Shown here: positions 1 to 64,000 of the stretch, piece after piece
How the letters are laid out: each line of letters opens with the position of its first letter
Position numbering within the stretch: the stretch's first letter is position 1
Assembly: GCA_013820875.1 (NCBI GenBank)
Contig: JACDHS010000008.1
Span: 277 to 64,276 of the forward strand
Direction: 5' to 3'
DNA from: Verrucomicrobiota bacterium
Lineage (GTDB): Bacteria; Verrucomicrobiota; Verrucomicrobiia; Limisphaerales; JACDHS01
DNA length: 64,000 nt
Translations under genes and position numbers: made by a program
The notes under the pieces: model-generated
Told to the model about the DNA's origin: nothing
Seen by the model: only the letters and a program-made list of their open reading frames with translations
The model's database searches: none

Positions 1-61
1 GGTTGGCGGAAGCGAGCCTTCTTTGGAGTTAAATTCCCTCGAAAATAAGGCGAAATGAAGA

Positions 62-136
62 TGGCTCCAGAGGTAGGGCTCGAACCTACAACCCCGCGGT
101 TAACAGCCGCGTGCTCTACCATTGAGCTACTCTGGA
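62..136 (-). tRNA. tRNA-Asn (GTT)
   Basis: Reverse complement TCCAGAGTAGCTCAATGGTAGAGCACGCGGCTGTTAACCGCGGGGTTGTAGGTTCGAGCCCTACCTCTGGAGCCA: D-arm, anticodon loop CTGTTAA, GTTCGAG T-loop, encoded CCA. Confidence 0.97.
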
Positions 137-464
137 ATCCGGTTTCCCCCGAAAGGGAGGCGTAATCTACAAATGAGATTTCCATGCGTCAACTGGTTTC
201 CTTGAAGTTTTCGCACGACCAACATATGATAGCCCGATCAAGCGCAGCGGAGCCCTCGGTTGCCTCCCTCAGCCCAGCCTCCTACCGGCTGAACTTTGAG
301 GATTAATCCTCGCGCCTTGAAGGGAAGCGAAGTCTATCGCGATTTGCTGGATTTGAGATTGCACGAGGCAAATCCCCTCTTTTGTTACCCCGGATTTCCT
401 CAAAACTGCCAAAAGTAAGGAAAACGGGCTGTTTATCCATTTTTTCGTTCTGTTTTAGAACCCT

Positions 465-801
465 GGTTGGCCAACTTGCCGTCAAAACAGAACGAAAAAG
501 TAGGTAGGTTGGCCAACGAGGTGTCTAAAACGGAACGAAAAAGTAGGTAGGTTGGCCAACGAGGTGTCTAAAACGGAACGAAAAAGTAGGTAGGTTGGCC
601 AACGAGGTGTCCAAAACAGAACGAAAAAGTAGGTAGGTTGGCCAACGAGGTGTCCAAAACAGAACGAAAAAACAGGTAGGTTGGCCAACGAGGTGTCCAA
701 AACAGAACGAAAAAACAGGTAGGTTGGCCAACGAGGTGTCCAAAACAGAACGAAAAAGTAGGTAGGTTGGCCAACCAGGTGTCTAAAACAGAACGAAAAA
801 G
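465..801. repeat. 43-bp tandem repeat array (7 full units plus partial) with GTTGGCCAAC palindrome
   Basis: Unit AAAACAGAACGAAAAAGTAGGTAGGTTGGCCAACGAGGTGTC(C/T) starts at 484, 527, 570, 613, 656, 699, 742, 785; an extra GGTTGGCCAAC at ~465. Confidence 0.97.
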
Positions 802-925
802 TTGCAATTCGCAATTTGAAGCGGAATCGAGTTCGTCTCGACACGAGGCTCCGCTACAGAGAGATTTCCTGTGAGTGATCGGCTATAGACTGAATGCCGA
901 CCACATTCTGATCTTCAAAATTTTT

Positions 926-1333
926 ATGGATAAAATACCAGTAACGGAGACTGCGGTGATCATCCGCACAGACTTTTCAGACGACCGACAATGGAGCAAC
1001 CTAAAGAGAATCGCGATGGATCCACCAGACCCGTTCCACGGCAATTTCGAATTTATTGAAAATAGCGCCTGTCAGGAAAAGGAACTGGAGGAGCTTCTCC
1101 AAATGTTGCCGAAGGACTATCCTCACCCTGTCCTCTTCGTGGCGGATGAGGAAGCGATGGCCGAAAAGGGTTTTCCTTGTCTCGTCGTTGATCTTTTGGA
1201 AACCAAAGGTCAGACATTCAGGGCGATCGCGCGGCAACTGGCTTCCATCGAAAACAACCTGAGCATCGCCAATATGGGCTTCGAGGAATTCGCGGATGCG
1301 GTGGATGCAGAAGGAGTATTTCGCGGGTTTTAA
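926..1333 (+). CDS. DUF6924-like conserved hypothetical protein
   Basis: Motifs IIRTDFSDDRQW and FRAIARQLASIENNLSIANMGFEEFADAVDAEGVFRGF typical of this family; ATG at 926 preferred over the track start. Confidence 0.7.
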   Translation: MDKIPVTETAVIIRTDFSDDRQWSNLKRIAMDPPDPFHGNFEFIENSACQEKELEELLQMLPKDYPHPVLFVADEEAMAEKGFPCLVVDLLETKGQTFRAIARQLASIENNLSIANMGFEEFADAVDAEGVFRGF

Positions 1334-1413
1334 AAAGCAGCTAACGCAGAGACTCGAGGTCACGGCGCGGCGAATCCTGCGTTAAGATCAAACTGCCGTC
1401 TTAAAAACAGAAA

Positions 1414-1437
1414 CCCTGCGGTTAAAAAACCGCAGGG
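1414..1437. terminator. Hairpin between convergent genes, likely bidirectional terminator
   Basis: CCCTGCGGTT-AAAA-AACCGCAGGG stem-loop between the 3' ends at 1333 (+) and 1466 (-). Confidence 0.5.
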
Positions 1438-1465
1438 GGTGTGACCGAAAAAAACCACCTGTTAC

Positions 1466-1876
1466 TTACCAGCGCACATAACCCGAGTGCCTCGTAGAGT
1501 GACCATGGCTGGGGCGGTGATGACTGTAGCCCGGATTGGAATGGCCATAACCGTGACGCGGATAGCTGTGGCCATAACCGCCGTGATACCTGGGTTGCAC
1601 AACCACCGTGGGAGGACAAACCGGTGCGTAAACTGGCTGCTGATAGACCGGTGCGTAAACTGGCTGCGGATAAACAGGTTGATAGACCGGCCGATAAACG
1701 GGTCGGTACACCGGCGCAGGCGCAACATACACTGGGGTCGCACAAACTGGCGCCGCATACACTGGGGCGTAATGCCGGTGAGAGTTGCCGAAGGAGACAC
1801 TGAATGCCACGCCGGCTTTTGAAGTTGCAACTCCAACACTGAGAACTGCCAGAGCTACTAATATTGTTTTTTTCAT
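1466..1876 (-). CDS. Secreted low-complexity Pro/Val/Tyr-repeat (PVY) protein with His/Gly tail
   Basis: Signal peptide MKKTILVALAVLSVGVATSKA, repeated PVYxxPVY, C-terminal HGYGHS repeats. Confidence 0.75.
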   Translation of the reverse strand: MKKTILVALAVLSVGVATSKAGVAFSVSFGNSHRHYAPVYAAPVCATPVYVAPAPVYRPVYRPVYQPVYPQPVYAPVYQQPVYAPVCPPTVVVQPRYHGGYGHSYPRHGYGHSNPGYSHHRPSHGHSTRHSGYVRW

Positions 1877-1938
1877 ACTTCGTTTTTGGTTCGGTTATCC
1901 GTTCCTTCAAGAATAGACGAAGCGACACTTTGATTTCT

Positions 1939-2952
1939 TCAAATGGATTCTTTCCCTGGAAAATATTTGCTGGTTTCGAAAAGGTTAAGTGCTGGCAGGC
2001 GCGACTTGAGTTGATCTGAGAGGGCTTTGACTTCGGTTCGGCTGCGCCGCGTCAGGAAAAAGTTTAAAAACCGGAACGGTGGTGTCACGAGATGGATTAA
2101 GTGATTCGTCTCGATCAGACCCGCATCGGTGATGTGGTAGAATGCGTAGCCGAAATCTCGAAGCATATCCGCGAAGGCTGGTTCTTGTTCAAACAACACT
2201 TCAACGATGAGGTCGGGCCGGTGCCTGGAGAGGGTCTGCTCTCCGCCATCGAAGAAGGCTTGTTCGTGGCCTTCAATGTCCACTTTGATAAAGGCTGACC
2301 CTGCGATTGGATTCTGTTCAATGTAATCATCCATCGAACAGGTCTGCACCTCGATGGAATCCGTCTGCACAGTGTAGTCGGGCTGGAAATTTTCTGTGAG
2401 CGAAGCGCTCATGTCGGATTCACTCAGGTGAAGGGTCGCGGAGCCAGTGCTGTCGGAGATGGCGTATGGTTCGCACCGGATGTTCTGCGCCTGGTTGACG
2501 GAAATGTTCTTCTGAAAAGTGGCGTAGTTTTTTGGATTTGGCTCAAAGCTGATGATCCGGAGGCGCGGGTGCAACGTTCCCAGTGCCAGTGAAAAAAAGC
2601 CGATGTTCGCTCCAATATCGAAAAAGGTTTCTCCCGTTTCCGCAAGGGTCTCCAGGAGCGAACGGGTAATCGGTTCATAAAAGTCGCCACCATGCCAAAA
2701 CAATTGGAAGCTCAGGTAATTGTCATCTGGCTTCGTGAGTTTGAACCCGGAACGGTTGCGGAACTGAATCGAAACAGCGCGATTCTGGAAGCAACCTTCG
2801 CTGGTGCGAATTCCGAGGCGGCGGAGGTATTGTTTGCTGCGGGGCAGTGCCTGGGCGATTTCCGAAGTGCATCTCCCAATGTTTTTCTTCAACAGTGCTT
2901 TCATGGTTGTGACAGGCGAGTGAACAAACGCCGCTTCCATTGAAACGAGCAA
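1939..2952 (-). CDS. FkbM family SAM-dependent methyltransferase
   Basis: FFDIGANIGFFS, SFEPNP and FIKVDIEGHE motifs. Confidence 0.9.
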   Translation of the reverse strand: MLVSMEAAFVHSPVTTMKALLKKNIGRCTSEIAQALPRSKQYLRRLGIRTSEGCFQNRAVSIQFRNRSGFKLTKPDDNYLSFQLFWHGGDFYEPITRSLLETLAETGETFFDIGANIGFFSLALGTLHPRLRIISFEPNPKNYATFQKNISVNQAQNIRCEPYAISDSTGSATLHLSESDMSASLTENFQPDYTVQTDSIEVQTCSMDDYIEQNPIAGSAFIKVDIEGHEQAFFDGGEQTLSRHRPDLIVEVLFEQEPAFADMLRDFGYAFYHITDAGLIETNHLIHLVTPPFRFLNFFLTRRSRTEVKALSDQLKSRLPALNLFETSKYFPGKESI

Positions 2953-3265
2953 ATGGTCTTGGTTTTTTCTTCGCCATTCTCCACCTGTAGAACAGGTCTG
3001 CGATCGGGGAAAGTTAAACGCTACCCGATTGCGCTTTAGTGGGATTGAGTAATCTGGAGCGAGAGCAGACCTCTCTGCTATCGGGTTTTACAGCTTTGCG
3101 GCTGTTCTAAAAATGAAAGCGAAACACTTCTTATTATAATCGCGAGACATCATTGTAATGCGCCCGTTGTTCTTTGTTGTATATCGTAAGCACGAAGGAC
3201 AGATTCATGCGTTGGACTACGATGAAAACTAAATTTCCATTTCCAGTGGCGGCTATCTCGACACC

Positions 3266-3793
3266 ATGAAACTGAAATCTGCAACCGTGTGGTGGCTGGT
3301 GGCTCGAGGATTGTTGGCGCTGCATGCGCTTTTTGCTTTTATCGCGTGGTTCAATCTTCCTGAGCGCATCCCGACCCACTTTGGCATGGGAGGCGAGGCT
3401 GATGCCTGGAGCGGTCGTTCATTATGGACATGGTTTATGTTTGTCGCGATTTCACTCGGGTTTCATCTGTTGTTTTCTTTGCTCATCCTGCCTGGCGCTC
3501 TCCGTTTTTGGAACATCCCGGAAAAGGAACGATTTCTCCGGCTCACTCCTGAGCAGCAGAGGCCTGTTGTGGAACTGAAGCGTTCTTTCGCTGGCGCTGC
3601 GACGGTCTGCCTCACGGTGGTGATGTTGGCGTTGCAGATCGGGATTTATTTGACGGCGCAAGGTCATACCAAAGGGCTGCCCTGGTACATTCAGATTGCG
3701 CTGTTCGGCCCGGCGATTGGTTTAGTCATCGGAGTATTTTTTTGGATGAACGCCATGGAGCGTGTCATTGTAAAGGCATCTAGCTCGGAATAG
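3266..3793 (+). CDS. DUF1648 (SdpI-like) membrane protein
   Basis: LPERIPTHFGMGGEADAW motif with four hydrophobic segments. Confidence 0.8.
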   Translation: MKLKSATVWWLVARGLLALHALFAFIAWFNLPERIPTHFGMGGEADAWSGRSLWTWFMFVAISLGFHLLFSLLILPGALRFWNIPEKERFLRLTPEQQRPVVELKRSFAGAATVCLTVVMLALQIGIYLTAQGHTKGLPWYIQIALFGPAIGLVIGVFFWMNAMERVIVKASSSE

Positions 3794-3817
3794 TTCTGAA
3801 CACTGAATACTTTTTCC

Positions 3818-5299
3818 ATGTTCCCCGTAATCCTCAGCATCGACCTGGGCACAACCGGGAATCGCGCGATTATTTTCGATCGTGAAACGAACGTCGTGGC
3901 GGCGAGTTACCGTGAGTTCAAACAAATCTTCCCTCAGCCAGGCTGGGTGGAACACGACGCCGCAGAGATTTGGGCCAGCACACGCCGGGTCATTGCCGAA
4001 GCTGTGCAGCAGGTCGATCCAAAACGTATTGTCGCGATTGGTTTAACCAACCAGCGCGAAACCGTTGTCGCATGGAACCCAAAAACCGGCGAGCCAATCC
4101 ACAACGCAATCGTCTGGCAGGACCGGCGAACGTCCGCCCGTTGCGCAGAACTGAAGCGCGCGGGCATTGAGAAGGAAATCCGCGACCGAACCGGTCTGCT
4201 CGCCGATCCCTATTTCTCCGCCACCAAGATTGAATGGCTTCTCCAGAATGTTCCCGGTGCGAAAGACGCCATCTTCGGCACGATTGATTCCTGGATTCTT
4301 TGGAACCTCAGCGGGGGCAAAGTGCATGCCACTGACGTGAGCAATGCTTCGCGCACGATGCTGTTCAACTTGGAAACCTGCGATTGGGATGATCGGTTGC
4401 TCGATTTGTTTGGGGTTTCTCGATCGAGTTTGCCGGAGGTTCACGCCAGTTCCGGGGAGATCGCCGCGTTGGATCCGGAGTTGTTCGGGTTTTCCGCGCC
4501 TATCTGTGGTGTCGTCGGCGACCAGCAAGGATCCATGTTTGCGCAGGGATGTTATGAGCCGGGGATCGTCAAGAACACCTATGGCACTGGATTGTTCATG
4601 ATGATGAATACCGGCGCAGCGCGACCGATTGAGGAAGGGCTGCTCACGACTGTCGCATGGAAAATCGGGGGCGCCGTCGAATACGCCATCGAAGGGAGCG
4701 TGTTCACCGGCGGCGCCGCCATTCAATGGTTGCGCGATCAGTTGGGGATTGTGAAATCCGCGTCTGAAACGGAAGCGCTCGCTGCCAGTCTTGCGAGCAA
4801 TGAAGACGTCTATTTTGTCCCGGCATTGACCGGCCTGGGAGCGCCTCACTGGGATCCGGAAGCGCGCGGCACAATCATAGGGATTACTCGAGCGACCCGC
4901 CGCGCGCATCTCGCTCGCGCAGTGCTGGAAGCCATCGCCTATCAAACGCGCGATTTGACCGACCTGATGTGTCGAGCCACCGGCGCGCGTCTCCGCAAGT
5001 TGCAGGTGGACGGTGGCGCGTGTGCCAATAATTTCCTGATGCAGTTCCAATCGGATGTGCTCGATGCCCCGGTGGAGCGTCCGAAGATTATTGAAACGAC
5101 TGCCCTGGGAGCCGCGGGGCTGGCTGGTTTGGCGGCCGGGCTCTGGCCAAACCGAGAAGAGTTCATGAGACATCGGCGGGTGGAACGAACGTTCGAGCCG
5201 CACATGGATTCAGTAGAGCGCGACCGACTTTTTGCGAGATGGCAGAATGCCGTGCAACGCTCCCGCCATTGGGCCAGCGATCCAGCGCCAGGGATGTAG
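3818..5299 (+). CDS. glpK: Glycerol kinase
   Basis: IDLGTTGNRAI, GLTNQRETVVAW, IVWQDRRT, TDVSNASRTML, GDQQ, KNTYGTG, DGGACANNFLMQFQSD motifs. Confidence 0.96.
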   Translation: MFPVILSIDLGTTGNRAIIFDRETNVVAASYREFKQIFPQPGWVEHDAAEIWASTRRVIAEAVQQVDPKRIVAIGLTNQRETVVAWNPKTGEPIHNAIVWQDRRTSARCAELKRAGIEKEIRDRTGLLADPYFSATKIEWLLQNVPGAKDAIFGTIDSWILWNLSGGKVHATDVSNASRTMLFNLETCDWDDRLLDLFGVSRSSLPEVHASSGEIAALDPELFGFSAPICGVVGDQQGSMFAQGCYEPGIVKNTYGTGLFMMMNTGAARPIEEGLLTTVAWKIGGAVEYAIEGSVFTGGAAIQWLRDQLGIVKSASETEALAASLASNEDVYFVPALTGLGAPHWDPEARGTIIGITRATRRAHLARAVLEAIAYQTRDLTDLMCRATGARLRKLQVDGGACANNFLMQFQSDVLDAPVERPKIIETTALGAAGLAGLAAGLWPNREEFMRHRRVERTFEPHMDSVERDRLFARWQNAVQRSRHWASDPAPGM

Positions 5300-5706
5300 C
5301 CATGACCCTTTGGTCAGGACAACACTTGGAAGAAATCTCTACTTCAACCTGAGTGTAATCGTGGTTGCTGCACCGATGTTCTGTAAACCTTCCAACTTCT
5401 AACCTCAATGCACTGAATTAAACCACCCACTGTATGAGTAACAAGACTAACGAAAAGATGGAATGCACCGAAATGAACTTTATTGGCAATCGCCTGGCCA
5501 GTTGCCTTGACCTGGTTGGCCCGGATAAGAAAACCATTCGCGATAAATATCTCGTTGGCGATCCGCGCGATTGTCCGTTCGGATCTTCCGATGAAATGAA
5601 GCGGCGCGGTTTCGTTGGTATCTACGAAAAACAAACCGCCCATAGGATCTCCGGACCGAAGCTCAGTTTCCTCTTGAAAAAAGCCACCGCTGAATGGTGA
5701 GCGGCA

Positions 5707-5770
5707 GGGGGACAGTGTTCAGTATTCAGTTTTTTGACGTCTGAATACTGAACACTGAATACTGTCCCCC
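5707..5770. repeat. Intergenic imperfect inverted repeat (REP-like, CTGAATACTGAACACTG motif)
   Basis: GGGGACAGTGTTCAGTATTCAG...CTGAATACTGAACACTGAATACTGTCCCC; the same CTGAACACTGAATACT occurs at 3796-3811. Confidence 0.75.
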
Positions 5771-5831
5771 CTTGTTTCCCTGACGGTGCTTTCATAGTCG
5801 CGCCGTTACGGTTTCGGCGCGAGCTTTCAGC

Positions 5832-6665
5832 ATGCGAGCGATTTGGAAAGGTTCCATCAGTTTCGGGCTCGTTAATATCCCGGTAGGCCTCTACTCCGCC
5901 ACACGGCCCAGCAGCCAAATCAAATTGCGCATGCTGCGTAAAGGCGATCTCAGCCCGATCAAATACAAACGAGTGGCTGAAACCGACGACAAGGAAGTCG
6001 CCTGGGAAGAAATCATCAAAGGTTACGAATACGACAAAGACCAATTCATCGAAATCACCGAGGAAGATTTCCAGCGGGTGAATGTGGACGCCACCCAGAC
6101 TGTGGATATCAAAGAGTTTGTCGAACTGGATGAGATCGACCCGATGTTTTTCGATCAACCTTACTTTCTCGCGCCGGAAAAGGGGGGCGACAAAGCTTAC
6201 ACGTTACTCCGCGAGGCCCTCGCCAAAAGCGGGAGGGTTGGCATTGCCAAAGTCGTCATCAAAACCCGCGAACATCTCGCTGCGGTCAAACCCCTGGGCA
6301 AAGCGCTCGTCCTCGAATTGATGCACTTCGCCGAAGAACTTGCCGATCCGCAGGAGTTAAAACTGCCCGATGGCGAAGTCGGCAAAAAAGAACTCGTAAT
6401 GGCTGAGTCGCTCATTGAGCAGATGAGCGACAAATGGGATGCGCAAAAATATAAGGACGAATACCGCGATCAACTCGTGAAGTTGATTGAAGAAAAAATC
6501 AGCGCCGGTGGCGTAGTGACCGCCCCCCAGGCGAAAGCCCGCAAACCGACCAATGTTGTTGACCTGGTTTCAGTCCTGCAAGAGAGCTTGAATCAGACCA
6601 CCAAAAGCAAAGAAAAGAAGCCAGCCAAAGCACCCGGCAAAAAAACGAAGCGCAAAGCGGCGTGA
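5832..6665 (+). CDS. ku: Non-homologous end-joining protein Ku
   Basis: MRAIWKGSISFGLVNIPVGLYSA N-terminus, IDPMFFDQPYFLAP, VVDLVSVLQESL and a basic C-terminal tail. Confidence 0.96.
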   Translation: MRAIWKGSISFGLVNIPVGLYSATRPSSQIKLRMLRKGDLSPIKYKRVAETDDKEVAWEEIIKGYEYDKDQFIEITEEDFQRVNVDATQTVDIKEFVELDEIDPMFFDQPYFLAPEKGGDKAYTLLREALAKSGRVGIAKVVIKTREHLAAVKPLGKALVLELMHFAEELADPQELKLPDGEVGKKELVMAESLIEQMSDKWDAQKYKDEYRDQLVKLIEEKISAGGVVTAPQAKARKPTNVVDLVSVLQESLNQTTKSKEKKPAKAPGKKTKRKAA

Positions 6666-6688
6666 TTGCGGTTCCTCAGGGAGTGCAA

Positions 6689-6720
6689 ACCGCTAATCTG
6701 CGCTAACGAACGCTAATCCC
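6689..6720. repeat. ACCGCTAATC-type short-period REP-like motif
   Basis: ACCGCTAATCTGCGCTAACGAACGCTAATC; related copies at ~23696, ~23805-23835 (inverted) and ~51076. Confidence 0.65.
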
Positions 6721-6935
6721 GGGAGATTGCGGAAGATGTCGAACGATAGCTCCTCTAATCTCCGCAAAAACGTCTCAGATCAGGCCCTTGGCTCACACTT
6801 GGTGAGAAAGCGCTTGCTCCTGTCCAAACAGCCAAGGCAGCATTGTTTTAGCCAATGGATGCCCAGTTGACCGTCCAATGTTATCGTTCACTACGAATCG
6901 CCCGGGACACCAGGCTGCCGGATCATTTTATTTGA

Positions 6936-7949
6936 ATGAAAGACAATCTGCCCATCATTGATATGCACGTGCATATCGTCGGCAACGGAAGTGGCGGCAC
7001 AGGCTGCTGGGTGCGGGCGTCGAGGACACGTCGGCTACTGCAAACCTTCATGTGTCGGCACATCGGCTTGAAGGGGAGTGACCTTGAAGGAGATTTGGAC
7101 CGGCTTTACATCGAGGAACTTCTCAAGCAGGTGCTTGGTTCATCGTTGGATGCCATCGTGATTTTGGCGATGGAGCGAGTTTACGATTCGCAAGGAAAGT
7201 GCCTGGAGGATCACGGAACCAGCTATGTGCCAAACGATTATGTCCTCGCGCTGGCCCGGAAGCATCCGGAGTTTTTGCCTGCCGTCTCGATTCACCCGGC
7301 TCGCCCGGATGCCTTGGAGGAGCTGGAACGGTGTATTGCCGAAGGCGCAGTGATGATGAAGTGTCTGCCTTCGGTTCAGAACATTGATTGTCGCGATCGT
7401 CGTTACACGAAATTTTGGGAGCGGATGGCTGAAGCGGGCTTGCCGTTGCTGTCACACACCGGCACGGAGTTCACGCTGGAGGTGATTCGTCCCGAGTTCG
7501 CAGATCCCGCCATTCTTTCCTGGCCCCTTGAGTGTGGCGTCACGGTGATCGCGGCGCATTGTGCGACCAGGTGCGGATTGTTTGACCGGCAATTCTTTCA
7601 TGCCTTCTCCGAAATGACCCGCAGGTATCCTCGTCTATATGGAGACGTCAGCGCGTTCAATACCCCGATGCGCGGCAGCGTGGTTCCGGCTTGCCTGGAA
7701 GAACCGCTTTTGTCTCGCCTCGTTCATGGCAGCGATTACCCGGTTCCGGTTTTTGGCCATTGGGCCTGGATGCGCGATTTGATTGATTGGGAGGTTTTTC
7801 GAAAATGGGAACGCCAATCGAATGTTCTGGAACGTGATTATCAGATCAAACGAGCGATGGGTTTTCCGCCTGAAACATTTACCCGCATTAACGGTCTCCT
7901 GCCTGCGAAGGCTCCCCGACAGGCTGGCGCAGTTATTTCAAAACCCTGA
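6936..7949 (+). CDS. Amidohydrolase family (amidohydrolase_2-like) protein
   Basis: IIDMHVH, LLSHTG, VIAAHC and HGSDYP metal-binding motifs. Confidence 0.9.
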   Translation: MKDNLPIIDMHVHIVGNGSGGTGCWVRASRTRRLLQTFMCRHIGLKGSDLEGDLDRLYIEELLKQVLGSSLDAIVILAMERVYDSQGKCLEDHGTSYVPNDYVLALARKHPEFLPAVSIHPARPDALEELERCIAEGAVMMKCLPSVQNIDCRDRRYTKFWERMAEAGLPLLSHTGTEFTLEVIRPEFADPAILSWPLECGVTVIAAHCATRCGLFDRQFFHAFSEMTRRYPRLYGDVSAFNTPMRGSVVPACLEEPLLSRLVHGSDYPVPVFGHWAWMRDLIDWEVFRKWERQSNVLERDYQIKRAMGFPPETFTRINGLLPAKAPRQAGAVISKP

Positions 7950-7999
7950 CAGGCAAACGAGTTGCGTCTGGAGGTTTTGCCATCTTTCTCCAGGAATGG

Positions 8000-8242
8000 T
8001 CACTGACCTGCCGCTTCCGCCGCGCGGAATTCCACGACATGGATGTTCGGCGCTTTCGCTCGTCTGGCGGTCAGCTCAGTTTGTAATTGGGCGAGGTTCT
8101 TCACCTTCTTTTGCAACTCGATGAGGGCGGCCTTGGCTTGGATGTAATCGAAAGTTTCTGATGACGTGATCAATCGTTCCACCATCTGGCGGGTTTCGCT
8201 GATGTTGCGCAGGGCAATGTCAATGGGATCTGAGTTCTTCAA
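8000..8242 (-). CDS. Small coiled-coil hypothetical protein
   Basis: 80-aa ORF with amphipathic helical pattern filling an intergenic gap; TTG start. Confidence 0.55.
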   Translation of the reverse strand: MKNSDPIDIALRNISETRQMVERLITSSETFDYIQAKAALIELQKKVKNLAQLQTELTARRAKAPNIHVVEFRAAEAAGQ

Positions 8243-8331
8243 AAGCAGGAATTATATATCGGCTTTGTCGCAGTCGCTCAAATCAAAAAGAAAGGAGTGG
8301 AAGGGTTGAATTGGTTGGGAAGTGTCCGCAT

Positions 8332-8984
8332 GCGGAACATCAAATTGGAATCCGGAGCGTTTTCACCATGCAACAATGCAACAATTCACTCCAGATGTTT
8401 GAACTCCACGCGCAGGTCGTTTGCGTCGCAATGCAGGATGGCGACGACTCGCGGATCGTTGAAACGCTTTTTGCCGGCGGAACCGGGATTCAGGAAGAGG
8501 GTCTTGCCGATCATCTGGTTGAAGGGCTTGTGGGTATGGCCGAAAACAACGACGTCGGGTTTGGCAAGAAGGAGCCTGCGCTGGAACGTTTCTGAAGGAT
8601 TATGAATATCCACGATGTGATGGATCATGAATTTGCGCCCGGCGAGTTCGATGACTTCGGTTTCGCGTAACGGCAGGCCATCATCGGTGTTGCCATAGAC
8701 GGCAGTCACCGGCGCGATCTGCTCTAATTCAACGATGATATTGGATCGGCCGACATCGCCCGCATGAAGGATGTGATCCACACCGGCGAAAAGTTTTTCG
8801 ACCTGCGGATCAAACCAATTGTGCGTATCAGAAATGACGCCGATCTTCATGTAGCTGGACATGAATCCAAGTAAAGACGGAGAGAGACGTGAATTGCACG
8901 AATTTTCACGAATGGGGAAAGGAGGGTTACATGGATGAATGGTTGCATGGTGAAAACGCTCCGGATTCCAATTTGATGTTCCGC
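8332..8984. repeat. Perfect 43-bp inverted repeat pair (8332-8374 / 8942-8984) bracketing one gene
   Basis: GCGGAACATCAAATTGGAATCCGGAGCGTTTTCACCATGCAAC and its exact reverse complement; imperfect homology extends outward (GTTGGGAAG at ~8314 / ~9003). Confidence 0.9.
8386..8850 (-). CDS. Metallophosphoesterase (YfcE/MJ0936 family)
   Basis: MKIGVISDTHN, HAGDVG, GNTD, FGHTHKP, LNPGS calcineurin-like motifs; start reassigned to ATG 8850. Confidence 0.92.
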   Translation of the reverse strand: MKIGVISDTHNWFDPQVEKLFAGVDHILHAGDVGRSNIIVELEQIAPVTAVYGNTDDGLPLRETEVIELAGRKFMIHHIVDIHNPSETFQRRLLLAKPDVVVFGHTHKPFNQMIGKTLFLNPGSAGKKRFNDPRVVAILHCDANDLRVEFKHLE

Positions 8985-9175
8985 CTTGCAGGCGCTTCCC
9001 AACTGTGCCAGCCATTGAACTATGTAACTCCTCCTTTCTCCATTCGTGAGAATTCCTGTAATTCGTGTCTTAATTAACACCCCTTTTCCGATGCAAACTT
9101 TGCTTCCGCGAATTATGATGCATCTGCCTTGGTTTGAATATTGGCAGTGCGCGCAGTGTCCAAGGCTTGTCTTTT

Positions 9176-11470
9176 ATGTCGCCCCAATATTTTCGTGTCG
9201 CAAAGGTTTTCGCAGTCTTTGCCTTTGTTTTAGTTCACGGTTTCGTTGCTGCTGGCGCTTTTGGTGATCCTCGTGGTTTCCTGGTGAATCAACAGGTCTC
9301 CGAAACGGTTGTCTATCCGGGAGTCAAATACATCCGGGCCGATGGTTCTCACCTGGGGCTGCCCATGGTCACTCATGTTGTGACGGTTGATATGACCGAT
9401 CCCGGTGTGAAGCTCCAGATGCTACCGGGAGAACGCCTGGTCACAGCCTCTTCCGGCCAGTTCTTTCGCCGTTCACGGGTTTCCCATATGCAACAGGACA
9501 ACAACGCGCTCGTGGCGATCAACAGCGCCTTTTTCGACATCAGCGCCACCATGGCCCCGAGCGGGTTGCATGTGCGGGATGGCATGATGTTGCGTCAACC
9601 GGCGACCGGGAATCCGAGCTTTGCCGTGACTGAGGACGGCCTGGCTTTCATTAATAGTTTTGGGTGGAGCCGGAACGTCCGCTATGGGACAGGCACCGCT
9701 GCGTTGCAGGGTGTCAATAACAACATAATCGGCGACAACAACATAGCCTTGTATCAGTATCCATGGGACCGAAGTCCTGCGACCAATGCCGCATTCATCA
9801 ACGGGCGTGCGGTGACAGAAGTCGTGATCGGGAAAGTAGCTTTTACAAAATCGTCGGGCGGAACTCAGCGGCACCTGCTTCGAGGCAAGGTGTTGGAAGT
9901 TCGTAACAACAAAGGTTCTGTCGGGTTGAACGCCACCAATTATGTCCTGACTGCCACCGGGACATCTCGAAGTTTTTTGCAGCAGATGACCGTTGGTTCG
10001 ACGGTGGATGTGGATTGGCTACTGAGCAGTGTGCCGAGCGGCATCAATTGGAGTCGCATCAGCGAAGTGGTTTCCGGCAACAATCTTTTGATCGTCAATG
10101 GCGTTCTCCAGAACGGCAGCGGCAGTCATTGGGAATCGCGTCATCCGCGGAGTGTGGTCGGTATCAACGAGAGCCAAACCAAGGTGCTCTTTTTGTTGGT
10201 GGAAGGGCGTCAGAGTGGGCGGGCTGAAGGAATGAGCCTCGATAGTGTGCGCAATTATGTATCGCACATGGGTGTTTACAACTGTTTGGAACTCGATGGC
10301 GGTGGATCGTCTGCGATGGCTGGGCGTATCAATGGCAATAATGTGCTTCTCAGTACCCCGTCGGATGGTTCAGAGCGCTACGTCCCCTCGGGTCTCGGTG
10401 TGGTGGCTGTTCCCGAAATGGCCAATCCGTTTTTCCAAAACGTGCGTGTGAGCACTGGGCATGACATGGCGGCGATCAGTTGGGAAACGCCTGAGCCGGC
10501 AATCTCCTACTTGCTGTACGGCAAGGAGGGATATGACATCGAATCCATTCGGAACCAAGTGCCATCCAAAAGGCACACGATTTTTCTCTCCGGTCTGGAA
10601 TCTCATACGCTCTATTTCGCGCGAATGGCAGCGGAAACCGGTGCAGGAACACAAACGTCTCAGAGCCAGCAGTTCACCACCAGTTTCGAAGTGGTGGTGG
10701 ATGATGCCCAGGCCGCTTTCGACGGAACATGGAGCACTGGCGCATTTGAAGTTCCCTACGGCCCAAGCTACCGCTGGAGCAATGTGGACATCGCGAGCAG
10801 TCCAACGCGGACGGCGACGTTTCGCCCGAATCTTCCAGCCAGCGGTCACTACGATTTGTACGTGTGGTTTACGCCGGGAGGCAATCGCACGACCGAGGCG
10901 CGCTACGACATCAAAAACCAGGCAGGAACGCAGGTGTTGACGCAATCCCAGCGAACGGGTGGAAATAATTGGACACTGTTGGCCAGCAACATGGCCTTTG
11001 ATTCAGGAACAAACGGCTTCGCCAAAGTGCGCAATGACTCGACGGTGGGAACTGTCGTGATTGCGGACGCTTTCCGATGGGTGTTGAACAGCCCCGCGCC
11101 CATGCCACATGGAGAGGTGCCAACATGGTGGCGTGAACATTTCTTTGGGGTAAATGCTCCAGACGCTTCCACTGATGTGGATGAAGACGGTTATTCGATT
11201 TACGAGGAATACATTTGGGGAACGGTTCCCGATGACTCGACCTCTTCGCCGAGGACTATTTTCGAACAGACGCAAGGGGGTGGCTTCCAACTCACTTTCT
11301 CGCCAGTTCGCGCGGATCGAGTTTACCGAATCGAAGCCAGCACGGACCTGGATAGTTGGACAACATTCAATGTGCCTCTACAGGAAGTGAACGGACAGGG
11401 CATTGTTAATCTGCCGGTTGAATCCGGGTTGGGGCAACGGTATTATCGCCTCCGGGTCGCACTTCCGTAA
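9176..11470 (+). CDS. Secreted phosphodiester glycosidase (NAGPA-like) with Fn3-like and golvesin-like domains
   Basis: Signal peptide; VAINSAFFD, HPRSVVG, VEGRQ, LELDGGGSS motifs; later VVDDAQAAFDGTWSTG...YDLYVWFTPGGNR golvesin-like module. Confidence 0.85.
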   Translation: MSPQYFRVAKVFAVFAFVLVHGFVAAGAFGDPRGFLVNQQVSETVVYPGVKYIRADGSHLGLPMVTHVVTVDMTDPGVKLQMLPGERLVTASSGQFFRRSRVSHMQQDNNALVAINSAFFDISATMAPSGLHVRDGMMLRQPATGNPSFAVTEDGLAFINSFGWSRNVRYGTGTAALQGVNNNIIGDNNIALYQYPWDRSPATNAAFINGRAVTEVVIGKVAFTKSSGGTQRHLLRGKVLEVRNNKGSVGLNATNYVLTATGTSRSFLQQMTVGSTVDVDWLLSSVPSGINWSRISEVVSGNNLLIVNGVLQNGSGSHWESRHPRSVVGINESQTKVLFLLVEGRQSGRAEGMSLDSVRNYVSHMGVYNCLELDGGGSSAMAGRINGNNVLLSTPSDGSERYVPSGLGVVAVPEMANPFFQNVRVSTGHDMAAISWETPEPAISYLLYGKEGYDIESIRNQVPSKRHTIFLSGLESHTLYFARMAAETGAGTQTSQSQQFTTSFEVVVDDAQAAFDGTWSTGAFEVPYGPSYRWSNVDIASSPTRTATFRPNLPASGHYDLYVWFTPGGNRTTEARYDIKNQAGTQVLTQSQRTGGNNWTLLASNMAFDSGTNGFAKVRNDSTVGTVVIADAFRWVLNSPAPMPHGEVPTWWREHFFGVNAPDASTDVDEDGYSIYEEYIWGTVPDDSTSSPRTIFEQTQGGGFQLTFSPVRADRVYRIEASTDLDSWTTFNVPLQEVNGQGIVNLPVESGLGQRYYRLRVALP

Positions 11471-11589
11471 GAGCCTGTCTGAAAATGGGTGGAACGGGCT
11501 CCAAGGCAATAAAGGCCCAGACCTCGACAAGAACAGGCGAGGCAAAATATACCTTTTCTATAGGGTCAACCGTATTGAGTGAGTCGCTT

Positions 11590-13038
11590 ATGAGCCAATT
11601 CCGACCGAGTGTCAGTTATAGTTTCACCGTGCGCCTTTGCATCGAAAACAGGCCCGGCCGACTGGCCGAGGTGTTGAAAGTAATTGCTGCAAAACGAGGT
11701 GATCCCGGCGCAGTGGACGTCGTCCAGGCCGACCGCAATCTCAAAGTGCGCGATCTCACCGTGAGTGCCCGTGACGAGAAACACGCGCAGGCCATCGTCC
11801 AGGCCATCAAGAAAGTTAAAGGGGTCACCATTCGGAACGTCTCTGACCGCGTCTTTCTTCTGCACCTCGGAGGGAAAATCCGGATTCAAAATAAAATCCC
11901 GGTCAACACTCGCGACGCGCTTTCAATGGCCTACACACCTGGCGTCGCGCGCGTTTGCACCGCCATCGCCGAGGACAAACGCAAAGCACGCACCCTGACC
12001 ATCAAGCAGAACTCCGTCGCCGTCGTCAGTGATGGCTCCGCTGTTCTTGGCCTGGGCAACATCGGTCCCGAAGCCGCCATGCCGGTCATGGAAGGCAAAG
12101 CGATGCTGTTTAAGGAATTCGCCGATATCGACGCTTATCCCATCTGTCTGAGCACGCAGAACACCGAAGAAATTATCTCCGCAGTCAAATGGATGTCACC
12201 CGGTTTCGGCGCAGTCAACCTCGAGGACATCAGTGCGCCACGCTGTTTTGAAATCGAACAGCGTCTCAAAGACGAACTCGATATTCCTGTTTTTCACGAC
12301 GACCAACACGGCACAGCCGTAGTCGTGCTCGCAGCCACACTCAATGCGTTGAAACTCGTGGGCAAGAAACCGAGCCAGATTCGAGTGCTGATCATTGGCG
12401 CAGGTGCGGCAGGAGTTGCCATCGCCCGAATCCTCAAATCCGCGTGCGTGCGCGACATCCTTTGCTGCGACCGCGAGGGAATCATCAGCCGTAAACGTTT
12501 GCCGGATTTGAATACGAGTAAAGCCTGGCTCGCCCGGAACACAAATGGACGCAATTGCAGCGGCTCCATCGAGGACGCCGCGTCTGGTGCGCACATTGTA
12601 ATCGGTGTTAGCGGCCCGGGACTTTTTTCATTGCAGGCACTCAAGAAAATGGCCAAAGACCCGATTGTTTTTGCTCTCTCGAATCCCACTCCCGAGATCA
12701 TGCCCGAAGAGGCTGCGTCCCACGCGCGAATCATCGCCACTGGACGCAGCGATTATCCGAACCAGATCAACAACGTGCTGGCGTTTCCCGGCATTTTCCG
12801 AGGAGCGCTGGACTCAAGGGCTGTTGACATCAACGAAGAAATGAAACTTGCCGCGGCTTACGCGATTGCGGGTTGCATTGCCGAGGATGAACTCAGCGAG
12901 GAATACATCATCCCGAGCGTGTTCAACAAACAAGTGGTTCGCCGCGTGGCCCGTGCTGTTGAAGCCGCCGCCCATAAAAGTGGCGCCGTTAAGAATTCGC
13001 GGCGCGGTTCTGGCGGGAAACATTCCGTCTGCCCGTAA
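11590..13038 (+). CDS. NAD(P)-dependent malic enzyme with N-terminal ACT domain
   Basis: ACT-like N-terminus; [52 protein letters not shown] motifs. Confidence 0.93.
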
Positions 13039-13076
13039 CTGCAACTGGAGCGGTTTGTCCCGGTGACGGGAGACTT

Positions 13077-13117
13077 AATCATGTGGCAGAACATCGCGTC
13101 GCGCAGTTTCGGTTCAA
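13077..13117 (-). repeat. Displaced copy of the DUF1015 3' end (att-like)
   Basis: AATCATGTGGCAGAACATCGCGTCGCGCAGTTTCGGTTCAA encodes EPKLRDAMFCHMI on the minus strand, identical in protein to the end of 24014-25228. Confidence 0.9.
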
Positions 13118-13126
13118 TAAAGAGGT

Positions 13127-13243
13127 CGGGGAGACCGGCGGGAGCCGATCTTCAAGGATGACGCGGATCATCGTTGTTTTCTCAAGACGCTGGGAGAAGC
13201 GTGCCTGCAAACGGATTGACAGGTGCATGCCTTCTGCCTGATG
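13127..13243 (+). pseudogene. Relic of a REP-associated tyrosine transposase (RAYT, Y1/HUH family)
   Basis: Reads RGDRREPIFKDDADHRCFLKTLGEACLQTD*QVHAFCLM, matching the RG..R..IF.DD.D...FL..L.....W..HAYCLM.NH.H N-terminus; TGA at the conserved Trp position; breaks off before the HUH motif. Confidence 0.8.
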
Positions 13244-13310
13244 CACAAGGGGGTTTTAAAAACTCAAAACTGCCCATTGCAAACATTGAACCAGACAATA
13301 CACCGACTCC

Positions 13311-13418
13311 ATGACCGCCATCGCCGTCGAATTGGATCAAAAACTTCAAAGCCTGGATCCGGAAACGGCTGCGTCCGTCGAGCGGTTGGTGCGCGACGCA
13401 TTGCAACTGGCGGAAAAG
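13311..13418 (+). pseudogene. 5' half of a small antitoxin-like gene interrupted by an insertion
   Basis: MTAIAVELDQKLQSLDPETAASVERLVRDALQLAEK; its last 40 bp (13379-13418) recur exactly at 17020-17059. Confidence 0.55.
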
Positions 13419-13530
13419 GTTACACGCCAGGCAACCGTTGAAAGTTTGCTCGCTCCTTACGTTTCACTTCCATTCGATGACGCCGCCGCGCCCCAAATCA
13501 CTCATTCGATCGCACAACACACCTGGACGG

Positions 13531-15657
13531 CTATTGCGCCCATTTCACAGCGTCCGCTATGACGACGAAGCCTGTTGTGGTCCAGCAGCTCAGTTTTACC
13601 GTGTTGGTTCCAGCGTTCAGAGTGAATGTGCCCAGCAATCGCCATCCACCGCCGTTCGCTTGCTGGTTCTTGTTCACCGTCGTCGATCCTGTCGAGTGGT
13701 ACACAATATAGGGAGCGGTCGTGGAACGGTTGATGCCTTGCGACCACCATGCGCGAACGTTGTAGGAACCAGTGTTGGCAAGAGCAGCGGCCCATGTCGC
13801 CGGATCGCTCACCGCAGCCGTGTTGCGAAACCGGTAGTTCGTACCGTATTTGTCGGTAGCGCTCGTTCCCGTGCTCCAACTCGTCGCAACGGAAAATCCG
13901 GAATCCACGTTGTCCACAGTGGCGCTGACTTTAACCACGAGCGTAGCACTGGCGCTGGTCACACTGCCAGCGACGTTTGCGACCACGACGGAATAGTTGC
14001 CCTGATGCGATGGCTGCGCGTTGCTCCTCGTGTAACTGCTCCCCGTGGCGCCAGAAATATTCGCCCCGTTGAATCGCCATTGATACGTCAACGGCGCAGT
14101 GCCGGTAGCCACAACGCTGAACGTGGCCGATGAACCTTGCGCCACGGTTTGGGTGACAGGCTGGGTCGTGATGGACGGCGGCACATTCACAGTCAAAGCC
14201 GCATTGGCACTCGTCGCACTGCCGGCGACGTTGCTGACTACAACGGAGTAATTTCCCGCGTCGCCGCTTTGCACATTGCTTATTGTAAAGCTGGCGGCCG
14301 TTGCGCCAGAAAGGTTCGCGCCATTGAATCTCCATTGATAATTCAGCGGAGCCGTGCCGCTGGCCGAGACCGTGAAGGTCACACTCGAACCGGCAATTAC
14401 GGTTTGGCTGGATGGCTGCGTCGTGATCGATGGCGGCACATTCACAGTCAAAGCTGCATTGGCACTCGTTGCACTGCCTGCGGCATTGCTAACAACAACG
14501 GAGTAATTCCCGGCGTCGCCGCTTTGCACATTGCTTTTCATCAAGCTGGCGGCCGTTGCGCCGGAAATGTTCGCGCCATTGAATCTCCATTGATAAGTCA
14601 GTGGAGCCGTGCCGCTGGCCGTGACAGTGAAAGTGACATTCGCGCCGGCATTTACGGTTTGGCTGACAGGCTGCGTCGTAATGGACGGCGGCACATTGAC
14701 AGGCCAAAGGGGATCTTCGCTTTCTTCCCAGTTCGAGGAGCCATCAGTCCTGAGCCAGCAATAGCCGTCGCCATGACCGGTCGACCAATAACGAATGTTT
14801 CTATCCTGCAGGCGCTGGCGGATGGTGGCATCAATCACCTTATCGCCGTCGGTGATCAACGCTTTGGTGACGCCCGCCGCATCGAGGTAGGCTTCCCGGG
14901 TTGAGATGACACCCCCGGGGGCGCTGACACCGTGATGTCCGACTTTGAGCACCTGGCAATTGTTGATTTCGCCAGCATAGGGCCCCGCCAGGATCTCCAT
15001 TTCATTAAAACCCCAGGCATCGGCCTGCAACAAAATCGCTTTGCTGCCATACTGTATCTTGAGGACCAAAGAGGCTTCATTCGGACCACTCCAATCGTCG
15101 CTGCCACCGTTGACTTTGTAATTCTCCGGACTGAGGACGCGCACTTTAAGCGGCTTGCCGTCATGGGTGGTGTTGATGATATAGTTCCCGGCTACAAGTT
15201 TAGTGACCGCCAGACCGCGGTTGTTAGCCGCGTTCACCATGTTGTGGTAGTGAGTGCTGGTGGCATTGACAGCCCCTTTAGGATAATAAATTTGGGTGTT
15301 ATTGATATTGAATCCGCTGTTGAGGAAATTATTAATCCCGCCAATGTGATCCACATGCTCATGCGTGCCCACCAGGTATTTGATGCCGCCGCCAAACCCC
15401 AGTTCGTTCAATTTGTTTATCAGGGTGGTGTTATAGCCGTCGGGGATATCGACAACCATTTTGCTGTTGTCCGGAAGCTCGATCAGGAAACAATCACCCC
15501 TCCCAGTCCCGGCGGCGATCATGTGTATTTTCAGGAAGCCTGTGGCGGCGTGAACAGATGTAGTGGCGGCCAGCAAGCATGCAGTCAGAACTAGATAGTT
15601 GATGCACCTCTTCGAGGATGCCGCCATAACCGATAGAAGACTGAGTGCTTTTTTCAT
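13531..15657 (-). CDS. Secreted ComEC/Rec2-like metallo-beta-lactamase-fold hydrolase with three Ig-like repeats and a golvesin-like C-terminal domain
   Basis: Signal peptide, GDCFLI, THEHVDHIGG, NEASLVLK, LKVGHHG; three VNVPPSITTQP...YQWRFNG...YSVVVSN repeats; VDNVDSGFSV...ADAVKW module. Confidence 0.88.
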   Translation of the reverse strand: MKKALSLLSVMAASSKRCINYLVLTACLLAATTSVHAATGFLKIHMIAAGTGRGDCFLIELPDNSKMVVDIPDGYNTTLINKLNELGFGGGIKYLVGTHEHVDHIGGINNFLNSGFNINNTQIYYPKGAVNATSTHYHNMVNAANNRGLAVTKLVAGNYIINTTHDGKPLKVRVLSPENYKVNGGSDDWSGPNEASLVLKIQYGSKAILLQADAWGFNEMEILAGPYAGEINNCQVLKVGHHGVSAPGGVISTREAYLDAAGVTKALITDGDKVIDATIRQRLQDRNIRYWSTGHGDGYCWLRTDGSSNWEESEDPLWPVNVPPSITTQPVSQTVNAGANVTFTVTASGTAPLTYQWRFNGANISGATAASLMKSNVQSGDAGNYSVVVSNAAGSATSANAALTVNVPPSITTQPSSQTVIAGSSVTFTVSASGTAPLNYQWRFNGANLSGATAASFTISNVQSGDAGNYSVVVSNVAGSATSANAALTVNVPPSITTQPVTQTVAQGSSATFSVVATGTAPLTYQWRFNGANISGATGSSYTRSNAQPSHQGNYSVVVANVAGSVTSASATLVVKVSATVDNVDSGFSVATSWSTGTSATDKYGTNYRFRNTAAVSDPATWAAALANTGSYNVRAWWSQGINRSTTAPYIVYHSTGSTTVNKNQQANGGGWRLLGTFTLNAGTNTVKLSCWTTTGFVVIADAVKWAQ

Positions 15658-15825
15658 ATATAGTGGGTTTGATGGCGGCGCAGTGCCGCAGTGTTTATTG
15701 ATAACAGGGAATTCACTGGTTTTTATAACGGAGGTATGCCCGCGGTCAATACCCTCAAATTAGGGTGCTACCCCTTTTCGTGGTAAAGTGTAATACTGCT
15801 GGGCAATTCTCCCTTGTTTGTCCCA

Positions 15826-16938
15826 ATGAAATTAAAAACGGCAGTTTCAACGGCAATAGCCGCTACCATTCTTTCGGCATCTGCGGCCACGCTCAGTGAA
15901 GGAGACCCGGCTCCGAAACTATATGTTTCCAAATGGGTTCAGGGCGAACCGGTAAAAGCGTTTCAACCAGGAACCGTTTACCTTGTGGAATTCTGGGCGA
16001 CCTGGTGGACCCCTTGCAAGGAGGCACTGGCACACGTGAACCGCCTGCACCAAAAGTACAAAGACAAGGGACTGGTGGTGATTGGTCAAAACGTTAAGGA
16101 GCCACACGGAACCAACATTGAACCGTTTATCAAACGCATGGGCGAGCTGATGAGCTATCGCGTTGCACTCGATGAAGGCGCAACCAATCGGTTGTCCGGC
16201 AAAATGCAGGAGAACTGGTTGTACGCGGCCGAAGCAGGTATTCCGACAGCGTTCATTATCGATAAGAAAGGCAACATCAGCTTTATCGGTCATCCCGAAG
16301 AAATCGATGAGCAACTCATCGAGCAAGTTCTGGCGGGCACTTTCGACCCGAAGAAGAGGGCTCTCGACCGGGAGGCCACGGCAGCCAAAGCCGAAGAGTG
16401 GGAGACGCACAACGAATTGGGCAGGGCAGCCTGGAAAGCCAAACAGTGGGACAAAGCAATGAGCGAGATTGACCAGATGGAGAAACTCTTTCCTCATAAA
16501 CGCGCCCTCACCCAGTGTCTCCGCATTACGGTTTTCATCCGCAAGGAGGACTTCGAAGCCGCCAGCAATCTGGCGCTCCAACTTAGCAATGACAACCGGG
16601 AGGATCCCTTTCTACAGCACCGCGTAGCCCAGACCATCGCGAATCAGGCGCGGTTAAAATACCGAATAGAAGGTTTCGAACGCGATTTGATTTTTGAGGG
16701 CGCCACCAACAACATCATTCTCAAAACGGCCGATCTGCTCATGGAACGCGCGATTAGCCTGATGAAAGGACCAGAGCCTGAATTCCTCCATACGCAAGCT
16801 CAGCTCGCGTTCCTGCAGGGCAAAAGAGAGAAAGCCATCCAACTGGCCACCGAGGCCGTGGGCCTGGCCGAGCCGGGGATCAAGGACCAGTTCGCCGAGG
16901 CGCTGGAGAATTTCAAGCAGGATAGACTGCCGCAATAG
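15826..16938 (+). CDS. TlpA/redoxin-family protein with helical C-terminal region; atypical WxxC site
   Basis: Signal peptide, GDPAPKL, VEFWATWWTPCK, GIPTAFIIDKKG; the first Cys of CxxC is Trp (TGG). Confidence 0.85.
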   Translation: MKLKTAVSTAIAATILSASAATLSEGDPAPKLYVSKWVQGEPVKAFQPGTVYLVEFWATWWTPCKEALAHVNRLHQKYKDKGLVVIGQNVKEPHGTNIEPFIKRMGELMSYRVALDEGATNRLSGKMQENWLYAAEAGIPTAFIIDKKGNISFIGHPEEIDEQLIEQVLAGTFDPKKRALDREATAAKAEEWETHNELGRAAWKAKQWDKAMSEIDQMEKLFPHKRALTQCLRITVFIRKEDFEAASNLALQLSNDNREDPFLQHRVAQTIANQARLKYRIEGFERDLIFEGATNNIILKTADLLMERAISLMKGPEPEFLHTQAQLAFLQGKREKAIQLATEAVGLAEPGIKDQFAEALENFKQDRLPQ

Positions 16939-17019
16939 GAATACCTGAAACGTGACGGAGAGCGTCGAGCCATCCGCACACGCCGCCGGCTGAATTCCTC
17001 GAAGCCGTTAGGGGTCACC

Positions 17020-17128
17020 CGAGCGGTTGGTGCGCGACGCATTGCAACTGGCGGAAAAGAAGGCAACAGCCGTTCAAAATCCTGCCGCGATTTCCGTCCA
17101 TCAGTCTCACATCGCGACAAACTTCTAA
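17020..17128 (+). pseudogene. 3' half of the small interrupted gene (see 13311)
   Basis: Starts with the duplicated 40 bp and reads ERLVRDALQLAEKKATAVQNPAAISVHQSHIATNF*. Confidence 0.5.
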
Positions 17129-17214
17129 ACGCCATTTGCGCACGCTTTGGAGACGCTTTCGTTCGTTTTACTGTTGTTGAACCGGAGGGAAATCCGGAAT
17201 TCCCGAAGAAGCAA

Positions 17215-17272
17215 AACCACGGATGGACACAGATAAAACCCTGCTCTTCTGAATCTGTGTCCATCTGTGGTT
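17215..17272. repeat. Palindromic REP-like element (CCACGGATGGACACAGAT type)
   Basis: AACCACGGATGGACACAGAT...ATCTGTGTCCATCTGTGGTT inverted pair. Confidence 0.75.
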
Positions 17273-17292
17273 TCTCAATTCCTAAAATTCTG

Positions 17293-17374
17293 CCCTTTGG
17301 GATTCGGGAACGACGACGGGCGCGCAAACGGACGGCGCTTTGACTTCACGAAAAGGTAAAGCGGGCTTTGAAAA
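17293..17374 (+). repeat. Cassette-boundary repeat R1 (~80 bp)
   Basis: CCCTTTGGGATTCGGGAACGACGACGGGCGCGCAAACGGACGGCGCTTTGACTTCACGAAAAGGTAAAGCGGGCTTTG. Confidence 0.95.
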
Positions 17375-17432
17375 TGGAGCTTCGTCAAATCTGCCGTTGA
17401 TTCATGGCGCAATGACGTTAAAATGACGTGTC

Positions 17433-17690
17433 ATGAAAACGCTTCCCAAGATGGAGATTAACGACGATCTCGAAGCCCAAATCGCTCAAGGGATGGAAAT
17501 CTCGGATTTGTGCAAAGCCGACGTCATTCGACAGGCGTTGAAGATTGGCCTGCCGCAGTTTGCCGCGCGTTTTCAGCCCGCTCCGCTTTGGTTGGAGGAA
17601 CGCATCCGCGAAGCTCTCGCGGAACCCGCCGAGCCTGTGACCCCGTCCCAATTTGACCGAACCATGAAAGCCATCGCCGATGGCCGCTAA
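17433..17690 (+). CDS. Putative antitoxin (RHH-like N-terminus)
   Basis: 85 aa, KADVIRQALKIGL helix pattern, overlaps the downstream toxin start; TTGATT-N17-TAAAAT-like promoter upstream. Confidence 0.7.
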   Translation: MKTLPKMEINDDLEAQIAQGMEISDLCKADVIRQALKIGLPQFAARFQPAPLWLEERIREALAEPAEPVTPSQFDRTMKAIADGR

Positions 17691-18011
17691 ACTGGTTGTC
17701 CATCCGCATTCTATCGCCGCGTGCGTCATTACCGCGACCGCATCGGTATTCAAGACGCCCGCTCCCAAACTGCGATCCGGTTTGTTCGCGCTGTGCGCGA
17801 TCTGGTGCCCCGACTGTTGGAAAATCCGGGGCGCGGCCATCCGGCGCGTTTTGAAGCACTGGATCTGGCTGACATCCTTCGGGTTTCCGTGCCGGGCTTT
17901 GCCGTGTTCGCCCTCTTCTATCGTTGGGACGGAGAAACTCTCACGGTGATCACTTTGGAGCACACCGCCCAGGATTTGCCATCTCGTCTCGCCGCCGTTC
18001 TTGAGAAATAG
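17680..18011 (+). pseudogene. RelE/ParE-family toxin with a 1-bp frameshift
   Basis: ATG 17680 frame gives MAAKLVVHPH; the body (VRHYRD...LLENPGRGHP...FALFYRWDGETLTVITLEHTAQDL) is offset by one base near 17708. Confidence 0.75.
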
Positions 18012-18032
18012 CACGAAAGAAAAGAACAGAAT

Positions 18033-18115
18033 CCCTTTTGGATTCGGGAACGACGACGCGCGCGCAAACGGTCGGCGCATTGACTTCACGAAAATGTAAT
18101 GCGGGCTTTGGAAAA
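18033..18115 (+). repeat. Cassette-boundary repeat R2
   Basis: CCCTTTTGGATTCGGGAACGACGACGCGCGCGCAAACGGTCGGCGCATTGACTTCACGAAAATGTAATGCGGGCTTTGGAAAA. Confidence 0.95.
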
Positions 18116-18137
18116 CGCACGATTGACTGGCGTTTTA

Positions 18138-18291
18138 TGGAGTGCGGTGGCAGAGCGCAGCGGCGACACCGCTTTGGGTTGGCGTGGACCGCCGGGGAAA
18201 TCTCTCCGCTGCAAAACATCTCACGCTCTTTCCCCCCGGCTCCGCCGTTTCCCAAAGCGCCGTCGCCGCTGCGCTCTGCCGGCGCACTCCA
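18138..18291. repeat. REP doublet (REPIN-like)
   Basis: TGGAGTGCGGTGGCAGAGCGCAGCGGCGACACCGCTTTGGG...CCCAAAGCGCCGTCGCCGCTGCGCTCTGCCGGCGCACTCCA; a related doublet lies at 38964-39089. Confidence 0.85.
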
Positions 18292-18305
18292 AATACGCAC
18301 CACCC

Positions 18306-18388
18306 CACTTTGGGGTTCGGGAACGACGACGGGCGCGCAAGCGGACGGCGCTTTGACTTCACGAAAAGGTAAAGCGGGCTTTGGAAAA
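18306..18388 (+). repeat. Cassette-boundary repeat R3
   Basis: CACTTTGGGGTTCGGGAACGACGACGGGCGCGCAAGCGGACGGCGCTTTGACTTCACGAAAAGGTAAAGCGGGCTTTGGAAAA. Confidence 0.95.
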
Positions 18389-18403
18389 CGCTTGTTTCGA
18401 TTC

Positions 18404-18709
18404 TTAATCTTTTCTTTTGCTCAGTTCCTTACGAATCCAATTTGGTTCTCTTCGCAAATCCAACACGGCCAGGACCTGCGTCTCCGTTGCAGTTTCCCGA
18501 TAGTAAATGCCGAATGGAAACCGGTCAGCCAGTCGCCTGAAGAAACCAAAATGGCGGGAGTGAATTCCGTGATAAAGCGCCAAACTTTCAATGTCAGCCA
18601 CCAATGAGTCAGCGCAGTAATCTCCGATGCCGGGCTCTTGAGCGTCGTAGAAGTCACGCGCCTGCTCGATATCTGCGGCGGCTTCGGCCAGAACCACGAC
18701 TCTTCTCAT
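18404..18709 (-). CDS. RelE/ParE-family toxin
   Basis: VVVLAEAAADIEQARDFY...FPFGIYY...VLAVLDLRREP pattern; ATGA overlap with the antitoxin. Confidence 0.88.
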   Translation of the reverse strand: MRRVVVLAEAAADIEQARDFYDAQEPGIGDYCADSLVADIESLALYHGIHSRHFGFFRRLADRFPFGIYYRETATETQVLAVLDLRREPNWIRKELSKRKD

Positions 18710-18924
18710 GGTTTGCGTTTAGCGAGACGTTTTTTCAGTTGCGCTAGCGTTAGAAATTCACCCCGCCCTGCTGCAACTTTGGCCATGCGCTGATCGAGAA
18801 TCTTTTTGTGCCAGGCGGGCGATTCCACTTTGTCCGGAGTGCGAGCCATCGAACGCCAGAGTAATTCCATGGCCTGAAGTCGTTCAGTGGCACTCATCCG
18901 TTCAATTTCGCCTGCTCCAATCAT
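18706..18924 (-). CDS. Addiction-module antitoxin component
   Basis: ERLQAMELLWRSM...SPAWHKKILDQR pattern; coupled to the ParE toxin. Confidence 0.85.
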   Translation of the reverse strand: MIGAGEIERMSATERLQAMELLWRSMARTPDKVESPAWHKKILDQRMAKVAAGRGEFLTLAQLKKRLAKRKP

Positions 18925-18980
18925 GCTGCAAAATTACTTCCTCCTTTTGCGAGCGGCAAGCCAATCGCTCGACGAATTCA

Positions 18981-19053
18981 GATTCAGGAACGACGACGGG
19001 CGGGTAAACGGACGGCGCTTTGACTTCACGAAAATGTAAGCGGGCTTGGGAAA
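18981..19053 (+). repeat. Cassette-boundary repeat R4
   Basis: GATTCAGGAACGACGACGGGCGGGTAAACGGACGGCGCTTTGACTTCACGAAAATGTAAGCGGGCTTGGGAAA. Confidence 0.93.
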
Positions 19054-19100
19054 TGGAGACTGATGTTGCAACCCAACCTCCAGAATCGTAACTTCCGGCT

Positions 19101-19319
19101 ATGAGCTATCTAACGGTTGAAGTCGAAATCGACCACGGGCGCGTTTCAGCCAAAGGCGCGGAAACATTGCCGGAGAAAGCATCCGGCTTGCTCACGATTC
19201 TAAATCCTCCCGCCCTTTCCCAGCCACGTCCCATCGGTTTGGCCAAAGGTCAATTTACTGTGCCGGAGGATTTCAACGCGCCGCTGCCGGAAGACGTGTT
19301 GCGAACGTTTGAAGGCTAA
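19101..19319 (+). CDS. VapB-like antitoxin
   Basis: C-terminal RPIGLAKGQFTVPEDFNAPLPEDVLRTFEG typical of PIN-associated antitoxins; TAATG overlap with the toxin. Confidence 0.85.
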   Translation: MSYLTVEVEIDHGRVSAKGAETLPEKASGLLTILNPPALSQPRPIGLAKGQFTVPEDFNAPLPEDVLRTFEG

Positions 19320-19702
19320 TGAGGATTCTGCTCGATACCTGCGAGTTCCTCTGGCTCGTCTCCGGCGACGCAAAATTGTCATCATATGTCGCCTCGGCGG
19401 TTCGCGACCCGCAAAATCAGGTTTTTCTCAGCGTGGTTTCGTTTTGGGAAATTTCCATCAAACACGCCATCGGCAAACTTCCGTTGCCGCAGCCACCTTC
19501 TATCTTTGTGCCGCAGCAACGCGACAAACATTTGATCATGCCAATGGCATTGGATGAAGCCGCCGTCTCGCAATTGAGCGGCCTACCGACTCTGCATCGC
19601 GATCCGTTCGACCGCATGTTAGTTTGCCAGGCGCAAGCGCACGGTCTGATGTTCGCTTCATCCGATCCACTCATCAAACAGTATCCGGTTACGCTGCTTT
19701 AA
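19319..19702 (+). CDS. vapC: VapC-family PIN-domain toxin
   Basis: MRILLDT, SVVSFWEISIK and HRDPFDRMLVCQA motifs. Confidence 0.93.
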   Translation: MRILLDTCEFLWLVSGDAKLSSYVASAVRDPQNQVFLSVVSFWEISIKHAIGKLPLPQPPSIFVPQQRDKHLIMPMALDEAAVSQLSGLPTLHRDPFDRMLVCQAQAHGLMFASSDPLIKQYPVTLL

Positions 19703-19713
19703 GGGCAGTTACA

Positions 19714-19792
19714 CCCTTTGGGACCCGGGAACGACGACGGGCGCACAAACGGTCGGCAAATTGACTTTACGAAAATGTAAAGCGGGCTTTGG
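19714..19792 (+). repeat. Cassette-boundary repeat R5
   Basis: CCCTTTGGGACCCGGGAACGACGACGGGCGCACAAACGGTCGGCAAATTGACTTTACGAAAATGTAAAGCGGGCTTTGG. Confidence 0.93.
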
Positions 19793-19834
19793 CTTTGCGT
19801 TTCCAAAAATATTCGTAAGAATGGCTCAAAATTT

Positions 19835-20545
19835 ATGGGCCTTTTCGACTTCTTTCGCAAACCAAAGTCTGAACTCGACTCGTTGACGGAGGAATGGAAC
19901 CAGCGATTATTTCCTGGCGGCAAACAAGAGATACTCTATGGAGCAAAAATTGTCGTCCAAATCAGCAATGGAAAATTGAGTGAGATAGAAGCTGCAAAAG
20001 TTTTTGCGATGGCGAAGTCACGATACACGCTCGCATCAACTGCATTCAATGGGACAACAAAATTGGGGCCAAAACTGGAGGAGATGTCGGCGTGAACAAT
20101 AGCCGATTCTGAGGACAAATTAAGCGCTCCAGAGGCGGCCCGAATTATCTACTACGTGATGTTTTGTAAGGTTGATTCTTCGCTGGAAACTCCCATTACA
20201 ATCAAAAATTTTCTCGAAGGAGGATTCGGTTCTGATTCTTTTGGTTGTGCCTCTGACGAAATCCCCTCTGCAATTGGAGAGTTCGGATTTGATCCAACTA
20301 ACCCGATTCCAGTTCGCGGCATTGTTTCCAGTAACATTTATTTGGAACGGCTGCTTACAAGCGAAGGGAAGAAAGTTGACTATAAGCGAAATGGTTCGCT
20401 GATTGTTCCCAACATCTCCGGTAACATTGACGAATACGAAATTAGTCAGAATGGTCGTCCGTTGTGTAAATTGTATATCAGTCCCTACAACCAGCGAATT
20501 TCAGGACGACCGCCGCGTGGTTTTATTCTTTTTCAGGAAGATTAG
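19835..20545 (+). pseudogene. AT-rich hypothetical gene split by one in-frame TGA
   Basis: ORFs 19835-20095 and 20156-20545 share a frame, with only TGA 20093-20095 between them; C-terminal GEFGFDPTNPIPV...YLERL...YKRNGS...NIDEY block looks like a conserved domain. Confidence 0.65.
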
Positions 20546-20593
20546 GCTAAATGCCGTTACAACTCAGCAGGAGGCTGAAAACCCAAATCAATC

Positions 20594-21223
20594 ATGTTTA
20601 ACTTTTTCAAAAAGGATTTGAGCGAAATTAGCGACACCAAATATCAGATGCTGGCTATGCTTGTTCTTTCCAACACGACAGGTTCGGCGATGGCGTTGGC
20701 GGCAAGTTCCCCTAAACGCGATCCGAAGACTGCGTATTTCGTTATTCTTGAGACGTTGGCCTTCGCAACGTGTCTGGTGGAAATGTGTGCCCAACGGAAG
20801 TTCAAATTCACGGATGGGCATCAAGCTCTTGCCATGATCCAAACTTTGCAAAAACACTATGGGAAATTTTCAAAAATGGGCGAAATCAAAATCGAAGATG
20901 GCACTTTCGATCCTTCCCTATTTGAGGGTGCTGCTTCCGATGAGTTTCTCGAACGGGTGTTGTTTTATGCCGCTCGTGATTATCAGGGCTTGGGCATTAC
21001 CGAAGAAATGTTCGATGAATTTTGCAAAGCGACTGGCCAATACGCTCGATTGCTAAAGAATTCCGACCTGAATATGGCAACCGCGATGTACCAAGCAACA
21101 ATTTTTGGAGTGCTCGGCGATCAAGTGACAAACGAATATTACAATTTTCTCCTGCAGAACACGGATGAGATTAAAGATCGTTTGGTTAAGAAAATTGAGC
21201 GCCTCTTCAAGCAAGATATCTGA
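20594..21223 (+). CDS. AT-rich hypothetical protein
   Basis: 209-aa open frame starting MFNFFKK; no family recognised. Confidence 0.7.
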   Translation: MFNFFKKDLSEISDTKYQMLAMLVLSNTTGSAMALAASSPKRDPKTAYFVILETLAFATCLVEMCAQRKFKFTDGHQALAMIQTLQKHYGKFSKMGEIKIEDGTFDPSLFEGAASDEFLERVLFYAARDYQGLGITEEMFDEFCKATGQYARLLKNSDLNMATAMYQATIFGVLGDQVTNEYYNFLLQNTDEIKDRLVKKIERLFKQDI

Positions 21224-21276
21224 ACAATCCCAAACAAAATGACGTTTCTGGTCTCTCGATAAATCACGAAAGCTTG

Positions 21277-21972
21277 TCAATGTATCTCCGCTTGAAACTC
21301 GAAGCAACCGTTTGGGTCCATCACAACAAATTTATCGAGATCGTGTGATTCAATTACGATTTTTGTAAACCACTTTGGCTTTTTCCAAAACCACACACAG
21401 TCTCCGCGAAGAGTCTCTGACCTCCAGAGAAGTTCTGCTTTACATAGAGACAATGTATCCACAAGAACAAGCCAAGTCTCGTCGTAATGGAAAAAGTTGC
21501 TGGCATTCAACCTTTGGGTTTTGGTGACAATTATTTCCTTAGCTTTTTTGAGCCAGTAATCATCTTGTTGGTCGGCTGTATAACCTTGGAAAAACTGAGA
21601 GTTCAGAGCGCTTTGATTCTTTAATTCTTGGGAACTGTTTCCACTCTCAACCAAATAAGGCGTTGAATCGAAAGGTCGCTTTGCGTGAACCCTTCGCTCT
21701 TCGAGTCGGGGATTAGCAATCCTCGACGCTTCGATTCCAATTGTTCGCCCAGCCATTCGCAATTTGAAATCAGGATTTATTTCTGTGGTGTGGGTAATCT
21801 CCAAAGGAAAAGCGTGCATGTTTTCTGAAGCAGCGAATAGAAACTTATTGATCTGCAATCTTTCACAACGAAGTCTGTTCGGCAACTTGTTGGCCAAACA
21901 ACAGTCTGCTTTCAGTTTAGTAAGCAATTCATCGAGGGAATCAGCGGTTAAATACGGTTTTGGATCATTCAT
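21277..21972 (-). CDS. Hypothetical protein, possible PD-(D/E)xK nuclease fold
   Basis: AT-rich 231-aa ORF containing NPDFKL...IGIEASR. Confidence 0.55.
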   Translation of the reverse strand: MNDPKPYLTADSLDELLTKLKADCCLANKLPNRLRCERLQINKFLFAASENMHAFPLEITHTTEINPDFKLRMAGRTIGIEASRIANPRLEERRVHAKRPFDSTPYLVESGNSSQELKNQSALNSQFFQGYTADQQDDYWLKKAKEIIVTKTQRLNASNFFHYDETWLVLVDTLSLCKAELLWRSETLRGDCVWFWKKPKWFTKIVIESHDLDKFVVMDPNGCFEFQAEIH

Positions 21973-22327
21973 AGTTCGGAATCTTTCAATATCTCCCAAG
22001 CCAGAAGTTCTTTCACCAAACTCTGAATTGAGTCAGATGGTCCGTCAGGGAGGCAAGGGAGTGTGAGCAAAGTGGGTGCCACGAATTTTGACCACCTAAC
22101 TGGAAGATTTAAGCCGATGAAGTCAATTATCGAATAGCGCTGATAGAATCGGTTACAAATTAACCTCTTCAGCTCTGCCTTATGAATTAAGAGGCATCAC
22201 CTAAACAGTAAGTTTGTAAGAGCTACTTTCCCCATTCTTCCCTCCCTTTTTTTGAGGGTTTCGTATCAGCCGTTTTTCATCCGAACGACCGGAACCTTGA
22301 CTGTCAAAGTGCGGGCCAACGCCAGGC

Positions 22328-22513
22328 CTATTCTTCGAGCACCGCCAGAATTTCCATTCGCACCTGGTGATAGGGTTCCGATTGCCGTTCGAAATCGGTG
22401 ATCGTTCGCGCGATTCGGCGGGTGATCTCATCGGCTCGCTCGGGATTCCGTTTCGCCAGCGAGGTGAGCAGCGCATGGTCGATGACGCCTTCACGGAACG
22501 AAACCATTCGCAT
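22328..22513 (-). CDS. Small hypothetical protein divergent from the wHTH gene
   Basis: C-terminal 61 codons of track ORF 22328-22846 look helical; start uncertain. Confidence 0.35.
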   Translation of the reverse strand: MRMVSFREGVIDHALLTSLAKRNPERADEITRRIARTITDFERQSEPYHQVRMEILAVLEE

Positions 22514-22670
22514 GGACGGAATGAACGCATGCCGTTTCAATGTGGGGGCTCTGCCGCATAAATGCGGCGTTCCGGGCGCGCGGAGGAACGCCGCCTTCAG
22601 GTGCCTTCGGGCGGCAGTATCGGCGTCTTCCGAGCTTGCGGAAATGAGATACGATTTAGAAGATGCCCGC

Positions 22671-23024
22671 ATGGCCCAGGAACATTCGCCTAAAACAATT
22701 CCGCTCAAGGTTCGCCGATGGAAGACGGATGACGTGTTTCTCATGTTGAAGGATCCATTCAGGCAACAGATCCTGCGGTCGCTCGCAAACGGCGAAGCGA
22801 AAACGGGGATGGAACTGAACGCCGCTTCAGGACGGACACGCCACACCTACCTCAAACACCTGACGGCGCTGTGTAAGGTCGGACTCCTGGTTAAAAAGGA
22901 GAACCAAAATGATCGTCGACTACTTCTTTACGGTTTGGCTCCAGGCGTCAGCGTGTGTAACACGGACGATGGCATGACGATGGACTTCGGTTGCTGCATG
23001 CTGCGGTTTGCCCAATTGAAATAG
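22671..23024 (+). CDS. Winged helix-turn-helix (ArsR/MarR-like) DNA-binding protein
   Basis: LKDPFRQQILRSLANGEAKTGMELNAASGRTRHTYLKHLTALCKVGLL...DRRLLLY pattern. Confidence 0.75.
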   Translation: MAQEHSPKTIPLKVRRWKTDDVFLMLKDPFRQQILRSLANGEAKTGMELNAASGRTRHTYLKHLTALCKVGLLVKKENQNDRRLLLYGLAPGVSVCNTDDGMTMDFGCCMLRFAQLK

Positions 23025-23200
23025 GGCCAGGATAGCAGCATTTCACGGATAAACAGTTCGGGCGCTTTCTGCCGCCAGAAATGCGGCGGCACTTTGGGTT
23101 CACCCGCTGTTGCACGGAATTGTTTTCAGCAAAGGTTGGGCGAACCGAAATCCGGGGCGCTCCGAGGGCTTGCAAGCTAGGTAAACCCGTTTTCGTCCCA

Positions 23201-23520
23201 TTTTGCTGAAAAATAAGTTAACGAACACCTGCGCTAACCCTTCTTTCCGGAAGAAAAAGTTAACGACCTCATGTGATGAAGGATCTTTATGGAAAGAAAA
23301 GTTAACGAATGGCCTGCCGAAGGTTGGTTTATGGAAAAATTAGTTAACGATCACACACAACGAGTGCCTTTTCCGGAAGAAAAAGTTAACAAATGCATGC
23401 GAGAACCCATTATTCCGGAAATAAAAGTTAACGACGGCATGTGATGAAGGATCTTTACGGAAACAAAAGTTAACGATGGCATGTGATGAAGGATCTTTAC
23501 GGAAACGAAAGTTAACGAAA
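23201..23520. repeat. 42-bp-period array: 8 GTTAAC-centred conserved motifs with 19-bp variable linkers
   Basis: GTTAAC at 23217, 23259, 23301, 23343, 23385, 23427, 23469, 23511; conserved TTT(C/A)(C/T)GGAA-N-AAAGTTAACGA. Confidence 0.95.
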
Positions 23521-23760
23521 TTTCTGTTTAGAGACTTTTGGAGGGCGGAAAAGCGCCGAAATCCATGTATTCGGCGGTTTTTTTGTCAGGAATTGACGTG
23601 AAATGTGTGTTTACGAGTTTTTGCAGTGTGTTTTGGCGGTGCTTTTCGGGTTAGTGGGCTTTCGTTGGAATGATCTCAAATCCGGCAGTTCAATACCGCT
23701 AATCTACGCTAATGACCGCTAATCAGAGGGGGGATTGCGAAGAAGGCCGATTGAAAAGCC

Positions 23761-23851
23761 AACCACCTGTTGGGTGAAGTCCTTGTTTCGCCTAACCACT
23801 TCTCTATTAGCGATTATCAGCGCAGATTAGCGGTTAACTGCGGTTTTTAGG
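23761..23851 (-). repeat. ~90-bp dispersed element, copy 1
   Basis: Reverse complement aligns by eye to 51059-51149 with about 9 mismatches and 2 indels. Confidence 0.85.
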
Positions 23852-24013
23852 TTGAATTGAAAATGGAAACGAAGCCGCCATTCCGCGCCGGAGAAGTAAT
23901 GCATCCTGGCGCAAGTTCCACCCCGTTGTTGGTAATCCATTGTTCCTGTCATCAATGGTGATCTGCTGGGCACACGCGTAAGGACGACGTTTATGGAGTG
24001 CCTTTTTTCCAGG

Positions 24014-25228
24014 CTAAATCATGTGGCAGAACATTGCGTCGCGCAGTTTGGGTTCAAACCAGGTGCTTTTAGGCGGCATGATTCCACCGGCGTCGGAGAT
24101 GCTCATTAAATCTTCGATGCTCGTGGGGAACATGGAAAACGCGCAGGCGTAATCGCCGTTGTTCACCAGTTTTTCCAACTCGGCTGTTCCGCGGATGCCA
24201 CCGACGAAGTTGATGCGCTTGCTCGTGCGCGGATCATCGATGCCAAAGATCGGGTCGAGGACATGTTTTTGCAGGAGCGTGACGTCGAGTTGCTCGATCG
24301 GATCCGTTGTGGTGGCGAATTCCGGGCGGAAATGGAGCGTGTGCCATTGGCCTTTGATGAAGAGTCCGAGTTCGTGTTTGCGCGTCGGTTTGGCAGCGCC
24401 GTTCGGCTGGATGATGAAAACGGCATCAAGTTTCTCGAGCACCTGTTCGACTGTAAGCCCATTCAAATCTTTCAGGACGCGGTTGTAGGGCAGAATCTGC
24501 ATTTGGTTGTGTGGAAAAATCACCGTCAGGAATGAGCCGCTGTTCCCGGCTCCTTTGCGGGATTGATACACCCGGCCTGCGGCAGCACTGCGATGATGTC
24601 CATCGGCAATGTAGAGGAATGGGATCTTCTGAAATTCACTTTCAATCTGCGCAATCATCTCAGGTTCGTTTACCACCCAGGCGGTGTGGCGGACGCCATC
24701 CGGCGCGGTGAGATCCATGTTTGGCATCTCTGCGGTTTTCCTGGTTGCCAGTTCATTGAGCGCATCCACTGCACGATAGGTGAGAAAGACCGGGCCGGTT
24801 TGTGAATTCAACGCTTCAATGTGGCGAACGCGATCATCCTCTTTATCCGGGCGCGTGAATTCGTGCTTCTTGATGATGTCGTTCAGGTAATCTTCGCAAC
24901 TCGCGGCGGCGACCAGGCCGATCTGGCTGTGGTTGCCCATGATCTGGCGGTAGAAATAGAAGCAGGCTGTTTCGTCCTGGCGCAGGGCGCCTTGTTGAAT
25001 CAGGCGATCGAAGTTTTCTTTGCCTTTGGCATAAACTTCGGGCGAGTGAACATCCGTTCCAGCAGGCAGATCGATTTCCGGTTTGCTGACGTGCAGAAAG
25101 CTGAGTGGATTATCTTTAGCCATATCGCGGGCTTCCTCGGATGACATGACATCATAAGGGAGTTCGCAGATTTTATCGGCCAATTCAGGTTTGGGGCGGA
25201 GCGCGGGGAACGGTTTAATAATCGCCAT
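24014..25228 (-). CDS. DUF1015 family protein
   Basis: MAIIKPFPALRP, ELPYDV, HEFTRPDKEDDR, YIADGHHRSAAA, MPPKSTWFEPKLR motifs. Confidence 0.93.
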   Translation of the reverse strand: MAIIKPFPALRPKPELADKICELPYDVMSSEEARDMAKDNPLSFLHVSKPEIDLPAGTDVHSPEVYAKGKENFDRLIQQGALRQDETACFYFYRQIMGNHSQIGLVAAASCEDYLNDIIKKHEFTRPDKEDDRVRHIEALNSQTGPVFLTYRAVDALNELATRKTAEMPNMDLTAPDGVRHTAWVVNEPEMIAQIESEFQKIPFLYIADGHHRSAAAGRVYQSRKGAGNSGSFLTVIFPHNQMQILPYNRVLKDLNGLTVEQVLEKLDAVFIIQPNGAAKPTRKHELGLFIKGQWHTLHFRPEFATTTDPIEQLDVTLLQKHVLDPIFGIDDPRTSKRINFVGGIRGTAELEKLVNNGDYACAFSMFPTSIEDLMSISDAGGIMPPKSTWFEPKLRDAMFCHMI

Positions 25229-25491
25229 AAAGTCGCGCGAAGATACAAAATGACAGTTGGAACGCAAATGGTTCGTTTCTCCTTTGAGCATTTTTATGGA
25301 GCGTTCCAGGGATTGAATCGCTCAGAACTGAGCAAATCAGTTTCTCCATTAGAGCTAATTACATTCATTACCGAGGACGTTTTCACTTGCGACTAATCTA
25401 ATACGGGGCTTAAATAACAATGTAATTGGGCATGAGCCCTACAGATGGTTATCGAATACTGCATGAATAAACTTCAACTGGTGAGGGTTTC

Positions 25492-26220
25492 TTGAGCCGC
25501 CCTTATTCTCCTCGATCACAACAATCGAGTTCTTTCGTCCGCGTAAACGGGAAGATCCGCGCCCGGGAAGTGCGCCTGATTGGGCACGACGGTCAGCAAC
25601 TCGGAGTCGTATCTCTGAGCGATGCATTGAACATCGCTCGTCAACAAGGTGTGGATCTCGTTGAAATCGCGTCGAACGCGACCCCGCCCGTCTGCAAGGT
25701 GATTGACTTCGGGAAATATCGTTACGAATTGTCGAAGAAGGAAAAGGAATCCAAGAAGCACCAGCACGGCAACAAGGTTAAGGAAGTCCAGCTCAGCCCG
25801 AAGATCGATCCGCATGATTTCGCAACGAAGCTCCAGCATGCCGTTGATTTCTTGTGCGACGAAATGAAGGTGAAAGTCACTCTTCGCTTCCGCGGCCGGG
25901 AAAATGCCCACAAGGAAATCGGTTTTCAGCAGGTGAACAATTTTATCCGCGATGTCTCGCCCTTTGCCCAACCTGATGCGCCGCCGAAGCTAATTGGCAA
26001 AGGCATCAACGTGATGCTGAGTCCATTGCCGAAGAACAAACGCGCCAAAAATCCGAAGGAGGCTGAGGCAGATGAGAGTCCTGAGGTCGTGGAAGAGCCG
26101 GTGCAGAAGAAAGAGGTCAAGCCACCCAAAGCCAAAAAGGTGGTGCCGGTCACTGCTGCTGAAGAATCATCGGCCCCCGAGTTTGCCAATACCCCGTTCT
26201 CTGATTTGGAGCCGAAGTAA
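25492..26220 (+). CDS. infC: Translation initiation factor IF-3 with C-terminal extension
   Basis: RVNGKIRAREVRLI, DLVEIA...PPVCKVIDFGKYRY, KVTLRFRGRE; non-ATG (TTG) start. Confidence 0.96.
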   Translation: MSRPYSPRSQQSSSFVRVNGKIRAREVRLIGHDGQQLGVVSLSDALNIARQQGVDLVEIASNATPPVCKVIDFGKYRYELSKKEKESKKHQHGNKVKEVQLSPKIDPHDFATKLQHAVDFLCDEMKVKVTLRFRGRENAHKEIGFQQVNNFIRDVSPFAQPDAPPKLIGKGINVMLSPLPKNKRAKNPKEAEADESPEVVEEPVQKKEVKPPKAKKVVPVTAAEESSAPEFANTPFSDLEPK

Positions 26221-26289
26221 CCCACCGAGGGGGCAGGTTTAAGGTTCGGAGTTGGACTTGGAACTTTGAACCTGAAACTTTGAACTTCC

Positions 26290-27720
26290 TCAGGCTTGCT
26301 TGATTTGCTTCACGAGGTCTGGGAAGCGGCAGTTCTCGCAGATGGCGTTCGAATGTTCACAGAAATCGCGCACAATCTGCAAGAGACCCTGCTGGGCAGC
26401 GGCGGATTTCAACAACCCATTTTTGTTTCCTGACAGCAATCGTTTGCGGGCCAGCTTAAGCACCGAATTGTCTTCCGCCATGGGCCATTCAAAATAGCGG
26501 TTTTCTGCAGCCCGCTGCATTACCTGGTTTTTACCTGCTACCGACCGGATCCAGAACCAGGGCAGCACGACGTTTATTGCCAGATCGGTGGCGCGATTCT
26601 CTCCAATCAAAGTTTGCTCTGTTTCAAACCCCGCGGAGCTGAAGGTCCAGTGTTTGGCCCAAAAAATATCTTTATCGTTCTGCAGAACTTTCAACAGTGA
26701 TGGCAGAAGTTCCTTTTCCGGTTTGGCGGTGGCAAACCAGTTTTCCAGGCGATGAAAGAAATCGGGTGAACTGAGCCAATGCGCGGCCAGGGCGAGGCGT
26801 CGTTGCGGATGATTCGCGGGACGGATCCCAGCCAGTTTCCAAACGTTTTTCGGCAAACTGAATTCCGCCAGGCTTTCGCGTTCGCGCCACCAGATATTCC
26901 AGAGTTGTTGCACGTAGCTATTCGCGCCAGAACGGCCAGGTAATTCGCCGGGCAACAAACCGCTGATCCCGAGAAGGCGCGCCTGCATCTGGAGAAGATT
27001 GGGAGCATCACTGGTCAAGGCGGGCAGGCATTCTGCGATGCGTTGCATCGGCCAGGTATTATGTTTATAGCCGAGAGCGCGAAAGGCGCTTTCCCAGAAT
27101 GCTTGCGTCCAGCCGACCTGCCGTGAGCGAAACTCTATTTCCTTCGATTTTCGTTGGAATCGAACAAGGGCTGCCTGCCGGAGGAGGTCGCCGAGTTTAT
27201 CCGATTCCAACGCACAAAGCGGCGCGCAACAATTACCGCTCAGTTCCTTCGGCCAGCCCTGGGCCGGTTCGGTCCCGAGCCATTCTGCAAGTTCAGGGAG
27301 CGAGGCATCCAGGATGTTGCCGAGAGTGAGGACCGGGAACGGCATCGGCAGGTTTTCGCCTGACCAGATGACGTGAAGGATGACATTCCTGAAATTGGGG
27401 TTGGAATGATGCCCGTGATCGCGCCAACCGCGATGCGTCAGGTCCAGTTCGATATCGCCCGTTTTAATCTCCCCGCCGATTTTGATCACTGCATTGCGAA
27501 AATCCGGGCCCGGTTCGCTGTTCCAAAAACCAGGATGAAGCACCTGGAGCGTTTTGCCGTCCAAGGTTTGCATGGCATCGCGCTTCAACCGTTGATGATG
27601 CCAGATGACTTGTAGCAGGCGCTCGGGAGGCGCGGCGCCAACTTCCTGTAGCGTAGTGAATGGCAAGTGTTCGTAGCGCCATTGTGCATAAAGGTTTGTT
27701 CCCAGGAGAGACACGACCAT
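26290..27720 (-). CDS. DUF2851 family protein
   Basis: ERLLQVIW, PGFWN...GPDF..A, GDIELD...W..HGH...NF.NVILHV, RPANHPQRRLA motifs. Confidence 0.88.
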   Translation of the reverse strand: MVVSLLGTNLYAQWRYEHLPFTTLQEVGAAPPERLLQVIWHHQRLKRDAMQTLDGKTLQVLHPGFWNSEPGPDFRNAVIKIGGEIKTGDIELDLTHRGWRDHGHHSNPNFRNVILHVIWSGENLPMPFPVLTLGNILDASLPELAEWLGTEPAQGWPKELSGNCCAPLCALESDKLGDLLRQAALVRFQRKSKEIEFRSRQVGWTQAFWESAFRALGYKHNTWPMQRIAECLPALTSDAPNLLQMQARLLGISGLLPGELPGRSGANSYVQQLWNIWWRERESLAEFSLPKNVWKLAGIRPANHPQRRLALAAHWLSSPDFFHRLENWFATAKPEKELLPSLLKVLQNDKDIFWAKHWTFSSAGFETEQTLIGENRATDLAINVVLPWFWIRSVAGKNQVMQRAAENRYFEWPMAEDNSVLKLARKRLLSGNKNGLLKSAAAQQGLLQIVRDFCEHSNAICENCRFPDLVKQIKQA

Positions 27721-27991
27721 GCTTTTCAGCGGATGGAAGCACAAAGTCAAGCCGCGCCTGTAGAGAAGGGGTGTTTTTAAGCAGGTGAATGCTGCCGACA
27801 GCACATATTGAATTGGCGGAAGCCAAACGCAACTTCAACCATTTTGAACGAAGCGAAAGCAATTTTGTCGTGTTTATATCCAAGTCTGGCTTGGCGATTG
27901 GCAAAAAAGAGACTCGAAACAGGTTCAAATTCAATTGAAATAGAAATTTCATTGGCGCATCCCGGTGTGCCCCTTAAATTGTGCCCCCTAA

Positions 27992-28960
27992 ATGTCAGGT
28001 AATGGATACATGATCGAAGTCTCAAACCTCACCAAGCGATACGCCGGTCATGTCGCCATCTCCAATCTCTCCTTCACCGTCGAACGCGGCGAGATTGTTG
28101 GGCTGCTTGGGCCAAATGGGGCAGGGAAGTCCACCACCATGCGTATCTTATCCTGCTTTATGCCGGCAACCTCCGGAACGGCGCGGGTGGCAGGCCTGGA
28201 TGTTTTTCATGACGCAGACGAAGTGCGCCGTCGGATTGGCTTCATGCCGGAGAATAACCCGCTCTATACAGAAATGCGGGTTCGGGAGTACGTGAAGTTT
28301 CGTGCCCGCATTAAAGGGCTTTACGGCGCTAAAATGCGCGACCGCGTGGACACCGTCCTGCAACAGTGTGGCCTGACCGATGTTACAAAGAAGATGATTG
28401 GTGTGTTGTCGAAAGGGTATCGGCAACGGGTTGGATTGGCTGACGCCCTGGTCCATGAACCGGAACTGATTATTCTCGACGAGCCGACCATTGGGCTGGA
28501 TCCCGACCAGATTCGTTCCGTGCGCCAGTTGATTAAGGATCTCGGCAAGAAACACACCGTTCTTATTTCCAGCCATATCCTGCCTGAGGTGGAAATGACC
28601 TGCAGCCGTGTCCTCATCATGCGCGGCGGCCACATCCTGGCGGCAGACAGTCCGGCGAACCTCGAGAAAGCGCTTAGTCACGAGAACCAGATCGTTGTCG
28701 AGCTTGCCGCACCCATCGAAGACCTTACGATCTGCTGGGAACAGATGGCCGAGGTGGAACATTTCGATATCGCGCCGATTGATTCCGATTACTTCCGTTG
28801 CTCGCTCACCCCGGTGAACGGAGCGGATATCCGCCCGCAAATCTTCAACATGGTGAAAGAGCGTGGCTGGACGTTGCGTGAACTGTCGCGCAGCCGCTAT
28901 TCGTTGGAAGACATTTACGTGCGCGTCACCCGTCCTCAAAGTGAGGAGGAACTTTACTGA
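27992..28960 (+). CDS. ABC transporter ATP-binding protein (GldA-like)
   Basis: GPNGAGKST Walker A, LSKGYRQRVGLA, ILDEPT. Confidence 0.95.
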   Translation: MSGNGYMIEVSNLTKRYAGHVAISNLSFTVERGEIVGLLGPNGAGKSTTMRILSCFMPATSGTARVAGLDVFHDADEVRRRIGFMPENNPLYTEMRVREYVKFRARIKGLYGAKMRDRVDTVLQQCGLTDVTKKMIGVLSKGYRQRVGLADALVHEPELIILDEPTIGLDPDQIRSVRQLIKDLGKKHTVLISSHILPEVEMTCSRVLIMRGGHILAADSPANLEKALSHENQIVVELAAPIEDLTICWEQMAEVEHFDIAPIDSDYFRCSLTPVNGADIRPQIFNMVKERGWTLRELSRSRYSLEDIYVRVTRPQSEEELY

Positions 28961-29709
28961 TGAGAGTTTTCTTTACCCTCACCCGGCGCGAGTTGGCTGG
29001 CTTTCTCGTTTCCATTGCCGGGTATGTCATCATTGCGATGGCGGTGTTTCTCATGGGGCTTAGTTTTTCCGTGCTGGTTGGAAAACTGGAAGTGCCAACG
29101 CCGATGCCGATTGTGGAACTCTTCTACATGACCCCCTTCTTTTGGTTGATCCTGATCTTGTCGGTGCCAGTCATCACGATGCGTTTGTTCGCTTTGGAAA
29201 AGTATTCCGGCACCTACGAAACTTTGATGACGACTCCGGTGGGTGATTGGCAGGTTGTTCTGGCGAAGTTCACCGCTTCCCTGATCTTCTATATGCTGAT
29301 GTGGATCCCGCTGATTGGATGCATGTATGTGTTGAGCCGTTACTCGAACGATGCCGCGGCTTTTAATTGGGTTAGTATTGGCACGACGTATCTGGGGATC
29401 TTTTTAGTCGGAGCCCTGTTCATGTCGGTGGGGCTGCTCGCTTCCTCTCTCACGCGCAACCAAATCGTGGCAGCGATGGTGAGCCTGGCATTTACGGTGA
29501 GCGTGTTTCTGCTCAGTTTTGCCGGTGAAAAATTCGGCATGGAAACCGATTGGATGAACGAAGCCTTACGGTATGTCGCCATGGTTGATCACATGCAGGA
29601 TTTCGCGCGCGGCATTGTGGACACACGCCAGGTTGCGTTCTATTTAACCCTCAGCTCATTCTTTTTGTTCCTCACTTACCGCGTGGTGCAAAGCCGACGT
29701 TGGAAATAA
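28960..29709 (+). CDS. ABC-2 permease (GldF-like)
   Basis: ITMRLFALEKYSGTYETLMTTP, SSLTRNQIVAA, DFARGIVDTR; six hydrophobic segments. Confidence 0.92.
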   Translation: MRVFFTLTRRELAGFLVSIAGYVIIAMAVFLMGLSFSVLVGKLEVPTPMPIVELFYMTPFFWLILILSVPVITMRLFALEKYSGTYETLMTTPVGDWQVVLAKFTASLIFYMLMWIPLIGCMYVLSRYSNDAAAFNWVSIGTTYLGIFLVGALFMSVGLLASSLTRNQIVAAMVSLAFTVSVFLLSFAGEKFGMETDWMNEALRYVAMVDHMQDFARGIVDTRQVAFYLTLSSFFLFLTYRVVQSRRWK

Positions 29710-29710
29710 A

Positions 29711-31219
29711 ATGGCCACAAAACCTAAACCCAGTTTCTCTCCCGCACGCCGGTTCGCGATTTTGCTCAATGTCGTTCTTTCAGCTATGGCGTTGCTGGTG
29801 CTCGTTGGGATGGCGAATTATCTCTCCGCGGGTTATTACAAAAGGCTGCAACTCGCCGAAAACTCCCGCGTGGAACTCTCCCCGCAAACCCGAAAGGTTT
29901 TGCAAAGCATCACCAACAATGTGGATGTCACGCTGTTTTATGATGTCGAAATGGAGGAAGAACTTTACACGCTTTCTTCGGAACTGCTGAAGGAATACAG
30001 CCTGGTCAATCCCCGCATCAAAGTCCGGACCCTGGATTATACCCGTTTTCCAGGTGACGCCGCGTTGTTCCTGGCCAAATACCGGCTTGATGCAATGAAG
30101 GATCGCAACCTGATCCTTTTCGATTCCAACGGCCAGACGAAAATCGTTAATCAAACTCAACTCTCTGACTACGACGTCAACGCTGTCTTGCGTGGTGATA
30201 CAAAGGAATTCCGGCGGAACGCTTTTCGCGGCGAGATGATGTTTACCCCGGCGGTTTTTACAGTCAGTTACCCGCGCAACCTCAAGGCATATTTCCTCTG
30301 GGGCCATGGCGAACATGATCCCGACAACACATCGCATGATTACGGCTATGCAAAATTCGCCGCGGTATTGAAAGACGAGAACAATACGGATTGGGAAAAG
30401 CTGACACTATCGGCAACAAATGATGTCCCTGCCGATTGCCAGCTTCTGATCATTGCCGGGCCGAGGTCGGCCCAGTTTACTGAGAATGAATTGGAGTCCC
30501 TGGACCGTTATTTAACTCGTGGCGGACGGATGTTCGTCCTGATGAACAATTTGAAACACGGTCCTGCCTCGGGGATTGAACAGTTGCTGATGAAATGGGG
30601 TGTTGAAGTGGCGGAAAACATCGTTCTCGATGGCGAAAACACCACTAGCGGGCACGATATTCTCACCACCCAGATTAATCCCACCCATCCTGTCACAAAA
30701 ACGATGTTCAGCGAAGGTTTGCGGGTGCAACTGGTGTTGCCTCGCTCCGTTACGCCTGCGCTGGATGTCTCCAGAAGTGCGGACGCGCCGAAAGCTGAAA
30801 TTCTTGCCGCCAGCGGCACGAATGCCGTTGGACATTTTGTTATCAAGGGCCAGGGAACAGTGGATACCCAGGAGAAAACAGGCGCGTTCGGTCTCATCGC
30901 AGCGGTGGAGCAGGGGGGGATCAAAGGAGTTTCTGCCGAACGCGGTTCCACTCGCATCATTGTCATCGGCGATTCGCTTTGCTTGAACAATCAACTGCTT
31001 GATTCAGCGGCGAATCATTATTTCGCCGTGTTCGCGATCAATTGGCTGCTCGCTCAACCAAGCCTGCTTTTGGAAGGACTTGGTCCGCGTCCGATCAAAG
31101 AATACAAACTGACCATGAGCACTGCTGAAATGCGCAAGGTGCGATGGGTTCTGATGGCTGGCATGCCGGGCGCTGTTCTTGCATTTGGCGGGCTGGTTTG
31201 GCTGCGCCGCCGCAGTTAA
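29711..31219 (+). CDS. GldG-family ABC auxiliary component
   Basis: N- and C-terminal TM anchors, YFLWGHGE, IIAGPR, IVIGDS motifs. Confidence 0.88.
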   Translation: MATKPKPSFSPARRFAILLNVVLSAMALLVLVGMANYLSAGYYKRLQLAENSRVELSPQTRKVLQSITNNVDVTLFYDVEMEEELYTLSSELLKEYSLVNPRIKVRTLDYTRFPGDAALFLAKYRLDAMKDRNLILFDSNGQTKIVNQTQLSDYDVNAVLRGDTKEFRRNAFRGEMMFTPAVFTVSYPRNLKAYFLWGHGEHDPDNTSHDYGYAKFAAVLKDENNTDWEKLTLSATNDVPADCQLLIIAGPRSAQFTENELESLDRYLTRGGRMFVLMNNLKHGPASGIEQLLMKWGVEVAENIVLDGENTTSGHDILTTQINPTHPVTKTMFSEGLRVQLVLPRSVTPALDVSRSADAPKAEILAASGTNAVGHFVIKGQGTVDTQEKTGAFGLIAAVEQGGIKGVSAERGSTRIIVIGDSLCLNNQLLDSAANHYFAVFAINWLLAQPSLLLEGLGPRPIKEYKLTMSTAEMRKVRWVLMAGMPGAVLAFGGLVWLRRRS

Positions 31220-31228
31220 TCGCTCTCG

Positions 31229-33067
31229 ATGAATTATAAATCGACATGGTTGCTCTTGCTCTTCGCTGGTGCGTTGTTCGTTTTCGTTGTCTTTGTCGAG
31301 CGCCCCTTCCGTGAAACGCGCCAGATGCAGGCTGACACTCGCCTGCTTCCATCTCTCACCTTTAGCAACCTGACGGCCATACAGATTCGTCCTGCCGGGC
31401 GGTTCGACATTTTTGTGGAGAACACAAATGATGCGTGGCGGCTGATCAAACCAATTGATTACCCGGCCAACGCCGAATTCATCGAAGTGCTGATTGCAAA
31501 TCTTGCTTCTCTCCAATGGCACACGCGCATCACTGCCGACGAATTGAAGCAGCGTCCCAATGCCCAGGAGGAGTTCGGCATGAGCACGCCTCAATTTACG
31601 CTCAAGATTCAGACGAAAGATTCTGAGCATAACATCCTGGTCGGCAGCAAAAGCGTCATGGGCAATGAAGTCTTCGTGCAATTTGTGGGCGGCGACAGTT
31701 TATACCTCGTTGACTCCGCATGGATGGATTTCCTCCCGCGCCGCCCGGAAGACTGGCGTGATCCGGCGGTCTTTCCTGCTGCGATTCTCAGTGTCACCGG
31801 CATAGATGTCCGTGCTGGAACCCGTGGATTGAAGCTCGATGTGAATCCCACCAATCAGCTTTGGCGGATGACGCGGCCGATCGAGGCCCGAGCGGATAAT
31901 GCCAAGATTATTTCTCTACTCACAAACCTTGCTGCGATGCGCATATCGGCTTACGTCGCCGAGGAAACAGAGTTGGACCTGGAGCAGTTTGGCCTGCCCA
32001 ACACCTCCGGCACGCCTCCGCAACTGGAGCTTTCATTTTTTCAGGGAACCAACCTGCTGTCGGGGTTGCAGATTGGAAACAGCCTGACCAACGCTCCGGA
32101 GTTCATCTTCGCCAAATATCTAGAGCGAGATGCTGTCTTCGTTGTGCCAAAAGCTCCTTTCGATGCATGGCTGGTGCCCCTGGCGGAATTCCGTAATCGT
32201 CGTCTGACCCGTTTCAGCACGAACCAACTTGAGCGCTTCGACGTCCGTGGCAGTAAACATTTTTCAATCGTTCGCCACCCAAAAGGTAAATGGGACGTGG
32301 CGCAGGCGGAAACCTTTACGGCCGATGCCGAATCCATCAACGACCTTCTGTTTGCTCTTTCAAACGTGCAGGTGACGTTCGAGAACGATGTCGTCACCGA
32401 TTTCAGTTCCTTTGGTCTCGTGAATCCCGTCCTGGACTACACCATCTCAGGCCACATGACCAACGCGATTCGTGGACACATGGAAATCATCCAGGAACAG
32501 CTTCGCTTCGGCACCAATGAAACCGGCAAAGTGTTCGTGCGCAGAAACGACGAATCGCGCGTTTACTCCATTCATCCGCAGGAGTTTTCCCTGTTCCCAC
32601 ATTCCGCCTGGCAATTGGCTGACAAACAGGTCTGGAATTTCACCGTCAGCAATGTCGTGAGTGTCCTCATTGAGCAGCACGGAAAAAGTCGGAAATTACT
32701 GCGTCGTGGCGAAAACGAATGGTCTGTGGCACCGGGTTACGAGGGAATCATCAACCCGTTTCTCATCGAGGAAGCGATGCATCGTCTTGGAAAGCTGAAT
32801 GCAGTCTTCTGGACTGCTCGTGGTGAGTTGCCGAACGATCCTTATGGAATCAAACAGAATGATTTTCGTCTCACCATTGAAATACAACGGGACGGCAAAA
32901 CCGAACTGCTCCCGCTGGGTTTCGGGGATTTTTCGGAATTCAAGATGCCTTACGCCTCGACTATCCTGAAAGACCAGCCAGTGGTGTTTGAATTTCCGCT
33001 CGCATTATACCTTGAATTCATTCGCCGGGATTTGAGTATTGTCCCGGCGCCTTTGCCGCCGCAATAA
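31229..33067 (+). CDS. DUF4340 domain protein
   Basis: N-terminal TM, repeated W....P...RAD...I..LL..L and EFGL..P modules following GldG. Confidence 0.82.
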   Translation: MNYKSTWLLLLFAGALFVFVVFVERPFRETRQMQADTRLLPSLTFSNLTAIQIRPAGRFDIFVENTNDAWRLIKPIDYPANAEFIEVLIANLASLQWHTRITADELKQRPNAQEEFGMSTPQFTLKIQTKDSEHNILVGSKSVMGNEVFVQFVGGDSLYLVDSAWMDFLPRRPEDWRDPAVFPAAILSVTGIDVRAGTRGLKLDVNPTNQLWRMTRPIEARADNAKIISLLTNLAAMRISAYVAEETELDLEQFGLPNTSGTPPQLELSFFQGTNLLSGLQIGNSLTNAPEFIFAKYLERDAVFVVPKAPFDAWLVPLAEFRNRRLTRFSTNQLERFDVRGSKHFSIVRHPKGKWDVAQAETFTADAESINDLLFALSNVQVTFENDVVTDFSSFGLVNPVLDYTISGHMTNAIRGHMEIIQEQLRFGTNETGKVFVRRNDESRVYSIHPQEFSLFPHSAWQLADKQVWNFTVSNVVSVLIEQHGKSRKLLRRGENEWSVAPGYEGIINPFLIEEAMHRLGKLNAVFWTARGELPNDPYGIKQNDFRLTIEIQRDGKTELLPLGFGDFSEFKMPYASTILKDQPVVFEFPLALYLEFIRRDLSIVPAPLPPQ

Positions 33068-33068
33068 G

Positions 33069-36000
33069 ATGACAAAAAAGAAGCCCAGTCGTTTCTGGCG
33101 CATCATGCGCCTCATGTTTCGATGGAGTCGCATTGCGGTTTGGCTGCTCCTTTTGGCGATCATCGTCGCAGTCATCTACGTCAATTCAATCGGTCTCCCC
33201 AGTTTCTTGAAAGAACCGCTCCTGGCGGAGTTGCGCGAGCGCGGTTGGGACGTGGAATTCAGCCGCATGCGCTGGCGATGGTTCCGGGGCATCGTCATCG
33301 AGAACGCTACTTTCTCGCCGGTGGATAAGGACTCTCAGTCTAGATTTTCTACGACTGAGGCAGAGTTGAACGTCGATTTTTCGCGGAAAAAAGATTCCAG
33401 GGTCACATTGAAATCGATTTTGATTCGCGAAGGCGAATTCACGGCCACCCTTGAGACCAACACTCCTCCGCTACTGTTGGAAAAAATCCAGGCGACAATT
33501 CATTTCCTGCCAGACGATCGGCTACTGATCCAACCGTTCGAAGCGCAGTTTCGGGGAATTCATTTTCAACTCTCCTGCGACCTCACCAATGCTTCCGCGC
33601 TTAAAGAATTAAGCTTTCTCTTGCCGGAAAAGAAACCGGCTGACGCATCTGAGACGGCGGTGAAAAAGTGGCTTGAGATGGTCCAGGAAATCCAGTTTGC
33701 TGACGAACCGGAAGTGACTCTGACGGCATCGGGCGATCTGCGCGACTGGCAAAAAATGACGGCAGAATTGAAGGTCGGAACCGCAGGGGCAAAGACGCCA
33801 TGGGGACGGTTCGAAGGAGTCGGTTTTCTCGGGGAAATGAATCCGCGCGGCACGACGAATCCACCTCTCTTCGGCCTTCAATTGAGCGCTACTGATTCGC
33901 GCACCCGTTGGGGCAGTGTGAAGGATTTGAATAAACGATCGCAGTTTTCACTTTCTGATTTGCGCACCAATGTTTTGGAGTGTGAATTCGCCTTGAGCGG
34001 CAACCAGTTTCGCACACGTTGGATCACGGAAAACGCCACCAATATACTGCGCTCTGGCAAAGCCCAAATCTCCGGGACAACGGCGCTCTCGTTGACGAAC
34101 TTCCTCCCGCTGGCCGCGGCAACACAGGTGCAATTGCGTCAAACCAACCTGCGTTTGCAGAAGCCAGGTTCAAGTAATGTGATCAACGCCGCGCTTCACC
34201 AGGCGGATTTCGCCGTCGCTTACGATCCTGTCCGGCCAAATGCGATGGACAATGTGGAAGAGTTTGGCTTTTGGACAAACCTCCAGCCGTTCACTGTGAG
34301 TGGGCGCTTCGATTTTGGCCGCGTGAAAGATCAGCAAATCAATCTTGAGAAACTTCTCGTCTCGGGCGATTGGGCCTGGCCCCGCGTGGAACTCATGGAT
34401 GTTCAAAGCTCCTTGTATGGCGGCGAATCTGCCGTCCGCGGAAACCTTGATGTTGTCACCCGCGAGCTCGCGCTAAATGTCACCAGTAGTTTTGATGTGA
34501 AGAAGATTTCCTCATTGCTGCCTCCTGCTGGTCAACGTGTCATGGCAGATCTGGCCTGGAAAAAACCGCCGCGTGCAGAAGGGGATATTCGGATTATTTT
34601 ACCGGCATGGACCGATGCGCAACCAGACTGGCATCAGGAAATTCTGCGAACCTTGCAACTCAATGCCCGCGTTCGAATAGAGAATGGCAGTTACCGGAAA
34701 ATTCCCGCCACCCTGGCGAGCACTGATCTTCATTACTCGAACAGGGTTTTGCGTTTGCCGAACATTCATCTAGTGACACCTACAAGCGAAGCGAAGCTGA
34801 GTCTCCTCGCTGATGAACGCACGCACACCTTCGAGGCGCATTTTGATGGGACCATCGATCCGAGACCTATTCGTTCTCAACTCGATCCAGAGCAACAGGA
34901 ATGGCTGGACCAGGTTTCATTTGTTAAACCGCCTAAACTCGAAGCGCGTCTCCGCGGTGGGTGGGACGATGTCCGATCGCTCAGCGCTGAAGGCCGTTTT
35001 TCCGCGGAAGAGTTTACCGTTCGTGGCGTGGACTTCTCTTCCGTTGATTCAACATTGAACTACACCAATTTCGTGGCGCGATTCGATGACCTTTTGTTGA
35101 AGCGCAACGACAAGCAAATTGCCGCCGATCGCATCACTCTTCATACCAACCGGATATTCTTCGACAATGTTGCGAGCACACTCGATCCAATGCTGGTGGC
35201 GGACATCATTGGCGAGGAGGTTGTTGAGGTGCTGTCCCCGTATGTCTTTGCTGAACCGCCCCACGTTTTGCTCAATGGCAGTCTTGGCCTGCAGACCATC
35301 GACGATGCAGACATGCGTTTCCAGATTGCTGGAGGAAAATTTCAATGGGGATTGCTCCATGCCGATTCCGGTTCGGGCGAGGCAAACTGGATTGATGAAA
35401 CGCTTACACTGACCAATTTGCACGCGATGGCCTACGGTGGAGGCACCTTGGCTGGAAACGCATTTCTTGATTTTTCGCCCCAGGTGAGAGCCGATTATCG
35501 CCTCGATGTCACCTTCACAAACGTGGATGTGCAATCGGCTGTTCTTAGCCTCAATGGCACCAACGAAGTCGAAGGGTTGTTGAACGGAGCTTTGACGGTT
35601 AATTTTGCTGACACCACCGGCTTGCACACCTGGCAGGGATATGGCCGGGGCGAACTGACCGACGGATTGATCTGGGAAATGCCGGTCTTTGGAATCTTTA
35701 CACCGGTCCTGAATGCCATCGTGCCCGGACTCGGCAAAAGCCGCGCTCGCTCCGCCACCGCTGATTTCATCATCACAAACGGCGTTGCCTTCTCGGACGA
35801 TTTGGAAATTCGTTCCTCCGGCTTTCGCATGCAATACCGAGGCACATTGTCTCACGAACTGGAGATCAATGCGCGCGTCATCGCCGAGCCGTTGCGCGAC
35901 ACCTGGGTCGTGGGCAAACTCCTCAGCACAGCACTGCTGCCGCTCAGCAAACTCTTCGAATACAAAGTCACCGGCCCGGCGCACGACCCCCAAATGAAAC

Positions 36001-36116
36001 CGGTGTATGTGCCCAAAGTACTGATGATGACATTGCGCCCCTTCAAAACCATCAAGGGACTTTTGCCCGACGACGACAAAGACGAAATTCAAGCAGTGCC
36101 AATCCTGGCGCCCTAA
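33069..36116 (+). CDS. AsmA/YhdP-like large periplasmic protein
   Basis: N-terminal TM, long beta-rich body, AsmA-like C-terminus (ADFIITNGVAFSDDLEI...MQYRG...EYKVTG...DP). Confidence 0.8.
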   Translation: MTKKKPSRFWRIMRLMFRWSRIAVWLLLLAIIVAVIYVNSIGLPSFLKEPLLAELRERGWDVEFSRMRWRWFRGIVIENATFSPVDKDSQSRFSTTEAELNVDFSRKKDSRVTLKSILIREGEFTATLETNTPPLLLEKIQATIHFLPDDRLLIQPFEAQFRGIHFQLSCDLTNASALKELSFLLPEKKPADASETAVKKWLEMVQEIQFADEPEVTLTASGDLRDWQKMTAELKVGTAGAKTPWGRFEGVGFLGEMNPRGTTNPPLFGLQLSATDSRTRWGSVKDLNKRSQFSLSDLRTNVLECEFALSGNQFRTRWITENATNILRSGKAQISGTTALSLTNFLPLAAATQVQLRQTNLRLQKPGSSNVINAALHQADFAVAYDPVRPNAMDNVEEFGFWTNLQPFTVSGRFDFGRVKDQQINLEKLLVSGDWAWPRVELMDVQSSLYGGESAVRGNLDVVTRELALNVTSSFDVKKISSLLPPAGQRVMADLAWKKPPRAEGDIRIILPAWTDAQPDWHQEILRTLQLNARVRIENGSYRKIPATLASTDLHYSNRVLRLPNIHLVTPTSEAKLSLLADERTHTFEAHFDGTIDPRPIRSQLDPEQQEWLDQVSFVKPPKLEARLRGGWDDVRSLSAEGRFSAEEFTVRGVDFSSVDSTLNYTNFVARFDDLLLKRNDKQIAADRITLHTNRIFFDNVASTLDPMLVADIIGEEVVEVLSPYVFAEPPHVLLNGSLGLQTIDDADMRFQIAGGKFQWGLLHADSGSGEANWIDETLTLTNLHAMAYGGGTLAGNAFLDFSPQVRADYRLDVTFTNVDVQSAVLSLNGTNEVEGLLNGALTVNFADTTGLHTWQGYGRGELTDGLIWEMPVFGIFTPVLNAIVPGLGKSRARSATADFIITNGVAFSDDLEIRSSGFRMQYRGTLSHELEINARVIAEPLRDTWVVGKLLSTALLPLSKLFEYKVTGPAHDPQMKPVYVPKVLMMTLRPFKTIKGLLPDDDKDEIQAVPILAP

Positions 36117-36290
36117 AAAGCGCGGCGCCTGACGCGTTCTGTTTCTGTCAGCCCAATTTTCAATTTCCCAAAGATTTCAAATTGTAGTTGAAACCACGCA
36201 TGACCGTTGATGCTCCGGCAAAGCATTTATGAGCACAATATCGGCAAGGCTGCGGAAGAACTGCAAATCGAAAAAGAATGGGCAGTGAGT

Positions 36291-37568
36291 TTACTTGGAC
36301 TCGCCGTTGACCACATCTACCGGAGCGCGCCCCACGAAGAATTCTTTGGTTTCCCCGTTTACCGCCAGGATCACGGAGGACTGCTTAATCTCGAGGCATT
36401 TGATTCCCAGGAATCCTTCGGCAAGTTTTAGCTGCTGTTCCTCTCCTTCGCTGAGGGTGAGGTCGTTGATCAAAGCGCTACTATTCTTTCCGAAGAAAAT
36501 GCCTTTCAGAATGACTGTCGTGGGCCTGGACGCTGGTTGCGGTTGCGGTGCTTCGGCGACCAACTCAGACGGTTGAGCGTTGGTTTGAGTGGCGGGTTGA
36601 ACCATAGGAACGGCAGGTTTAACAGCCGAGGTTTGCTTCGGAAGGGGCGAGTCGCTGATTTGCCTGATTAGATCAGCGCTCTGAAGCCTCCGATTTGTCC
36701 CCTTGTAAAGCCACTGCAGAATCCTGTTAAAACCGTAGCCGGACTCGACCTCGATCAATATATTTTGCTGCCCCACAGTGTAGAGATTTTTGCGAATCGA
36801 AGTTCTCACATGGGCTGCATTCTCATGTTCCATCAACTGGTATGCGACGAGTTCGCAAAAGCCTTCGACAGTATCCCGATCAATTGCGTTTGCCCTCTCG
36901 AACGGCAGGTTTTCATGAATCCATACGTGTGCTAATTCGTGAGCAATAGTTGACTTGATTTTGATTTCGGGAAAGCCATTGGCTACATAAATGTCATGCT
37001 GATAGCGCAGTTGTGTTCCCGCCGGTTGCTTGCTTCTTTCTGAGAGTTTTATTTCCTTATCCTCAGCATCAAAACACTTAGTCATGGTAAGTCCGACGAT
37101 GCTGGCCTGCTGCGGATTGAATCTCAGTTCCAATAAATCGTATAAAGTCGCGCTGCTGACCAGGGAAACCGTTACGTTTGATATCGCGAAATTCATTTTG
37201 AAACGCCAGAAGGCCCGATTGAGATCGACCGTGGTCTGGTAAGCCAGTCTATCCATCTCTTCGTAGGCGAATATCGCGGCTTGAAAATCTCGATCGCAGA
37301 AAAGCCGGTTGTCATCATACGTTTTGGAACCTTTCAGCGCAGGAAGCATGCAGACGAAGCATTGAGGAGCGTTGTCGATGCAGTGATGGCAGATATTTCG
37401 CTGGAAGCTTCCGTCGTATGAACTCAAGGAGACAACCTTCCTGCTATCCCTGCGACAGGATTCGCAGATATTGTCAGAGAATCCCCGTGGAGAAAGCGCC
37501 AGGAACAAAACCAGGACAACGATCTTCAGGAGTCGGGGAAGATATCTAATCACGTGGGCAAGGTTCAT
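36291..37568 (-). CDS. Secreted protein DA1-like zinc metallopeptidase
   Basis: Signal/TM, Cys pairs (CESC, CHHC, CFVC), IAHELAHVWI and VEGFCELVAY. Confidence 0.78.
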   Translation of the reverse strand: MNLAHVIRYLPRLLKIVVLVLFLALSPRGFSDNICESCRRDSRKVVSLSSYDGSFQRNICHHCIDNAPQCFVCMLPALKGSKTYDDNRLFCDRDFQAAIFAYEEMDRLAYQTTVDLNRAFWRFKMNFAISNVTVSLVSSATLYDLLELRFNPQQASIVGLTMTKCFDAEDKEIKLSERSKQPAGTQLRYQHDIYVANGFPEIKIKSTIAHELAHVWIHENLPFERANAIDRDTVEGFCELVAYQLMEHENAAHVRTSIRKNLYTVGQQNILIEVESGYGFNRILQWLYKGTNRRLQSADLIRQISDSPLPKQTSAVKPAVPMVQPATQTNAQPSELVAEAPQPQPASRPTTVILKGIFFGKNSSALINDLTLSEGEEQQLKLAEGFLGIKCLEIKQSSVILAVNGETKEFFVGRAPVDVVNGESK

Positions 37569-37681
37569 AACTTCTTTTTCCGTCCGTGCAAGGTTTTACA
37601 GAAAGATATTGTTCCTTCGGACGCCAGGCCCAATTTGCAATTTGCATTTCTTAATTTTCACTTTTCAATATCTCTACACAA

Positions 37682-38932
37682 ATGAGCATCGTTTCTCCTG
37701 ACCAAGTTTCCGAAATCGTCGCCTCCACTTGTCCTGCCAGGGATTACCGCGACAAAAAGGTGTTGCTCATCGTCCCGGATGGCACACGCACCGCGCCGAT
37801 TGGCTTGATGTTTCAGACTTTGTTCCAGCAGCTCGGTGAAGCGGTGCGGAATATGGATGTGCTGATCGCGCTTGGAACGCACCAACCGATGAGTGAAACG
37901 GCCATCTGCGAGCGACTGGATATTTCTGAAACCGAACGGCGCGACAAATATAAGAAAGTCCGTTTCTTCAACCACGCCTGGGATGATCCCGATGCGCTCC
38001 GCAACATCGGCGCCATCACTGCCGATGAAATCTCGAAGCTTTCCGGCGGCTTGTTCGCCATGGATGTGCCGGTTGAAATCAACAAGCTCGTCTATGATTA
38101 CGATCAACTCATCATCATCGGGCCGGTGTTTCCCCACGAAGTAGTCGGATTCTCTGGCGGAAATAAATACTTGTTCCCGGGCATCAGCGGCCCGCAAATC
38201 TTGAACTTCTTCCATTGGCTCGGCGCGGTCGTCACCAACCCGATGATCATTGGAAACAAATGGACCCCGGTTCGCGCCGTGGTGGATCGGGCCGGCGCAA
38301 TGGTCAGTGTGCCGAAACTTTGCTTCTCGCTTGTTGTGGATGGCAAAGAGTTGGCCGGCGTTTTCGCCGGTTCACCGGAATCGGCATGGGACCAGGCAAG
38401 CGAACTGTCGCGTCAACGCCACATTCTCTACAAGGACAAGCCGTTCCACACCATTCTCTCCTGTGCGCCGACAATGTATGACGAGATTTGGACCGCTGGG
38501 AAATGCATGTACAAGCTTGAGCCAGTGCTGGCTGATGGCGGCGAACTGATTATTTACGCGCCGCACGTTTCAGAAGTTTGCGTGACGCATCATGAAACGA
38601 TCATGGAGGTCGGCTATCATTGCCGCGATTACTTCCTGAAACAGTGGGATAAATTCAAGGATTACCCATGGGGAGTCATCGCCCATTCAACGCACGTCCG
38701 CGGCATCGGCACGTATGAAAACGGTGTGGAAAAGTGCCGGGCCCATGTAACGCTCGCCACGCAAATACCTGAAGAGGTTTGCAAAAAAATCAATCTCGGC
38801 TATCGCGATCCGAACAGCATCCGGATCGAAGATTACGCCGATCGCGAAGACGAAGGCGTCCTGCTGGTCCGAAAAGCCGGAGAAATGCTTTACCATTTGA
38901 AACAGCAACCCAAGTGGGCTGGCGGCCAGTAG
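37682..38932 (+). CDS. Lactate racemase (LarA)-superfamily protein
   Basis: VPDGTR, IALGTHQPM, FNH, PHEVVGFSGGNKYLFPG, FHWLG motifs. Confidence 0.85.
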   Translation: MSIVSPDQVSEIVASTCPARDYRDKKVLLIVPDGTRTAPIGLMFQTLFQQLGEAVRNMDVLIALGTHQPMSETAICERLDISETERRDKYKKVRFFNHAWDDPDALRNIGAITADEISKLSGGLFAMDVPVEINKLVYDYDQLIIIGPVFPHEVVGFSGGNKYLFPGISGPQILNFFHWLGAVVTNPMIIGNKWTPVRAVVDRAGAMVSVPKLCFSLVVDGKELAGVFAGSPESAWDQASELSRQRHILYKDKPFHTILSCAPTMYDEIWTAGKCMYKLEPVLADGGELIIYAPHVSEVCVTHHETIMEVGYHCRDYFLKQWDKFKDYPWGVIAHSTHVRGIGTYENGVEKCRAHVTLATQIPEEVCKKINLGYRDPNSIRIEDYADREDEGVLLVRKAGEMLYHLKQQPKWAGGQ

Positions 38933-38963
38933 GCGACATTTTCGCTCCTCGCTGTTTTCGCAT

Positions 38964-39089
38964 TTTGGACTGCGCTGGCAGCGCGCAGCGGCGACAGCGC
39001 TTTCGGGCGTATAAAGCACCAGGAAATTGAAAACTCCGCATTGGGCGTCCGAAAGCGGTGTCGCGCTTCGCTTGCCACCGCAGTCCAAA
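38964..39089. repeat. REP doublet
   Basis: TTGGACTGCGCTGGCAGCGCGCAGCGGCGACAGCGCTTTCGG...CCGAAAGCGGTGTCGCGCTTCGCTTGCCACCGCAGTCCAA. Confidence 0.85.
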
Positions 39090-39306
39090 TTCGTCTCCTC
39101 GTCACCGGATAATCTGTGTTGGTCGAATATTGCCCGTCTTCAACGAGGTTCGGCCAACATGGTCCGGATTTCGGTGCGAAACCCAAAGTAATCATCTAAA
39201 CTGAGGAAGGTGGACGGATGGAAACGAAGACCGCAGATTGACACCGCCCCGACACCGTCGAACTTTGGTTTTGTGCTTACGGACTGGCAGGACGGGAGAA
39301 CGATCA

Positions 39307-40224
39307 ATGGCTTTTCATTTCAAACGAGGCGAAGGAGTGGCGGTTGGCATTCATCGCCTTTTGCAGGAGCAAGTGGATTGTTCCATCCAACGCTTCGCTG
39401 AATGCATTCACCCAGGCGATTCCGTCCATGCGGTCCGCAAAAATATAAAAAAAATTCGAGCAATACTGACGCTGGTGCGCCCGCATTTTGAGAGCAAGGC
39501 TTATCGTCGCGAAACGGAAATACTCCGGGAAATTTCCAAGTTGCTTGCGCCGGTCCGTGACACCCAGGTACACCTGCAAACACTGAAAAGCCTTGCCGCC
39601 CATCTCAGAATAAAGCGCGGGGACAAATCTTTTGCAGCCATCGAACACCTGCTTGAGATGGAATGTAGAAAGGTGCGGAAAATATTCTTTTCAACGCACG
39701 AAGATCGCAAAGCAACGAAACTGCTTAAAGCGGCAAAGAAGGGCATCGCAGGGTTGAAAATCGTCAAGCAGAAGGGCGATTGGAAACTATTGAGCCATGG
39801 AATTAGGGATACCTATAAATGTGGGAAAAAGGGATTGCTCACTGGGCAAGAGGAGGGTGGGGCGGAAGAGTTCCACGAATGGAGGAAGTCGGTAAAACGT
39901 TTGTGGTATCAAATGCGTTTGCTATCCCCGGCATGGCCGGTGGTGATCCAAGCGCTAAATGACGAACTCGGACGCCTCGGCGAAGATCTTGGGATTGATC
40001 ACGATTTGTTCGTTCTTCGAACAATTATCGAGGAACTGCCCGCATCGGCGCTATCCGTCAAACAACGGGAATATTTATTTCGCTTGATAGCAAAACGTCA
40101 GGGTGAACTGCGCCGGGAAGCGCTGAGTCTGGGCAAAAGAATTTATTACGAAAGTCCGGCCCAGTTCTGTAAACGCGTAGGTCAGTATTGGGAGGCATGG
40201 CGCGGCGACCTGGAATGCGTTTGA
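39307..40224 (+). CDS. CHAD domain protein
   Basis: VHAVRKNIKKIRA, APVRD, FHEWRKSVKRLWY, LGIDHDLFVL motifs. Confidence 0.9.
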   Translation: MAFHFKRGEGVAVGIHRLLQEQVDCSIQRFAECIHPGDSVHAVRKNIKKIRAILTLVRPHFESKAYRRETEILREISKLLAPVRDTQVHLQTLKSLAAHLRIKRGDKSFAAIEHLLEMECRKVRKIFFSTHEDRKATKLLKAAKKGIAGLKIVKQKGDWKLLSHGIRDTYKCGKKGLLTGQEEGGAEEFHEWRKSVKRLWYQMRLLSPAWPVVIQALNDELGRLGEDLGIDHDLFVLRTIIEELPASALSVKQREYLFRLIAKRQGELRREALSLGKRIYYESPAQFCKRVGQYWEAWRGDLECV

Positions 40225-40228
40225 TTTC

Positions 40229-40417
40229 TCAACCGATTAGCAACCATTGATCTCGGCACAGCGGTAAGCGCCCGGACAAAGGTGGAAAAACGATTTCACG
40301 AAACGGCACTACAATGATACGCCCTTCCACACGGTCGAAATAGCCCAGTTCAAAGTCCCCGCGCGAAAACTCCTCATCCCAACAGATGCGATTCAACAGT
40401 TCATGTATCGGCGCCAT
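40229..40417 (-). pseudogene. Truncated DUF504/MJ1316-domain protein
   Basis: MAPIHELLNRICWD...ELGYFDRVEGRIIVVPF matches the family N-terminus, then degenerates into unrelated sequence. Confidence 0.6.
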
Positions 40418-40464
40418 AAGGGCTTCGCGTTGTGCTCGCGGTTCTACCTTGCCATGGCTGGTGT

Positions 40465-41256
40465 TCAGGTCTCGCGCGGCTCACGATTTTTTTGGAGATA
40501 AGGCGCAAACAATTCGATCGGCAGCGGAAGCACCGCCAGGGTGGTGCGTTCGTTGGAGACATCACCAATCGTTTGAAGAAAGCGCAATTGAAGTGCGATC
40601 GGTTGTTTTGCAATTCTTTCGCCCGCCTGCACCAGCCTTTCTGCCGCCTGGTATTCGCCTTCCGCATGGATGACTTTTGCCCGGCGTTCCCGTTCCACTT
40701 CGGCTTGTCGCGCCATTGCACGCCGCATCGTTTCGGGCAACGAGACATCGCGGATTTCCACCGCCGTTACTTTCACCCCCCACGGATCGGTCTGACGATC
40801 AATGATCTCCTGGAGCTTGCGATTGATTTTGTCACGTTGGGATAGCAGTTCGTCCAATTCCGCCTGGCCCACGACACTGCGCAACGTGGTTTGCGCGATC
40901 AATGAGGTGGCACGGAGAAAGTTTTCCACTTTTACGATGGCGGCTTCGGCGTCCATCACCCGAAAATAAACCACCGCATCCACACTCACCGGCACGTTGT
41001 CACAGGTCATCATGTCTTGCTTGGGCACGTCCACCGTCACCACGCGCAAATCCACTCGCACCATTTTGTCCACGATGGGGATGAGGAGGATCAGGCCCGG
41101 TCCTTTGGCGCACAGCAGTTTGCCCAACCGAAACACCACCCCGCGTTCGTATTCACGCAATATGCGAACTGCGGCAGGCAGGATCACTGCGATCAAAACA
41201 ATCAATGGTATCAACCAGGAGAGCCAGCCTCCGAATTGTTCTACAATAGCTTCCAT
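40465..41256 (-). CDS. Slipin (SPFH/stomatin-like) protein
   Basis: [51 protein letters not shown]. Confidence 0.95.
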
Positions 41257-41264
41257 AATTCACC

Positions 41265-42536
41265 TCAGGTTTTTGGTTTTACTTTTAAGGTCAGCCCTTC
41301 GATGCCAATGATTTCCACCAGTTGGCCGGCTTCGACAGGGTTCTCGCTGACTGCATTCCAAATCTCGCCCTCAACAAACACTGTGCCGCTCTGCTGGTTA
41401 ATGAGGGTCTCCGCTTTCGTGATTTTGCCGAGCAATGTTTCCCTCCCGGCACGCACGGGTCGCAATTGCGCCCGCAATCCGGCGCCCATCATGAAAAGGA
41501 AAAACACGGCCGTGAGAAGCGCGCCGGGAATGATGAAGCGCAGTGGCACGCGGAAGGCAGGCGTGTCAAATAACATCATGCTCCCGAAAATAAATGCGGC
41601 AATACCGCCTGCTGTCAGGAGGCCAAAAGAGGGCGTGAAGATCTCGGCAATGAACAGCGCCACGGCCAGTACCAGCAAAGCGATGCCAGCGATATTCACC
41701 GGCAGGACCGCCGCCATATAGAGAACGAGGATCAGCGCAATGGCGCCGACTACTCCAGGAAAAATCGCTCCTGGATTACCCAACTCGCCCAGGATGCCGT
41801 AAATGGCCACCAACATCAGGATGAACATCACCTCCGGCCGCCAGAACATCTGGAAAAACCTTTCCCGCAGCAGCATCGGTATCTCCCGGACTTTTGCCGA
41901 AGCGGTCTGGAGTTGATGGTCGTCCACCTGGCGACCGTCGAGTTTTTCCAATAGCTCGGGAAGATCCAGGGCAATGAGGTCAATGACGTTTGTTGCCAAC
42001 GCAGTTTCAGCAGTGATGGCAGCACTTTCCCGCACCGCCGACTTCGCCCACTCGATATTGCGACCGCGTTTTTTGGCAATCGTTTCGATGTAACTGACGG
42101 CAAAGTTAACCATCTTTTCTTTCATCACCTCATCCGCCTGGCCGCCGCCCAGGGCGACAGGATGGGCAGCGCCGATGCCGGTATCGGGTGCCATGGCCGC
42201 GACATGCGCCGCCAAGGTGATGAAAACTCCTGCGCTGCCCGCGTAAGCTCCGGCAGGAGCGACATAAACCACTACCGGCACTTTCGCGCCATAAAATGCG
42301 CGGACAATGTCTTTGGTGGAATCAAGCAGCCCTCCGGGTGTGTCGAGTTGAATGATGAGACACTGGAAATTTTGCTCGGCAGCCGCATCGATTGATCGCG
42401 AAATGTAATCAGCCGTCGCCGGACTGATCGGCCCCTGGATATGAATGATGCCGACTTCCGCAGCTTCGGCATCCACTTTGGGCCAGAAGAAGACGAGTCC
42501 CAACAGCAAACTCAAAAGCCAGCCCCTGGTGCGCAT
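41265..42536 (-). CDS. NfeD-family membrane-bound serine protease
   Basis: LDTPGG, AGSAG, AAMAPDTGIGAAHPV, TM bundle and C-terminal VEGEIWNA OB domain. Confidence 0.93.
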   Translation of the reverse strand: MRTRGWLLSLLLGLVFFWPKVDAEAAEVGIIHIQGPISPATADYISRSIDAAAEQNFQCLIIQLDTPGGLLDSTKDIVRAFYGAKVPVVVYVAPAGAYAGSAGVFITLAAHVAAMAPDTGIGAAHPVALGGGQADEVMKEKMVNFAVSYIETIAKKRGRNIEWAKSAVRESAAITAETALATNVIDLIALDLPELLEKLDGRQVDDHQLQTASAKVREIPMLLRERFFQMFWRPEVMFILMLVAIYGILGELGNPGAIFPGVVGAIALILVLYMAAVLPVNIAGIALLVLAVALFIAEIFTPSFGLLTAGGIAAFIFGSMMLFDTPAFRVPLRFIIPGALLTAVFFLFMMGAGLRAQLRPVRAGRETLLGKITKAETLINQQSGTVFVEGEIWNAVSENPVEAGQLVEIIGIEGLTLKVKPKT

Positions 42537-42732
42537 AATGCGTTTTCCAATCTCCAAAATTCCGCAGTTTCCTGAAATCAATTCAACCAATCATTGATGT
42601 GTGTTGGTGTAAATGAGGCAGAAAGCATGATTTTATGTTGGTTCTTTTCACCTCGCACCGCTCAAGCATCGGCTCACGCCAAGAGTCGAAACTTCAAATT
42701 GCGGTTGAGCTTACAAAACTGGGGCGGGAACC

Positions 42733-43182
42733 TCACAAATCGAAGCCTAGTTGTTCTTGTGTTGTGCTTGCAGGCGGGAGCGGTTGGGGATTCGGATACT
42801 CTGGAGGCAAAGGTTTTTCTGGTTCTGCAATTTTCTTGAAGAGTTTTGCCCGTTGTTCTCCCAGGGTTCGCGCGTCGGCTGGCATTTTTAGCATATTCAG
42901 AGCGTCTTGCGCCCCTTGCACTTTGCGCTGAGCGGCTAAGGTCAGCCACTTGCACGCTTCCGCCAAATCCCAGTCCACGCCAACACCATTGCTGAACGCG
43001 AGTCCTATATGCAATTGCGCCCGGCTATGTCCCTGCTGAGCGGCCCGTAAATACCACTCTGTTGCCACAGAAATGTTGCGCATTGTTCCGTGCCCCATCT
43101 CATAGCAGTAACCAAGCTGAAATTGAGCTTCCGCGTCGCCGCTTTCCGCGCGCGAACCCCACATATGGCACAAATCGTTCAT
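42733..43182 (-). CDS. Sel1-repeat protein
   Basis: AESGDAEAQFQLGYCY..G.G and AAQQGHSRAQLHIG...G.GV repeats. Confidence 0.85.
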   Translation of the reverse strand: MNDLCHMWGSRAESGDAEAQFQLGYCYEMGHGTMRNISVATEWYLRAAQQGHSRAQLHIGLAFSNGVGVDWDLAEACKWLTLAAQRKVQGAQDALNMLKMPADARTLGEQRAKLFKKIAEPEKPLPPEYPNPQPLPPASTTQEQLGFDL

Positions 43183-43631
43183 GGGAATGGCGCCGATATT
43201 AGATCCTTTCAAAAACTCCGACAAGAATCATGTGTCGAAACGGGTGTGATTGAAAGATCTGAGGGAAATTCTTCACCCACTTTTAATCACCGCCCGATTC
43301 TTCAGGTGAATTATTTTGCCCCTCAGGGATTTACGACGCTATAGAGATGGGGCGGAAGTGGGGGGGGGACGATGGCCGAGATGCCTGGTATTTCTCGGAA
43401 ACAAGGCTGATGTAAGAAGGGCGAGGCTTGTATTTCTCCGAAGAGGGCAGCTTGCCGGGGTGGGATTTCAAACGACTGAGATGGAAGGGGTGCGTATGCA
43501 CAAACGGAGCGCGGCGTAACCGCAGAGCGGTTCGTCTCATTTATAGTTCTGGCTTGTCCGTAGGATCAGCCGCAGCACGTGAGTTTTGGGAGCGATATTC
43601 GGATTCCCATCGCTATAATTCCGTGGAGGTT

Positions 43632-45017
43632 TTAGGGGCTTCTTGGCCGTGTCAGGAGAGAACCAATCGCGGCGAGGCCCAGTGCGAGCGCGCCCAATGC
43701 CGCCACAGGTTTGGCAAGTGTCAGCGCTTTGGTTTTCGTCGAGCCATACTGCAGTCGATGGCGGGTGCGCCGTTCAAACTGTTCCCATTTCATGATGGCT
43801 TTTCCGGGCATTTGGACGCCGAGCCCTTTCATGAGTTCCGGCATGGCATTGCGCAACACGGGATGGCCAGGAATGAAATAAACCCGGGAATCGTTTTTGT
43901 ATTGGGGCTTCGCGGAATCGTCAAAAACAACGTAAGGCCCTTCCTTCAGATGCTCTTCAAAAGCGGGATCATCCGCCTCTCCAATCATGATTGTCGGAGT
44001 TCCACGGGCCCAGATCACTTTGTTCAGATCGCCCCGCGCCAACATGCTGTCGAGCACGCTTTTCACATGGCCTATGGTTCCGGCAAGCGTGACTTTCTTT
44101 CCGACAATGAAATTGATTGGCAAATAATCGAAGCCCTCGTGCCCTGGCCAGGCAGGAAACGAAACTTCATCGATGGGAACTCCGCGGAATTCAATCGGCT
44201 CGCGCACTCCCAAACCGCGTTCCTCCGCTTCGCGTGCAAACTCCAGCTTCCGCCAATCGCGCTGCAGCAATCGCGCAATCGCCACATCCGTCGCCACGGG
44301 ATCCGTCGAGGCCAGGATGCAACCACACCAGCGCGGCACATTCGCGATCGGACCGTCACCTTCGCCGCAAATCAGCGCATCAACAACGCACAAGGTGGGC
44401 CGAGTCACCGTCATAATGTCCATGAACCGGCCGATCATGTCTTCATCGCCGTGGTTGTGTTCGCGCCAGTTCTGATTCACCGCGCCGACCCAATTTTTTA
44501 ACGCGCCGCTGATCGGCTCGATGTGATGATTTTTCGCCTTCGGCACATTGATGATTACATCGGCATTGAGCAGCGGGGTTGGCAACGGAGCATGATTCAC
44601 CACGCGTCCATCTGGAATTTGAACGGTTCGGTTCGGCACATCATCGCTGCCGAGGTCGATTAGTTCTGCGCCTTCCTTCTTTGCGACGGCAGCCATACCG
44701 GTAATCTTCATGCACTCGAGGGAATTGAAGAACCCGCCGCTTGATTCAGCGACGATGACCCGGCGGGCTTTCGCTTCTTTGCAGAGTCGAATAAGCGCGC
44801 CGACCACGAGCGGATCCGTCGTGCAACCTTCTTCCGCGGAATAATAAACTGTTTGATTGGGTTTAATCAGCACGGTAGCGCCGGGTGGAATAAATTGTGA
44901 AATCCCGCCGATCTCCAGCAGTGCCGCTTCGACCAGCGCCAATACCCGCTCTTGTGAACGATGCTTTTCTTTTGTATGCGCGATTGCAACCACAGCCCCA
45001 CCTTCATTTTTCATCAT
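43632..45017 (-). CDS. DUF362-domain (putative Fe-S) protein
   Basis: VLIKPN, TTDPLVV, IINVPKAKNH, GALKNWVG, VDALICGEGDGP, ASTDPVATD; start reassigned to ATG 45017. Confidence 0.88.
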   Translation of the reverse strand: MMKNEGGAVVAIAHTKEKHRSQERVLALVEAALLEIGGISQFIPPGATVLIKPNQTVYYSAEEGCTTDPLVVGALIRLCKEAKARRVIVAESSGGFFNSLECMKITGMAAVAKKEGAELIDLGSDDVPNRTVQIPDGRVVNHAPLPTPLLNADVIINVPKAKNHHIEPISGALKNWVGAVNQNWREHNHGDEDMIGRFMDIMTVTRPTLCVVDALICGEGDGPIANVPRWCGCILASTDPVATDVAIARLLQRDWRKLEFAREAEERGLGVREPIEFRGVPIDEVSFPAWPGHEGFDYLPINFIVGKKVTLAGTIGHVKSVLDSMLARGDLNKVIWARGTPTIMIGEADDPAFEEHLKEGPYVVFDDSAKPQYKNDSRVYFIPGHPVLRNAMPELMKGLGVQMPGKAIMKWEQFERRTRHRLQYGSTKTKALTLAKPVAALGALALGLAAIGSLLTRPRSP

Positions 45018-45298
45018 GCCTCCCTGTTTGATTTCGCTGCCATCGTCGTGAAGCAGCATCACACCAATGCATTCAAATTCGCCGCGAGGTACCCTGTTGT
45101 CTATAGGGACTGCCAACGTAATCTGCGGATAATTGGAATCCGCTATCCGAAATGGGTAGCAGACGAGGTGACGAGGCTCCATTTAACGACGTTGGTCAGA
45201 ACTTCCTGACGTCAGCTGCTACTTCGGTGATCTAGCGTATTATGCAAAGGATAAGGTGAGCAACTGAAAGCCTGTGAGATTCCCCAGTTCGTCAACAA

Positions 45299-45805
45299 TT
45301 AAGGATCGGATGAACAGCTGACACGTCGATGTTGATTACTTCTAACCGAACGGTTTCGAGCAGTTCGGGCAAAGGCTTTGAACATTTTATGAACAGTGTT
45401 TGCCTCGTCCTTTAGATCGTGCTCCCAGATACGAACGACTGTCCAACCCGCTTTACGAAGCGCTCGGCTCACGGCGCGATCTCGCTCCATATTTCTTTCC
45501 AGTTTTGCCGACCAAAAAGCTGATCGTGTCAATGGGATATGTCCATGCCGTCGACAGCCGTGCCAAAAGCAACCATCCAAGAATAACGCTAGACGCTCAC
45601 GTTTCCAGACGAAGTCTGGGCGTAGGTGCCCATGTTGAACCGGTGGATTCGGTCCACGCAATGTCAATCGGATATGCCGACGCCATCCTCGCATCTTATT
45701 GGCGCGAAGGATCGATAACATGCGTTGCTCGGTACTCAGGTTGCCTTGCGAACGAATGGAAGCCATCAATTGTGAGCGCTTCGAGGTCGTGAAGATGTCT
45801 GCCAT
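45299..45805 (-). CDS. vsr: Very-short-patch repair endonuclease
   Basis: MADIF...RSQLMASIRS...TE, RPDFV, FLDGCFWHGC, WSAKLERNMERD, WEHD. Confidence 0.93.
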   Translation of the reverse strand: MADIFTTSKRSQLMASIRSQGNLSTEQRMLSILRANKMRGWRRHIRLTLRGPNPPVQHGHLRPDFVWKRERLALFLDGCFWHGCRRHGHIPLTRSAFWSAKLERNMERDRAVSRALRKAGWTVVRIWEHDLKDEANTVHKMFKAFARTARNRSVRSNQHRRVSCSSDP

Positions 45806-45823
45806 TGTGTTCTGGATTGTAAA

Positions 45824-46963
45824 CTAACAAACCAAAGCGAATTCTATAAAATCGGCATCCCTTTGCTTCCATGCCTCTTCGTGTTTCTCAAAGAATGCGC
45901 GTTGCTCTGCAGAACATTTTAAGCCTCGATTCAACAGTTTGAAAATTTTATTAATGTAATAACGAAATGCAGGCTCAATTGTAGCTTCATCATAACCGTG
46001 GGTATAGATGCCGAGTTTCGGACAGGCAAACAGCCAGGCGTTATCTCCACGATGTTTTATGAAATCTCCCCCTTGCTGTAATGGGCCAAAATCTTTCAAA
46101 AGAAATTGATCCAGTTCAGTGGTGTACTGTTTTGGGGTGTTGCCGGCTTTCTCCACAACGCGAATTTCTTTTTCATCGATCATTTCTGCAGTGAGGAGAT
46201 CGCCTTCGTCGAGTATCGGTCCCTGAAATAGTAAACCGACCGACGCTGCCTCGTTAAGGCGATTGAATACAAATAAAAGCCGAGGCACGTCATCTAGATT
46301 GTCTGTTTCAAGTAACTTTTCGAAAAAGTCTTTTTGAACGTCGCTAAGAGTAGATTGAAATGCTGGCATCGAGACGGCGGTGAAGTGGGTATTCTCGATT
46401 TCTTCAGAGCTGGATTTACGTGATCGAGGCACCAGCAAGGCGAACGTTGTAAAATTGTTTGGGTTCGCAGTTTTCTTTTCCAGAATTGAATACATTCCAT
46501 CATCTTGAATTTGGTCGGGGGCGATCAAGGCAGCATCTTGCATCGGATCTTCGATGAAGGTTTTCAAAGCTGCGACGGTTGATTCGCACGGTTTTAGGGC
46601 AGCTTTGAATTGCTTAAGAAAATGCGAGCACTGTTGTTTTGCTACTTTTACACAACAAATCCGTTTGATCTTACTAGGATCCGACCTGCGCGTTATGAAC
46701 CAGAATTGGATGCATCCCGGCCAAATGTCAACCAATCGACATCTTCGTTCCAGAAGGTGTTCCCAAACATTAGTATCCCGGATCTCACCTTTATGAGAAT
46801 TCCACACGGGGGTAGCCAAAGGTTTGCAATCTTCGACTAGTAGGTCGCCAATTCTTGCAAATGCTGTATATGAATCAATATCCGCGTCTGGGAAGCGTTT
46901 GATTACTGCAAGACCAGTCTGGGATGTCCGTCCTTCATATGACAGGATAGAGGGGATGTTCAT
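45824..46963 (-). CDS. Uncharacterised AT-rich protein in the methyltransferase operon
   Basis: 379-aa ORF whose ATG overlaps the upstream TGA (ATGA at 46960-46963); no family recognised. Confidence 0.8.
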   Translation of the reverse strand: MNIPSILSYEGRTSQTGLAVIKRFPDADIDSYTAFARIGDLLVEDCKPLATPVWNSHKGEIRDTNVWEHLLERRCRLVDIWPGCIQFWFITRRSDPSKIKRICCVKVAKQQCSHFLKQFKAALKPCESTVAALKTFIEDPMQDAALIAPDQIQDDGMYSILEKKTANPNNFTTFALLVPRSRKSSSEEIENTHFTAVSMPAFQSTLSDVQKDFFEKLLETDNLDDVPRLLFVFNRLNEAASVGLLFQGPILDEGDLLTAEMIDEKEIRVVEKAGNTPKQYTTELDQFLLKDFGPLQQGGDFIKHRGDNAWLFACPKLGIYTHGYDEATIEPAFRYYINKIFKLLNRGLKCSAEQRAFFEKHEEAWKQRDADFIEFALVC

Positions 46964-48102
46964 TTCTTCGCCCCTTTTTTTATGCATTTTGAACATACCT
47001 CAGCGATCTGCTCTAGCAGTTCTGAAACTTTTGATGTTATCTCTTCGGCTGGAAGCCCCTTGATCCAAGCTAAAAATAGTCGTGCTTTGTCCTCTGCTGC
47101 GCGCAACGCCCTTTTCTCATTCATCATTGCTACCACCTGCTCCAACTTTGTTCCTTTCGATTCCTTGAGTAAGCTCCACGCTTCTGAATCCCGTCTTGCG
47201 CGAATCATTGGTTCAACCTGTTTCAGGTTTTGAAACCCATCTTGTTGCGCCATCAAGTGAAAAAACATTCTTTTGGTATCAGGCAACTCGGTCGCGTTTA
47301 ACTGAGACCGCCCTTTCATTGCTTTGTTTCGGAATTCCCAGAAGTAGACGAATTGTTCTTCTACGACTTGGCGGTGTTTATAGTGTGCATCCTCCGTTTT
47401 CGATGATGAAACAAACTCGTTGGCGATTTGGAGTGTCTCAAGCCATTGGTTAGCTATCGATTCGGACATCGCAAATACTTCAGCGATTTCAGCGAGTGCC
47501 TTTTCATGTGTTAGCTTTGACTTAAGGCAAGCAGTGTAATAGTCCTCGACAACCTTGGCCTTGGCCCCAAACGGCCAAGGTATTTTAAGGTCTGGAACAA
47601 AATTTGCCTCTGCGAGAATTTTGAGCCGTTGTTTCTCATTCAAGTCCGTTGTTTTAATCACCCAAACTGGTATGCGATCTAATACTTGGGGCTGTTGCTG
47701 CTTTTTTCGTTCGAATCGCCGTCTCAGCAAATGGCTGGCAAAAAAGCGACGGTTTCCATCCAGTAGCGTTGCATCATCTAATATGATCATTGGAACCCGC
47801 ACTCCATTCCTTTCTATTGAGCGGGAAAGGCTGTCGAGTTCGTGAATTGGGAGGCTGGTGACAAAATCCACCACCCTTTCAAAAGGTATCTCGGCAAGCT
47901 TCTTTTTTTCTATGCGCTCGAGGCGATCAAACGTGAATTTGGTTCGATCGTTTTCTGGCCAGTAGGTGATTTTCGACAAAGGCAGTTCGGTAGGATATAC
48001 AGTTATCCATTCATCGTGGAACAGCTCTGTTTTCGGCTTCAGCCCCTTTGTAGATACGATAGCAGAATCGATCTTTTTCGTTAGGGTTTTGAGTTTTGAC
48101 AT
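46960..48102 (-). CDS. ParB N-terminal-domain protein with HTH-like segment
   Basis: LSRSIERNGVRVPMII...LLDGNRR; later LAEIAEVFAMSESIANQWL helix-turn-helix pattern. Confidence 0.78.
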   Translation of the reverse strand: MSKLKTLTKKIDSAIVSTKGLKPKTELFHDEWITVYPTELPLSKITYWPENDRTKFTFDRLERIEKKKLAEIPFERVVDFVTSLPIHELDSLSRSIERNGVRVPMIILDDATLLDGNRRFFASHLLRRRFERKKQQQPQVLDRIPVWVIKTTDLNEKQRLKILAEANFVPDLKIPWPFGAKAKVVEDYYTACLKSKLTHEKALAEIAEVFAMSESIANQWLETLQIANEFVSSSKTEDAHYKHRQVVEEQFVYFWEFRNKAMKGRSQLNATELPDTKRMFFHLMAQQDGFQNLKQVEPMIRARRDSEAWSLLKESKGTKLEQVVAMMNEKRALRAAEDKARLFLAWIKGLPAEEITSKVSELLEQIAEVCSKCIKKGAKK

Positions 48103-48150
48103 GTATTTAAATCCAGTTTTCCTAGCCTAACTTCCCGCGCATCAAAAAAA

Positions 48151-49479
48151 TCAGCACACAGGACGTATTTTCAACGCGGCAAATCCCTTGCGTAGGCCAC
48201 CAGCTTTTCCCAACCAAGCACAGTCCGCTTCCCTGCCAGTATTCTCGCGCATGAAATAGGGATTCAAAGTCGTGCGTGGCCGATTTCTTAATTTTTCCAA
48301 AATCTCACGATTTGCACACAGAACTTCACCGCAATAGCGAATTTTATTCCTGCTGCTTATCATTCTTCGAATTGCCGCCCCGATTGCACTACCTAGCCCT
48401 ACTGGCGTGGCGTTGCCGATTTGTCGATATTGCTCGCCAATTGCGCCTGCAAAACGCCATTCATCGGGAAAACCTTGGATCCGAGCGCACTCTTGGACGC
48501 TTAACGGTCTGTCTTCAGCAGGGTGACACAGCATAGTTGCGCGACTTCTAGGGTTGTTGATGATTGTCGGTGCAGGCTCATTCCATGCTAATCGTCGTAA
48601 GAAGCCACATCGCCCTCCCCAAGAATGATAAGCACCACCGATTGCTTGGGCTTGAAGCTCAGTCGGCAGGGCTCGCCAATTTGCTCCAGCAGGAATGCGT
48701 CGCAAATATTCGAGATTTACTTCATTGAAAGGCTGATAAACAGGTTCATTTTCATTCAAATCGGCAACTGCAGTCTGAAAGTCCACCCATGGGTGCAGGC
48801 CATCGCTGCCATTCTCAGCATGAGTGGCCACTGGCCAGATGCTTGAACCGTCGCGTGCCCCTATAATAACGAAACGTTCTCGTTTTTGCGGAACTCCGAA
48901 ATCGGCCGCGTTTAATGTGCCCCAAGTAGCGCAGTAGCCTGTTTTTTCACAGAAAGCTTTTAAATCCTCAAGGATACGCCGGAAAGCAGAACCATATTCC
49001 TCGGACGGCTTTAGAGGCGGAAAACCTGGGCCACGTTCTGCTAAAGGTCGATGCTTCAGTGCTGCAGATAAGAGCCCCTTCACGTTTTCAATAACGAAAT
49101 AGCGTGGTTGAAGCAATGCGACTGCATTGAACATAATGTCGAACCCTGAGGCTCTTTCGTCCTTCAAAGAAAGTCTCTTGCCAGCAGTGCTAAACGGTTG
49201 GCACGGTGGAGCACCGGCCAAAATACCTATGCTTCCGACCTTAAGGCGTGCCTGTTTTATGATTTTTGCGCACGCATATTCAACGTTGTTTTCCGTCAGT
49301 GGTTCGGAGAAAACAACCAAGGGGCGTCCTTTCTTTGCGTGCTGGTTCAATTCAATTGTTTCTAGGGCGGCCTTATTGCAATCGGCAACGGCGCGAAGAG
49401 AAAATCCGGCAGCTTCCAAACCGAGATCTAACCCTAGCGCACCAGAAAAAAAAGATACAATTGTTTGCGGCTTTGACAT
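48151..49479 (-). CDS. DNA (cytosine-5)-methyltransferase
   Basis: FFSGALGLDLG, PPCQPFS, ENVKGL, QKRER, RIQGFP, QIGNATP motifs. Confidence 0.96.
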   Translation of the reverse strand: MSKPQTIVSFFSGALGLDLGLEAAGFSLRAVADCNKAALETIELNQHAKKGRPLVVFSEPLTENNVEYACAKIIKQARLKVGSIGILAGAPPCQPFSTAGKRLSLKDERASGFDIMFNAVALLQPRYFVIENVKGLLSAALKHRPLAERGPGFPPLKPSEEYGSAFRRILEDLKAFCEKTGYCATWGTLNAADFGVPQKRERFVIIGARDGSSIWPVATHAENGSDGLHPWVDFQTAVADLNENEPVYQPFNEVNLEYLRRIPAGANWRALPTELQAQAIGGAYHSWGGRCGFLRRLAWNEPAPTIINNPRSRATMLCHPAEDRPLSVQECARIQGFPDEWRFAGAIGEQYRQIGNATPVGLGSAIGAAIRRMISSRNKIRYCGEVLCANREILEKLRNRPRTTLNPYFMRENTGREADCAWLGKAGGLRKGFAALKIRPVC

Positions 49480-49900
49480 TTATTTGTTGGTTCTAACAGA
49501 ATCGGTTCCCATCATAGTTTTAAAGTAAATTGTGGATCAACGTTGAGGAAAAGCACGTTTCCTAGTCATTTGTCTTCCAGTTTGTTGGGTTTCTTGTTGC
49601 TGGGCAAAGCGTCATTAGAATTTACGCTTTCTCGTTCAGATGGTCACGCTGACCATACATAGCAGGTTTTACGTATCAAAGATATTTCCATTGATAAACT
49701 CTGGAACGGAGTGTTTAGCGCCTTTGGCATTTTATAAGTCCCAAAATCAAGCCTACAGGGCCGATAAATGCCAGGAGCGGGGCAGGGATGAGATTGTTGA
49801 AAATGTACGGGTTGTTTCCCGAGCTCTACATGGGACTGCCGGGTTGTCCGACGGAATTGAACTTTGAGATTGCCATTCTTTTTAGGCGGACTGGTTGCCG

Positions 49901-50143
49901 CTACTTCTTTCGCTTGAAAAGGAAGCCTTGAGTTTTTTCGAAAGAAAAAAAGCCAACAGCTTCCCAGCCATCATCGCCCAACCTGCTAAGCCGGTCAGGA
50001 TCAAGATGGGATGAGCCGCTCCGGTAGTAGGTCGTATACTCCCATTGCGTGCGTTTCTCTTGGACAGCAGCGATTGTGAGGATCAGAAGGGCACTCAAGA
50101 CTGCGCCGGTTACCAGGCTTCGAATGTTTACGTTATGTTTCAT
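49901..50143 (-). CDS. Small exported DUF4177-like protein
   Basis: Signal/TM followed by QWEY...LGDDGWEAV...FLFKRKK. Confidence 0.75.
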   Translation of the reverse strand: MKHNVNIRSLVTGAVLSALLILTIAAVQEKRTQWEYTTYYRSGSSHLDPDRLSRLGDDGWEAVGFFSFEKTQGFLFKRKK

Positions 50144-50496
50144 CTATGTGGTCTTCCCGTGGTGAATTTCTGTGAAGCATTGACAATGTCGGATGCTTCT
50201 CTGGTCTGACGTGGGGGGATCGGGATTATTCGAGGCTGTGGTCGACTCACCCGGAAACGCACGCAGCGGAGAGTTAATCCTCGTCTGGTTTTTATGCGAC
50301 GAGGGACGGCATGTTCGGTTGGAATGGGAGAAAGATGGTTCGGGAAAGCTGCTTGGAACCGGTCGGAAAGCACGTTTGGCGCGTGATTTTCCGATCGGGT
50401 TGTCGGAATGGATTGTTACAGGGAAATAAACAGGGTGTCGCTTCGTCATACTTTCCGTTCCGCGGACACTTTTCTCCCCTGCGTTATTGGCTCCAT

Positions 50497-50888
50497 ATTT
50501 CTCGGGGAAAAAGGTCTGATTCACGACCGGATGGCCATTTTTTTCGGCGGAAAAGTTCAGATCAATAGGTGTTCATGGCTTTTTCCGCCGAAAAAAATCA
50601 AGTGCATAAGGTGATAACGACTTTTTTCGGCCGAAAAAACGAAATCAACAGGTGTTCATGACTTTATCCGGCGGAAAAAACCATTGTCATAAGGTGTTCA
50701 TGACCTTTTTCGCCGGAAAAAACCGATGTCATAAGGTGATAACGACTTTTTTCGCCGAAAAAAACCAAATCAATAGGTGTTCATGACTTTTTCCCGCGAA
50801 AAAAACCGATGTCATAAGGTGTTCATGACTTATTTCGCCGAAAAAACCCGAATCAACAGGTGTAGGTGACTTTTTTTGCGGGAAAAAA
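50497..50888. repeat. 41/42-bp-period array of 8 units with T/A-tract palindromes
   Basis: AGGTG at 50567, 50609, 50650, 50692, 50734, 50775, 50817, 50858; unit approximates AGGTGTTCATGACTTTTTTCGCCGAAAAAAACCGATGTCATA. Confidence 0.93.
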
Positions 50889-51058
50889 TGGCAGTCTGGT
50901 GCTGTTTCCGGTTGTAACGGCCTTTAAGGCAGAGGTTTACGAACCGTCTGGAGGTTTTTCGCTGTTTTCGGTGGAATAGAAAGGCGGCTTCTGATCTGGT
51001 CTTTGCTTTGTTCCGGAGGAGTCCATTCTTCCGGGGTATTTCGCCAATGAAGATTGAT

Positions 51059-51149
51059 CCTAAAACCGCAGTTGAACCGCTAATCTTCGCTGATAGTCGC
51101 TAATGGAGAAGTGAATGTGCGAAACAATGACTTCAACCAACAGGTGGTT
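51059..51149 (+). repeat. ~90-bp dispersed element, copy 2
   Basis: CCTAAAACCGCAGTTGAACCGCTAATCTTCGCTGATAGTCGCTAATGGAGAAGTG...GCGAAACAATGACTTCAACCAACAGGTGGTT; see 23761. Confidence 0.85.
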
Positions 51150-51312
51150 CAAAGATCCAAACGAAGGCAAAAGTCAGGGAGGAGAGTTAGAGTTGTAGAG
51201 TCGCAGCCCGCACGCCGGACCTTCAATAATCCGACAACGTCAACAATTCCAACTGAACTGGTTGACTTGGGGAAACGATGAAAATTGTTCCGGTGGACTG
51301 TTCGGGGAGGTC

Positions 51313-51652
51313 GAAAAACGCGTATTTCTCGTGATTTCCCTTCGGGCGGACAGGTGAATTACGTAATTGACGTGTTTTCATGAAGGGAAATTCCGTGAAT
51401 TACGTAATTCACGACTCCGCCCGACGGGCGAGGTGGTGAATTCTGTAATTCACGTGTCCGCCCGACGGGCGGAGAGGCCAAATACGTAATTCACGTGCTC
51501 GCACGACGGGCGGAGACGTCAATTACGTAATTCTCGTCCTCGCCCGACGGGAGAAGTGGTGAAATACGTATTTGTCGTGTTTTCCTGAAGGGAAACTCCG
51601 TGAATTACGTAATTCACGACTCCGCCCGATGGGAAATCACGAGAAAAACGTG
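51313..51652. repeat. 41-bp-period array built on the palindrome GTGAATTACGTAATTCAC
   Basis: TACGTA core or variant at 51319, 51360, 51401, 51442, 51483, 51524, 51565, 51606; linkers are a second hairpin (CGCCCGACGGGCG or TTTCCTGAAGGGAAA). Confidence 0.95.
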
Positions 51653-51835
51653 TTGTCTGCTGTTGTAAGTCGCTGCGAGGGAAGGGGATATTTGCTTTTA
51701 ACCACGCATGGAAAGGATTAACCGAGCGCGGCGTAGCTGCAAAAGCGCTTTTACAACGGAAGAGGGGGATTGGCATTGGTTTATTCCGTTCGCATCTGCG
51801 AAATTGGACCGGGTTTTAGAGCCAGCCGAGAGGCG

Positions 51836-53038
51836 TTAGATTATGATTAACTCGTCTGTTCTATCGTGGAATTTCGTTAGCACTTCTGCGCCAGTTTTTG
51901 TCACCAGCACCATGTCGCAATGGCGAGCGCCGCCAAATCCTTCCTCGTAAAAGCCGGGTTCGACATTGAAGACCATGCCTTCCTCCAAAACGTCCGTTGA
52001 TTTCGGATGCAGCATTGGCGGTGCGCTGTGATTGATCGCAGCGAAGCCAACCCCATGGCCAGTGGGATGCTTGAACTCTTTTCCAAACCCCCGCTCTTTC
52101 ATTGTCTCGCGGGCAGCGCGATCCACTTCGCTTGCCTTCACACTAGGTTTGATTTTTGCGAGGGCGGCATCGCGCGCTTCGAGCAGCGCGTCCAAAATGT
52201 TCTGCTTTCGATCATCCGCTTTGCCGAGAATATAGGTTCGCGTGATGTCAGTCCAAAAACCATCGGCGTAGGAGTTACAGTGGATCAAAACGAAATCGCC
52301 GTCCGCTAACCGGCGGGAACGCGACCATTGATAAGCGGCGGAGGCATCGGCGGCGTTTGGACCTGACATGCAATAGACAAATCCATCGGCCCGCAGAATG
52401 TTTTCATTCTCGGGAACGCTGAGCGGCGTGCGAAAGAAATTTGCCAACTCCGTTTCCTTGAGGTCGGGACGTATGTTCTTTTTGCCGACGACATAGGCTT
52501 GTTCTGCAATTGCGCAGGCGCTACGAAGGCGCGTGATTTCGCCGGGCGTAAGGGTAGTTCGGAGCGTGCTAATCAGAGCATCCGCTGAAACCAACTTTGC
52601 ACCATAAGATGCCTGCTCCACCATTTCTTTGATGATGGGTGCGAAGGAGTGCATGGAGGCATAGCTGCAAGGCTGGTATTGATCTTCGCTTTCGAAGCCG
52701 ATCTTTCCGTTGCTGAAAAGGTTCAGGCTGGTCGCGATTTCCACGAGAGGTGCTCGGGCCGACTCTGCTTTCTTTTTAATTTCCTCCAGTGACCCACCGG
52801 AGAACGTACGGACCTCGTCAGCCCAACTCTGTTTCGCGAGCACCTTTTCATCTTCGGGCACGATCAAAATAATTTTCCCATCGCGGGTGGCGAGCGCGAT
52901 TGAACTGCCTATGACCGGCCAATATCCTGAAAGCAGCAGGACGTTCGATGGAAAGCAGCAAGCCACTGCATCCAGTTGCGCTCTCTCCAATGCTTGTTGG
53001 ATCCGTGTTACGCGTTCATTGTCGCGGTGGATTGTCAT
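51836..53038 (-). CDS. M24 (Xaa-Pro) peptidase family protein
   Basis: DITRT, HPTGHGVG and VFNVEPGFY pita-bread motifs plus a creatinase-like N-domain. Confidence 0.9.
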   Translation of the reverse strand: MTIHRDNERVTRIQQALERAQLDAVACCFPSNVLLLSGYWPVIGSSIALATRDGKIILIVPEDEKVLAKQSWADEVRTFSGGSLEEIKKKAESARAPLVEIATSLNLFSNGKIGFESEDQYQPCSYASMHSFAPIIKEMVEQASYGAKLVSADALISTLRTTLTPGEITRLRSACAIAEQAYVVGKKNIRPDLKETELANFFRTPLSVPENENILRADGFVYCMSGPNAADASAAYQWSRSRRLADGDFVLIHCNSYADGFWTDITRTYILGKADDRKQNILDALLEARDAALAKIKPSVKASEVDRAARETMKERGFGKEFKHPTGHGVGFAAINHSAPPMLHPKSTDVLEEGMVFNVEPGFYEEGFGGARHCDMVLVTKTGAEVLTKFHDRTDELIII

Positions 53039-54360
53039 ACCGGTTCCGTTTCATCGCGCTTGCCTGTTGAAGGATCGTTTTGCCCCCAATGTTCCGGCGG
53101 ATGCTTGAGGATTTCAGGATCCCATTCCCCCGTGAGTGTCAGTGGACCATTCGGCAGCAGTGGCTGATAACTCCATTGCTGGATCAGTTTTTTATAAGCA
53201 GTCCCTACTTTCCGGATATTGCGGTCGAGATCGAAGAGCCCGAGAGAATTGACATTGCCATTGTTTTCCCGGAGCGCCGTGTCCCAGTCCACCTGGTCAG
53301 TGAGGCTATACCAGGTCATGCCGCAAATAGGCACGCCATCGTGGCGAAGCTTCTGGATGTTACGCCATGTCTTCCAAAGCCAGCGTTCGGACTCGGGTTC
53401 GATGTGATTCGTTTCGGTGTGCATGATGGGCAGGTTATAGCGCTTGTGGTAGTCACGTGTAATCACGTAGTAGCCGAATGTCTCCCCGCCAAAGACTCGA
53501 GTCTCTGGATCAACCAGCAAGTGTTCATTGGTGGTGTAGTAATCATTTCCCATGACGCAATGTTCCCGCAGATTTTTGCCCATGAAGAAATCGTATTCCT
53601 TGCCAGTCATCCCATTGTCGCGCAGGTACTCATACATGCCCGAACTCACGCGGCGGCCGTAGTTCAAGTCGAGTGAAAGGAAGCGGCGCTCGTTGAGCAT
53701 TTCCGCTTCGTCCACCAAATCGGGAGATGCTGGGTGTGTAAACTCGGAAGATTCGCTTTGGATGAAAAGGGCATCTGGTCGGACGTTGAGGATCGCAAGC
53801 ATGGCTTCCACGTTCGCCTGTACCAGGTGCTTGAGTGCAGTGACAAATCCACGGTGCGTCTGCAAACGTTCATTCCACCATCCAAAATAGGCGCTGAACT
53901 CTGCCGCGATGTAGATTTCGTTGACCGGAGTATAAAAGCGTACCCAGGGGTAGCGTTCGGCAAAGGCGCGAGCGAATTCGGCAAAGCACTTTGGAAAATC
54001 GGGATTCTGGAAATTTTCAAGCCAATCGGGAACACCGAAGTGACAAAGTTCGACAATCGGCACGATTTTCAACCGATGCATTTCCGGGAAAACCATGTCC
54101 GTCCAGGACCAGTCGTAGCGCCCCGGGCCCAGGTGCATTTTATAATACGGCGGACCATAGCGAAGGTAGTGGATGCCAAGTTCACAGGTCAGTTTCAGGT
54201 CAGTGCGCCAGCAATCATAGTGCCGGCACTTCTCCATTTCATCCACCCGCTCCCGGCCTTTGCTCGTTTCGATCGTCGGATAGCTGCACTCGATTCCAGT
54301 CGCGAAAATGAAGCGTTGCGTAGCAGGGTTTTGGGTCTGATTGGGCTTAAAGTATTTCAT
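53035..54360 (-). CDS. Family 1 glycoside hydrolase-like protein
   Basis: FIFATGIECS, LCHFGVP, YTPVNE (acid/base), MHTETN (nucleophile), WYSLTDQVDW. Confidence 0.88.
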   Translation of the reverse strand: MKYFKPNQTQNPATQRFIFATGIECSYPTIETSKGRERVDEMEKCRHYDCWRTDLKLTCELGIHYLRYGPPYYKMHLGPGRYDWSWTDMVFPEMHRLKIVPIVELCHFGVPDWLENFQNPDFPKCFAEFARAFAERYPWVRFYTPVNEIYIAAEFSAYFGWWNERLQTHRGFVTALKHLVQANVEAMLAILNVRPDALFIQSESSEFTHPASPDLVDEAEMLNERRFLSLDLNYGRRVSSGMYEYLRDNGMTGKEYDFFMGKNLREHCVMGNDYYTTNEHLLVDPETRVFGGETFGYYVITRDYHKRYNLPIMHTETNHIEPESERWLWKTWRNIQKLRHDGVPICGMTWYSLTDQVDWDTALRENNGNVNSLGLFDLDRNIRKVGTAYKKLIQQWSYQPLLPNGPLTLTGEWDPEILKHPPEHWGQNDPSTGKRDETEPV

Positions 54361-54797
54361 CGTGTTTCGATTTGGATCAGGGCGAGCCCGGTTTCGGGAT
54401 CCACGGCCCGTCGTAAGTGCCGGGGAGATTCAGTCAACATAACCTCGAGGGTGGGCATCACGTGCGCCTCAAGCAAATGGCCGCCATGCGCTGTGCCATC
54501 TATCTTACCCACGACGATATGCGCATGGACTTTGGGTTCATTGTCCTTCAAGGAAATATCACCCGTGAGCGAGAGAACTTCCACCTGTTCGCGAATGGCA
54601 ATTCGGTTGTAATCCTTTTTTTCTAAAACGAAGAACCCAAGGGTGAGATCTGAAAAAGCGCCTATGCCCGTGAATTGGGTTGCGCTCAAGCGTTGTTCCC
54701 GGGCGAAACAATCCAGGTTCGACATCACCTCGTCCCCTTTATCAAAAATTAACGCCCACGTTTTCTGTGGGGCGTCATTAATGAGTTTTGCTTTCAT
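54357..54797 (-). CDS. PPC-domain (DUF296) protein
   Basis: FTGIGA, EVLSLTGDIS, HAHIVVG...AHGGHL...PTLEV. Confidence 0.92.
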   Translation of the reverse strand: MKAKLINDAPQKTWALIFDKGDEVMSNLDCFAREQRLSATQFTGIGAFSDLTLGFFVLEKKDYNRIAIREQVEVLSLTGDISLKDNEPKVHAHIVVGKIDGTAHGGHLLEAHVMPTLEVMLTESPRHLRRAVDPETGLALIQIETR

Positions 54798-54848
54798 GGT
54801 TCACGCCTGTTCATAAAATTCCCTCACAGTTTCCAATAAGCCGGCGAG

Positions 54849-57800
54849 CTAATGACGGCTCTTTCGATTCCACAAAAACGAAAATATGCCAGCGACCGCT
54901 CCAACGGTGGCTCCGACTGCATTTGCCGCTACTTCAACAAAGGACCTCCTCGGTTTTGCTGGGTAAAACCGGTTTGTTTGGATGGGTGTTTTCCGGTCTT
55001 TGGCGCGTTCTGTCGCGTCTTCTCGCAAGCCCATCTGCAGCACTTGAGCGGTGTGCAATGCTTTGCGTCCGGCTAGTTGAGAGATCTGCTCACGGCAACT
55101 GAAACCATCGGCTATGACCAGAGTCGTTTCGTCGGCTTGGCGAACTCTCGGCAGCAGCACGCGTTCGCCACAGGCCACCGAAACATCATACTTTTCCTTC
55201 TCAAATCCGAACGATCCGGCCATGCCGCAACAACCAGAGTCGAGGATTTCAAAATCGAGCCCCATCTTCTCTAAAACTTTCTCCTCACAATGCATTTTCA
55301 TGATTGCCTTGTGATGGCAGTGGCCCTGGATGATGGCTTCGCGATGGAGCTTTGGAATCTGGAAGTGCGGCGCTTTCTTTTCTAAAAATTCACTGAGTGT
55401 GTAGGTGTTTTCTTGCAGCCGCCGCGCATCTTCCACCATGTGGAAAAGTCCACGTAATTCCTCGCGGAAAACAGAAACGCAACTCGGCTCCAAACCAACG
55501 ACGGGAATTCCTTCGGCAATTTCGTCGTGCAAGTTATCGAGCACCTGTTGCAACAGATGCTTCGCGGTTTTCAACATGCCGAAGTCGTAAAGTGGTCGGC
55601 CGCAACAAAGCATTTTCTCTGGAATGATGACATGGAAACCGGCCGCTTCCAAAACGGCAACGGCAGCTTTGCCAATATCAGGATGAAAAAAATTGGTGAA
55701 GGTATCGGGCCAAAGCAACACCTTCGCTTTTCCCTTGTTCCGTGGTGTGCGCTTTCCGAACCATGCGCGAAATGTTTCTTCCGCAAACTTCGGCATTTTG
55801 CGTTCGGGTGCAATTCCGCCGGAAACCTTCATCAACGAACTGAACGGTCTGGATTGCGTAAAGAAATTTGCAACTTTTGGCATTTGCGACGCCATTCGCG
55901 CCCACCAGTAAATCAGCCCCATTGCGTAAGCGCTGCTTGGGCGTAACCGGCCTTTGTAGTAATGTGCAAAAAATTCGGCTTTGTAGGTCGCCATGTCCAC
56001 ATGCACCGGGCAATCCGATTTGCACCCTTTGCAGGCAAGGCAAAGGTCGAGCGATTCTTTGACTTCGTCACTGCGCCAGCCACTTTTCAAAACATCGCCG
56101 TTCAGCATTTCCCAGAGCAATCGTGCGCGGCCACGAGTGGTGTGTTTTTCCTCTTTGGTCACCATGTAGCTGGGACACATTGTGCCATCTTCTTCGCGCC
56201 GACATTTTCCAACACCGACGCATCGTTCCATCGCATAAGGAAAACTGCCGTGATCATTCGGATATTTAAAATGCGTCTCGAGCTGTGGCGGATTGTAATC
56301 TGCACCGTATCGCAAATTTTCATCCACACGATACGGATGAACCACCTTGCGCGGGTTCATCTTGTTTTGCGGATCCCAGATCGCTTTGAACTCTTCAAAA
56401 GCTCGAACCATTTCGTGGCCGTACATAATAGGCATCATCTCGGCACGTGATTGCCCATCGCCATGCTCGCCGGAAAGTGACCCGCCATGGCTGACGACGA
56501 GGTGCGCGGCTTCATGCACAAAGTCGCGATACTTCTTGATGCCGTCTTTTGTCTTCAGGCCAAAATCGATTCGCGTGTGCACGCAACCACCCGCGAAATG
56601 GCCGTAGAGCGAGCAGGCGTATCCGTACTTGTTGAACAGTCCGCGCAGGTCACGAAGGTATTGACCAAGTTTCTCTGGCGGCACCGCTGAATCTTCCCAA
56701 CCTTCCCACGCGTCGTCATCAGGTCCGCGATGGGCCGTTGCCCCCAAACTCGACTCGCGAATTTCCCAAATTTTCTGCTGCTCTGATTGTTGTTTTAATA
56801 ATTTGATATTCGGAGAGTCGCCATTGCGCTTCAAAGCCTCGATCATTTCACGTGATTTCTCATCTGCTTCCCGGTGTGAGTCAGCGCCAATCTCAACCAG
56901 GAGCCATCCATTCCCTTCCGGCAGAATGGGAAGATCTTCGACGTGCAATCCGCGACTCCGCATGTTGTCGATCAACACATCATCGATTCCTTCAAGGCCC
57001 GTCGGCTTAAACTTCGAAATTTCAGCAACTGCATCGCCAGCCGTATAAATGTCGGGATAACCGAGTAACAACAAGTAAGTGACAGACGGTTTGTGCAACA
57101 GGTGAACGGTGGCTTGCAGAACGGTCGCGCAGGTTCCTTCCGTTCCAACAAGTGCCCGGGCCACATTGAAACCATTCTCGGGCAGCAACTGGTTCACTGC
57201 ATAGCCAGATACCTTTCGCGGCAACTTCGGAACGCGTTGACGGATCAAATCCGCGTACTTGTCGCGAAACGCTTTTAGATGCTTATAGATTTCAGCCGGC
57301 CGGCCACCGCGCCTGATAATTTCCGCAAATTGCAAATCGTTGGTCGGACCAACTGTCATCCGGCAGCCATCATAAGTAAGAATATCGAGTTCGACGACCT
57401 GGTCTGAAGTGCGCGCGCCATTCCCGTAAAATTGCCCCATTGCTGAATGCACACCGCAGGCGTTGTTGCCGATCATTCCCCCGATCGTGCACCACTGGTG
57501 GGTGGAGGGATCGGGGCCGAACCTTAACTGAAATGGTTTAGCCGCATCCTGGAGATGATCGAGGACCACCCCCGCCTGGACCCGGGCGAGCTTGCTCACA
57601 GGGTCGAGGTCAATGACTCGATTCATGTATTTAGAAAAATCGAGAATGACGGCGACGTTGCAGCATTGCCCGGCAAGGCTCGTTGCACCGCCGCGACAGG
57701 TAATCGGTGCGTCAAATTCGCGGCAAAGAGCCACTGTCTCGATTACATCTTCTTCGTCGTGCGGAATGATAATGCCAATGGGAACCTGCCGATAATTCGA

Positions 57801-57926
57801 ACTGTCGGTGGCGTAGAGCGCGCGACTGCCCTCATCGAAACGAACCTCACCTTTTATTTTACGACGAAGACGCGTTGCAAGAGCGTCAGCCTCGTTGCGT
57901 AGCGGTTTTTCAAAGCGCTGTTTCAC
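54849..57926 (-). CDS. FAD-linked oxidase with C-terminal Fe-S/CCG domains (YdiJ/GlcD-like)
   Basis: RGGATSLAGQ, GPDPST, GGMIGNNACG, SLSGEHGDG, CLACKGCKSDC, CCGRP, CCGMAGSFG. Confidence 0.92.
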   Translation of the reverse strand: MKQRFEKPLRNEADALATRLRRKIKGEVRFDEGSRALYATDSSNYRQVPIGIIIPHDEEDVIETVALCREFDAPITCRGGATSLAGQCCNVAVILDFSKYMNRVIDLDPVSKLARVQAGVVLDHLQDAAKPFQLRFGPDPSTHQWCTIGGMIGNNACGVHSAMGQFYGNGARTSDQVVELDILTYDGCRMTVGPTNDLQFAEIIRRGGRPAEIYKHLKAFRDKYADLIRQRVPKLPRKVSGYAVNQLLPENGFNVARALVGTEGTCATVLQATVHLLHKPSVTYLLLLGYPDIYTAGDAVAEISKFKPTGLEGIDDVLIDNMRSRGLHVEDLPILPEGNGWLLVEIGADSHREADEKSREMIEALKRNGDSPNIKLLKQQSEQQKIWEIRESSLGATAHRGPDDDAWEGWEDSAVPPEKLGQYLRDLRGLFNKYGYACSLYGHFAGGCVHTRIDFGLKTKDGIKKYRDFVHEAAHLVVSHGGSLSGEHGDGQSRAEMMPIMYGHEMVRAFEEFKAIWDPQNKMNPRKVVHPYRVDENLRYGADYNPPQLETHFKYPNDHGSFPYAMERCVGVGKCRREEDGTMCPSYMVTKEEKHTTRGRARLLWEMLNGDVLKSGWRSDEVKESLDLCLACKGCKSDCPVHVDMATYKAEFFAHYYKGRLRPSSAYAMGLIYWWARMASQMPKVANFFTQSRPFSSLMKVSGGIAPERKMPKFAEETFRAWFGKRTPRNKGKAKVLLWPDTFTNFFHPDIGKAAVAVLEAAGFHVIIPEKMLCCGRPLYDFGMLKTAKHLLQQVLDNLHDEIAEGIPVVGLEPSCVSVFREELRGLFHMVEDARRLQENTYTLSEFLEKKAPHFQIPKLHREAIIQGHCHHKAIMKMHCEEKVLEKMGLDFEILDSGCCGMAGSFGFEKEKYDVSVACGERVLLPRVRQADETTLVIADGFSCREQISQLAGRKALHTAQVLQMGLREDATERAKDRKTPIQTNRFYPAKPRRSFVEVAANAVGATVGAVAGIFSFLWNRKSRH

Positions 57927-58233
57927 GAGGTGTCATTCGTTAAGATGTTTCCCCCGCCTGATGGCTCTGGGCTTACGACGATCCTCCAGGGAATCAGTAT
58001 TGCGCCGCCGTGAAACGTACGCAAAGACGATGATGGCTAAGAGACACAAGAGAAGGACTGGAATTATCCAAGTTTGAAACATACACCGCCTTTCAACCAT
58101 TAAACCAAACGAAAGACTTCCTGAGCCTTTCCTCCTGCTCTTGTTCTATCCGAACCAAATGCCCCAGACGACCACGGTCGGGAAAAGCACCAATGGGATT
58201 AACCATGTGTGCAGTCATAAAACCGGCATCTCC

Positions 58234-59988
58234 TCAGATCAGTTCCCGCACTTTGTCTTCAAGGATTGTCGTCGCAATTTTCATACGCCTCGGTTGCCCT
58301 CGAGCGAGTGACTTGGCGAACTTGGCCGCTTGCGAGGCTTCGATTGTTGCGGGCATCGGCGGTTCAAATGGATCAACGACAGCCTCGACGATGACCGGTC
58401 CCGGAGTTGCTAAAGCTTCGTCCAAAATATCGCCGCATTCGGCAGGATCTTCGATGGTGAACCCGGTGCCACCGCAGGCCTCGGCGATTCCGACGAAATC
58501 GATCGGCTCCAACTCGCAGCCATATTCCGGGTTTCCGAGAAACACCATTTGCTCCCATTTGATCTGCCCGAGTGTGTTGTTTTTAATGATCACTACCTTG
58601 ATGGGAAGCTTGTATTTAACCGCGGTGACGAATTCGGACATTAGCATGGAGAATCCACCGTCGCCCACGAAGGCGATGCACTGGCGTTCGGGATGCGCGA
58701 TTTGAGCGGCAATCGTGTAGGGCAATCCGTTGGCCATTGTAGCGAGCGTGCCCGACAACGAATACATCTGCCCAGCCTTCACTTTCATTTGTCGCGCAAA
58801 CCAGGTGGCGATCGTGCCGCTATCACATGAGACAATGGCATTTTCCTGCAATCGCTTTCCGAGTTCCCATGCCACCACCTGAGGTTTCATCGGCATGTCC
58901 TGTCGAGTGCCGCGTTCTTCCATCAATTCCCACCAACTCTCCATTCCCTTCTGCGCTTCTTCCAGAAAATCGCTCTCCTTGTTCTTGCGCAGCAGCGGCA
59001 GCAATTTTTGCAACGTGCGTTTGGTGTCGCCCGCCAAACCAACTTCGATCGGGTAACGCAAACCAATTCGGGCAGGATCAATATCAATCTGCACGCCGCG
59101 CGCTTTCCCGGGCTTTGGTAGAAATTCGATATAGGGAAACGAGGTCCCAACCATCAAGAGCGTGTCACAATTTTCGATGGCCTCTTGCGACGGTTTAGTG
59201 CCGAGCAATCCAATCGTGCCGGTGGTGTACGGGCTGTCATCCGGAACACAGGCTTTGCCGAGTAGTGCCTTGATGATGGGTGCCTGCAGTTTTTCCGCGA
59301 GAGCAATCAACTCATCGCTAGCGTGGAGTGCGCCGCGTCCGGCGAGTATCGCAATTTGTTTACCGGAATTCAAAACCTCCGCCGCCCGAATCAAATCCTG
59401 ATCTGTCGGAAGACCAGCTCGTGACGCAAAGACATTTGTGTCCATTCCTTTGACGTTCCGCTTCGAGCGAAAACCAGACTTTACGGACTCCGACTGGGTA
59501 TCCACCGGGAAATTAATGTGAGCCACGCCGCGACGAGCGATGGCGGTGCGGCATGCCAGGTGAATGACATTCTCAACGTGCTCTGGTCCCATGATGCGCG
59601 TGTTGTAAACGGCGACATCCATAAAGACGCGATCCAGTGGGATGTCCTGTTGCGCATGGGTGTCGATCAGGTCGTGGTAATGATGCCCGGTGATCGCGAG
59701 CACCGGTTGCCCGTCGAATTTGGCATCATACAAACCATTCAGAAGATGAATGCCTCCGGGCCCGGAAGTGGCGAGGCAAACGCCAAGCTTCCCGGTGTAC
59801 TTCGCGTAACCGCATGCCATGAACGCTGCCGATTCCTCATGGCGCACCTGCACAAATTTTATTCTTTTCTTACATTTGCGCAGGGATTCCATAATCCCGT
59901 TGATGCCGTCGCCGGGGAGTCCAAAGATAACTTCAACGCCCCAATCACAAAGTGTTTCGACCAGAATATCTGCTGCTGTAATTGCCAT
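58234..59988 (-). CDS. ThDP/FAD-dependent pyruvate oxidase/dehydrogenase (PoxB-like)
   Basis: FGLPGDGIN, VRHEESAAF, SGPGGIHLLNGLYDA, GDGGF...NN ThDP motif; start reassigned to ATG 59988. Confidence 0.9.
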   Translation of the reverse strand: MAITAADILVETLCDWGVEVIFGLPGDGINGIMESLRKCKKRIKFVQVRHEESAAFMACGYAKYTGKLGVCLATSGPGGIHLLNGLYDAKFDGQPVLAITGHHYHDLIDTHAQQDIPLDRVFMDVAVYNTRIMGPEHVENVIHLACRTAIARRGVAHINFPVDTQSESVKSGFRSKRNVKGMDTNVFASRAGLPTDQDLIRAAEVLNSGKQIAILAGRGALHASDELIALAEKLQAPIIKALLGKACVPDDSPYTTGTIGLLGTKPSQEAIENCDTLLMVGTSFPYIEFLPKPGKARGVQIDIDPARIGLRYPIEVGLAGDTKRTLQKLLPLLRKNKESDFLEEAQKGMESWWELMEERGTRQDMPMKPQVVAWELGKRLQENAIVSCDSGTIATWFARQMKVKAGQMYSLSGTLATMANGLPYTIAAQIAHPERQCIAFVGDGGFSMLMSEFVTAVKYKLPIKVVIIKNNTLGQIKWEQMVFLGNPEYGCELEPIDFVGIAEACGGTGFTIEDPAECGDILDEALATPGPVIVEAVVDPFEPPMPATIEASQAAKFAKSLARGQPRRMKIATTILEDKVRELI

Positions 59989-60310
59989 GATTGCTCCTTT
60001 TAAACGGAAAAGCTGGTGACCGATGTTCAGAGTTAACGTCGGCATTGTTTGGGGGCTGGGCAACGCGCTTATCCCCTGATTCTCGGTTGGGGGGGAACCT
60101 CTTTCTGCACTTAAATACCGATAGGCCCTCAAGAGGTTGCCACATGGCTTGAGGCATCCGGAGTCAGTAAAAACCGCAGTTCTGTAAAGTGGTGAAAATG
60201 GAACGAAGCAGGCGTAAAGCCGCACACCTGATTCGGGAACAAACCGAGTTATTCTTTCTCGTCGACAGCCTTAAGGTTGTTCCTGAGGCAACTTCACTTC
60301 ACGGAGAGAA

Positions 60311-60787
60311 ATGGAACGACGAACTTTTTTACAAATTGCGATCGCCACAGGAGGGTTGGTCACCGCTGCAATTGTTGCAATTCCCGTCATCGGCACTGCA
60401 TTGTCGCCGGTGCTGCGACGAGAATCCGGCGAGTTGTGGCAGCCAATTGGCGCATTGGAAAATTTCCCGATCGGCCAAATGACGAGGGCAAACGTCACTG
60501 TTCCACGCGATGACTGGTCGCAAACGCTTCGTGAAAAAGGGCTGTATGTCCTGCGCTCATCCAATGCCGAACTGATCGTCTTCTCGCGCAACTGCACCGA
60601 CCTGAGCTGCCCGATTGTGTGGGACGAAGGGAGTAACTGCTTTTTCTGTCCGTGCCACGGTGGAATTTTTTCACGTCAAGGCGACCCGATGAAGGGTCCA
60701 CCTAAGCGGGCGCTTTACCGTTACGCAGCGCGTGTGCGCAATGACACTGTGGAAATCGATTTAAGATCAGTTCCGCCGATGGCTTAA
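60311..60787 (+). CDS. Rieske iron-sulfur subunit (QcrA/PetA-like) with CTDLSC box I
   Basis: Tat-like MERRTFL plus TM helix; CTDLSCP and CPCHGG boxes; GPPKRAL. Confidence 0.9.
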   Translation: MERRTFLQIAIATGGLVTAAIVAIPVIGTALSPVLRRESGELWQPIGALENFPIGQMTRANVTVPRDDWSQTLREKGLYVLRSSNAELIVFSRNCTDLSCPIVWDEGSNCFFCPCHGGIFSRQGDPMKGPPKRALYRYAARVRNDTVEIDLRSVPPMA

Positions 60788-60796
60788 GGAAAAACT

Positions 60797-62209
60797 ATGG
60801 CGAAACGATGGCGCACATGGATTTCGGATCGGTTCGGGTTGCGCCGGGTGTATGAAGGGACACTGAATCGCCGCGTCGCCAAGAGCTCATGGTATTACGG
60901 CGATGGCGCCACGCTGACATTTCTCCTGGGGGTGTTGGTGGTGACGGGAATGTTCATGTCGCTCACCTACACGCCATCGCCTGATGGCGCCTATGAAAGT
61001 ATTCGATTTATCACCGAAAAGCAGGTGCTCGGATGGTTTGTGCGCGGACTGCACTATTGGGCGGCGGGAATGATGGTGGTGATGCTCTTCTTCCATTTGT
61101 TCCGCCAGATCCTCGTCGGAGGCTACAAGTTTCCTCGCGAAGGCACATGGCTGATTGGAGTCATTCTTTTTTTCGCAATTATCCTCATGTCGTTCACCGG
61201 GTACTTGCTGCGATGGGATGAACGATCGATTTATGCGCTGAAGGTGGCGCAGCATATGTTCTCTCGTTTGCCGTGGATTGGAGAGAGTGTTGTCGTTTTT
61301 ATCCAGGGAGGAACGGAACCCGGCGCAACAACGTTGACCCGGCTCTACGCCGTTCACGTAATTTTTGTGCCGGTGCTGTTGGGACTTTTTGTCATCTGGC
61401 ACATCTACCTTGTCATTATTCACGGGGTCACTTCACAAGAGGAACGGAATCAACCCATTTATACCGCTTCGCAGCAACGTCAACTTTATCGAGCCCAGGC
61501 GCGTTCCCGTGAGAAAGGCGAAAACTTCTTCCCGATGACTGTCTTCAAATCGGGGCTCATGGCCACGATTGTTTTTGCGATCGTTCTGACGCTCACGCTC
61601 ACTCTCGGCCCGCAGCGCCTCTATCCAGAGGCTGATCTCACCACGATTTCACGACCCATTGAGGAATGGTGGTTCTATTGGTACAGCGGTTTGATCGCGC
61701 TTTTGCCAAATACGATTGCGCCCTGGTTCGTTGTCATTTTTCCGATCGTGCTGTTCATCATTCTGATCTTGCTGCCGTTCATCGACCGCAGCCCCTGGCG
61801 CGGTTTTAAAAAACGGTTGTGGCCGCCGATTGTCGTCGGGATTTGTGTCATCGGAATTCTTTACCTCACCGATTTGCGCAGGCGCTCCCCCTGGACAGGG
61901 TGGCCGGACTCTGAACCTCCACCAGTTCCCGCAGGCGTGGTATTGTCACCGGAAGCGGAGCAGGGCAGGCAGTTGTTCGCGCAATACGGCTGTAACAGTT
62001 GCCATCCGATTTCGGGTCACGGCCGAAAAGTGGCCGTTGATTTCGGGCAAATTGAACGACGCCTTTCGCAGGATTACATTCGCGACTACATCCTGCAGCC
62101 GCCTGAAGGCATTGCCATGCCGGGTTATCGGGGTCGGATGTCGGCACAAGATCTTGAGCGAATCGTCGAGTTCGTTCTCGTGGCCCAAACCTTTCCGCGC
62201 AGCCAATGA
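60797..62209 (+). CDS. Cytochrome b fused to a C-terminal cytochrome c
   Basis: YTPSPDGAYES, LHYWAA, FHLFR, TGYLLRWD, YAVH, IWH heme-b ligands; CNSCH...AMP heme-c. Confidence 0.93.
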   Translation: MAKRWRTWISDRFGLRRVYEGTLNRRVAKSSWYYGDGATLTFLLGVLVVTGMFMSLTYTPSPDGAYESIRFITEKQVLGWFVRGLHYWAAGMMVVMLFFHLFRQILVGGYKFPREGTWLIGVILFFAIILMSFTGYLLRWDERSIYALKVAQHMFSRLPWIGESVVVFIQGGTEPGATTLTRLYAVHVIFVPVLLGLFVIWHIYLVIIHGVTSQEERNQPIYTASQQRQLYRAQARSREKGENFFPMTVFKSGLMATIVFAIVLTLTLTLGPQRLYPEADLTTISRPIEEWWFYWYSGLIALLPNTIAPWFVVIFPIVLFIILILLPFIDRSPWRGFKKRLWPPIVVGICVIGILYLTDLRRRSPWTGWPDSEPPPVPAGVVLSPEAEQGRQLFAQYGCNSCHPISGHGRKVAVDFGQIERRLSQDYIRDYILQPPEGIAMPGYRGRMSAQDLERIVEFVLVAQTFPRSQ

Positions 62210-63195
62210 AAGCTCCGCAAATTCGAACGGCCATTGCGCTCATGACAGCCACGCTGTTGTGCGGCTGCGGCGGAGAACATTTTCAATCCGTGCTTCACCC
62301 GGCCAGTCCTGAAGCAGGCGAGATTTCCCGGCTCTGGTGGTTCATGCTCGCAGTTTGCGGCACCGTTTTTGTCATTGTCATTGCGCTTTTGATTGTTGCG
62401 ATTGGAAGGCGCGGCAATCGCAAGCCGCAGGCGCCAGGGGGCGACGCCAAATTCGTGTTGATCGGAGGGATGCTGATTCCGGGAATCATTTTGTTCGTGC
62501 TGCTCATTTACTCCATCAGCGCAAAGGTCGTGCTCACGGGCGACGAACGAAACCTCACCATTCAAGTGATTGGTCACCAATGGTGGTGGGAAGTGCGCTA
62601 TCCCAATCAGGACATCGTCATTGCGAACGAAATCTACATCCCGGTCGGCGAACCGGTTCGTCTTCAATTGAAATCCGCCGATGTGATTCACAGTTTTTGG
62701 GTGCCAAACCTGCACGGCAAAATGGACATGCTGCCGGAACACATCAACACGTTTTGGATTCGCGCCGACAAGCCCGGCGTATATCGCGGCCAATGCGCGG
62801 AATTCTGCGGCGCACAACATGCATGGATGGCTTTTGAAGTCGTTGCGCTTTCGACAAATGATTTTCAACAGTGGGTTTCTGAACGCCGCAAACTAGCCGT
62901 CGAACAGGTGGCATCCGCGGAACGCAAATTCTCCCACGAAGTCTATATGCGCGTCGGTTGCGGCCAGTGCCATGCGATAAAAGGCACTTCTGCCGTCGCA
63001 CAGATCGGCCCCGACCTCACGCACTTCGGCAGTCGCCGAACCATTGGCGCGGGTTTGATGACCAACAATACGGAGACCCTGACACGCTGGATTCTCGCTC
63101 CGCAAAAGATGAAACCCGGCAATCTCATGCCGCACACGAAACTGACCGATGAAGAACTTCAGGAACTGGTCGCTTATTTGACTTCATTGAAATGA
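62206..63195 (+). CDS. ctaC: Cytochrome c oxidase subunit II with cytochrome c domain (caa3-type)
   Basis: Lipoprotein signal (LLCGC), GHQWWW, DVIHSFWVP, CAEFCGAQHAWM CuA site, CGQCH. Confidence 0.94.
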   Translation: MKAPQIRTAIALMTATLLCGCGGEHFQSVLHPASPEAGEISRLWWFMLAVCGTVFVIVIALLIVAIGRRGNRKPQAPGGDAKFVLIGGMLIPGIILFVLLIYSISAKVVLTGDERNLTIQVIGHQWWWEVRYPNQDIVIANEIYIPVGEPVRLQLKSADVIHSFWVPNLHGKMDMLPEHINTFWIRADKPGVYRGQCAEFCGAQHAWMAFEVVALSTNDFQQWVSERRKLAVEQVASAERKFSHEVYMRVGCGQCHAIKGTSAVAQIGPDLTHFGSRRTIGAGLMTNNTETLTRWILAPQKMKPGNLMPHTKLTDEELQELVAYLTSLK

Positions 63196-64000
63196 CAACG
63201 CGCCCGTTAACCGAATTTGAGAAAACCTGGAGTCCGGGTGTCAGCCGGGCTGCGCGCTGGTTTGCGGTGGTTAACAACCAACCGCTCGGAAAACGTTACA
63301 TGCTGACTGCCTTCGTCTTTTTTACAATCGGCGGTGTTCTTGCCCTGCTGATGCGCGTTCAACTGACTGTTCCCGAAAACAACCTGATCGACCCGCACGT
63401 TTTCAATCAGCTCTTCACGATGCACGGCTCGACGATGATGTTTCTCTTTGCGGTGCCATTCCTGGAAGGACTCACGCTCTACATTCTGCCGATGATGATT
63501 GGTTCGCGCGACGTTGCCTTTCCGCGTCTCACCGCGTTCAGTTACTGGACCTACCTGTTTGGAGGGATCCTTTTCTATTCGAGCTTCCTGTTCGGAACCG
63601 TTCCGGATGCCGGATGGTTTGCCTATACGCCGCTTTCCGGGCCGCGCTATTCCGGCCTGGGCGTGGACTTCTGGCTGCTTGGTTTGAGCCTGGTAGAAAT
63701 CGCTGGAATCACTGCCGGCGTGGAAATCGTCGTCACGATTTTGAAGCTCCGGGCACCCGGCATGACGATCAGCCGCATGCCGCTCTTCGTCTGGGCGTTG
63801 CTTGTGACCGGCGTGATGATTTTGTTCGCCTTCACGACACTGCTCGTAGCCACGGTATTACTTGAGATGGATCGCTCAATCGGCACGCGATTCTTTGATT
63901 CTGCCGCCGGGGGAAACAGTCTGCTCTGGCAACATCTCTTCTGGTTCTTCGGCCACCCGGAAGTTTACATCATGTTCCTTCCGGCAACCGGCATCGTCTC
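63192..64000 (+). CDS. ctaD: Cytochrome c oxidase subunit I (partial, runs off the window)
   Basis: Own translation from ATG 63192: FTMHGSTMMFLF, GWFAYTPLS, WQHLFWFFGHPEVY; absent from the track because it has no stop in the window. Confidence 0.95.
   Translation, partial: MTTRPLTEFEKTWSPGVSRAARWFAVVNNQPLGKRYMLTAFVFFTIGGVLALLMRVQLTVPENNLIDPHVFNQLFTMHGSTMMFLFAVPFLEGLTLYILPMMIGSRDVAFPRLTAFSYWTYLFGGILFYSSFLFGTVPDAGWFAYTPLSGPRYSGLGVDFWLLGLSLVEIAGITAGVEIVVTILKLRAPGMTISRMPLFVWALLVTGVMILFAFTTLLVATVLLEMDRSIGTRFFDSAAGGNSLLWQHLFWFFGHPEVYIMFLPATGIV

Follow-up and report, generated by a model that had tools for sequence, protein, structure and literature searches.

The caa3 oxidase of Thermus thermophilus is an A2-type enzyme: its K and D residues are canonical, and a Tyr-Ser motif takes the position of Glu286. 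In its solved structure (PDB 2YEV) subunit I is fused to subunit III and subunit II to a cytochrome c domain. The same architecture recurs in the 'COX operon type a' of Degli Esposti (PMC4986455), listed elsewhere as 'A1 subtype a, COX13 fused' (PMC8239418 Table S1), which comprises a COX1-COX3 fusion of about 850 residues, a COX2-cytochrome c fusion and Caa3_CtaG in the cluster, and which occurs in Proteobacteria and other phyla. This type is defined by operon layout and phylogeny (PMC4986455; PMC8239418). Table S1 of PMC8239418 gives 'yes' for the K-channel of the COX13-fused A1 subtype a, and COX13 fusions were left out of the published trees as long branches (PMC8239418). The K-channel residue table in PMC8239418 contains no Gln at K354, and these two papers report no D-channel change for COX operon type a (PMC4986455; PMC8239418).

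In canonical enzymes the D and K channels are files of water whose ionisable residues sit at the two ends and nowhere inside, the D channel carrying 6/8 protons and the K channel 2/8 (PMC8239185). Two kinds of departure from this plan have been described. The B and C families of heme-copper oxidases have one proton input pathway (PMC8239185), a K-type path without a D path, and are reported to pump fewer protons. In the K-less A-family enzymes (those of the rus operon in acidophilic iron oxidisers, of Thioclava and of others; 10.1101/2020.03.01.968255, PMC8239418) both Lys362 and the entry Glu of subunit II are replaced, while the D-channel is essentially intact.

The open reading frame in question runs off the end of the window, by which we mean the whole 64,000-nucleotide stretch of Verrucomicrobiota DNA that was analysed (Table 1). 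The full gene, of 837 codons (L003:3469-5982), extends to position 65705 in window numbering. In the one product Pfam detects COX1 (E 3.5e-154) and then COX3 (E 6.4e-11), which identifies it as a subunit I+III fusion, and the product scores 698.8 bits against TIGR02891, the NCBIfam CtaD_CoxA equivalog (cut-off 670.75). Confidence is high for an AlphaFold2 model that draws on 38 relatives (pLDDT 89.3, pTM 0.92), and the model's best whole-length fold match among solved structures is the I+III chain of the Thermus thermophilus caa3 enzyme (2YEV_A; TM 0.84/0.90, 33% identity). The gene is part of a tightly packed operon encoding, in order, a Rieske protein, cytochrome b-c, CoxII-c, CoxI-III, a 130-residue ORF for which Pfam gave no family match, and Caa3_CtaG. 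Within the CoxII frame the CuA motif reads C-x-E-x-C-x3-H-x2-M. We identify the ORF product as the catalytic subunit of a cytochrome c oxidase of the caa3 type, with CoxI joined to CoxIII, and its surroundings have the layout of COX operon type a, with a COX1-COX3 fusion and with Caa3_CtaG in the cluster adjoining COX2. Other oxidases of this genome include a K-less A-type enzyme (paralogue P0002), whose D-channel is intact as in others of its kind, and a cbb3-type enzyme.

Table 1. Operon genes in the window and the codons of channel residues discussed in the text (Rs, R. sphaeroides; Ec, E. coli)
Feature	Position	Strand	Basis or conservation
Rieske-type protein, first gene of the operon	60311..60787	+	Box I = CTDLSC, Asp where a His ligand is expected
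Cytochrome b fused to C-terminal cytochrome c domain	60797..62209	+	Pfam
CoxII fused to cytochrome c domain	62206..63195	+	Pfam COX2 + Cytochrom_C; CuA motif and CxxCH present
CoxII Leu85, site of the K-channel entry Glu (Ec CyoA E89 / Rs E101)	62458-62460	+	alignment to CyoA, codon check
CoxI-CoxIII fusion gene, 5' part (269 codons)	63192..64000	+	open frame 63192-63998 leaves the window end
Glu92 (gaa), helix II, one turn deeper than the Asn121 site	63465..63467	+	E in 120/120 near relatives; clade-specific carboxylate
Leu96 (ctc), gate site Rs N121 / Ec N124 / bovine N80	63477..63479	+	L/V/I/M in 119/120 near relatives
Asp107 (gac), D-channel entry, Rs D132 / Ec D135	63510..63512	+	kept; 120/120 near relatives
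Thr114 (acc), Rs N139 / Ec N142 / bovine N98 site	63531..63533	+	T 110, S 10 of 120 near relatives
Glu169 (gaa), mid helix IV, Gly198 site beside the upper D-channel serines	63696..63698	+	E in 120/120 near relatives
Glu178 (gaa), Asn207 gate site (bovine N163)	63723..63725	+	E 118, D 2 of 120
Glu257 (gaa), Glu286 equivalent in GHPEVY	63960..63962	+	E 118, D 2 of 120

The catalytic core of the enzyme is conventional. Its six His ligands, H78, H255, H304, H305, H390 and H392 (H106, H284, H333, H334, H419 and H421 of the E. coli enzyme), comprise two for the low-spin heme, one for the high-spin heme and three for CuB, and are invariant in 119-120 of 120 relatives. NO reductases are marked by the absence of the active-site Tyr that is cross-linked to a CuB His. 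Here the predicted cross-link Tyr, Tyr259 of GHPEVY, is found in 120/120 relatives, and its partner His255 is kept too. An NO reductase or a quinol oxidase is ruled out by this Tyr, the three CuB His, the CuA ligands and the heme c domain. Residues on the exit side or otherwise related to pumping are also kept: Glu257, Arg452/Arg453 (Ec R481/R482), and His382 and Asp378 of the Mg site.

Assignment to a subtype is less straightforward. By the criteria attributed to Pereira (2001), the A1 subtype is recognised by a helix VI Glu within -GHPEV-, and the present enzyme has this residue as Glu257 in GHPEVY. It is not of subtype A2, in which Tyr-Ser stands instead of the helix VI Glu: it reads FFGHPEVY where the aligned A2 members read FYSHPAVY. 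Membership of the A family by descent is indicated by the TIGR02891 score and by the position of its clade, which nests beside canonical fused CoxI-III of Chloroflexota and Planctomycetota. The channel residues, however, are not the canonical A1 set. Of the D-channel residues the Asp is retained, with Leu96, Thr114 and Glu178 at the Asn sites and V168, G172 and A175 above them; of the K-channel residues Ser330 and Ser270 are retained, with Gln333 and CoxII Leu85 at the two ionisable positions.

These residues were mapped by ungapped local alignment to E. coli CyoB, whose numbering equals that of R. sphaeroides over residues 197-421, and against a canonical paralogue from the same genome these regions are ungapped too. 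The offsets of PDB hits agree with the mapping (1M56, +25 then +29; bovine 1OCC, -16 then -15) and place Thr114 at Rs 139 / bovine 98. An earlier note on this DNA had described an A-type subunit I with a D-channel remodelled at several residues, and in this it was right. The alignment to the R. sphaeroides and bovine subunits bears out the numbering, with Thr in place of Asn139, the entry Asp retained, the gate Asn replaced within the EGLTLY region (Leu96 at Rs N121), the Asn207 motif replaced (Glu178 at that site) and the Glu of GHPEVY retained. A shift of the alignment was considered and rejected. Residues 88-118 and 156-185 contain no Asn, so that neither in helices II-III nor in helix IV could another register restore the gate.

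The remodelling extends further than had been noticed: the earlier note flagged neither Glu92, which lies inside the EGLTLY that it quoted, nor Glu169, the loss of the upper Ser/Thr residues, or Gln333. In the upper D-channel S197 has become V168, T201 has become G172 and T204 has become A175. According to the helix limits of the AlphaFold2 model, in which helix IV spans residues 156-185, Leu96 in helix II and Glu178 in helix IV are each about 7 residues in from the N-side end, at the level of the gate. Glu92 is about 11 residues in from that end of helix II, which puts it above the gate, and Glu169 is about 16 residues in from that end of helix IV, at approximately the level of Glu257. By helix periodicity Glu169 would be about 180 degrees from Glu178 on helix IV and only some 60 degrees from S201, a position on the lining of the upper channel. 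Helix periodicity and depth are what suggest that the Glu side chains may face the channel.

It could be argued that the enzyme is an ordinary canonical A1 oxidase, as its passing of the generic TIGR02891 cut-off would allow, and that the substitutions are alignment artefacts or belong to a decaying paralogue. We regard this as scarcely credible. The alignment is ungapped around all of the sites, helices II-IV offer no Asn that could occupy a shifted gate position, the frame is intact over 837 codons, and conservation in hundreds of relatives excludes decay.

The K-channel is altered in both of the subunits that contribute to it. The Lys362 site is occupied by Gln333 (L003:4465-4467, past the window end), the T359 site by Ser330 and the S299 site by Ser270; a Ser/Thr at the former and a Ser at the latter are mostly kept among relatives. 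For CoxII the gene adjoining each locus was extracted and aligned to E. coli CyoA. The column of the entry Glu holds V/L/I/A in 46/54 Gln-clade loci and Glu in 0/54, against Glu in 19/21 canonical loci. The joint loss of both ionisable residues of the K pathway, in two subunits, argues more strongly than any other observation that the canonical K pathway is unused. Gln333, on the other hand, is invariant rather than degenerate, which suggests that the K region keeps some function. In E. coli bo3 the K362Q enzyme is inactive, so some compensation in this clade must exist.

An alternative reading is a K region in which a neutral Gln/water wire delivers the reductive-phase protons while the rebuilt D path carries the rest, two pathways and normal coupling thus being maintained. 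A comparable Lys-free K-analogue exists in B-family oxidases, and the behaviour of the site is suggestive: Gln333 does not vary among the near relatives and the Glu169 and Gln333 pair occurs in 70/74 rows of the tree clade described below, whereas other K-less A-type lineages have a variable hydrophobic residue there (I, V, L, M, F or A). The retained Ser and Ser/Thr residues at the S299 and T359 sites would also suit such a wire. However, the subunit II entry Glu is gone and its replacement is not evident, and a clade-specificity scan of the alignment turned up no newly conserved polar position in helices VI-IX. On balance we consider this arrangement unlikely.

The substitutions are not peculiar to one genome. 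The survey used 150 representatives from an exhaustive profile search, 80 genome loci, 120 closer relatives from a word-indexed search, and an E. coli reference. The 120 near relatives, about 55-63% identical over the full length in those sampled, each have Glu92, Glu169, Gln333 and Asp107. A private mutation is rejected by these surveys. More broadly, we defined a wide clade as 78 sequences selected for carrying Glu169 and Gln333 together, in which Glu178 is found in 86% and Glu92 in 82%, and a canonical set as 81 sequences selected for Asn at site 178 and Lys at site 333, in which site 169 is Gly in 93% and site 178 is Asn in 100% by selection. The commonest residue at site 92 of canonical enzymes is Gly. 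Other channel positions are less constant: across the wide clade site 114 is S, T, G or N, and the site of the D-channel entry Asp is D, E, N, S or A. In these alignments Thr114 is the nearest-subclade state of a variable site, and the clade-wide constants are the glutamates and the Gln. Such conservation indicates purifying selection on Glu92, Glu169, Glu178 and Gln333.

A minor subtype, mainly from Burkholderiales, has no Glu178. In 6/11 of its members a Glu or Asp occupies the T204 site, one turn from Glu178 on the same helix face, and Gln is often found at the Glu92 position. The carboxylate in this subtype looks as if it had been repositioned, not lost.

The signature sequences also group together in phylogenies, which were computed from 521 columns of the COX1 domain as unrooted trees. 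FastTree places them on one 74-row branch with SH-like support of 99; 70 of these rows carry Glu169 and Gln333, and 4 are internal variants. Gln is at the Lys362 site in 70/70 of the full-length clade members in the tree. IQ-TREE recovered the same grouping from a 52-row subset (SH-aLRT 99). The nearest outside groups are a small GHPWVY group and canonical (N-D-N-G-N-E-K) fused CoxI-III of Chloroflexota, Planctomycetota and Actinomycetota. This placement beside canonical fused enzymes suggests, within the limits of unrooted trees, that the signature is derived.

Judged by its sequence, the ORF fits squarely into a monophyletic group of fused CoxI-III enzymes that crosses phylum boundaries. In this clade the ionisable K-pathway residues, the Asn gate of the D pathway and the upper Ser/Thr residues have been lost, and glutamates have been gained in helices II and IV. 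The clade spans at least nine phyla, and its named members come from Verrucomicrobiota, Bdellovibrionota, Planctomycetota, Chloroflexota, Acidobacteriota, Gemmatimonadota, 'Rokubacteria', Deinococcota, and alpha-, beta- and gamma-Proteobacteria. The closest named relatives are from Limisphaerales, Opitutales and Phragmitibacter. Members belong to ordinary soil and freshwater taxa and include the cultivable genera Mesorhizobium, Achromobacter, Delftia, Variovorax, Sphingomonas, Halomonas, Botrimarina and Phragmitibacter.

The genomic neighbourhood is partly conserved. CoxII accompanies the gene in 56/61 Gln-clade loci and a Caa3_CtaG homologue in 47/61, some of these loci being incomplete. Linkage to a bc complex was considered as a clade trait and rejected: most Gln-clade loci carry only CoxII, CoxI-III and CtaG, and Rieske and cytochrome b-c genes adjoin only in the nearest relatives (L007, from Oligoflexus, and G123, probably from Phragmitibacter). 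Frames of about 1000-1250 residues at several loci resembled CoxII-CoxI-III triple fusions. These were likewise rejected; the long frames contain no CuA or CxxCH motif and are therefore merely open upstream frames in GC-rich DNA.

Taken together, the conserved and altered residues suggest a rough proposal for how the enzyme works. It may be an energy-conserving oxidase whose protons arrive by a D-type path lined with carboxylates, the K path in its canonical form being disabled; we give this reading an even chance of being correct. O2 reduction would proceed as in other A-family oxidases, since all ligands, the His-Tyr pair and Glu286 are kept. The substrate protons and any pumped protons would all enter by the rebuilt D-type path, in which carboxylates would take over from the Asn-gated water file, and the K path would be nonfunctional in its canonical form. 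A plausible route is a ladder running Asp107 -> Glu178 -> Glu92 -> Glu169 -> Glu257; whether this ladder would be the only input path, in replacement of the Asn-gated water file, is a roughly balanced judgement. In this genome the electrons would be supplied by the bc-type complex encoded in the same operon. The enzyme would still conserve energy, possibly with a reduced H+/e- ratio. Model enzymes become uncoupled when a carboxylate is introduced at site 139 or 207, and pumping here may therefore be reduced or absent.

Stated in its strictest form, the proposal is of a single-channel A-family oxidase that has abandoned the K path and takes all eight protons per O2 (or fewer) through one carboxylate relay in the D position. 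We put this forward tentatively, at appreciably less than an even chance. If true, such an enzyme, firmly A-family by sequence, would invert the arrangement of the B and C families, where the K-type path alone was kept, and would constitute a natural experiment on which D-channel features gating and pumping truly need.

The earlier note drew a different conclusion from the Asn139 change, namely a low- or non-pumping oxidase. The general premise, that substitutions at this Asn uncouple pumping from O2 reduction, is sound for N139T and N139D and extends to N207D. N139T and N139D are cited as decoupling mutants, and N131D, N139D, N199D, N207D and yeast N99D have been reported as uncoupled (PMC7196763). 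The R. sphaeroides double mutant D132N/N139D, however, pumps again (PMC7196763), which indicates that the effects of such changes depend on context. The present enzyme is altered at the same sites as the R. sphaeroides N139T, N139D and N207D, P. denitrificans N131D and yeast N99D mutants, and it has a carboxylate at site 207. Unlike those mutants, which are single changes in a canonical enzyme, it represents an evolved multi-site redesign maintained by purifying selection, and single-mutant phenotypes are not transferable to such a background. As for the survey that the earlier note had called for, Thr114 holds up as a trait of the near subclade but not as a rule for the clade. The Asn139 change is one part of the redesign, and the claim that Thr114 uncouples the enzyme is too narrow and is unproven. 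Glu178 at site 207 is a closer counterpart of a decoupling mutation than Thr114.

A broader version of the same idea is that the clade consists of naturally decoupled A-type oxidases, which reduce O2 while pumping few or no protons and so serve O2 scavenging or redox spilling. The laboratory variants N139T, N139D, N131D, N199D and N207D do keep turnover and lose pumping, both a Thr at site 139 and a carboxylate at site 207 are present here, and the K-less A-type and cbb3-type enzymes of this genome could do the coupled work. Nevertheless we think decoupling improbable. The background is not that of a single mutant, and the recovery of pumping in D132N/N139D applies; the new Glu residues, Gln333 and Glu286 are conserved across phyla, the exit-side residues are kept, and the gene shares an operon with its own bc-type complex. 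Even a non-pumping oxidase, moreover, conserves energy through its chemical protons. The retained equivalents of Glu286 and Arg481/Arg482, the His and Asp of the Mg site, and the bc-type complex of the operon would suit an enzyme that conserves energy no less well than a spill valve.

A carboxylate-lined path could also be imagined to bind or conduct a metal cation such as Na+, instead of or besides protons. The one feature that suggests this is that three or four buried carboxylates are stacked in a single channel, which is unusual. The sequences lack any motif of a cation site, the host organisms are ordinary soil and freshwater taxa, and Glu286 and the proton exit features are kept, so we consider a cation path very improbable.

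Compared with the described systems, the enzyme shares its operon and architecture with COX operon type a, and differs from the published descriptions of that type in its Lys to Gln replacement and its rebuilt D-channel. From Thermus caa3 it is set apart by GHPEVY, by Gln at K362 and by the lack of an Asn gate, and from the K-less A-family enzymes by an invariant Gln together with a remodelled D-channel. No solved structure falls inside the Gln clade; those closest to it in sequence are of the mycobacterial, Bacillus aa3-600 and Thermus caa3 enzymes. A full-text search of the literature outside subscription journals found no description of the signature of Gln362 with helix II/IV Glu and no biochemistry on any clade member. 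The clade represents a real, conserved and apparently undescribed variant of the A-family proton-channel architecture.

How protons are gated between chemistry and pumping in A-type oxidases is still debated, and the evidence derives in large part from single mutants of Asn139, Asn207, Asp132 and Lys362. The present clade departs from the canonical enzymes at such sites together, with the changes maintained by selection in many phyla, and its members offer natural test cases. If these enzymes pump, then neither the Asn gate nor Lys362 is essential to the design. Should they fail to pump, a widespread class of genes annotated as "cytochrome c oxidase subunit I" yields less energy than metabolic models assume. 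Current annotation does not set the clade apart, its members receiving the generic CtaD equivalog name or a JGI/KEGG-style "subunit I+III".

The K-channel lysine is missing from both A-type oxidases of the window's organism. The second of these, protein P0002, has a complete D-channel (N, D, N, N and E), together with Cys at the S299 site (R. sphaeroides numbering throughout, except for Glu92) and Ile at the Lys362 site, and is of the published 'K-channel modified' type.

Within the Gln clade, the fused CoxI-III oxidases with Gln at the Lys362 site, a minor subtype lacks an acidic entry residue, the D132 site being Ser or Ala. It carries Gln at the site of Glu92 (window-protein numbering), its N207 site is Val or Ile, and a Glu or Asp is shifted to the T204 site. 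The subtype seems to have arrived at the channel redesign by a second route. The clade's sister group, represented in the protein library by P0007, P0036, P0028 and P0039, has the helix VI motif GHPWVY, which places Trp at the Glu286 site, and we know of no description of this motif. The Lys362 site of this group is Ala, Val or Leu, the Asn gate is intact in those members whose sequence covers that region, and some members are I+III fusions of about 830 aa.

In box I of the Rieske protein encoded in the window operon, which binds the cluster, Asp occupies the position of a His ligand, while box II is normal. The same Asp is found in both other genomes with the six-gene operon (L093/L103 in G123, probably Phragmitibacter, and L007:3102-3557 in Oligoflexus). 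C-x-H is retained in seven other Rieske homologues from a sample of 200 genomes of the same phylum, and also in the Rieske proteins adjoining canonical oxidases in Planctomycetota. The operon's Rieske protein may hold a 2Fe-2S centre with unusual ligation. The 130-aa ORF of the operon, which had no match in Pfam or NCBIfam, is not conserved beyond the closest relatives (L006, L007, L008 and G123); its product is presumably a small oxidase subunit.

Locations of the features discussed
Feature	Location	Strand	Remarks
Rieske protein, first gene of operon	window 60311-60787	+	box I CTDLSC, box II CPCHG
130-aa ORF	L003:5982-6374 (window-equivalent 65705-66097, past window end)		between CoxI-III and CtaG
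Second A-family subunit I, P0002	G000:C183, L004:5234-7033	minus	D-channel kept, Ile at Lys362 site
Minor Gln-clade subtype	L011, L026, L029, L030, L034, L043		Burkholderiales and relatives

Cytochrome bd subunit I was not found in the window's genome (G000), which is estimated to be 99% complete. Several further heme-copper oxidase-like genes are present on its contigs C58 (L088), C205 (L089, L091), C60 (L090) and C155; the one on C58 has a GHNAV motif and, from its sequence, looks cbb3-type.
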